Below, in pieces: positions 1 to 35,464 of a stretch of DNA of 35,464 bases. Position 1 is the first letter of the stretch, and every line of letters starts with the position of its first letter. This stretch comes from a virus (taxonomy: Duplodnaviria > Caudoviricetes). The stretch covers positions 1 through 35,464 of the IMG/VR virus record IMGVR_UViG_3300032274_000763. One strand, 5' to 3'. The notes below the pieces were generated by a model, which saw nothing but the letters and a program-made list of their open reading frames with translations, was not told where the DNA came from and made no database searches. The position numbers were made by a program, and so were the translations under genes.

Positions 1-681
1 TTACGAGACCGGCAGGTCCGGCGACGAAGCCGAAGCCGAGACAGCCCCCAAAGGACTGACATCGGTATCCAGACTGACGGTTACTGACTTGACACGACTG
101 GCTGGGATGTAAGTCAAATGAGCGCGGCCATCAGCATCTGGGACACCTTCTGCGGAGAAGTCAGTTTCAGTACCCTTTGGTGAGATCATGTTAGTCACAT
201 ATATGGCGATGTTGCCATCCACATCTACATCCAAGGGACCCAAAGGCAACCCTTCCGGGATGATCTCCAGATGACTTTCGAACACCACGTCATCATCACG
301 GGTGACAGAGATATATGCCCACTCTTCGTTTTCGTGGATAATATGAGCCCAAGTTGACGGATAAAAATTCTCTCTGGTCACCTTGGCCTTGCGAAGAGCT
401 TTTACCGCAATATTGAGGCCGAATTTCCGCCAGATTCCTGCGGTGCTCACAGAGGCAAGAATTGATGCTGTAATTGATGCCCAAACTGGAAAATCCCACA
501 TCAGTATGTAAACAATATAGGCAACCAGGCCATAAGCCAGAACTTGGAATATGGTATCTGCTGGTTTGTGGTTTCCATCCAATCCAGTCGTGGCAATTCG
601 ATAGGCCAGATACCCGGACACCAGAACGAGTTGAACCTCGAACGGCAGTTTGATCAGTCCTTCTATTTCATTGGCAGACAT
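1..681 (-). CDS. Membrane protein, DUF6338-like (accessory moron)
   Basis: 226 aa; about 3 N-terminal hydrophobic helices, a STW motif, then a beta-rich domain ending YIPASRVKSV; RBS AAGGAG; visibly more AT-rich than the tail genes. Confidence 0.65.
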   Translation of the reverse strand: MSANEIEGLIKLPFEVQLVLVSGYLAYRIATTGLDGNHKPADTIFQVLAYGLVAYIVYILMWDFPVWASITASILASVSTAGIWRKFGLNIAVKALRKAKVTRENFYPSTWAHIIHENEEWAYISVTRDDDVVFESHLEIIPEGLPLGPLDVDVDGNIAIYVTNMISPKGTETDFSAEGVPDADGRAHLTYIPASRVKSVTVSLDTDVSPLGAVSASASSPDLPVS

Positions 682-729
682 TAGTTTCTCTCCTTCTGTG
701 ATGATCTCATGATTTATTGATGTATGCCA

Positions 730-1542
730 TCATGATTCTCGTCCCGAAATTATCACTTCTCCCACCTTCTTCGCTCCGGCTTTGGCGATCGAATACGTCG
801 TTTCGACCGCCTCCATATCGAAGTCCTGGAAGATGTCGCGGACTTCCGGGGTGTCGTTGAGGCTCATCAGGAAGCGGCCCTTTATCCTGGATAAGATTGT
901 TGCCAGGCGGGAGAAGTCTTCACGTTTGAACAGTTCACGGCCGTAATCGGATTCGCAGCCGTAATAGGGTGGATCCAGATAGAACAGGGTCATCGGTTTG
1001 TCGTGACGTTCGATGAATTCGCCGAAGTCCAGGCATTCGATCACCACACCCGACAGCCGGTCATGAAGGGCATCGAGCATGGGGCCCAGTTTGTTGAGAT
1101 CAAACCGGCCTGGACGGTCGGCCGAGACGCCGAAATTGACGCCGGAGACCTTGCCGCCGAAGGCTGTTCTCTGCAGATACAGGAACCGCCCGGCACGCTC
1201 CAGATCAGTCAGGGTCGACGGATCGGTCCTGACCAGGCGCTCGAACTCCTTTCGCGATGTGATCTGGAATTTGAGCGTGTCCATGAACTGCGGGTAATGG
1301 CGCTGCAGTATCCGGAAGAAGGTGGCCACTTCGCCGTTGAAATCATTGATGACCTCAGCTTTCGGCTTGCGGGTGCGTTTCACGAACACTCCACCCATGC
1401 CGACGAACGGTTCAGCGTAGGTGATATGCGGAATGGCGCTGATCTTATCGACCAGGCGTTTGGCTAGGTTGCGTTTGCCGCCAATGTACGGAGCGGCGGG
1501 CAGGACCGGATCAACCGGTTGTAATTCGTCAGGACTCGACAC
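730..1542 (-). CDS. DNA adenine N6-methyltransferase (Dam/D12 class) in the mom position
   Basis: PYIGGKR, SAM-binding YAEPFVGMGGVF, EVIND and catalytic YLDPPY motifs; GTG start. Confidence 0.95.
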   Translation of the reverse strand: MSSPDELQPVDPVLPAAPYIGGKRNLAKRLVDKISAIPHITYAEPFVGMGGVFVKRTRKPKAEVINDFNGEVATFFRILQRHYPQFMDTLKFQITSRKEFERLVRTDPSTLTDLERAGRFLYLQRTAFGGKVSGVNFGVSADRPGRFDLNKLGPMLDALHDRLSGVVIECLDFGEFIERHDKPMTLFYLDPPYYGCESDYGRELFKREDFSRLATILSRIKGRFLMSLNDTPEVRDIFQDFDMEAVETTYSIAKAGAKKVGEVIISGRES

Positions 1543-1566
1543 GTGAGGCCCCCTAAGTCAAAGTCT

Positions 1567-1672
1567 CCCCGCCTGTGATCGCAGGTGGCGGGACGGCCTG
1601 AATGAGGCCGATGATGGTCGTGAGGGCTTGTACCCCTCGGTTCGGGCTGTTAGCGCAGCCCGGCCCCCGCCC
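1567..1672. ncRNA. Structured cloverleaf RNA resembling phage C4 antisense-type motifs
   Basis: Closing stem GGCGGG(1587-1592)/CCCGCC(1666-1671) encloses hairpins CGGCCT/AGGCCG, GAGGG/CCCTC and CGGGCTG-TTAGCG-CAGCCCG; family assignment by resemblance only, strand unresolved. Confidence 0.6.
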
Positions 1673-1727
1673 GGTCAATTCCGGAGATGAGGGAAACTGA
1701 ATGTCAAATGAAGACCCGCTGAAAAAT

Positions 1728-1853
1728 TTAGCCGCCAACTGACACGCCGTCGAAAAATTTATGCGCCATCGCGTCTATCCGTTGCCGAAGAAATATTTCT
1801 CTCTCAATACATCGTTGCAACATTCTCCTGGCCGGATCGTCTTCAGGTTTCAT
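1728..1853 (-). CDS. Small hypothetical protein (41 aa), not in the ORF track
   Basis: Hand translation MKPEDDPARRMLQRCIEREIFLRQRIDAMAHKFFDGVSVGG; starts 8 nt after the thermonuclease stop. Confidence 0.4.
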   Translation of the reverse strand: MKPEDDPARRMLQRCIEREIFLRQRIDAMAHKFFDGVSVGG

Positions 1854-1861
1854 CTTTTGTC

Positions 1862-2233
1862 TCAAAACCACGCCTCCCGCTTGCCGCCGTCATAGGCCCT
1901 GGCATGGCCCGCATCGATCATCGTCCGGGACAGCGGCCGGTTGTCCATCAGCAGCACGACGGCGTCGACGCGGCCGCCGTATTTGTCGTCGCTGATCCGG
2001 GTCAGTTGAACGCGCTCGCCGATCAGGGTCTTGAGGTAATCTCGGGCGTCCCGCGCCAGTTGGCGTTCACGCGGGTCGCGGCTTCTGATCTCCGGCGTAT
2101 CGAAGCCCAGGCAGCGCACCCTGCGCCTCATGTGAACACCCGGCCAGACATTGACGTCGACGGTGAAGGTATCGCCGTCATAGACATCCGTGACGATCGC
2201 CAATAAAGGGCCGGGGATGATGTCTTTACTCAT
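1862..2233 (-). CDS. Thermonuclease (SNase-like)
   Basis: VYDGDTF, RVRCLGFDTPE, DKYGGR and GHARAY motifs; start placed at MSKDII after a GAGGA RBS (ORF extends to 2290). Confidence 0.92.
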   Translation of the reverse strand: MSKDIIPGPLLAIVTDVYDGDTFTVDVNVWPGVHMRRRVRCLGFDTPEIRSRDPRERQLARDARDYLKTLIGERVQLTRISDDKYGGRVDAVVLLMDNRPLSRTMIDAGHARAYDGGKREAWF

Positions 2234-2267
2234 TGAGTCCGATTCCTCTTCTCCATATCGCGCCCGC

Positions 2268-3242
2268 TCATCTCTTTTTGACCTCCGCATTGATGGAGGT
2301 AACGAAACCCGCCGCCGTCATCTCATGGGTCACCTTGTTCATGACCCACTCCGCTGTATCGACGGCGGGATGCAGCCCGGCAACGCGCAATGCCGTTTCG
2401 GCGCTGGCGCCGGGCAGTCCGGAAACCGTCACCTCCAGGGTCGCCGCGCCCCGCGCCAGCGCCGCCAGTTTCGCCCTGGCGGCGGCGGCGGCCTGATCGG
2501 CGTCCGCATAACTGTGGCGCAGGGTATAGGCCGGATCGCCGGACCCGGCGGTGACAAACACATCCGCATTCGCCGCCGTGTCCCGCCAGCGCGCCCGCAC
2601 CGCCTGATACCGGCTGCGGTCGATCGATGAATAGCGCCAATTCAGCATGTCGGCGACATCGAGGATGACCGGCGGTTTGATCAACCCGGAAAAGGTCTTC
2701 GGATCATCCTTTTCCCGGAACAGCAAAAAGCCGTTCGCCGGTTTGAAGATGGCCCCATGCTCCAGCGCCAGGCGGGTCAGGAAGTGCATGTCGCTTTCTT
2801 CCGTCTGATCGATGTGGCTGATCAGCACCGACGCCAGCGGTTCCTTAACCAGCGCCTTGTAGAGATTGTTGCCGGCGATTTCCTGGACGATCTCGCCAAT
2901 CGTCAGCCCGTGCCAGGACTGGCTGCGCGGCGCCTTCAGCATTTTTCGCATGTTGGCGGCCTTGGAACGAATGGTCAGCTGCCGGGGCGGCCCGCTCAGT
3001 TCGACCTCGTCAACCGTATAGGTGCCGGTAAAAACGGTCTCCCGGTTCTCATACCCGAGCGTGATTGACAACAGCGTTTGTTTTGTTGGAACGGACAGGC
3101 TGTTGTCCCGATTGTCGAGTTTGAACTCGGCCCTGTCGGACCGAAAACCCGCTTCATCGGTCACCCGCAGCCCGATCAGCCGGTCCGCCAGCACGCGGGT
3201 GATGTCGTTTCCATTTGCCTTGCACGTGAAAATAGGCTTCAA
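2268..3242 (-). CDS. Phage late control/tail hub protein, P2 gpD family
   Basis: LRVTDEAGFRSD and HIDQTEESDMHFLTRLA motifs; TTG start with GGAGG RBS; last gene of the tail module. Confidence 0.92.
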   Translation of the reverse strand: MKPIFTCKANGNDITRVLADRLIGLRVTDEAGFRSDRAEFKLDNRDNSLSVPTKQTLLSITLGYENRETVFTGTYTVDEVELSGPPRQLTIRSKAANMRKMLKAPRSQSWHGLTIGEIVQEIAGNNLYKALVKEPLASVLISHIDQTEESDMHFLTRLALEHGAIFKPANGFLLFREKDDPKTFSGLIKPPVILDVADMLNWRYSSIDRSRYQAVRARWRDTAANADVFVTAGSGDPAYTLRHSYADADQAAAAARAKLAALARGAATLEVTVSGLPGASAETALRVAGLHPAVDTAEWVMNKVTHEMTAAGFVTSINAEVKKR

Positions 3243-3268
3243 AAGACCCTCCCCGGTATAAGGAGACC

Positions 3269-3613
3269 GTGATGCCCCGCGTGATGTCCCGTTTGTTGTT
3301 CATTGGTTTTGTCATGCTGTCTGGCGCCGCCGCCAATGCGGGCGGGTATTGGAAATGGTATGAAAAGGCCCAGGCCGCTGATCAGTGGAATCTCTTGAGT
3401 CACCTCAAAACAAGCAGAAAAAATGCAAAAGATTCTGCTGAAGGCAGATGTGCACTGAGGCATCGGGGGCCATACTACGGGTTTTCCCATTCCATGAAGA
3501 TTGTTTCTCCGGCTGGCGAAGAAACCATCATCGACTGCGCCGACATCAGAAAGAAGTGGGGCGTTGATGACAAACCACTCGCGAAGGTTAACGGCAAAAA
3601 ACCCATCTGGTAG
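3269..3613 (+). CDS. Small secreted/periplasmic hypothetical protein, antisense within the tail operon
   Basis: AAGGAG RBS; signal peptide ending AAANA; two Cys; exactly fills the gap between gpD and gpX. Confidence 0.75.
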   Translation: MMPRVMSRLLFIGFVMLSGAAANAGGYWKWYEKAQAADQWNLLSHLKTSRKNAKDSAEGRCALRHRGPYYGFSHSMKIVSPAGEETIIDCADIRKKWGVDDKPLAKVNGKKPIW

Positions 3614-3615
3614 TC

Positions 3616-3819
3616 TCAGTCCCATATCTGAATGACCTTTGCTTCCGGCGTTGACAGCGCTGGCAGGTCAATGATCAACCCGGCCGCAAACACCGGCCCC
3701 TTGTCGGCCAGCCCCCGGTTCGCCTCCAGCACCGCCTCGACGGCCTCCGATTGTCGGCCGTAGTGGCGATAGCAGATCATGTCGAGCATGTCGCCGTCGC
3801 GCGTCTGATATCTAGCCAT
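3616..3819 (-). CDS. Tail protein X (P2 gpX family)
   Basis: MARYQTRDGDMLDMICYRHYG...VLEANRGLA...IQIWD; true start at 3819 overlaps the gpU stop. Confidence 0.93.
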   Translation of the reverse strand: MARYQTRDGDMLDMICYRHYGRQSEAVEAVLEANRGLADKGPVFAAGLIIDLPALSTPEAKVIQIWD

Positions 3820-4219
3820 GCGCCGCGTCCTCTCCGTATTTGACCAGGTCGACCGAGAACTCGATCTTTCGCGGCGCGCCATTGGCCAGCGTCCGCGATT
3901 GAGTCTCTTGGATCTGTTTGATGCAGTATGCGCCCCAGACCTTGCCAAGCCCGTCGACCAGGTTAAGCGGCTCGCCTTTTCCGGCTTCTTCACGTATCCG
4001 ATCGATCTGCCCGAGGCCACCCTTATAATGGGGTAGGATCACGCCTGGCAACTGCACGGAGGTGACGCCTGGCCCGAGGTACTGGTGTGCCGGTTCACGG
4101 CCCAGACGGGCCTGTTCCTGCCAGCGCCATGTATCTGTCCTGGACAGGGTCTCATAGGCGGCCGTCTCTACCGAAAACCGGTATTCGCCAAGCGCCAGCA
4201 TCACCTCAGTCATGGACAT
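3812..4219 (-). CDS. Tail protein, P2 gpU family
   Basis: MLALGEYRFS, WRWQEQARLGREPAHQYLGPG, G-x-PRKIEFSVDL motifs; follows tape measure. Confidence 0.92.
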   Translation of the reverse strand: MSMTEVMLALGEYRFSVETAAYETLSRTDTWRWQEQARLGREPAHQYLGPGVTSVQLPGVILPHYKGGLGQIDRIREEAGKGEPLNLVDGLGKVWGAYCIKQIQETQSRTLANGAPRKIEFSVDLVKYGEDAAHG

Positions 4220-6170
4220 TGGCCCTTTGCTGACGTTCGAGAAGGCGGGCGACTTCCTGGGCGATCTCCTCGGGGCTCTGACCAGGTGCCGGGTTCACGA
4301 CGATGCTGACCGATGCCGGAGGCTGCGCAGATCCGGGCGATGCTGAAGCCGGTGACGCGGCGATCGCGGATCCGACAACAACGGCCCCGGCTGCCTTTTT
4401 GGCCGGTTCAACGATTTGCGATATCTTTTCGGAAATGCCGGGACCGTCACCACCGCCGAATATCTTGCTGATAAACTCAAACGGTGCCGAAATCTTGTCC
4501 CATATCCGGGCGACCCAATCGGCGAACTTCTCCCAATAAGGCCGGATCGGCTCCCAGATCTTGAGGAAGAACCCTCTGACCTTGTCCCAGTTGGCAATGA
4601 CGAGCCCGGCTGCGATCGACAATGCGGTGACAGCCAGCCCGATCGGCGTGGTGGCCAGGGCGAGCCCAACGGCCCGAATGCCGGTCAGGACAGCCGGGAT
4701 CGCCGTTCCCGCAAACTTCATGGCCGTGGCCGCCATCCCGAGCAGGCTCATTTTGCCGCCGATCAGACCAGCAGAGAACAGCAAGCTGGCAAACCTACCG
4801 GCTAACAGAGCCGCACGAAGCACAGCCAACCCGGCGATGGTGACGCCGATCGCCGCCGTTGTGTCGGGGAACTGCTCGGCCAGATTGGCAACGGTTAAGA
4901 GGATCGCCGAGGCGGGTTCCAGAACAGCGTTGACGGCGGGTAACAGGGCCTTGCCGAAACTGTCGGCGGTCAGGTTGATAACCTTGATGAACCGGTTCCA
5001 CTGACCGAGTGAGCCATCGGTGAAGGTCTTGGCGCTTTCGTCGACCAGATTCCTGGACCCTTCGACAACATCTTCCTGTGCCGCCCTCAGATCCTTCAGC
5101 TTGGCCAGAAGCGGAACCAGGCCGACCTTGCCTTCATCACCGAAGGTTTTCTGGATGGCCGCGTTTTTTTCGTCGAGATCGTCGTAAATTGAGAGTGAGT
5201 CCTCCAGCTCCTGAAGGGTGCCGATGAAGTCCATCTGGCCGTCCGCCATACGGACAATATCAAACCCGTATTCCTTGGCGGCCTTGCTGAGGTTGCGCTC
5301 AACGGCGGCGAATGCCGTACCGGCTCGACTTCCCGTCACTTGGGCGCTGTTCAGGGTGCCGATAACGGTGACCAGCTGCTCGATCGGAATCTTGGCCGAT
5401 GCTGCTGACGCGGCGGAAAACGACAGACCTTCCCCCAGCTGACCAAAGTCCCGAATCTGGAACTTGAACTGGGTCTTGGTCAGCAGCTCGCCGATGCGTT
5501 TGAGTTTCTCCTCCGTCGTACCGGTCATGTTTTCAGCCAGGTTGTTGTACGTCCCGGCGATCACCTCTCCGACCTGTTCAGGCGTTCCGGACGTGATCTT
5601 GGCGACCTTGGCGACAACCGAAGAGGCGGACGCCGCGACCCTGGCATCGAGGCCGGAGGAATTCAGCGCATACTGGATATCAAACGCTTCAATCAGCCCC
5701 ACAAGACCGGTGCTGGCCACCTGTCTGGCGGTGGCGCGGGCGGACGCCAGGGCGGCCTCCTTGTCACTGGCATTAAGCACGGTGCTCAGGCGGATTTCGG
5801 CTTCTTCGGTTTGTGCGGCCGTAACGGCCGGAGCAGCCGCGATAGCCGCGCCTGCAGCCACGCCCAGGACTTTTGATTTCAGTTTTGAACGTTTGGCGGC
5901 ATTGGCATCGAGCTTTTTCTGAAGCCGATTGATAACCTTCAGACGGAACTCCTGATCCTTGAGTGCCCGGTTGGCGCGCCGGACCGCTTTCTCCATGCGC
6001 CCGAACCCTGCACCACGCTGAGCGGTTCTCTCCATCTTATTGAGTTTGCCCTGGGTACGCTCGACCGTTTGGCCCAATTTGGAAACGGTCTTAGCCGCCC
6101 CTTTGCCGGGTTTGGAGAGACGGTCAACCGCCTGAAGCAGGACGGATATGACAAGATTGGGTGTACTCAT
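4206..6170 (-). CDS. Tail tape measure protein
   Basis: 654 aa, Ala/Gly-rich helical; GSRAGTAF core, hydrophobic segment, ANWDKV Trp repeats; follows the chaperone genes. Confidence 0.92.
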   Translation of the reverse strand: MSTPNLVISVLLQAVDRLSKPGKGAAKTVSKLGQTVERTQGKLNKMERTAQRGAGFGRMEKAVRRANRALKDQEFRLKVINRLQKKLDANAAKRSKLKSKVLGVAAGAAIAAAPAVTAAQTEEAEIRLSTVLNASDKEAALASARATARQVASTGLVGLIEAFDIQYALNSSGLDARVAASASSVVAKVAKITSGTPEQVGEVIAGTYNNLAENMTGTTEEKLKRIGELLTKTQFKFQIRDFGQLGEGLSFSAASAASAKIPIEQLVTVIGTLNSAQVTGSRAGTAFAAVERNLSKAAKEYGFDIVRMADGQMDFIGTLQELEDSLSIYDDLDEKNAAIQKTFGDEGKVGLVPLLAKLKDLRAAQEDVVEGSRNLVDESAKTFTDGSLGQWNRFIKVINLTADSFGKALLPAVNAVLEPASAILLTVANLAEQFPDTTAAIGVTIAGLAVLRAALLAGRFASLLFSAGLIGGKMSLLGMAATAMKFAGTAIPAVLTGIRAVGLALATTPIGLAVTALSIAAGLVIANWDKVRGFFLKIWEPIRPYWEKFADWVARIWDKISAPFEFISKIFGGGDGPGISEKISQIVEPAKKAAGAVVVGSAIAASPASASPGSAQPPASVSIVVNPAPGQSPEEIAQEVARLLERQQRANVHD

Positions 6171-6307
6171 GATCGCCTTTTGTCCTGCATGTCCTGGAGA
6201 AGATCACGCCCCCTCCACCACCATTCCAAAAATTCTTCCATATCGAGTTTCCAGATATCAGACGGTGGCCATCCGAAGGCGGCGGAGATGTCCTGCGCCG
6301 CGTCCAT
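6167..6307 (-). CDS. GpE'-like tail chaperone extension (46 aa), not in the ORF track
   Basis: Hand translation MDAAQDISAAFGWPPSDIWKLDMEEFLEWWWRGRDLLQDMQDKRRS; FGWPPS motif; TAATG and ATGA overlaps; lies in the -1 frame of the chaperone. Confidence 0.85.
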   Translation of the reverse strand: MDAAQDISAAFGWPPSDIWKLDMEEFLEWWWRGRDLLQDMQDKRRS

Positions 6308-6624
6308 TACGTCGGCGGGGAGCTTGTGCCCTCCACTGGCGAGTCGGTAAAAAAATCCGAAATGCGAGCCGCCAATACGCCGAAATCAAATGGGTCGAGA
6401 TCCGCCACCTGTGCCTCGGAAAGAATTGGGGTTGTGATACGAGGGATCAGTTTGATCATGGCGGTGACATCCATCGAGATGACCTGCGTCAGATTGAGAC
6501 CGCGCAGTTCCCCTGGAGAAGGTCGATGGAGCCGCAGGGTCTTGATTTCTTTTTTGCTGTCACCTTCGCCTTCGATGATGGGAACGGCCAACGGACAATC
6601 GACCATCTTTTTGATTTTCGACAT
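6307..6624 (-). CDS. Tail assembly chaperone (P2 gpE / Mu gp41-like)
   Basis: LRLHRPSPGELRGLNL, LIPRITTP and LDPFDF motifs; between tube and tape measure. Confidence 0.9.
   Translation of the reverse strand: MSKIKKMVDCPLAVPIIEGEGDSKKEIKTLRLHRPSPGELRGLNLTQVISMDVTAMIKLIPRITTPILSEAQVADLDPFDFGVLAARISDFFTDSPVEGTSSPPT
6349..6355 (-). other. Programmed -1 frameshift slippery site (T7)
   Basis: GAT TTT TTT ACC near the chaperone 3' end; the -1 frame is open through to the E' ORF. Confidence 0.8.
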
Positions 6625-6634
6625 AGATTACCTC

Positions 6635-7123
6635 CTATAGGCCAAGGGCTTTTTTCATGCCCGCTGCGTGATCAACGCCGCCCGACTTGAAGACCATGTT
6701 CTCCATGTCGATCTCGACGACGTCGGCACCGGCGACGGTCATCTTGTAGTAGCTGGCGGTGAAGGCGATTTTCAGCTGACCCTTCTCGGCAGCCTTCAGG
6801 CCACCCTGGTCGATTTCTCGTAAAAGCGCACGAGTCTCAACCTTGATGGCTTCATTGTCGGCACCCTGCGCGCCCCGGAAAGAAACCGGCAGATCGTTAT
6901 GGCCGAACTTACCCATGACGGCGGGATTGTATTCCGCCAGGGTGATTTCGAATTCCATCTTCTCGACGGAACCCATGGGGATATCAACGGCCCCGATCAT
7001 GCCACCGCCCTGGAACTCTTCGACCTTCATGGCCAGCTTTGGCGGCGTGCCTTCCTCGACGATCCCGGCATAGCCGACACCATCGATAAAGACCGTGAAA
7101 TTTTTTAGCGTCTTGGGAAGCAT
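6635..7123 (-). CDS. Major tail tube protein (P2 FII family)
   Basis: LPKTLKNFTVFIDGVGYAG, PKL...EEFQGGGMIG, EIDMENM motifs. Confidence 0.93.
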   Translation of the reverse strand: MLPKTLKNFTVFIDGVGYAGIVEEGTPPKLAMKVEEFQGGGMIGAVDIPMGSVEKMEFEITLAEYNPAVMGKFGHNDLPVSFRGAQGADNEAIKVETRALLREIDQGGLKAAEKGQLKIAFTASYYKMTVAGADVVEIDMENMVFKSGGVDHAAGMKKALGL

Positions 7124-7147
7124 TATCGTATCTCCTTATTTAGGATA

Positions 7148-8560
7148 TCAGGCGGCGGCGTCAGCCACTTGTGCGACCAGTTCTTCGTAGTAACCGGCGT
7201 TACGGTGTGCCCTGAAGGTCAGATGCTCCAGCGGTGCCGGAGGTTCGATATCGAAATCGATATAGAGTTTCCCGGCCTGCAGTTCGGTTGCCGTATTCAG
7301 TTCGGCATCCAGCCAGGCTTTACCGCCAAGGATCGCGCCCACGGTTACAAGGTGCCGTAAATAGGCATTAACCGACCCTTCAATGTCTTCGAGAAGCTGT
7401 TGCGAGAACGGTCGGTCCATGGCCCAAAGGAAGGCCTGTTCGATGGACTCGTAAACCATGTCGGCGGTTCTGCGGACACTGAGGAAAGCCCAGAGCGGAT
7501 CCGCTGAACAGGTGCGGTTCCCCCACAAACGATAGCCGTCCTGTTGAATGATCGTCGTGACCTCGTTTTCATTGAGGTAATTGGCGATTGAGTTCGGGTC
7601 AGACATGTTGAAGTCGATCGGGCGGGCAATACCAACAACGCCGTTGAGAACTTGGTTGGATGGGGACCACCAAAATCCGCGTTCGTTATCCAATCTTGCA
7701 ATTAGTCCCGCAACACGAGCACTGGCTGGTTGAACGACTGCGGAACTGGAAACCGTATCCCAGACTGTAACGTGTGGGTCGACTACGAAGATACGATCCG
7801 ACCCCCAGTCTTCACGATCCGTGATGGCAGCCGCGTCAGTAGTGTTTGGTCCATCCTTAACTGCGATTGCTCGCAGACGACTGATGATGCCCTGCAACTC
7901 GGCGACAACCGGGTTTGCGACAGCGCCGGTGGTCGCGGTGGCCGCGCCGAGCGTTCCGTCTCCCGTGATGGTGACAGTCGGATCGGCAGTATAACCAAAT
8001 CCGGCCTTGGTGATTGTAATGGCGGTGATGACGCCTGCGGTGATGACGGCCGTGGCTTCAACTCCGGATCCGCCGCCGCCACTGAAGGCAACCGTGGCAC
8101 TGGTGTACCCACTTCCGCCGTTGCCGATAGTAACCTGGTTAACTCCGACTGGACGCAGGCTGGTAAAGCCGGGTGCGATCAGGATTCGGGGCGTCACCTT
8201 GACGGAGGATTGCGCCTTCAATAACGCATGAACACCGGTTTTGGTCGTTCCGTCTCCGATAACGTTGGAGAGTGTGACGTTGGTATCGGCGTCATCATCA
8301 ACACGGATGACGACAACCATTGCGCCGACCTGATCGAAGATACCGTCGACGGCATCCTTCAGGGTGCCGGTTGCACCGAGCTTCGCGGCTTCACGCTGCG
8401 TCCCGGCCAGCAGAACCGGCGTATTCAGCGGAAACGCAACCGCATCGGCCAGGGGAGCCGTGCCGACCAGCCCGATAACACTGGATTTGACTGTGCGAAT
8501 GGGGCGAATTCCATCATCGATCTCGATGACTTCAACGCCGTGTAGAAACTGCTCTGGCAT
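7148..8560 (-). CDS. Tail sheath protein (P2 FI family) with a ~74-aa insertion
   Basis: Start MPEQFLHGVEV; PRILIAPGF, GFWWSPSN and GYRLWGNRT motifs; ORF-track start at 8803 is over-extended. Confidence 0.95.
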   Translation of the reverse strand: MPEQFLHGVEVIEIDDGIRPIRTVKSSVIGLVGTAPLADAVAFPLNTPVLLAGTQREAAKLGATGTLKDAVDGIFDQVGAMVVVIRVDDDADTNVTLSNVIGDGTTKTGVHALLKAQSSVKVTPRILIAPGFTSLRPVGVNQVTIGNGGSGYTSATVAFSGGGGSGVEATAVITAGVITAITITKAGFGYTADPTVTITGDGTLGAATATTGAVANPVVAELQGIISRLRAIAVKDGPNTTDAAAITDREDWGSDRIFVVDPHVTVWDTVSSSAVVQPASARVAGLIARLDNERGFWWSPSNQVLNGVVGIARPIDFNMSDPNSIANYLNENEVTTIIQQDGYRLWGNRTCSADPLWAFLSVRRTADMVYESIEQAFLWAMDRPFSQQLLEDIEGSVNAYLRHLVTVGAILGGKAWLDAELNTATELQAGKLYIDFDIEPPAPLEHLTFRAHRNAGYYEELVAQVADAAA

Positions 8561-8576
8561 GACTATTCCTTTCTGA

Positions 8577-9023
8577 TCAGGGTGAAGGCCAAGTGATTTG
8601 CATGGCCACTCGGATTTTGGCCTCGGTGGTTTTGGTTTTGACGGTGGCTTTGCCGCCGAGGCGGAGCGTACGAATCGTCTCCAGCGCGGTTTCGTAAAGG
8701 CCGCGCTTGAACAAGACCAGATCGGCGGCGCTGGCGAGATCGGCGACGGCAAGGCCCGTGCGCGGATCAATGGTCCCGGCGTCAACATCGGCCTGCAAGG
8801 CACCGAACGTGCCGGTCAACGGGTCCGCCTGATAGGCGACGGCCTGATCGGCGGCGAGGCGATATTCCGCATCCTGAAACGGATAAGCCGCCGACCAGCG
8901 CAGCCGGGCCGTGCCAGCGGCGCGGTCGATCATCTCGGATGCGACATCGATCTTGAGCGCCATCGATGACGCGGCGGCGACCGGATCGGGTTGGGTCAGC
9001 AGGATGGCGACGCGTCTGTTCAT
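8577..9023 (-). CDS. Tail-fibre-associated hypothetical protein (possible fibre assembly factor)
   Basis: 148 aa helical protein directly after the fibre gene; IDRAAG...EY...IRTLRLGGK pattern typical of this position. Confidence 0.6.
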   Translation of the reverse strand: MNRRVAILLTQPDPVAAASSMALKIDVASEMIDRAAGTARLRWSAAYPFQDAEYRLAADQAVAYQADPLTGTFGALQADVDAGTIDPRTGLAVADLASAADLVLFKRGLYETALETIRTLRLGGKATVKTKTTEAKIRVAMQITWPSP

Positions 9024-9026
9024 TGT

Positions 9027-11021
9027 CTACTCCACATCGACGATTGTTCCGTGAAACTTGATATGTTTGGCGTTCAGGCCCTTGAGCTGTGAGCGCATGA
9101 CTTGCGCGCCCGCCGTGACGAAAATGATCTCGCCGAAGACGACATCAACGACGGTCGGGGCTCCGCCCACATCGACGATGGCCTCGCCGATTTTGGCGAC
9201 GGCGGTATTCTCCCAGGTGACGCCGTCGTTTTTCGACAGCTCGCCGGTAACATCGAGATCATAGGTCACCAGATCGACCGGTTCCCAAAGACCGAGCAGA
9301 TACCCGCGCGTTGGTTCCGCGAAGGCGGGCAGCGCGGTTGAGATGATGGTCATGTTCGTGGCCGGCGCATCTTCCATCATCTGCACGTCCATGAGACCGC
9401 CGTTGCCTGATCCGGAGAGGGTTTGAAACAGTCGATAATGCGTATAGGCGGTGCTGTTGGTTACGGCCCGCTCGAACCATCCGGTTGGTGTGAAATTGTT
9501 TATCCATGTGTCAATCAGCGTCCAGGTCAGGCCGTCGTTCGATCCTTCAAATTTGATCTCGGTGACATAGGTGGCCGGGCCGTTAATGTAGATTTTCCAC
9601 TTTGTAATCGTCTGTGCGACGGCGAACTGCACCGCCCACCAATGCGTTGGCGCGTTAGCGGTGCTCCACGAGGTCGCCAGATTTCCATCAGCGGCATTGG
9701 ATGCCGCGCCACTGGTTACGTCATCAGCAGTATAAGTCTGTGTGCTATCGATCAGGTCGGGGCCGTAACCGCCACGGTTGTGCAAAAAGGCCCCCGCCGC
9801 ATCATGAGCGAAACCGACCGATCCTCCGGTTCCCACGACAAACAGGTCGAGTTCGTTGATTTCTCCGATATATGTGCCGTCCCCGCCCGCCGTCGCATAC
9901 AGACGGTAATAGCGGTACGCGATGGCGTTAACGAAGGTGGCCGTCGTTAACGACCCGTTTGCGATACCGGATTGGGTATCCAGAACAGTCCAGTTGATGT
10001 CGTCATTTGATCCTTCAAGATTCCACGCGGTCGGGTTACGAACAGCAGGTAGCAGATTAATTTGGTATTTTGTGACGACTGCCGCATTTCCCAACCCCAG
10101 ATCAATTTTCCACCATGACGGCGCGAGTCCTGTATTGAGCGCCGCCACCACCCCGCCATCGAACAATTTTGAGGCCGGTTGCGGCCCGTAAGCCGCACTT
10201 GCGCTGGCGACAAACGGCGCGGGCAAGACATCGGATGTCATGTTGCTGGGGGACACTTCGATCTCGTCGATCCAGATGCCCGTCAAGTCCGCGTAGGTCT
10301 CCGGCCGGGCGTCCATGGCGGGGTTGGTCGTACTGCCCTGCATGGCGGTCAGAAGGCGTTCGAGCAAGGCGGTTTTCCGTTCCCCGGCCAGCGCCGCCCC
10401 CAGCCCGGCGGGCGTCACGGCGCGAGCCGTATCGGTGCCGGTTTTGGCCTCGGGCACGCTCGCCAGCTCAACCTTGCCGATCAGCGTTTCGGTGGCCTGC
10501 GGGACCGTATAGGTCGGATGCGGATTGGTCGCGGCGGAATGGGTGGCGATATCGTCCGCAACCTTTTGGTGGCTGGCCAGAACCACGCTGGGATCGACGA
10601 GGAGATTTAATTGCGCCGTATTTGTCGTTACCAGTTCATACTTGATCAGGAGATCGGTGGAGGCACCCTGCGCCGTGGTGGTTTTGTAGGTTTCTGGGAT
10701 TTTGCTGACAGAAATCATGTTTCCGGCGCTGTCGAAAACACCCACCTCGCGGAGGGTAAACGGCCCGGTCGCAACCGGGATCGCCAACTCAAAAACGACG
10801 ACGTTGGGATTTTGCGGGTGGATGTACCTGTTGTTGATCGTGCCGCGATACATTTCATTTTTTAGGCTTGTCTGCGCTACGGTCGGCGTGTAATACGCGC
10901 CAAGGTCGCCATCACCGACCGCGATGTCGGTGATGTTAACAACCTGACCCAACGCCATCGCGTTGGAAAGTTGCGCGGTTCCGACATCGGTGATGATTGA
11001 CCCGAACGTTTCAGTCGGCAT
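9027..11021 (-). CDS. Tail fibre protein with P2 gpH-type N-terminus and two discoidin (F5/8 type C)-like domains
   Basis: ITDIAVGDG, GPFTLREVGVFD and DPSVVLAS N-terminal motifs; two repeats of FDG/ADG...WW...EGSND...WT.LD...AY..YRL. Confidence 0.88.
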   Translation of the reverse strand: MPTETFGSIITDVGTAQLSNAMALGQVVNITDIAVGDGDLGAYYTPTVAQTSLKNEMYRGTINNRYIHPQNPNVVVFELAIPVATGPFTLREVGVFDSAGNMISVSKIPETYKTTTAQGASTDLLIKYELVTTNTAQLNLLVDPSVVLASHQKVADDIATHSAATNPHPTYTVPQATETLIGKVELASVPEAKTGTDTARAVTPAGLGAALAGERKTALLERLLTAMQGSTTNPAMDARPETYADLTGIWIDEIEVSPSNMTSDVLPAPFVASASAAYGPQPASKLFDGGVVAALNTGLAPSWWKIDLGLGNAAVVTKYQINLLPAVRNPTAWNLEGSNDDINWTVLDTQSGIANGSLTTATFVNAIAYRYYRLYATAGGDGTYIGEINELDLFVVGTGGSVGFAHDAAGAFLHNRGGYGPDLIDSTQTYTADDVTSGAASNAADGNLATSWSTANAPTHWWAVQFAVAQTITKWKIYINGPATYVTEIKFEGSNDGLTWTLIDTWINNFTPTGWFERAVTNSTAYTHYRLFQTLSGSGNGGLMDVQMMEDAPATNMTIISTALPAFAEPTRGYLLGLWEPVDLVTYDLDVTGELSKNDGVTWENTAVAKIGEAIVDVGGAPTVVDVVFGEIIFVTAGAQVMRSQLKGLNAKHIKFHGTIVDVE

Positions 11022-11022
11022 T

Positions 11023-11646
11023 TCAGGCTCCCGCAGGGTTGATGGTTATGGTTGAGACCAAAGACGCGGCTGCACAATATTGCGGTGCGGCTTGATCAGT
11101 AGTTATCTCATAAACAGCGTATGGATGGATCGTTATCGTCGTCCCAACCATCGCAGTGCCAGCCAAGAACGGTACCGCCTGTTGCGCCTTAAGCCAGATG
11201 TTGAGCTGGTCGAGCACTGAACGTTCGTTTTTGGAATTTTCGATCACGGCTCCAATTGTGGTCTGTTCGTTTTTGGTCAGACCACGGGTGGTCAGCTCCA
11301 CATCAACCCTGAACCGATACGGAGTGCCTCCGTACTCAAACCATTGCGTCACCACGGCATCCAGATCAAGGGCCGCCAGAGCATCCTCCAGGGCACCCAA
11401 CGTGCCCTTGACGCGATGCACCTGAATGGCCATTTTTACGACCTTTCGTTGAACGGATTCCGGCCATGTGGCGTCCCATGTATCGACGCTGAAGGCCCAG
11501 GCCAGAAAGGGTAGCCAAGCCAATGGACATTTGTCCGGGTTCCACATATCCGCGATGGGCACGCCAACATCACCAACGCGGGCGGCGGCGCGTTCCAGCG
11601 CGCGTTCCGGATCGGTGGCGTTGGCGGGAAGAAGGCTACTCTTCAT
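11023..11646 (-). CDS. Tail protein I (P2 gpI family)
   Basis: SLLPANAT..ER, LPFLAWAFSVDTWD, HRVKGT, QWFEYGGTPYRF; start 11646 overlaps the gpJ stop. Confidence 0.93.
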   Translation of the reverse strand: MKSSLLPANATDPERALERAAARVGDVGVPIADMWNPDKCPLAWLPFLAWAFSVDTWDATWPESVQRKVVKMAIQVHRVKGTLGALEDALAALDLDAVVTQWFEYGGTPYRFRVDVELTTRGLTKNEQTTIGAVIENSKNERSVLDQLNIWLKAQQAVPFLAGTAMVGTTITIHPYAVYEITTDQAAPQYCAAASLVSTITINPAGA

Positions 11647-12617
11647 GGCGAGACCGTCAAGGTAATGGCCGTGCAATAGGGCGCTTGATTATCCAGGGCA
11701 ACGATATCGGTCGCGGGCAGAGTGCGCGTCATGTTCTTGACGCCAGCAACGTGGAGCGCACCCTCAATACCTGTAATGGCGACGGTATCGCCAAGTTTAT
11801 GCCGGGCGTCAACGTAGGCCTGCGCGCTGGCGGTCGCCTCGGCAATGACCGCCGCCGCGTCCGGACCGTTGTAGAGCTGCAGCGCCACATCAATCGAATA
11901 GGGCAGAATTGTCGCCCCTTGAACAATGATGTTATCGGTCAGCGGAACCACGTACTTTCCACTCAAATGGGCCGTGACGGCAGACAGCAATGCCGCACTG
12001 GCTGCGCCGTCAAGCGTGTGGGAAAGAACGGTGACGGTGACCACGCCATCTGCCGTTCGTACCGCCGAGACATCCTTGACCTGTGCCGAGAAACCAGCCG
12101 GATCATAGGTGCGCGTCACCACGATAACGCCGGGTTTGGGGCTCTCGACAGTGACGGTTGTCGGTGTTTCTCCGGCGCTCAGGCCATGGAACTTATACGA
12201 TCCGGCGGACCCGGCGGTGGTCATCGCTTCCGGTGAAAGCTGCGTGCGCCGCCGGAACGTTAAATCGTCTTCATAGGTCGGCGGGATAGGCGGAACGGCG
12301 AGGGCGTCACCGGGGACAACGACCTGGCGCTTGACGCCGTAGAAGGCCGCCAAACCATCAAGATTTGTTCCCCGACTGGTCGCCAGCATCACCGCCCGTA
12401 CGCCATCGTTGACTCGTTGACGAACGAGCGTTTCCCGATAGGCGAAGGTTTCAATCACCTTGACCGCCGGGTCGCTTTCGAGGACATTTTTATAAAATTC
12501 GGGATCGTTAATAGCCAGATCATCCAGCATCGCCTGCTTGATCGCCGCCGCGTCCAGAATTTCCACGGCATCCGGCGTCGGCAATAGTGACAGGTCGATA
12601 TCGACAAAACCGCTCAT
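11643..12617 (-). CDS. Baseplate J/gp47 family protein
   Basis: IDLSLLPTPDAVE, LESDP, AYRE..RQRVND, TTAGSAGSY, QAPYCT motifs. Confidence 0.94.
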   Translation of the reverse strand: MSGFVDIDLSLLPTPDAVEILDAAAIKQAMLDDLAINDPEFYKNVLESDPAVKVIETFAYRETLVRQRVNDGVRAVMLATSRGTNLDGLAAFYGVKRQVVVPGDALAVPPIPPTYEDDLTFRRRTQLSPEAMTTAGSAGSYKFHGLSAGETPTTVTVESPKPGVIVVTRTYDPAGFSAQVKDVSAVRTADGVVTVTVLSHTLDGAASAALLSAVTAHLSGKYVVPLTDNIIVQGATILPYSIDVALQLYNGPDAAAVIAEATASAQAYVDARHKLGDTVAITGIEGALHVAGVKNMTRTLPATDIVALDNQAPYCTAITLTVSP

Positions 12618-12961
12618 GCGATCACCAGCCCTTCGATGTTGGCGGGCTGGGCCGTGCCGCCTTCCGGGCGATATTCTCCGTAGAGAGAGATGTCCGCCCG
12701 TCCGGCACTGGCGTCATTAAGCAGAATACGGCTCAGCCGAAAACGGGGCTCCCATTTGTCCAGCGCTTTGGCGACCGCACCAAAAAGCCGCACCACACTA
12801 TCGGCATTGCCCGGCGCATCAATAATGCCAGATCCGTCAAAACCGTAGTCGCGCAACAGTACGCGGGAATTTATGCGCGTCGTCAGGATATCGACAACGC
12901 TCTGGCGAACGTGGTCGAATCCCGATAACGGTTTTCCGGTTTTGGCGTTCATGCCGTGCAT
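12614..12961 (-). CDS. Baseplate wedge protein, gpW/gp25 family
   Basis: GMNAKTGK, HVRQSVVDILTT..SRV.LRDYG, KWEPR motifs. Confidence 0.93.
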   Translation of the reverse strand: MHGMNAKTGKPLSGFDHVRQSVVDILTTRINSRVLLRDYGFDGSGIIDAPGNADSVVRLFGAVAKALDKWEPRFRLSRILLNDASAGRADISLYGEYRPEGGTAQPANIEGLVIA

Positions 12962-13147
12962 CTATTTGCGGCCCCGCTTCTTGGCCGGTGAGGCGGAGTC
13001 AGGTTTCCGGTTAACGGCCCTGACCGGTTTGATGATCCCGCCGGAAATCAGGTACTTGGCGGCATTAGGCGTCATTGAGACGATTTCACCTTTCTCGCCA
13101 GCATGAGAACTTTTGAGGATTTCATAACTTTGGGTTTCCATATCCAT
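12962..13147 (-). CDS. Small basic hypothetical protein
   Basis: 61 aa; fills the gap between gpV and gpW; GGAG RBS. Confidence 0.65.
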   Translation of the reverse strand: MDMETQSYEILKSSHAGEKGEIVSMTPNAAKYLISGGIIKPVRAVNRKPDSASPAKKRGRK

Positions 13148-13150
13148 CTC

Positions 13151-13735
13151 CTATGGGATGATCACTTCGGGCGGGGTATGGCCATGGTCGGGAACGCCGA
13201 TCACGACTGCTCCGGTCTGCCAGCTCTCGCTGTCATAATTGACGCCGCTCTTGTGGGTGATTCGCGTGGCGTATCCGGCATGGCCAACATGATAGAAACC
13301 GCCGTCGCCGGTTTTCAAAATGATGTTCTTGGCGCGGATTTCTAGGGTGCCCGCGCTGTCCCAGGCGTCAAGAACGGTATGTTTGGCTACCCGGTTATGG
13401 GTAATCTTGAACCCGTCCGCATAAACCGTTTTGTGGATATCCGGCGAAACTTCAGGAGCCGGAGCCTGATTCGTAAATCCGGCGGGCAGTGCCCACCCCT
13501 GAGACAGATCGCCGGAGGGGGACAGAACGAGAACCTGCTCCCCGACCTCGGGCGCCCACCAACTGACATCACCGCCCGCCCGTGATGTCAGCCACGGCAA
13601 TGGGGCGGTGATCAGGTCGCCGATCTGCACCCGCACCCGCGCCGCCGGGTAATCGGCTTCGATGATTTTCCCCGGACGGATCAGGTTGGCGAGGCGACGG
13701 TTCAGTTCAGCCAGTTGATATTGTAGATCGTTCAT
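13151..13735 (-). CDS. Baseplate spike protein V
   Basis: RRLANLIRPG, LPWLTSRAG, WAPEVGEQVLVLSPSGD; C-terminal HGH (HxH) metal motif. Confidence 0.93.
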   Translation of the reverse strand: MNDLQYQLAELNRRLANLIRPGKIIEADYPAARVRVQIGDLITAPLPWLTSRAGGDVSWWAPEVGEQVLVLSPSGDLSQGWALPAGFTNQAPAPEVSPDIHKTVYADGFKITHNRVAKHTVLDAWDSAGTLEIRAKNIILKTGDGGFYHVGHAGYATRITHKSGVNYDSESWQTGAVVIGVPDHGHTPPEVIIP

Positions 13736-14292
13736 ATGACCTCCGGCGGCGGGTTGCCCGTTTCTAGGTGTCGGTAATCCGGGCGGTGAGCGGTGCCGAT
13801 TTTCGGTGCCGCGCCAAGATAAAGGTCGGCGGGCAGGACCCCGGTTTCATTAAAGATATCGGTGCCCAACCGCAGTTTTTGGCGAAAGCGAACCTCCCAC
13901 ATCATCACACCCGTATTGTCCACGTCGCCGCCGAACAGATTTGCCGCCGTCACATTCTCCGCCCCGAACGCAAAACCGCTGCCCAGCCGATTACCCGGCA
14001 GATGCAGGATCAGGGCATCAACCATATTGGCCGCCGCCTCGTGGCGCGGCAGGGCCTTTACGTCTTTTGTGATGATCGCAGTCCAGAATTCACAGATGAT
14101 CTCGAGTTGATCGTCGGCCTGGAGGGTTACATTCAGCACGTTGCCGAGGGCTATCCGCACGGCAGGCAGTTTTGCGCCAAGTTTTTTGAGCTCCGACAAG
14201 GTGAAGCGACCCCGGTGGGTTTCCACAGACGCCGCCGCAAACAGGGTTTTGAAATCGACAACAATCGCGTTGAGATGGTTGTGCAAGGTCAT
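13732..14292 (-). CDS. Mu gp37-like tail terminator/completion protein
   Basis: Position after virion morphogenesis gene; VETHRGRF..ELK and A.NLF...W.V.F.Q patterns. Confidence 0.7.
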   Translation of the reverse strand: MTLHNHLNAIVVDFKTLFAAASVETHRGRFTLSELKKLGAKLPAVRIALGNVLNVTLQADDQLEIICEFWTAIITKDVKALPRHEAAANMVDALILHLPGNRLGSGFAFGAENVTAANLFGGDVDNTGVMMWEVRFRQKLRLGTDIFNETGVLPADLYLGAAPKIGTAHRPDYRHLETGNPPPEVI

Positions 14293-14795
14293 GACCCGGC
14301 CCCCAGCGCGTTCAGGGCATAGTCTTCGATGGTCCCGATGGCCTGCTGGCGGTCATCTTCCGAAAAACCGATGAACGGGCGGGCCGGGATTTCCACGCGC
14401 TTGACACTTACGAAGGAACCATCCGATGCGCGAAACGTCAGCATGTTGGCGGTTTTGGGCTCAATGATTGCACCGAACTGATGGACGCCAGCCTTGATGT
14501 CATTGGTGCCGATCTCCACCGATGACGGGGAGGGTTTGTGCGTGATGCTGTCAAATAGTCGGCGTGATTCGATCAGTGTTTTGGCGTTCTTCTGGCGTGC
14601 GCGGCCCGAAGGGGGCCAATGGTTCCCGTCCGGGTCCTGACCCAACTCAAACCGCATCTGCGTTGACGTAACCTGATCGCCGCCAATGGTATCCATCAGG
14701 GGCGTCATGTCGTCGAAGGCGGCGGCCACGCGGTCGAGTGCTTCACCGGCCAGATCAGCCCCTTCAAGGTGCATGCGGATGCCAGACTTGCTCAT
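14289..14795 (-). CDS. Phage virion morphogenesis protein (Mu gpG / P2 gpS family)
   Basis: DPDGNHWPP, IGTN..AGVHQFG, IPARPFIG motifs. Confidence 0.9.
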   Translation of the reverse strand: MSKSGIRMHLEGADLAGEALDRVAAAFDDMTPLMDTIGGDQVTSTQMRFELGQDPDGNHWPPSGRARQKNAKTLIESRRLFDSITHKPSPSSVEIGTNDIKAGVHQFGAIIEPKTANMLTFRASDGSFVSVKRVEIPARPFIGFSEDDRQQAIGTIEDYALNALGAGS

Positions 14796-15229
14796 CTCGT
14801 GCCCCCCTTGGTGAAACCGCCAAGCGCGCCGTCGCCGAAGACGGAAGACTTGGCGCTAATGACGATCTGGCCGGACGCCGGTTGGGAAACAGGCGGCGCA
14901 TCCAGTTGCCGTTTGCCATTGGCGTAGGCGTCCAGTGTCTTGCGGGCGTCTTCGTAGCGGGTGCGGATTTCATCATCGCTGGCACCGGGCGTTCCCGCCA
15001 GAAAGTAGCGCGCCATATCGACGGCCACGGCCCTGATGTCTTCGGGAACCGTGACCAGAGGTGTCACATAACGATTTCGGAACGCCGCATCAATTTCCGA
15101 CGTGGCTCGGGTCAAGGCGCGATCCACGATCAGCGCATCAATGACGTTATCGCCGTCACGATCCGCGATGGTGAGAAGGGCATCCTCTCCATAGGCGTCA
15201 ATGATGTCTTGTTGAGCGGCGTAATTCAT
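14792..15229 (-). CDS. Head-tail adaptor, Mu gp36 / DUF1320 family
   Basis: MNYA..QD, ATSEIDA..RY..PL, DMARYFL, RYEDA motifs. Confidence 0.9.
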   Translation of the reverse strand: MNYAAQQDIIDAYGEDALLTIADRDGDNVIDALIVDRALTRATSEIDAAFRNRYVTPLVTVPEDIRAVAVDMARYFLAGTPGASDDEIRTRYEDARKTLDAYANGKRQLDAPPVSQPASGQIVISAKSSVFGDGALGGFTKGGTR

Positions 15230-15232
15230 GGC

Positions 15233-15478
15233 TTAGACCTTGGCTGGCCACTCCCAATATGCGTTTGGGTTGTGATCGGCGTCATCGGTGCGCAGACACA
15301 CAGATGTGCGCGGCTCCGGTGCGGCGTTATCGAAGAAAACTGTCAGGTTGACACAGGTATCCGACCAGACATGAGTGATGATCGCCGGGTGCGTGCGTTC
15401 ATCATTGTGCCGGGCTTCGCCAGCGGGCTGGCTATACTGGACAATGCGTCCGAGGGACGGTTTTTGAGAGGGTTTCAT
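15233..15478 (-). CDS. Small hypothetical phage protein (SH3-like beta fold possible)
   Basis: KPSLGRIVQY...PAIITHVW...VNLTVF...WEWP; GGAGA RBS. Confidence 0.75.
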   Translation of the reverse strand: MKPSQKPSLGRIVQYSQPAGEARHNDERTHPAIITHVWSDTCVNLTVFFDNAAPEPRTSVCLRTDDADHNPNAYWEWPAKV

Positions 15479-15492
15479 GGTCTTGTCTCCGG

Positions 15493-15628
15493 GGTTGTTA
15501 GAATGGGGTCTCCCAACCCCTTTGGAGGTGCGTCATCTAACGGGCCGGTCCACCTCTAACAACCGGCCCGGCCTCGACGTGGCGTGCCGGGGATCAGGAA
15601 ACTGCTTTGCCTCCCTCAACCCCGGCAC
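15493..15628. ncRNA. Structured intergenic element with competing helices (possible cis-regulatory RNA)
   Basis: Complementary pairs 15493-15502/15555-15564, 15505-15509/15516-15520, 15525-15530/15551-15556, 15541-15549/15562-15570, 15584-15592/15620-15628. Confidence 0.4.
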
Positions 15629-16229
15629 TTTCTGGGGTGGTATTCTTGTTTGCTGCTTTTTTCGCGGGTTTTTTGGGCGCGGGTTTCTTCGGGGGTTTCT
15701 TCTGCGCGGGTTTCTTCGGGGGCGTATCAGTGACGGCGGAAGCGTCGGATTTGGTTTCGGGGTTACCCTGACCATCACCTTCGCTCCCGCCATTCCCCGG
15801 CGTGGACCCCGTATCGTTCTTTTTTGCGTCAGCCAGACGCTCTTCGCCATATCGCTGCCAAGCGTAATCGACCTCATCCTCGGTGAGATCGAAGCCGACA
15901 AGGCCTTCTACCTTGGCGACCAGTGGCTTGCCGTCCGCGCCGATATCGCCAAGTGGCAATGCCGGTAGTTTGGCCATGATGGCATCAATCACCGCATCAG
16001 CATCTTCGGGCCGTGACGTGGTGGTGGTTTCCTGGACGGCAGTCTCAACTTTATCAGGATCGCCCACAGGACCGGCCAAAGGATCAGCCAGAAGATCAGT
16101 CAGCGTGCCGCTCTTGATCAGCGGTTCGGCATCGTCTGCAGTCAGGCTGATTGTGCTTCCGGGTGGATAAAATTTGTCATCTACACGCAGCCGCGAAACC
16201 ACTGCGTAAGTTTTCTTTTTCTCAGTCAT
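15594..16229 (-). CDS. Post-capsid hypothetical protein with Lys/Pro-rich tail
   Basis: 211 aa directly after the capsid gene; AGGAG RBS; ADGKPLV domain and PKKP repeats. Confidence 0.75.
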   Translation of the reverse strand: MTEKKKTYAVVSRLRVDDKFYPPGSTISLTADDAEPLIKSGTLTDLLADPLAGPVGDPDKVETAVQETTTTSRPEDADAVIDAIMAKLPALPLGDIGADGKPLVAKVEGLVGFDLTEDEVDYAWQRYGEERLADAKKNDTGSTPGNGGSEGDGQGNPETKSDASAVTDTPPKKPAQKKPPKKPAPKKPAKKAANKNTTPESAGVEGGKAVS

Positions 16230-16269
16230 GAATAGTAACTCCTACCTTTCGTTGATCAGGTGCTCCGGT

Positions 16270-17220
16270 TTAGACGGGTGGCGTGACCACATCAGTGAAC
16301 AGAAAACCGGCTTCCGCACCGACCAGTTCCGGCGAATATTCATCCGTCACCGGATAAATCCAGGACTTGGCGTTTCGGTCGGAATAAGGCTGTTCGACGT
16401 AAGGTACGCCTTGCAGGCGGTAGGTGTAGCCGTAAGACGGCACCTCCCAGGACTGACCCGTTGGCGGCACGTAGGCCAGCACGGCGGTGTTCCCCCAGAC
16501 ATCCTGAAAGGCGTCGTTGGGATCGGCGTAGACGGATTCGGCGACGGCGACGGTCGGTATCTTGAAATAATTCGCCAGCATCTCTGTCGTTATACTGTCG
16601 GATGACGTGTATTTGAATTTATCAACAATTGCAGGATGGTCATCCAGCGCATTGAAGGCCCCGGGCGACAACACCAGCGTGTTGGGATATACGCCGATGG
16701 TCTTGCGAACCGTTTCCCGCGCGCTTTTGATCTGGTCTTTCGGCTTGCTGAGGGGATCATCCCATTTGGCCGCGCCAACCAGTTGTTCACGGTGGGTAAC
16801 CGAGTAGTTGGCCGGATTGGTTGCCGCAGTCGCTTGCAAATGTTCAACATACAGGCTGATGGATGACATCACCAGATTGACCGATGACGCGGCAATATCG
16901 ATACCCGGCACCATCGACGCGTCTTCTTGATGCTCGAAAGGAACCTGTCCCTCCAGAGAATGCTGCTCCAACACGACCGATTTGCCTTGATAGCCGAACT
17001 GCACGCGTTTTGTCGCCCCACCGGGCGCGCGCGCCGTTTTGTAAAGCCGAAAACTTTCCTTGCCGAATTCCAGGCGTTTGACGCCACGAACCGGAATGTG
17101 GACATACGGAAAAAGAAAATGACCGACACGACCGGCGTGGCGATAACCTCTCGCATGGTTGGACAGGACCGGGTCAATAACGCGGGCCTGGGATGTATTC
17201 ATATTGCTGGGTGCGGGCAT
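16270..17220 (-). CDS. Major capsid protein
   Basis: 316 aa; VIDPVLSNHARGY, FGKESF, PSYGYTY, AGFLF motifs; follows protease and cement genes. Confidence 0.9.
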   Translation of the reverse strand: MPAPSNMNTSQARVIDPVLSNHARGYRHAGRVGHFLFPYVHIPVRGVKRLEFGKESFRLYKTARAPGGATKRVQFGYQGKSVVLEQHSLEGQVPFEHQEDASMVPGIDIAASSVNLVMSSISLYVEHLQATAATNPANYSVTHREQLVGAAKWDDPLSKPKDQIKSARETVRKTIGVYPNTLVLSPGAFNALDDHPAIVDKFKYTSSDSITTEMLANYFKIPTVAVAESVYADPNDAFQDVWGNTAVLAYVPPTGQSWEVPSYGYTYRLQGVPYVEQPYSDRNAKSWIYPVTDEYSPELVGAEAGFLFTDVVTPPV

Positions 17221-17235
17221 GTGTGCCTCTCCTTC

Positions 17236-17643
17236 CTAACGCAGTTTGATTTCGATGAAACGACCCGACACGTCCGCTGCCTCCAGAGCATCGGCGAAAA
17301 CGAAATCGGGAAGGGTGGCACCGGAAAGCACAGCGCCGTTCGCCGCGCTCGACGTCATCGCCACGGCACCGGCAACGACCCCCAGTGGCGATGCCGGAAT
17401 GGCGCGTCCCAGGGCATCGACGATCAGAGCGTCACCCTTGGCAATGACAGCGCCGGATTCGATGATGGCGGTGCCGATGCAGGTTGCCGCGAACAATGCG
17501 CCAGCGGCGGCGTCTGTTACGGAAACACCCAGGACCTTCTGGCCCTGAACGGTCGCCTGCGCGCCATCGTAACCGACGCCTCGGCATTTGGAGACAGCAC
17601 CGCTGGCGCGGAGGGTCTCGTCGTGAAGTGAGCGGTTTTGCAA
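17236..17643 (-). CDS. Capsid cement/decoration protein (DUF2190-like)
   Basis: Ala/Gly-rich 135 aa; VLGV...G.AIIESG..IAKGD.L..DA.GRA...ALEAA; AAGGAG RBS. Confidence 0.75.
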   Translation of the reverse strand: MQNRSLHDETLRASGAVSKCRGVGYDGAQATVQGQKVLGVSVTDAAAGALFAATCIGTAIIESGAVIAKGDALIVDALGRAIPASPLGVVAGAVAMTSSAANGAVLSGATLPDFVFADALEAADVSGRFIEIKLR

Positions 17644-17661
17644 GGGTCTCTCCTTTTCAGG

Positions 17662-18171
17662 TTAGGCGGATTGGACGGCCTTGACGGCGTCCAGATATGG
17701 GGTGTTGGGGTTCTGCTTCTGGTAGGCCTTGGCCTGTTGATCCAATTCAACGCCGTCGATATCGATTTCGAAACCACCGGGTGCGGCGAAGGCGTAACCT
17801 GATTGGATAGACATGTGTTTGCTTGAGCCAGCGGCTTCCTCCAGACTGACCAGTACCGGCAGTTTGTCGGTAATGCGCTTGAAGGCATCGACGGCAGACA
17901 GGTTTTCGTCGTCATCGCCTTCACCGAATGCAAAGGCGTCGCCGCCGTCAATCGCTTCCATGAAGGCCAAAACCTCCCCACGCATGCCGGACGGCAAGCG
18001 GGCGGCCTCAATCAGGCCATCGACGAAGGTTTCGTTTTCGGCGGTACGGGCGACGGATTCGCGTTCGGCGAATGCGGCTTCGCGTTTTTTGGTTTCCTGT
18101 TCGCGTGTGTCCAGTTCGGCTTGGCGTTTCGCCAGTTCTTCGGCGGTGGGGGTTGCAGGCGTATCGGCCAT
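17662..18171 (-). CDS. Nested in-frame scaffolding protein (internal start)
   Basis: AAGGAG RBS 9 nt before an in-frame ATG (MADTPAT...), as for Mu gpZ. Confidence 0.7.
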   Translation of the reverse strand: MADTPATPTAEELAKRQAELDTREQETKKREAAFAERESVARTAENETFVDGLIEAARLPSGMRGEVLAFMEAIDGGDAFAFGEGDDDENLSAVDAFKRITDKLPVLVSLEEAAGSSKHMSIQSGYAFAAPGGFEIDIDGVELDQQAKAYQKQNPNTPYLDAVKAVQSA

Positions 18172-18843
18172 GTTGACTGTCTCCTTATCAAGGTTGGGCT
18201 CTGTGAAAGCATTTGCGGAATCCGCATCGTCATCCAGACGGTCGGCCGCTTCCCGAAGCCATTCGATGCGCCAGTCAGGCAATACGCTGTCAGCAGCGTC
18301 TTTGCCGTCTTGCTCGATCATGTAATCGCGCATGGAGCGGAAAATGTCGGCAACATTTCTGAAGAGTTGACCGCCGCCCTCGCTGAACTCAAAACCGACA
18401 GCGCCTTCGTCATCACCGGCAAACTGCACGGGCCGCAAGCCCTTGACGGCGGGTATCTTGGCCCCCAGAAAACCAACGTGCTTCAGGTGCCACTTGCCGG
18501 GTGTCGGATTTGCAGGGTCTCTAGGAGGATACAGCCACGGCGAAATTTTCTTGAACTGGCCGTCGCGGACAGCTTCAGAGAATGCGGTCTGGACTTCATC
18601 AACAGTGGCAACCAACCGGTCACCATCGACATGCAGCCCCTTGACCCAACCGCGTGCCGGATCATCCAGGGCGGGATGCCCGATAACCAGCGGGGCTTCA
18701 TGGTTGGCGGCGTCGTAACTGGACGCTACTTCCTGCAGCATGGCACCGTCCACCACAAGCGCCGGACCACGCATTGGACGATGAGTGCCGGTGCGGAAAA
18801 TTTCGATCTGGCGTTCTGCGGTGAGGGCGATGGCTTGCGGCAT
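17662..18843 (-). CDS. Capsid maturation protease with C-terminal scaffold (Mu gpI/Z-like)
   Basis: IEIFRTGTH, EAPLVIGHP, ARGWV, FKKIS, LKHVGFLGA..PAVKGL motifs; acidic coiled-coil C-terminal half. Confidence 0.9.
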   Translation of the reverse strand: MPQAIALTAERQIEIFRTGTHRPMRGPALVVDGAMLQEVASSYDAANHEAPLVIGHPALDDPARGWVKGLHVDGDRLVATVDEVQTAFSEAVRDGQFKKISPWLYPPRDPANPTPGKWHLKHVGFLGAKIPAVKGLRPVQFAGDDEGAVGFEFSEGGGQLFRNVADIFRSMRDYMIEQDGKDAADSVLPDWRIEWLREAADRLDDDADSANAFTEPNLDKETVNMADTPATPTAEELAKRQAELDTREQETKKREAAFAERESVARTAENETFVDGLIEAARLPSGMRGEVLAFMEAIDGGDAFAFGEGDDDENLSAVDAFKRITDKLPVLVSLEEAAGSSKHMSIQSGYAFAAPGGFEIDIDGVELDQQAKAYQKQNPNTPYLDAVKAVQSA

Positions 18844-18880
18844 GTCAGTTCTTCATTTCCGATCTCCGTTGATCCGGCTT

Positions 18881-18957
18881 TGGTTGCGAGAACAGGATTT
18901 GAGCCTGTGACCTTCTGGTTATGAGCCAGACGAGCTACCGGGCTGCTCTATCCCGCG
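18881..18957 (-). tRNA. tRNA-Met(CAT), initiator (fMet) type, variant
   Basis: CGCGGGATAGAGCAGCCCGGTAGCTCGTCTGGCTCATAACCAGAAGGTCACAGGCTCAAATCCTGTTCTCGCAACCA; full cloverleaf, C1:A72 mismatch, A11:U24 pair, encoded CCA. Confidence 0.93.
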
Positions 18958-18971
18958 TTTGGATGATTGGG

Positions 18972-19017
18972 ACGATGAAGGATGGGCGCACGGATAACCA
19001 CCCTGAAGGATTCAGGG
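18972..19017 (-). promoter_or_regulatory. Putative activator-dependent late promoter for the tRNA and head operon
   Basis: Dyad CCCTGAA-TCC-TTCAGGG, 23-nt spacer, then CATCGT -10-like box; same geometry as the site before the endolysin. Confidence 0.65.
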
Positions 19018-19248
19018 ATGTTTTGATCAATGCGTATGGGGAGGCGGCTGTCCGCGCCAAGGGATGCCGTCGACGAATCGAAGCATCGCCCGAAACAGGT
19101 GTGGATGTCAAACTTGGGGGATCAGGCAGCGCAAAAATATGCCCTGTGGGCGACTTTAACGGGGGGTTAACGGCCTATAGTGGGATTTTAGCCTGTACCA
19201 TGCCTAGATGTAGTGCATCAGGCACCACGGCGCATTTTTCGGGAAACG

Positions 19249-19277
19249 TTGAAAGCGCCGGAAATTTGGCGTAAGAT
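19249..19277 (+). promoter_or_regulatory. Sigma70-type promoter antisense to the MuF 3' end
   Basis: TTGAAA - 17 nt - TAAGAT. Confidence 0.7.
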
Positions 19278-19283
19278 CAGGTT

Positions 19284-19367
19284 ATGGACTGAGGGTCACA
19301 AGGCAGACGCGGTGCCGACCTGAAAACGTCTTTTGGCCGGGTGGCCGCTTCCCACCCAGGCCCCCAT
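19284..19367 (+). ncRNA. Putative small structured RNA downstream of the antisense promoter
   Basis: ATGG/CCAT closing pair; hairpin GGTC-GGCA/TGCC-GACC; hairpin GGCC-GGGTGG/CCACCC-GGCC; complementary loops GCGG and CCGC. Confidence 0.5.
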
Positions 19368-19368
19368 C

Positions 19369-20628
19369 TCATCGTTCGGTATTGTCCAGGTCGCGGGCAT
19401 AGACCAGACGCCCGGCGCGTTGACGCTGTACGTTGCTGAAATCACGGGTCAGAAAAGCGGTCCACGCCTCGAACCGCCCCTCCACCGCCTGGGCAACCAG
19501 AAGCAAGACGCGATCCTTGCCGACGTTGACCGCCTTGATCATCCGCTTTCGCAATTGCACCTGCCCGGTTCCACGATGACGTTCAAACCTGATCCAGATT
19601 TCGTGGGGATTTTCGATCAACTCAGGCAACAAAGATGCCATGGGTGCCCGCTCCAGCGGCATATGTTCGGCCAGCGCCTTGGCGTTAACCAGCAGAGGCG
19701 AGCCATCCGGCAATTCAAATATCTTTTCTTCGCCGCCCAAAGTAGCCTCGATACGGCGCTGCAGATCAACCGTCGACTTCACCTTGGGACCCAGACGGGC
19801 GGCGGGTTTATCCACAGGAATTCGTTCTGGCCGGTTCAGGGTTCGCCATGTGTCGGTGTCCAAAGGCTCCCACGCCTTGGCGCCTTGCGCCCTCCATGCG
19901 GCCATGCTGTTTTCGGAAATTTGCGTGCCCCATGCCGCTTCACCGGGATTGTAGGCGAAACCCGGATCAACGCCCTTCGGCACTGAAACCGATAACGGCC
20001 CGGACGGCGTATTGATGGTCCGGGTTTCCAGCTCGATCTTCGGCGCGGTCTTGGAAACCTTCAGCCCATATCGCTTGAGATCACGAATTGACAACTGAAT
20101 GGCCACACATAGGCAGCCCCAGCCGTTCATGGGGTTGTGGGTTTTCCACCATGGATCATCGACGGGCAGGACGGTGTTGTGCCAGCTTGCATGTTCGGCT
20201 CGGGTATGCGGTCCAAGCACCGATCTGTAGCCGAGATACGGTCGGGTCTTTTTGGTCCGCTGGATTTGTTTCCAGCGCCCGGCCTGCATGCTTTGGCGCA
20301 TGTTGGTGTGATAGATGGTCTTGGACCGCCAGCCGCGCTCTCCCTTATATGACCAGCCGTGCCGGGCGACGATGGTATCGAAGTCCTTTCGGAAATCGGC
20401 CAGTGTGCGACCGTCTTCCATATTCTTCATGAGCGCCTGTTGAAAATCACCCAGCAAGGCATCCGATTGCGCCCCGGCGACGACAAAGGCCCGCGCATGC
20501 ATGCCTTCCCAGAGATCGGTCCAGGCTTGAGTTGGCAACCGCACCTTCTGGCGGAAGGTTTGGATGGCCTCTTCGAAAGGCAGACCCAACCCCAGCGGTT
20601 TAGGTTTCTTAAGTTTCTTGGTCATCAC
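19369..20628 (-). CDS. MuF head morphogenesis protein with C-terminal PBECR2-like nuclease domain
   Basis: LPFEEAI..FRQK, HARAFVVAGA, H..WH..VLPVDDPWW.TH.P.NGWGC.C and GVDPGFAYNPG, then ~120 aa with ENPHEIW, RKRMIK, WTAF and QRAGRLVYAR. Confidence 0.88.
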   Translation of the reverse strand: MMTKKLKKPKPLGLGLPFEEAIQTFRQKVRLPTQAWTDLWEGMHARAFVVAGAQSDALLGDFQQALMKNMEDGRTLADFRKDFDTIVARHGWSYKGERGWRSKTIYHTNMRQSMQAGRWKQIQRTKKTRPYLGYRSVLGPHTRAEHASWHNTVLPVDDPWWKTHNPMNGWGCLCVAIQLSIRDLKRYGLKVSKTAPKIELETRTINTPSGPLSVSVPKGVDPGFAYNPGEAAWGTQISENSMAAWRAQGAKAWEPLDTDTWRTLNRPERIPVDKPAARLGPKVKSTVDLQRRIEATLGGEEKIFELPDGSPLLVNAKALAEHMPLERAPMASLLPELIENPHEIWIRFERHRGTGQVQLRKRMIKAVNVGKDRVLLLVAQAVEGRFEAWTAFLTRDFSNVQRQRAGRLVYARDLDNTER

Positions 20629-22114
20629 TGTCCTGCCCGGTCAGATCGGCCAGTATCATGGCGCGGGCGATAACGTCACGCCGCCTTGTCGGGTCCGCTT
20701 CGATCTCCAGCAAACGGCGGGTCAGATCATCAGCATCCGAGGCCGCGAATACGGCATCGTGAACAAGGCCGACAAGCTGATCGGTTTCTTCACCCAGGGC
20801 GCGTTCAAGCTGATCGACCAGAGCATCCGTGGCTTCGCGTTCCGGCGATGTCGCCAAACTCTCATCGCTTTCGCTGAAGGCCGGTACCGGTTCCGAGCCA
20901 GTTCCGCTAAAGGCGATGGGAAGTCTGACCAGTTCCTCGGCATACCATTTATCCACGAGGTGTTGAGGGATGGAATATCCGGCATTGTTATAGGTCTCGA
21001 CAATTTCGGCCCGCCATTTCTCCAGCGCGGCTTCTTCACTCAAGTCTTCCTCCTTGATCCGTCTGACGCGGGGACACCGGGCACCGGGGAAGTTGACATC
21101 GACCAGCCATTTGATAAACGTTTCTTCAAGTGTATCGGACAACAGATCGGCGTCGGCGTCTGTCAATTCTTCGCGCACGTCATCGTGCGTGGACGCCGCC
21201 GCCTTTGAGCCGACCTTGCCGATATTGGTGGTCAGGGTTTCACCGAGAACACATTCCGACGCCTGTTCATCCGTATAGCGGCAAAGCTGATCGTAAGTCA
21301 GCCCGTTGCCGCCACGCTGGGCCTCCAGTAACGTCAAAACCGTGCCCGTGGGGATCGCCACGGCGGTTTCGCTGGAGACCGCCGCCGCCGCCTCCAGAAC
21401 CGCATCACGTAAATGATCCTGACCTGCGGGGTATTCGCCGACTGTTGTGGGGGCGCCGAACTTCTCACAGAAAGTCAGCCAGAAAGCGACCCCCTGTCGT
21501 TTGAACCAGGCGTACCAGAAAAGACGATGACCCAAGCCAAGGCCGTAAGGATCGCTGTCACGCGGATTGAAGCGATGAACAACAAACTTTTGGGCGGGCA
21601 ATTCTTCACCCTTCAGCATATTCTCCCACGTCAGCAGCCGAAGGTTTTCCTCATCGTCAAAAATGAAGCGCCGCTGGTCTCGCTTTTTAACGTCGGCGAT
21701 CCACAGCCGTCCGTCGTTGATTTCCCACATGACCTCCCCAACGGCGAAACCCTTGAGGATGGCGTCGAGAAGCTCCAGACAGATACGGTCAAAGGAAATG
21801 GCGCGAAGATTTTCCTCAACCAGTTCCGCCGCCGCCTTATCCAGCGCATCTTCAGATGCGGCCTTGACTTCAAATTCACGAGCGACAACGGCCATCTTGC
21901 GTTTCTGCAACACGGCATAGATGTGAGGGTCGCGCTCCACCTCGTCATAAATCTTGAGGCCCCGGCCATGGCCGCGCTCAATCAGGGTTTCATCGGTGGG
22001 CCTCAGCAGGCCGGAGAACCGATCAATATAGATATTGCGGCGGCTGGTCGCGACCTCGCGGCCCAGCATACCGGCCTTTGTGGTGTCGTCTGTGGCGTTG
22101 TTTTCTTCGGCCAT
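20609..22114 (-). CDS. Portal protein, Mu gp29 / DUF935 family
   Basis: ERDPHIYAVLQKRK, DAILKGFAVGEVMW, CEKFGAP, VLGETLTT motifs; start after AGGAGG. Confidence 0.92.
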   Translation of the reverse strand: MAEENNATDDTTKAGMLGREVATSRRNIYIDRFSGLLRPTDETLIERGHGRGLKIYDEVERDPHIYAVLQKRKMAVVAREFEVKAASEDALDKAAAELVEENLRAISFDRICLELLDAILKGFAVGEVMWEINDGRLWIADVKKRDQRRFIFDDEENLRLLTWENMLKGEELPAQKFVVHRFNPRDSDPYGLGLGHRLFWYAWFKRQGVAFWLTFCEKFGAPTTVGEYPAGQDHLRDAVLEAAAAVSSETAVAIPTGTVLTLLEAQRGGNGLTYDQLCRYTDEQASECVLGETLTTNIGKVGSKAAASTHDDVREELTDADADLLSDTLEETFIKWLVDVNFPGARCPRVRRIKEEDLSEEAALEKWRAEIVETYNNAGYSIPQHLVDKWYAEELVRLPIAFSGTGSEPVPAFSESDESLATSPEREATDALVDQLERALGEETDQLVGLVHDAVFAASDADDLTRRLLEIEADPTRRRDVIARAMILADLTGQDSDDQET

Positions 22115-22125
22115 CTTTCCTCCTG

Positions 22126-23787
22126 TCAACCTCCTATGAAACTGCCGAGCTGGCTAGTCGCCCGGCGCTTGCCACTGGAGGTAATCTGTGACGGATGGCC
22201 GAAGTTCGTCGCCACCCACCACAGCATGGCCAGCGCATCCGGGCCATCGTCATGATCGGCTTTCGGCCAGTGCTTGAGTTGGGAAATCAGTGTCTTGTGA
22301 TTGGGGTTGACGCGGATCAGACCGTTAACCGTATGCGGCTGGATGGCGGCGATCCGCAAATCCTTATCGACGCTTGAGACGTAGGGTACTGCCGGAACAG
22401 GTGTGGCGTATTCCTCTCTGGCAGATCGGTTGACCAGAGTGGTTCTGAAGAATTCCTGAAACTGAACGCTCTCAATCGCCCACTGAAGACATCGATACTG
22501 ACGCTGGAAACTGATGACATCGGATATGATGATGTCCGGTACGCGCTTGCGAATGTCGGCCTCAACAACATCCAGAATTCCCGTTTCCATGCTGAAGCCG
22601 CCAACCAGAATAGCGGACGGATCACGCCCTTCGCCACGTTTGCCGAGACTGGGATCGCAGGCACCGAAAAACAGCCAGTCGCTTAACCGCTCGACCCAGA
22701 ACGTCAATTCCGTGAAGGTCCGGTCTCCGGATACCGGGTCATTCTGAAACTCGCTGTCGAAAGCGTCATGGCCGACCCGAAATCGTGTCTTCATCAGGAA
22801 ATAGAGGGGACGCTTTTCCGGCCATGAAACTTCCGCCCCGGCCTCCATGGTCATCCGGTTTTTCTGATAGAAGAGATCGGCGGCGCGTTCACCATCGTTG
22901 TGCAAAATTTCTTCCCAGCGGTCCCACAGCGTCATGTTATCGGGCCAGCGGTTGATGGCGTAAAACGTCACGGACTGCCACAATGGGTTCGCCTGGGTGC
23001 GGACCAGAACGGAGTCATAATGCAGGATCGTGCCGACATAGAGGATGTCGGTTTTTTCACCGGCCTCGCCAAGGTTTTCGACGGCCTTGTTCAGCCAGCC
23101 CTGTAGTTTGTCTCGTTGTTTGGGGTTCTGAACGTTCTCATCATTTTCGATGTCATCAAGAACAACCAGGTCGGGACGGTAGGGACCATGCTTGAGACCG
23201 CGCACCTTCTGACCGCCGCCCCGCGCATGGACCTTGAGGCTTGTGCGCGTGACAATCACACCTTCATTCCAGACCCGGCCTTTACCGGTCAGATCGGGGA
23301 AGTCCACGCCCAGACGCGGGTTGCGCTCCAGTTCCGCCTTGATGGCTTCGAGATGGACAGCGGCCTGCTCGTAGGTATCCATGATCAGGACGGCATAACG
23401 CTTGCGTCGATACGCCAGACACCAGATCAGAAAAATCAATGACACATAAGTGGATTTGGATTCGCCTCGTGGAGCGGCCAGCGCCAGCGTTGAACTCTCT
23501 GGCTTGTCCAATACGGCGGGCAGATTTTTGAACAGCCAGCGATGAAATGCCGAAGGCGGTATCGGATCTGTTCCATTTGCGGGACCGCCCGTTTTTCCCC
23601 GGATATAATGAGGGAAGTAGGTGCGGGCAAAAAACCAGAAATCAGTCTCGGCTTTCTTCAGCCGTTTGGCGCGGGCTTGCGGATCGGGATCGAACCCGGC
23701 CACCGAAGTTTCGACGAACAATTGAAACTGCCGGGCATATTCGGCGATGTTCTTCCTGAATTCGTTTCGCGTGACTTTGCTAACCAT
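22126..23787 (-). CDS. Terminase large subunit
   Basis: Walker A APRGESKST, Walker B RPDLVVLDDIEND, VGTILH, nuclease ACDPSLG and HDDGPDAL; start MVSKV overlaps the small subunit. Confidence 0.95.
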   Translation of the reverse strand: MVSKVTRNEFRKNIAEYARQFQLFVETSVAGFDPDPQARAKRLKKAETDFWFFARTYFPHYIRGKTGGPANGTDPIPPSAFHRWLFKNLPAVLDKPESSTLALAAPRGESKSTYVSLIFLIWCLAYRRKRYAVLIMDTYEQAAVHLEAIKAELERNPRLGVDFPDLTGKGRVWNEGVIVTRTSLKVHARGGGQKVRGLKHGPYRPDLVVLDDIENDENVQNPKQRDKLQGWLNKAVENLGEAGEKTDILYVGTILHYDSVLVRTQANPLWQSVTFYAINRWPDNMTLWDRWEEILHNDGERAADLFYQKNRMTMEAGAEVSWPEKRPLYFLMKTRFRVGHDAFDSEFQNDPVSGDRTFTELTFWVERLSDWLFFGACDPSLGKRGEGRDPSAILVGGFSMETGILDVVEADIRKRVPDIIISDVISFQRQYRCLQWAIESVQFQEFFRTTLVNRSAREEYATPVPAVPYVSSVDKDLRIAAIQPHTVNGLIRVNPNHKTLISQLKHWPKADHDDGPDALAMLWWVATNFGHPSQITSSGKRRATSQLGSFIGG

Positions 23788-24277
23788 AATGCGCCGCCAA
23801 TACGGAGGCGAAGGGTTCGAGCACTTCGAGGAAAGCGGGTCCATGTTCCGGGTGGTTGTCATGAACGAAGCGGCCAAACCGTTGCAACACATCCTGGGCG
23901 ACGGCCAGTTCGGAAATTTCCGGCGCAACCCGACCAGCGGCGGACATGGTTTTGGAAAAGGCGTCGGCCAGACTTGACAGCGCTTTGGCTTTATCGATTG
24001 GCCTTACGTCTTCGGCCTTGCCGAGATCGTCAATTACGGACTGGTGAAGGCGAACAAAGTCCTCAATCAGGGTCAGAAGCAGACTGTCATTTCCACCGCC
24101 CGCCATGGCCGATGCGGCGCGGGCCTTGTCCCAGTCGTCGCCGTCTGACCTCGCTTTGTTTTTCCACTTCCGGGCTGTCGACACCGGCACACCGGCGTCT
24201 TTGGCAGATGCCCCCAACGGCAAACGGCGATGAACGAATGCAGCCCTGACAGCGGCGCGTTTTTCCGGGCCATGCAC
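23780..24277 (-). CDS. Putative terminase small subunit (DUF1804 family)
   Basis: N-terminal HTH (GVPVSTARKWK), GDDWDKARAA, LADAFSK; directly upstream of the large subunit. Confidence 0.85.
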   Translation of the reverse strand: MHGPEKRAAVRAAFVHRRLPLGASAKDAGVPVSTARKWKNKARSDGDDWDKARAASAMAGGGNDSLLLTLIEDFVRLHQSVIDDLGKAEDVRPIDKAKALSSLADAFSKTMSAAGRVAPEISELAVAQDVLQRFGRFVHDNHPEHGPAFLEVLEPFASVLAAHYG

Positions 24278-24281
24278 GTGA

Positions 24282-24503
24282 TCATCCCGCCTTGAAAGCC
24301 GTAGTGATCAGAGCGACGGCAACGCCGACAACGCCGCCCGAGACGGCTCCATTGACGGCAGATTTTTTCTCGACCGACAGCAGCCGGTCATCAATTGACC
24401 CAACGGAGGTTTCAATATTGGAGACGCTCGTCCTGATACCGGTCATCTCACCCTGGAGTCGACCGACCATCTGGTGAAGTTGATTGATTGTTTCTTCACT
24501 CAT
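24282..24503 (-). CDS. Small coiled-coil protein with C-terminal membrane anchor (possible holin or lysis accessory)
   Basis: 73 aa heptad pattern followed by GAVSGGVVGVAVALIT. Confidence 0.7.
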   Translation of the reverse strand: MSEETINQLHQMVGRLQGEMTGIRTSVSNIETSVGSIDDRLLSVEKKSAVNGAVSGGVVGVAVALITTAFKAG

Positions 24504-25309
24504 GAAACGCTACTCCGTTGATGACCTTTAGGGGTGATCAGATTTTCAAGACAGTCGATGTAGCCTCCGATTCTGTGATCGGTAAACGCTCGAACGTTGC
24601 CATGTTTAAAATCCCAATTCAGATAACTTTGCACCAAGCCGGACATCTCTTTCCAGATTCCGGCATCGGCATGAAGTTGCCCGCTGTAATCGAAGAACAG
24701 CGCTGGGCCATCATGGCGGAACCCGAGCGCCAAAAACGGCACCCGAGGCACGATGTCCGCATCATGTACGTAACGACGGTGGATGCAGAAATCGGATAGG
24801 ACGGTCGCGAATTTGGTATTGCCAACGCGGGGTGCGCCAAAGGTCGTTACGTAGTCTGCCAGATCATTGTACCCGGCGAGGATCGCCAGGGCACCGCCGA
24901 GAGAATGACCAACAGCTTCGATCTCAAATCCTCTGTTCCACAGTTTCACGCACCGCGACAGGCAGTGTCCGTAGACGCCGTTAAAGGCCGTTTTAAAACC
25001 GCGATGCACATTGATCCTGTTAACAGGCAATCCGAGCGGTTCTTTTCGAAACTTGAGGTCTGTCAGAATATCGGCAAAGTTCTTCTCGGTCCCCCGGAAT
25101 ACCAGATAGGCTTTTGCCGGTGTTTGCCCCCAGGTGAAATAACCCTGGGTATTCGTGGCCGGGTCGGCAACCCGCTCAACTTCTGAAAATCCAAGCGCCC
25201 ACAACGCGTCGCCGAGGCGGGTTTTATCCCGCTCATAGGCCAAGGCCGCCAACCTGCATTTAAGCAGGTCGACAGCCAAAGCATCTGCGGCGATGGATGT
25301 GCCAGTCAC
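24500..25309 (-). CDS. Class 3 lipase / phospholipase A1-like alpha/beta hydrolase
   Basis: LVFRGTE, VHRGF, GHSLGG, TFGAPRVGN, DIVPRVP and DH..GY: complete Ser-Asp-His triad; GTG start 2 nt after the upstream stop. Confidence 0.92.
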   Translation of the reverse strand: MTGTSIAADALAVDLLKCRLAALAYERDKTRLGDALWALGFSEVERVADPATNTQGYFTWGQTPAKAYLVFRGTEKNFADILTDLKFRKEPLGLPVNRINVHRGFKTAFNGVYGHCLSRCVKLWNRGFEIEAVGHSLGGALAILAGYNDLADYVTTFGAPRVGNTKFATVLSDFCIHRRYVHDADIVPRVPFLALGFRHDGPALFFDYSGQLHADAGIWKEMSGLVQSYLNWDFKHGNVRAFTDHRIGGYIDCLENLITPKGHQRSSVS

Positions 25310-25311
25310 GG

Positions 25312-25824
25312 TTATCCCCGGCGCTGGATTCGGGCGTGGATTTCGCTGGCGGCCTCGACAGCCGCCTCCCATTCTTCCACCGTTGGACCACGCGCCTCGG
25401 CGCTCATGGCGTTCATGGTTCGGCGGATACGCAGGATTGGCTCAGCGGTGACCGCTCCCGTTCGGGCAAGGTGCAAGGCCGCCGATTTCAGATCATAAAA
25501 CGGAAGGCCTTTGATTTCCGAACCCGCCGCCAGCAACCGCAGCTGGTTGCGCACGCTTTTCGCAACCACCTCGAACTTTGCCGACGTCGCCTTGTCCAGC
25601 GCGGCCAGATGCAAGGCGGTGATGGCCCCAAAAGCCGCCCGCTCCAGTTGGGCTGGTGCCTTGGTTTCGGCCAGATTGGCCAGTTCCGTATAGACAAGCA
25701 TCGCCCTGTAGGCGCGTTGATCCTGGGTGGTCGCGTTACCCAGCGTGAAATCACGCGTAGCGGTGCACCCGCTGATCAGGGCCAATGCCGCCGCGACGGC
25801 AATGCAGATTTTAGAAATGTTCAT
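25312..25824 (-). CDS. Lipoprotein in the lysis cassette
   Basis: MNISKICIAVAAALALISGC signal peptide with lipobox; helical mature part; start overlaps the endolysin end. Confidence 0.82.
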   Translation of the reverse strand: MNISKICIAVAAALALISGCTATRDFTLGNATTQDQRAYRAMLVYTELANLAETKAPAQLERAAFGAITALHLAALDKATSAKFEVVAKSVRNQLRLLAAGSEIKGLPFYDLKSAALHLARTGAVTAEPILRIRRTMNAMSAEARGPTVEEWEAAVEAASEIHARIQRRG

Positions 25825-26395
25825 AAAGATAACCTTCCGGTCTGTCATACGCGCGTCGAAGCCAGCCCGCCTCAAAATTTGAAGACTGAAGCGAACGGAA
25901 GAAACCGGCGGCTTCGGCGCAGGTGGCGACGAAAAGAACATGCGACGCGCGATGCAGCATGTTGCCGGTGTAAAGATTGATGGACTGGATCGTGCCCGAT
26001 CCCATGATGCCGTCTTCGAGGACGGCCGTCCCACAAGCGCGAAGTGCGCGCTGCACAATATGGCTTGATCCCTTGAAACCGGACACCACCATCAGGTCAA
26101 AGATTTTGGCGGCGATGTGTTGATTGGTAACCTCATCAAGACGGCGACGCGCCCAGAGCTGACGATAGTAACGTCCCGCAGTGATTGCGTTCATTTGCCG
26201 GATGTCGTCAGCATCCACATCACCATCTCCATCGATGTCGAAGTCCAGTCGACCATCGCCATCGATATCGCCTAGCTTCACCGCCATACGAAGGGATATG
26301 CCGTACTTTGTCGGCCCGCCCTTGTCGGCGGGATGATCGGAAAAACCGCCCTCGTGTTTGAGGACAAAAGGCAAGACGTGTGCGAAGGTTTCCAT
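25811..26395 (-). CDS. Endolysin, glycoside hydrolase family 108 with C-terminal peptidoglycan-binding domain
   Basis: HEGGFSDHPADKGGPTKYGI, VQRAL...DGIMG..T, FEAGWLRR motifs. Confidence 0.93.
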   Translation of the reverse strand: METFAHVLPFVLKHEGGFSDHPADKGGPTKYGISLRMAVKLGDIDGDGRLDFDIDGDGDVDADDIRQMNAITAGRYYRQLWARRRLDEVTNQHIAAKIFDLMVVSGFKGSSHIVQRALRACGTAVLEDGIMGSGTIQSINLYTGNMLHRASHVLFVATCAEAAGFFRSLQSSNFEAGWLRRAYDRPEGYLYEHF

Positions 26396-26402
26396 GAACA
26401 CC

Positions 26403-26447
26403 AACCTACGGTGGCGCAGGTGTCAGGTCATCCCTGAACGGTTCATG
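26403..26447 (-). promoter_or_regulatory. Putative activator-dependent late promoter (Plys-like), probably leaderless
   Basis: TGAA-CCG-TTCAGGG, 23-nt spacer, TAGGTT, 7 nt, ATG; no Shine-Dalgarno sequence. Confidence 0.65.
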
Positions 26448-26841
26448 TTTTCCCGTGAAACAACGAGGGTTGACGGCCGTCTTCGGGTTCCGACCCTCGC
26501 ACTTTTGCGCGATGTTTGTAAACCGTGCGTTCGGTGACATCGGCTTCACGAGCGACGGTGGTAACTGTACGCGATCCATCATCAAGGGTTTGAATTCTTC
26601 GCGCATTTTCAAAAATCGGATTGACGAAGAAGCGGGGGATATAGAACCGCGACCCGGCAAAATGAAAAACCAGTTCAGCGGCCATTTCCTTGCCAAGTTT
26701 TTTAGTCAAGGGATGGTTGCGCTTGGCCTTTAACGGCACCTCAACTACCGTGCCGCCGAAATGCTCAACCAGCGCATGAGCCGCCCTGGCGGAAATTTTT
26801 TCGGCGATCTGCTTGAGGCCATATGACGTCGAACTAATCAC
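26443..26841 (-). CDS. Mor/C-family late transcription activator
   Basis: LVEHFGGT.V.VP, F.G.RFYIPR and C-terminal HTH VAREADVTERTVYK; directly before the lysis genes. Confidence 0.85.
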   Translation of the reverse strand: MISSTSYGLKQIAEKISARAAHALVEHFGGTVVEVPLKAKRNHPLTKKLGKEMAAELVFHFAGSRFYIPRFFVNPIFENARRIQTLDDGSRTVTTVAREADVTERTVYKHRAKVRGSEPEDGRQPSLFHGKT

Positions 26842-27143
26842 TGACGCGCTCTCCGCAGGATGGAGTTAGCCAGATCGAAAAGGCCAAAGCGAACGCTCAA
26901 ACCCACACCAACCTGAACGGCGAGCAACCACAAAGCAGAACCGACCAGTCCGATCCCAAGGAGAAAGGTTTGCCACCATGTGTATATTACGATCAGCGCC
27001 GATCCGGGTCGGTATGGCGAGACCAGAAACACGCCGCTCGGTTCAAGATGAAAAAACGGGCGCTCGCGTCCCGTCAGCGCCATGATCTTGAAAAACAGCA
27101 TCGGCGGGCAATCTCTGCCGGTTTTGAATTTCGGCATGGTCAT
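26838..27143 (-). CDS. Hypothetical membrane protein
   Basis: 101 aa with a long hydrophobic C-terminal half; ATGA overlaps on both sides. Confidence 0.6.
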   Translation of the reverse strand: MTMPKFKTGRDCPPMLFFKIMALTGRERPFFHLEPSGVFLVSPYRPGSALIVIYTWWQTFLLGIGLVGSALWLLAVQVGVGLSVRFGLFDLANSILRRARQ

Positions 27144-27457
27144 GTCATGCGGCTTTTGCGTTTTGGGCCGGGATAGGGTCGGTGGGCTTGTGCCGAGGTG
27201 AGAAACGTTACAGCGGATTTGAGGGTCAGGTCATAACAGACGAAAAGTTGTAATTTGCGATAAGGAACCTTGAAAACCGGGCGGTTGGTTTCGCCGGAAC
27301 GGATCAATACGGCACGTCCAGCGTCGATGATACCTTCGATGGTTTTCACATCAGGCATGGCCAGCGCCAAGCCGCACCGCTCCCATGCGCGTCGAATGGC
27401 ATGCCTGCGACAGGCCCGCTCATGAGGGTAGTCAAGAGTTCGCCGGTATTCAGGCAT
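27140..27457 (-). CDS. Hypothetical basic protein with HAxxRxxER motif
   Basis: RHAIRRAWERCG...VCYD......VTFL; ATG at 27457 overlaps the upstream gene end. Confidence 0.65.
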   Translation of the reverse strand: MPEYRRTLDYPHERACRRHAIRRAWERCGLALAMPDVKTIEGIIDAGRAVLIRSGETNRPVFKVPYRKLQLFVCYDLTLKSAVTFLTSAQAHRPYPGPKRKSRMT

Positions 27458-28244
27458 GGGCACCTGCCGGGAACTGACGGCATTTGAGCCATTCGGGAAA
27501 TTCGTCGTAGTTACCACCCTTGGGGTCGGAGATCGGCCACGGTTTGCATTCGTAGGCGGGATTCTGGCCTAGCTGTTTAACGAAGGCGGGAACGCCTCCA
27601 GCTCTACATTGGTCGACTAAAACAGCCAAGCCTTCCAGATGCGTTGGATGGTGCGTTTTGGACCGTCCACCGATCATGACCCAATCGAAAAAAAACGGTC
27701 CTGAAATTAGGAACTGGGTCGCGTTGATCAACTCCATCACGGGTTCCGCAGACCAGATGTATTTTGCCGCTGGTACGTTGAACAAATGCGATGCTTGTTG
27801 ATGGAATAATTTTTTGGTGCCTGCCGAAAATCCGAGCCACACATGGTTCCAGCCATTGCCCCAGTCATCGGGTAACATGCCGGGAATATTTTGGGCTTGT
27901 TTGGTCAGAATGATGATGACAACGCGGTCGCATTCGCGGATCACGTCCCATGCACGGGCACGCCGGTCCGGGTCGACATCGATGTCGAAGAAATCAGACA
28001 TTGAATTAATGAACACGATGGGCCGGGGACCGGAGACCGGGGCCATTCGATTGGCCTTGCGCAGTTCTGCAGGGCCGCCCTTTACCTCAAGACGGGGGCG
28101 ATGACGCCCCCAGTACTTCAGCCCGTTAAAACGACGATCATGCTTGAGCGCATAACAGTCGGAACATTCGGCGGATTGCGGCGTGCAGCCGATCCAGAAA
28201 TTGACCGTATGGGTCGCCCATTCGATGCCGGTGAACAGTGTCAT
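27450..28244 (-). CDS. DUF5131 (phage Gp37/Gp68) radical-SAM-like protein
   Basis: IEWATHTVNFWIGC-x6-C-x2-CYA, FINSMSDFF, ILTK, SAEP, DWVMIGG, GVPAFVKQLG motifs. Confidence 0.9.
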   Translation of the reverse strand: MTLFTGIEWATHTVNFWIGCTPQSAECSDCYALKHDRRFNGLKYWGRHRPRLEVKGGPAELRKANRMAPVSGPRPIVFINSMSDFFDIDVDPDRRARAWDVIRECDRVVIIILTKQAQNIPGMLPDDWGNGWNHVWLGFSAGTKKLFHQQASHLFNVPAAKYIWSAEPVMELINATQFLISGPFFFDWVMIGGRSKTHHPTHLEGLAVLVDQCRAGGVPAFVKQLGQNPAYECKPWPISDPKGGNYDEFPEWLKCRQFPAGAHA

Positions 28245-28516
28245 CAAGCGTCACCTCCGATGCGATACCTTTTGTCTTTCGGGAGCGTGACGCGGTAAAT
28301 GTAGGTGCCCGGTAAAGACCTACTTTGAGTGAGGTAGACCCGCTTGCACCGCGCATATTGCATCAACAGTTTTGCCACTGATCGCTTGACGGGCGCGACC
28401 GGGGACAGAAGATTTCCGACGTGATAAACAGCGGTTTCTCCGAGTTCGCCGGATTTCAGAAAGTCGAGCGCGTCGCTCGGCGTGGACAGGTGTTTGAGGG
28501 GTGGGTTCATTGTCAA
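28244..28516 (-). CDS. Hypothetical protein
   Basis: 90 aa; YHVGNL and VYLTQSR; stop abuts the next start. Confidence 0.65.
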   Translation of the reverse strand: MTMNPPLKHLSTPSDALDFLKSGELGETAVYHVGNLLSPVAPVKRSVAKLLMQYARCKRVYLTQSRSLPGTYIYRVTLPKDKRYRIGGDA

Positions 28517-28524
28517 TCTCGCAT

Positions 28525-28758
28525 CTAGGCTTCGAGGGCGTAGTCGACCATCTCAAGCGCCATCACTTCCGAAGTGTCCACCGCATGGATTTCAAGAGCG
28601 GTTTTTGCGTTTGTCAGGGACATTCCGTCTCTGAACTGATACGGCCCCCAGTTAACATCCACGCCCTTTTCCATCATTACGGATCGGGCAAAATCCAACG
28701 CCTCTTCCACTGTGGGTTTTGGCTTTTTGCGGACGAAATCACGTATTGAATTTGTCAT
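28525..28758 (-). CDS. Hypothetical protein
   Basis: 77 aa; fits operon packing; AGGGAAG RBS. Confidence 0.6.
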   Translation of the reverse strand: MTNSIRDFVRKKPKPTVEEALDFARSVMMEKGVDVNWGPYQFRDGMSLTNAKTALEIHAVDTSEVMALEMVDYALEA

Positions 28759-29482
28759 TAGCTTCCCTTTTCCTTCCGGCGTAATTCAAAAATCCTGCAT
28801 TCGTTTCTGTACAGGCGTCCGTCCTCTTCAACGCACCCCTGAGCCAGCGGCCAAGAAGGCGCTGGGCTTCGTCCAGGTGCTTGACTTCGAACTGGTGTAG
28901 GGCGCGGTCATTGGGGATGATGTTGCGGCCCTTGGCCCACTGAATGAGTGCCGCTTCACTGGCGATACGGATGGTCCCCAAATCGTTAAGGCGGCTCCAC
29001 TGGGCCTGGACTACTCGAATTCGATCAGACAGGTATTTTGGGAGCTTGTTATGTCCCCTGTCGGTGGCAATTTTGATTTCAGACCAGTCGACGCCACATT
29101 CACGCTCGGCGATGGCCTTGAGCGCTTCAATCACCTGACGCGCCTGACTGTCATCGATCCATGTCAACAGGTCGATGCCGGTTTGACGTTTAACAAAGGC
29201 GTTCTGCACTTCCTTGGCGGGGCTTTCGGCCCATCCGAGGTTCCACAGCGAAAACCACAACGCTCGGATTTTTGCGTGGGTCTGACGGCTTGTGCCTCGC
29301 CCCTTGTTGCCGTTGAGATCGCTGATGATTGATTTCAGTTGCGCGTCGCTACACTTGGCAGCCGACCGGTGACCGGTTAACTGTTCCATGTGATCGCGGC
29401 GGCTGTCTTCGTCGAGACCTCGGGCCTTGGCTGTGGCGTGCACAGCGCCAAGCAGTTTTCGTCGTTGGGGACTTACAGCCAT
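28739..29482 (-). CDS. gemA: GemA / Mu gp16 (DUF1018) family protein
   Basis: VHATAKARGLDEDSRR...TGHRSA, KIRALW..L, AFVKRQTG, VIEALKA motifs. Confidence 0.85.
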   Translation of the reverse strand: MAVSPQRRKLLGAVHATAKARGLDEDSRRDHMEQLTGHRSAAKCSDAQLKSIISDLNGNKGRGTSRQTHAKIRALWFSLWNLGWAESPAKEVQNAFVKRQTGIDLLTWIDDSQARQVIEALKAIAERECGVDWSEIKIATDRGHNKLPKYLSDRIRVVQAQWSRLNDLGTIRIASEAALIQWAKGRNIIPNDRALHQFEVKHLDEAQRLLGRWLRGALKRTDACTETNAGFLNYAGRKREANDKFNT

Positions 29483-29485
29483 GGT

Positions 29486-29740
29486 CTATCCTTCCAGATC
29501 GGCGCGATAGCCAGGTTGTTTGCGGGCCTCTTCGTCGGCGGCGTCAGCGGCTGACACCAATGTGCTCGGCGGCGGTGATGTAAATTCGGCATCCAGAACC
29601 CGATTCGCATCCGCGAGCGCTTGCACAACCTCTTTGCGTTGCGCAGGTCGGCGAAGACGAGAGACCACGCCTGCAGTGACAACAGTGAGATTTTGCAATG
29701 CGATTCGTAAATCTTGCGTCGTGGCTGTTGCGGGTTGCAT
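29486..29740 (-). CDS. Hypothetical protein
   Basis: 84 aa; AAGGAG upstream; stop 3 nt before gemA. Confidence 0.6.
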   Translation of the reverse strand: MQPATATTQDLRIALQNLTVVTAGVVSRLRRPAQRKEVVQALADANRVLDAEFTSPPPSTLVSAADAADEEARKQPGYRADLEG

Positions 29741-29776
29741 TGTCGATCATCTCCTTTTCCTGTGTTGAAACTGGAT

Positions 29777-29852
29777 GCCCCCGGCGAAGGTCGGGCAAAC
29801 GATTTCGCCGGGGGCCAACCGGACAGGTCACGAATGACCGTGACCTGTCCGG
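29777..29852. repeat. Two tandem perfect inverted repeats (12 bp and 14 bp)
   Basis: GCCCCCGGCGAA/TTCGCCGGGGGC and CCGGACAGGTCACG/CGTGACCTGTCCGG directly downstream of gam. Confidence 0.85.
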
Positions 29853-29875
29853 CTGTGGGCTCTATCAGTTGCCGT

Positions 29876-30388
29876 TCAGTCGTCACCTCCGCCAGTTGTC
29901 GGCGTATCGCCAGTAACAGGGCGGATATTGACGGTTTCTTTCTGTATGAAGGCGAGACCCTCAATTCCTTGCGCCTTGTCGGTGACCTTTTTCAGCGCCG
30001 TCTTGTCGACAGATGATTTGGTGATAACGCACTGATTGAGGCGACGTTCACGAAGGGTCTTGATGATGCTGTCCAACCGGTCACCATCAACCTGAACCGT
30101 CAATGCGCCTTTCCTGAATTCGATCTCACCGGCCCGGAGTTTGGCGGTCTTGGTACCTTCCGGGCAGATGGTGTCACGATTTTCAGTGGCCCATTGTTCG
30201 AGGCCAGCTTCAGCAGCCGCCAGCTCGGCTTTGGCTTTTTCGATTTTCGGGTTGTGTGCGTTTGCGATTTTTTGCATTTCGGTATCGCGGCCTGCTTCCA
30301 AGGTGTCCAGCCTTGCCCGCAGTTTGCCGACCTTGGTCATGGCCCGATTGGCTTCCTGCGTCGTTTCGATGGGTGTGGTCTCCGTCAT
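29876..30388 (-). CDS. gam: Mu Gam host-nuclease inhibitor / DNA end-binding protein
   Basis: Coiled coil, WATENR, KTAKLRAGEIEFR, VDKTAL, IEGL; AAGGAG RBS before MTETT. Confidence 0.88.
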   Translation of the reverse strand: MTETTPIETTQEANRAMTKVGKLRARLDTLEAGRDTEMQKIANAHNPKIEKAKAELAAAEAGLEQWATENRDTICPEGTKTAKLRAGEIEFRKGALTVQVDGDRLDSIIKTLRERRLNQCVITKSSVDKTALKKVTDKAQGIEGLAFIQKETVNIRPVTGDTPTTGGGDD

Positions 30389-30513
30389 TGGGTTCTCCTT
30401 TGCTGATGACGGTTTCTGAGAACGGCCAAAAAGGCCGCGACCACGCCGAGGGGAATTGAAATCAGATAGCGGATATAGTTCCGCAGGCGAATTTGACGGC
30501 GGCGGCGTGTCAT
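30385..30513 (-). CDS. Small single-pass membrane peptide (42 aa), not in the ORF track
   Basis: Hand translation MTRRRRQIRLRNYIRYLISIPLGVVAAFLAVLRNRHQQRRTQ; ATGA overlaps at both ends. Confidence 0.7.
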   Translation of the reverse strand: MTRRRRQIRLRNYIRYLISIPLGVVAAFLAVLRNRHQQRRTQ

Positions 30514-30911
30514 GCCGCACCTCCGATCCGGTCATTTGCCGGTTCAGTGTTAAGTGTCAGCCAGCCCTCCAGATCGGGGCCGAGATAGGCGATGACCGTG
30601 GCGGCTAGCGCCTTGGCCGTGGCGGCGTCACTGAACGGGAAAATCCGGTGCGCGGGCCTGCCCTCCGGATCAACGATGGCCTCACTGGCGATGGTAATGG
30701 CCTGTTCGATGGATGTGGGCGCGACGATGGCCTCGTAGAGATTTTCGTCGCGGACAGAGATGCGAAAAACCCCAACCCAAGTCGTCTCTTCAGTATCTTT
30801 CATGATCACGAGCCATGCGTCTTTTGGCAGGTGGCGATAGGCCATCACCTGGGCGACGTGTTCAGAGTGGCCATCATGCCAGCGAATTGATCCTGATGGT
30901 TGACGTTTCAT
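30510..30911 (-). CDS. Hypothetical protein
   Basis: 133 aa from MKRQPSG; ATGA overlap with the upstream gene. Confidence 0.65.
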   Translation of the reverse strand: MKRQPSGSIRWHDGHSEHVAQVMAYRHLPKDAWLVIMKDTEETTWVGVFRISVRDENLYEAIVAPTSIEQAITIASEAIVDPEGRPAHRIFPFSDAATAKALAATVIAYLGPDLEGWLTLNTEPANDRIGGAA

Positions 30912-31231
30912 TCCGCCGCCTCCAGATTGGAATTGGCCGGGCAGGCCGAACAGGCCCGCCAATGGCGAAGGGCGCGGGGATCGGAAAGTGGCATGGCGCG
31001 CCCCGAGAAAATGTTGCATTCATCAGGCGTGATATCTGATTTCAGATGCGGGCAGACGATACGGTTAGCCAGTCTGGCCAGCACGGCGGCGGCAATCTTG
31101 TCTGTTTTTCCGGGATACTTTCCGAGCAATACGAGGCGCACGGACGATCCTTTGTATCCGATCATCTTGCCGACTAGTTCAGATGATCCAAGCTCATCAC
31201 GCTTGGTGCGCAGGATTCCTAACCAATCCAT
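30908..31231 (-). CDS. Cro-like HTH protein with Cys-rich C-terminus
   Basis: VGKMIGYKGSSVRLVLLGKYPG HTH; CPHL...C...WRACSACP. Confidence 0.75.
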   Translation of the reverse strand: MDWLGILRTKRDELGSSELVGKMIGYKGSSVRLVLLGKYPGKTDKIAAAVLARLANRIVCPHLKSDITPDECNIFSGRAMPLSDPRALRHWRACSACPANSNLEAAE

Positions 31232-31803
31232 GGGTGCGCCTCGCCGGTGTTCGGGTCATAGACTTCTGACTTGCTGGGGCGCAACATCGGCGCTTCGGGG
31301 CCGCTGTTACGGATCAACGCAAACCGCTTCAGGTTGTTCGACGTCAGGGAGTTCCCCTTGACGCCGCGCAGGTTTCGAAAATACCCTGCCCGATCCAGCC
31401 CCCGGACGTATCGGCGGGCGTTGTTATAGGCGTCCTTTTCCTCTCCGCGTGCGGCGTTCGAGACCAGATCGCTAATGGTGAATTTCCCCAGCACCCTCAT
31501 GGCGTTCCACAGGCGTTTCCTGAGGGTCGAGTTCCTGTTTGGTTTCCGCACACCGGTGTGCGGGCCTATCGGCCCCGAGGTGATTTTACGACCTTCTGCC
31601 AAGGCAGTTTTCCCCTCGCCTGTAAGGCGAAAACAGCCAATCTCGGCGCGTTCCAGATATCCGCGCGTTATCAGTCGCGTGGCGACCAGTGAAACGATGT
31701 GACGTGTGGTTTGCATGGCGTCGGCCAAGACATCAATGGTCAGGCATTGATCGGGGCCGACCTCTTTAAGGAGCCGGATTTGCAGGTCGCCGGGTTTGGG
31801 CAT
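31219..31803 (-). CDS. Tandem winged-helix DNA-binding protein
   Basis: LITRGYLER...RLTGEG and RLWNAMR...FTISDL...L.RAGY...NSGPEAP...VYDPN; follows MuB. Confidence 0.75.
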   Translation of the reverse strand: MPKPGDLQIRLLKEVGPDQCLTIDVLADAMQTTRHIVSLVATRLITRGYLERAEIGCFRLTGEGKTALAEGRKITSGPIGPHTGVRKPNRNSTLRKRLWNAMRVLGKFTISDLVSNAARGEEKDAYNNARRYVRGLDRAGYFRNLRGVKGNSLTSNNLKRFALIRNSGPEAPMLRPSKSEVYDPNTGEAHPWIG

Positions 31804-32561
31804 CAGAGGCCCCGTACCTTAACCGGCGCGCCATCGCGACGGTTATAGAACAGCACCTCGCCAGCCATATCGGTGATGCCCACCGGTTTGGCGTTGCGCT
31901 TGCCAAACCGTTCAATGTTTTTGAGGGCATCCTTGATTTCGCGGATATGCCCGCCAGCAACGTCGTGCAGCAACTGGATCAGGTCATCTCTGACTTCGAC
32001 CTCGCAGAGATCGGCGACCATGGCAGCAACATCCTTCCGCGTCGCCGCCTGAAATTCAACGTATTGGCCGACGCGGCTGGCGATCTGCGGAAACCGGGTG
32101 AACTTGTGACGAACCCGGTCCATGCCAACGAAGATGAAAGGAATTTCCAGCATGTCAGAGAGGTCGCGAAGCGTTTCCAGCAATCTGGCGGAACGGGCGA
32201 TGTGGTCAATCTCATCGACAATCACAGCGAACATTTCGCCATTACTTTGGGCGTTGTGAGCCCGTTGGCTCAGAACTTCCAGCGCCTGTTTGTACATTTT
32301 CTCGAACGACCATTCGGGGGGTTCCGTGGTGATGTTTTGAATAAGCTCCCGCATCATCCAACCGGGTTTCCATTCTTTCTTAGCGCGGAGATAAACACAG
32401 CGTTCCTGTATGGAGAACCACTTGGCTAAACCAGTTTTTCCAACGCCCGGATCGCCATCAATGACCATCAAGCAGGCTTCTTCCGCACCACGATCTTCCA
32501 GGACCGAAAGTGCAGTCAAAAATCGTTTGGTATTTTCTGTTTTCACAAAGACGTCTCGCAT
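31803..32561 (-). CDS. MuB-like AAA+ transposition ATPase
   Basis: FVKTEN, Walker A GDPGVGKT, Walker B VIVDEID, LRDLSD, QIASR. Confidence 0.93.
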   Translation of the reverse strand: MRDVFVKTENTKRFLTALSVLEDRGAEEACLMVIDGDPGVGKTGLAKWFSIQERCVYLRAKKEWKPGWMMRELIQNITTEPPEWSFEKMYKQALEVLSQRAHNAQSNGEMFAVIVDEIDHIARSARLLETLRDLSDMLEIPFIFVGMDRVRHKFTRFPQIASRVGQYVEFQAATRKDVAAMVADLCEVEVRDDLIQLLHDVAGGHIREIKDALKNIERFGKRNAKPVGITDMAGEVLFYNRRDGAPVKVRGL

Positions 32562-34666
32562 TACGCCGCTCCTTTTCTTGCCACATCTGAGAGTTGGGGA
32601 ATGTCCACCCCTTCCGTTTCAAGCAGGATTCGGAAGGGTCTTGTATTCATTAATTCACTGAGGAGTTGGTAATCTTCTCTGGTCAACGCGGTGGGGTTTG
32701 CTTCTGCCCACACAGCAAATTCCAGATCATCATGAAATACCGGTCGCCCGTTAATCGACGTGACAGAGGACACCGGCTCTAACGGGTTCTCCAGTTTCTC
32801 GAACATGGCGTCGGCCATCGCCGATTCCGTCTCTGTCATTGGTGTCTCGCCACCCATTTCAATCAATGGATTGGAGTGCCGTTCGGCCAAGGCCTCGGCT
32901 TTGTGCACATCAAGACGTTTGATCCGGCCAGCCAACCGTTTGTCGCGGGCCTGTTCAGCAACACTGACGGGATAATAACTTTGGCGATTTCCGCCCCATT
33001 CGGCAGTACAGATCAGACGGCCCTCGCAGATTTCGTCGGCATTTCGGATCAGTTCACGAACCCACACCTTCGATGCATCGTGTACGTCATACCCAACCAT
33101 GACCTCTTCACCATGGAAGGCCTCCAACGCATTGCCGCCGAAATATTCGTTGCCGAACAGCGATACGAGGGCGCGATTGGTTTTGCGGATTTCGTAGGGC
33201 CGGAACATGTCATCGGCCTGGGCTTCGGTAACCGGATCGGGTTGCCAACCTTCGTCGATGCTTTTTTGCCAAACTTCGTTAGGCGTCATATAGCGACGCT
33301 TGAAGGTAACGGCGTCGCGGATGCGCGGAAGGCTGCTATGCGGGCGGTCGTTATAGGTGTCTGTTACAGATTGAACGTACTCAAGAAATTCTGGCCAGCC
33401 CAACAACAGTTTTGAGCTTCCAAACCGCCTCATATCGGCACGGGTGATTTTGAACGCTTTTTGCTTCGCCTCGGCGTCCATATCCTTGCCCATATAGGTA
33501 GGCAGTTCCCTGGCCGCTTTGGTCATGGTTTGATGCCAGCGCTCAATAACGCCACGGGCCTGAGACCCATAGGCAAGAGAGTTTTTGCAGGTGACTGACC
33601 ATCGGGCCATGAAGCCAATCAACGGTGCCCGCATGACCTTGTTTTTGAAACCCGAACCATTGTCCGTGTACCAGATGTCGCATAGTGACGACGTCATGAA
33701 CGAATGCCGCGCGGCATCCAGAACCGTCCAGGTGCTTTCCGCCAGCCCCGCCGACCAGCCGACGATACGACGGGTGTAAACGTCAATAACCGGGGTGACT
33801 TCCGGGCGGAAGGGACCACCATGGATTGGGTGTTGAACTTCCGCCTTGAAGGTATGACCATCGGAGGCGTAGACCGCGCCGGGCCAGAGTTCCGACACGT
33901 CGCGTTTTACGTAGGCCTTCAGGCTTTTCAGATCGCGTGGTCCCATGCGCCCGGTGTGGCGGGTTACGGCGGTGAGGGACTTGAGAAAGCGACGTGCGGC
34001 GTCGTAACTGGGCCGTTCCAAACCCTTGGGTAAACTTTTGGGAAGCTTTTCCATAACGGCTGCGAGAGACGGTTTCCTCGGGTCGCCGTAGAGTGACAAT
34101 AGGGGGTCGGCCCAGTCCGGGATGGTCAGCCCCGGATTGCCGTCATTCGGCGCAAGACCTGCCACGCCTTGGGTATTTTGGGCTTTGATCCAGTTATAAA
34201 CGGTGGCGCGGGAGAGTTTCAGTTTGCCCCCGGCGCGGCCATTGGCAGCCAAAATCAGTTGTTCCAGATGCTCGGGTAGATTGCCGTTCTTGATCATTTC
34301 AAGAAGCCTGGAAATTGCCTTCCCCTGCGTAATTCCAGCTTCAAGAACCCAACTGTTTATAGTTCGCAGGACGCCTGCCCGCCCGTCCACAACAGAGCGT
34401 TGCCAATGCTTGAGATCAGAGGTGTTTTGTGGGATCAGGGGTGTGACGGAAATTGCGTCGGCGGGTGAGTGTAGGGATGAACACATTTTTTCAAGATAGA
34501 TACTCTGAATATCAACAGGAAGTTCAGTCAGTTTGTAAAAACGTTGGGCACCACCCCGACCTTTCTTTTCTCGATAGGGCCATTTATTTTTCTTTGCACA
34601 AATTCTGACTGCTCGTGGTGTCACACCGCGCAGTCGGGCAATTTGGAATGCGGCCAGTTCCACCAT
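32561..34666 (-). CDS. MuA-like DDE transposase
   Basis: N-terminal Mu DNA-binding domain (W.YR...GRGG), catalytic ASDGH / TDNGSGF / GVIERW, YNDRPHSSL, VGYDVHD. Confidence 0.95.
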   Translation of the reverse strand: MVELAAFQIARLRGVTPRAVRICAKKNKWPYREKKGRGGAQRFYKLTELPVDIQSIYLEKMCSSLHSPADAISVTPLIPQNTSDLKHWQRSVVDGRAGVLRTINSWVLEAGITQGKAISRLLEMIKNGNLPEHLEQLILAANGRAGGKLKLSRATVYNWIKAQNTQGVAGLAPNDGNPGLTIPDWADPLLSLYGDPRKPSLAAVMEKLPKSLPKGLERPSYDAARRFLKSLTAVTRHTGRMGPRDLKSLKAYVKRDVSELWPGAVYASDGHTFKAEVQHPIHGGPFRPEVTPVIDVYTRRIVGWSAGLAESTWTVLDAARHSFMTSSLCDIWYTDNGSGFKNKVMRAPLIGFMARWSVTCKNSLAYGSQARGVIERWHQTMTKAARELPTYMGKDMDAEAKQKAFKITRADMRRFGSSKLLLGWPEFLEYVQSVTDTYNDRPHSSLPRIRDAVTFKRRYMTPNEVWQKSIDEGWQPDPVTEAQADDMFRPYEIRKTNRALVSLFGNEYFGGNALEAFHGEEVMVGYDVHDASKVWVRELIRNADEICEGRLICTAEWGGNRQSYYPVSVAEQARDKRLAGRIKRLDVHKAEALAERHSNPLIEMGGETPMTETESAMADAMFEKLENPLEPVSSVTSINGRPVFHDDLEFAVWAEANPTALTREDYQLLSELMNTRPFRILLETEGVDIPQLSDVARKGAA

Positions 34667-35154
34667 CAGTGATGTCCCTGTTTCATAAGCGGAAGGTCGG
34701 CAATCAGTTCTTTTATTTGTTCATCGGCGAAATGTTGAATGGCGATCATCTGGCCAATCCGGGCCATCTGAAGTTGCTCGGTCCCTGCAATCCGACAACC
34801 CGCTCTTTGGGCAAACCAGTCCAAGAAATTCGAGCCCAAAATTACAGTCAATGATGCAATAAAGTGCGCAGGCACATCACTTGGATGGCTGTCCTTTGTC
34901 CACATGTCCAAATTGTCTTTGGAAATTTTGATGCCGGTTGTGGCGCTCAACATCTCAGCGATTAATTCACGGGATTTGCCTGATTGCTTGATCGATGATG
35001 TTAACCATTGCCGTGTGGCCTTACGGCAATCCAGCCTGCTGGTTGTTGTTCTTTCGGGTTTTTGGGGAACCTCAGTTAATTCAATCCCGGCCATCCTCGC
35101 AAACAGGTTCAACTGATTTGGGTGAGGTGTTGTTTTTGACGTTCTTTTCGCCAT
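34666..35154 (-). CDS. Hypothetical early regulatory protein (HTH-like)
   Basis: SGKSRELIAEMLS...ISKDNLDMWT; between ner and transposase; start may extend to 35211. Confidence 0.65.
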   Translation of the reverse strand: MAKRTSKTTPHPNQLNLFARMAGIELTEVPQKPERTTTSRLDCRKATRQWLTSSIKQSGKSRELIAEMLSATTGIKISKDNLDMWTKDSHPSDVPAHFIASLTVILGSNFLDWFAQRAGCRIAGTEQLQMARIGQMIAIQHFADEQIKELIADLPLMKQGHH

Positions 35155-35158
35155 CGTG

Positions 35159-35464
35159 TTACAACGCTCCATCAAAATGATCGTTGTGCGGAAGCATTTG
35201 TCTGGTATCATTTCGTTTAGTAGGATTTCCCTTTAAGGGGATGCCGTCCTGGTCATAACGATCTGGCCATATTGTCATTGGGGGTTGCCCCAAAAATTGG
35301 GCAATCCGGCTTTCGATTTCTGGCCACGGCGTGTTGAGGGTTTTTGAGATCGCCGATCTCTGAAATCCCCAATGTACAGAAAGGTCAGTCAGATTCCATC
35401 CGCACCGTCGGATCAGGTATTTGATCTGCTCTTTATGAATACCTGTGGTCGGGGTTGGGATCAT
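35159..35464 (-). CDS. ner: Ner/Nlp-family transcriptional regulator
   Basis: H.EQIK...G.NLTDLS, PWPEIESRIAQFLG..P..IWPDRY motifs. Confidence 0.88.
   Translation of the reverse strand: MIPTPTTGIHKEQIKYLIRRCGWNLTDLSVHWGFQRSAISKTLNTPWPEIESRIAQFLGQPPMTIWPDRYDQDGIPLKGNPTKRNDTRQMLPHNDHFDGAL

Follow-up and report, generated by a model that had tools for sequence, protein, structure and literature searches.

A folded small RNA facing the MuF-PBECR2 gene in a Mu-like phage and its relatives

The MuF gene and its surroundings

The window examined in this study, that is, the whole stretch of 35,464 nucleotides, was observed to be a Mu-like transposable phage with all of its main genes on the minus strand, including those for transposase, Gam, GemA, Mor, portal, MuF, protease, capsid and contractile tail, and an identical copy of it (L011) was found in the viral collection. 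The local order runs from portal to MuF and, across a gap of 525 bp, to the protease gene; the G-like gene lies away from MuF, at 14289-14795. Elsewhere in the window, a Lipase_3 gene (24500-25372, minus strand) stands beside the endolysin in the lysis region. The features of the MuF locus are as follows.

18881..18957, minus strand: initiator-type tRNA-Met(CAT) variant (C1.A72, A11-U24, U29-A41, C54), accessory and outside the module
19155..19170, no strand: TTAAC-N-GTTAA dyad before the protease gene, with its sole other window copy at 24981-24997
19249..19277, plus strand: convergent sigma-70-type promoter, TTGAAA-17-TAAGAT, start predicted near 19284, conserved in position in relatives
19284..19366, plus strand: predicted small RNA of about 83 nt, a divergent member of the kissing-loop family, stopping 2 nt short of the MuF stop (ends predicted)
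19306..19312, plus strand: loop of hairpin 1, 7 nt long, with 6 of its 7 positions predicted to pair with loop 2
19345..19351, plus strand: 7-nt loop of hairpin 2, in a hairpin (19335-19362) with almost the same frame as its counterpart in sister locus L305
19369..20628, minus strand: MuF head protein of 419 aa, adjoining the portal gene (profile match)
19399..19755, minus strand: PBECR2 domain, MuF aa 292-410, a predicted BECR-fold RNase (E 5.7e-22, 78.6 bits against a cut-off of 27.1)

The profile search placed the Phage_Mu_F domain at aa 62-177 of MuF, and the C-terminal extension, which the earlier note had expected to be PBECR2, was confirmed as such by a Pfam search, with PBECR2 as the only match in the tail and none to the ToxN, CptN or TenpN families. 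Fusions of MuF with PBECR domains were already described by Iyer et al. 2017 (PMC5512222), the accessible part of which defines the active site by a helix histidine and a late Ser/Thr, terms the domain of Mu itself inactive and predicts that active orthologues are RNases. The window domain keeps His322, Arg327, Thr390 and Arg404, together with 21 of the 22 columns conserved among RNA-bearing relatives, and the predicted-active rule of the same source (helix His plus late-strand Ser/Thr) is satisfied by His322 and Thr390. The AlphaFold model has a pLDDT of 86.9; Foldseek gave no match for it in the PDB at E up to 0.001, and the matches from structural comparison include colicin D (Z 4.6, rmsd 3.4, 83 aligned), the colicin E5-type 3ao9 (Z 4.2), and CDI toxins, RelE and BrnT (Z 3.6-4.1), all of them weak and level with unrelated proteins. 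Because these matches are weak and Foldseek found none, the RNase activity of PBECR2 is a prediction. The accessible text of PMC5512222 further suggests that PBECR domains may spare tRNA and rRNA, so that toxicity is not required.

Two further peculiarities of the MuF genes were noticed. In 8 of 108 distinct MuF sequences (L153, L156, L160, L162, L175, L217, L264 and L317), the first conserved Cys of the NGWG-C-x-C motif is replaced by an in-frame TGA, with coding running on into PBECR2 and, in several of these loci, a hairpin right 3' of the TGA, which makes a candidate selenocysteine codon; the window has Cys at this place. Again, the MuF of L044:1-2295 carries an intein immediately 3' of an NGWNC motif.

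The earlier note had seen no minus-strand ORF of at least 60 aa in the gap 3' of MuF, and this holds, the longest being one of 58 aa over the tRNA, with one of 31 aa at the stop; an ORF of 31 aa is all that lies over the window RNA. An ORF of 117 aa (18921-19274, plus strand) was deemed spurious, since the tRNA falls within its span and neither Pfam nor PHROG gave a match for it. The second copy of the TTAAC-N-GTTAA dyad lies upstream of the packaging genes, and the copy at 19155..19170 is likely a late-promoter activator site for the protease gene, outside the RNA module. With reference to the MuF polymorphic toxins (Jamet et al. 2017, PMC5576092), the window shares the position of MuF after portal and the C-terminal effector but lacks a small downstream immunity ORF; the premise of the earlier note that such toxins usually have an immunity gene rests, in the accessible part of that paper, on 191 recognised toxins, mostly from Firmicutes.

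The RNA family across relatives

For the comparison, 253 loci were examined, of which 242 match the PBECR2 profile and 237 reach the stop, leaving 120 at 90% identity, window phage included. A convergent promoter with at least 8 of 12 consensus matches, at 65-125 nt past the domain end, was recorded in 59 of the 120 on the antisense strand, as compared with 4 on the sense strand and 4 inside the gene, and the antisense distances peak at 80-89 nt. Similarly, the kissing-hairpin detector, designed after the first loci had been viewed, scored at least 48 in 48 of the 120 loci; 3 of 120 in-gene segments and 6 of 360 shuffles reached this score. When 41 of these 48 loci were aligned by sequence only, all 25 pairs of the refined structure were found to change on both sides, the rows having been picked for structure. 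A fairer test was provided by the model R1, which holds only the two outer stems, omits the kissing helix and was run on the 84 non-seed loci: it gave 28 matches, all antisense and 26 of them no more than about 55 nt from the stop. In their alignment, pairing reached 80% in the 7-bp loop-loop helix and 83% in the 3-bp closing helix, neither of which was modelled, and 6 of the 7 loop-loop pairs had changed on both sides.

The fold of the family consists of a 9-bp stem, a short bulge, a stem of 3-4 bp and a 7-nt loop that kisses the 7-nt loop of a second hairpin. The RNA is a single copy, downstream of MuF on the opposite strand; its median distance to the MuF stop is 6.5 nt, most copies have no terminator, and in 62 of 72 copies the predicted fold ends at or past the stop. 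Over these 72 copies, which are related rows, G-U pairs (140) outnumber A-C oppositions (59), favouring the antisense strand. Two scans that started from the RNA, with patterns derived from known members, returned 18 matches, 17 of which face PBECR2 and one of which is cut by the contig end. At the Rfam 15 gathering threshold, no family matched the RNA in the window or in 18 loci. Weak R2 matches inside the MuF genes of L257, L258 and L044 (E 2-4.9), the first of these a locus without the histidine, were not counted as copies. A hidden immunity peptide was also considered and rejected, as no conserved peptide lies over the RNA: the ORFs there, seen in 59 of 95 loci, agree in neither frame nor length, and the core of the RNA has lengths that fall in all three frames. 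An HDV-like ribozyme topology, considered by eye, was set aside on the grounds that covariation shows the second hairpin to be a plain stem.

For promoter and fold, the check on MuF-PBECR2 homologues that the earlier note had proposed came out positive: both recur at the stop, with covariation in addition. Comparison among relatives shows a shared promoter, fold, strand and position for the predicted RNA and its link to PBECR2, and most of the relatives examined carry a folded RNA of about 80 bases where an immunity gene would be expected. A conserved RNA gene very probably exists in the MuF-PBECR2 family.

The window copy is significant only through this comparison. Its promoter has 9 of 12 consensus matches, and the promoter scan of the window alone found 1 such site against 1.1 expected, so that the antisense promoter of the earlier note is present, at 19249-19277, but "near-consensus" overstates a match at chance level that gains significance via relatives only. 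The same applies to the structured element of about 85 nt that the note placed against the MuF stop: alone it is not unusually stable (z -0.25, with 73 of 200 shuffles as good), and its weight comes from the relatives. The lowest-energy window fold is about 9 kcal/mol better for hairpin 1 and its two 7-nt loops pair at 6 of 7 positions, a loop-loop pairing of at least 6 being reached by 11 of 3000 shuffles. The copy was missed by both kissing detectors (the second, stricter one scoring 0) and by R1 at E up to 10. The top match of model R2 in 3 kb was 19298-19370 on the plus strand, at 11.8 bits and E 0.33, in a register in which the loops do not pair and the kiss fails; the Rfam scan of the window returned the tRNA only. 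We read the predicted RNA at 19284-19366 (plus strand) as a divergent family member, with partial decay as the alternative.

Several relatives display variations at this site. A second, partial RNA copy was found about 220 nt from the first (L014:4441-4517, minus strand), and in L272 a BrnT-family RNase gene (L272:2691-3157, minus strand) has been inserted downstream of the RNA promoter, separating the RNA from the MuF stop. The cultured Thermus phage Riverbug (L149; PQ109080.1 15919-16014) has the same layout, with a 31-aa hypothetical gene annotated over the antisense RNA, which is probably a false call. Moreover, opposite other MuF tails (L032/L044, L007/L010/L038, L025, L302, L359), antisense and 70-140 nt past the stop, stand a promoter and a structured RNA of another kind, suggesting that several unrelated RNA folds occupy the same slot after MuF.

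The catalytic histidine and the analogous Campylobacter site

For the association with the active site, the 120 loci were reduced by 3 fragments and by 6 distant PBECR2 types that lack the histidine. Evidence from the RNA itself, the detector or the promoter was recorded in 92 of 104 loci that keep the histidine against none of 7 that lost it; structure evidence alone covers 83 of the 104. In 8 loci lacking the RNA the next gene begins within 10 nt of the MuF stop, and 7 of these 8 have changed His322 or Arg327. In Mu, D3112 and BcepMu, F overlaps G, leaving no gap and no such RNA. Among the 12 His-keeping loci scored without RNA, 3 appear by eye to be misses; L327, L187, L208, L326 and L347 keep the histidine without the RNA, L208, L326 and L347 having changed Arg327 and L327 having changed only Thr to Ser. 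The tree-corrected test of the link gave 2 pairs on the domain tree, which is not significant; on a longer tree, with 104 rows and 5 of the 7 His-less loci retained, it gave 5 pairs (same direction 3.8, opposite 0, median p 0.125), again not significant, both tests being of low power. The RNA appears from these counts to be tied to an intact PBECR2 active site, an association not significant after tree correction.

Expression at an analogous site is on record. In the accessible part of Table S4 of Dugar et al. (PMC3656092, dRNA-seq), an enriched antisense start of Campylobacter jejuni RM1221 lies at the junction of CJE0251 (prophage MuF) and CJE0252, with a step height of 4852 that is the highest among the rows listed and about 8 times the next, and is labelled "putative asRNA". 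Across 12 matching prophage loci the start is located 85-86 nt from the MuF stop, and the RNA folds as a four-way junction, different from the kissing-loop family. The Campylobacter MuF tail has a histidine motif but no PBECR model match, and for CMLP1 no link was found that would make its tail a PBECR2. By analogy, the Campylobacter start shows that a MuF-facing layout is transcribed in a lysogen; owing to the different fold and the missing PBECR match, it speaks for the layout and not for the kissing-loop RNA family itself.

Candidate roles of the RNA and known systems

The earlier note proposed that a virion-delivered RNase is held in check by RNA and/or by the phage tRNA; comparison favours the RNA arm, through recurrence, covariation and absence with loss of the histidine, and gives no support to the tRNA arm. 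We consider the chances about even that the kissing-loop RNA takes the role of a protein immunity factor, binding and inhibiting the predicted RNase domain of MuF. A host-type promoter would produce the RNA both in the lysogen and shortly after the DNA has entered the cell, whereas MuF-PBECR2 would be made late and packaged; the RNA would then shield the producer and the lysogen, and the incoming enzyme would be turned off by RNA once the phage DNA is transcribed. Only tentatively do we extend this to a dead-man switch, in which RNA immunity acts against a virion-delivered RNase, the RNA is abundant in lysogens, and different RNase tails have recruited different folds at the same spot: a cell that destroys the phage DNA would make no RNA and be poisoned, and lysogens would be immune.

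The alternative that survives best, though we hold it to be rather unlikely, is silencing in cis, where the convergent transcript pairs or collides with leaky late mRNA, toxic MuF is kept low in the lysogen and the fold is a stabiliser. The RNA is fully complementary to the region past the MuF stop, lies at a median of 6.5 nt from it and mostly has no terminator, so that run-on antisense transcripts are possible; loss along with the histidine is also predicted, and the Campylobacter start bears its antisense label in the accessible table of PMC3656092. However, the loops are engaged within the molecule and covary with each other, the MuF start lies outside the RNA, a strong hairpin precedes the stop in L182, L188, L204, L209, L253 and L255, and in L272, L306, L248 and L373 the copies stand 370-600 nt away behind inserted DNA.

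The phi29 packaging RNA forms rings through loop-to-loop contacts, and the RNA could likewise be a cofactor or structural partner of MuF, co-packaged and possibly in such rings, or else a dedicated PBECR2 substrate. Its place beside the portal and MuF genes agrees with this, and two self-complementary covarying loops could pair equally well from one molecule to another or inside a single one. Hairpin 2 is followed by a C-Y-A type triplet in 64 of 72 copies, where shuffles give 44.5, a weak signal since 22 of these triplets are the stop codon itself. Nevertheless, Mu, D3112, BcepMu and the 8 loci with abutting genes do without the RNA, and the strong expression at the analogous site in a growing lysogen misfits a late assembly role, making this reading improbable. 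Slightly less credence is given to an independent accessory sRNA, or the leader of a cargo hot spot, that follows MuF by accident: antisense cargo genes do lie behind the RNA in some loci, such as the BrnT-family gene of L272, and D3112 has anti-CRISPR genes just before its protease gene, but most copies have no gene behind them, nearly all RNA-first matches (17 of 18) face PBECR2, and none of the 7 His-less loci kept the RNA.

Bacterial initiator tRNAs are marked by a C1.A72 mismatch, A11-U24, a CAU anticodon, a CCA end, three G-C pairs in the anticodon stem and T54. As the earlier note had it, a variant tRNA-fMet follows MuF (18881-18957, minus strand): the first four marks are present, and the three G-C pairs (U29-A41) and T54 are not, C54 occurring in 2 of 104 viral copies, window phage counted. 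A tRNA within 1.5 kb downstream was detected in 1 of the 120 loci, the window's own phage (113 had at least 600 nt downstream), and sister locus L305 has none; the 29-nt tRNA core was found in 104 viral loci, with MuF nearby in the window phage only. With one locus in 120, the tRNA is not part of the system, and we rejected it as a component. That it serves as a cleavage-resistant replacement for the PBECR2 target is highly improbable, since adjacency in the window phage, the departures U29-A41 and C54 and the weak colicin D and E5 tRNase fold matches are outweighed by this lack of co-occurrence and by evasion of host anticodon nucleases being the published general explanation (accessible text of PMC10264068). 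The tRNA lies directly before the protease gene, the slot in which D3112 has anti-CRISPR genes, and is best read as independent accessory cargo, perhaps directed against host anticodon nucleases, or perhaps slightly decayed. A perfect TTGACA (19106-19111, minus strand) about 150 nt upstream of it, with a weak -10, is possibly its own promoter.

Among known systems, the type III toxin-antitoxins ToxIN, CptIN and TenpIN likewise join an endoribonuclease (predicted here) to a pseudoknotted small RNA. As given in the accessible part of PMC12283969, their RNAs are tandem repeats with a terminator, upstream of the toxin in one operon, with an H-type pseudoknot, whereas the MuF-facing RNA is single, downstream, under its own convergent promoter and folded by a covarying kissing-loop, and its partner is a virion protein of predicted BECR fold. 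The best reading, by analogy, is that the RNA would act as type III antitoxins do on their RNases, though outside that class. Prophage type I systems such as txpA/RatA use convergent antisense RNAs, tail-to-tail, that overlap the toxin mRNA and trigger its decay; the geometry is shared, but the partner here is a structural protein of 419 aa, and the RNA pairs its loops internally. The DUF3800, drum and skipping-rope motifs (Weinberg et al. 2017, accessible part of PMC5737381) are also orphan structured RNAs associated, in either orientation, with a single protein domain; the domain differs, and neither the window RNA nor the 18 loci scanned gave an Rfam match, though the supplement of that paper may bear on novelty. 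The accessible text of PMC5512222 names no partner RNA or immunity factor for MuF-PBECR fusions, and that of bioRxiv 10.64898/2026.08.28.747851 mentions MuF-PBECR with no RNA partner; our search, mainly of openly accessible literature, found no report of a MuF/PBECR2-facing RNA. What is already published is the MuF-PBECR fusion; what is uncatalogued is the RNA family, with more than 70 members.

Phage virion proteins often carry PBECR domains, the literature examined gives no target or inhibitor for them, and many proteobacterial MuF tails have no immunity gene. A compact, covarying RNA that appears tied to an intact active site makes the questions of target and inhibitor testable by a two-part plasmid assay. 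If the proposed inhibition is true, RNA antitoxins would reach beyond the operons of type III defence and act on an effector borne by the virion.
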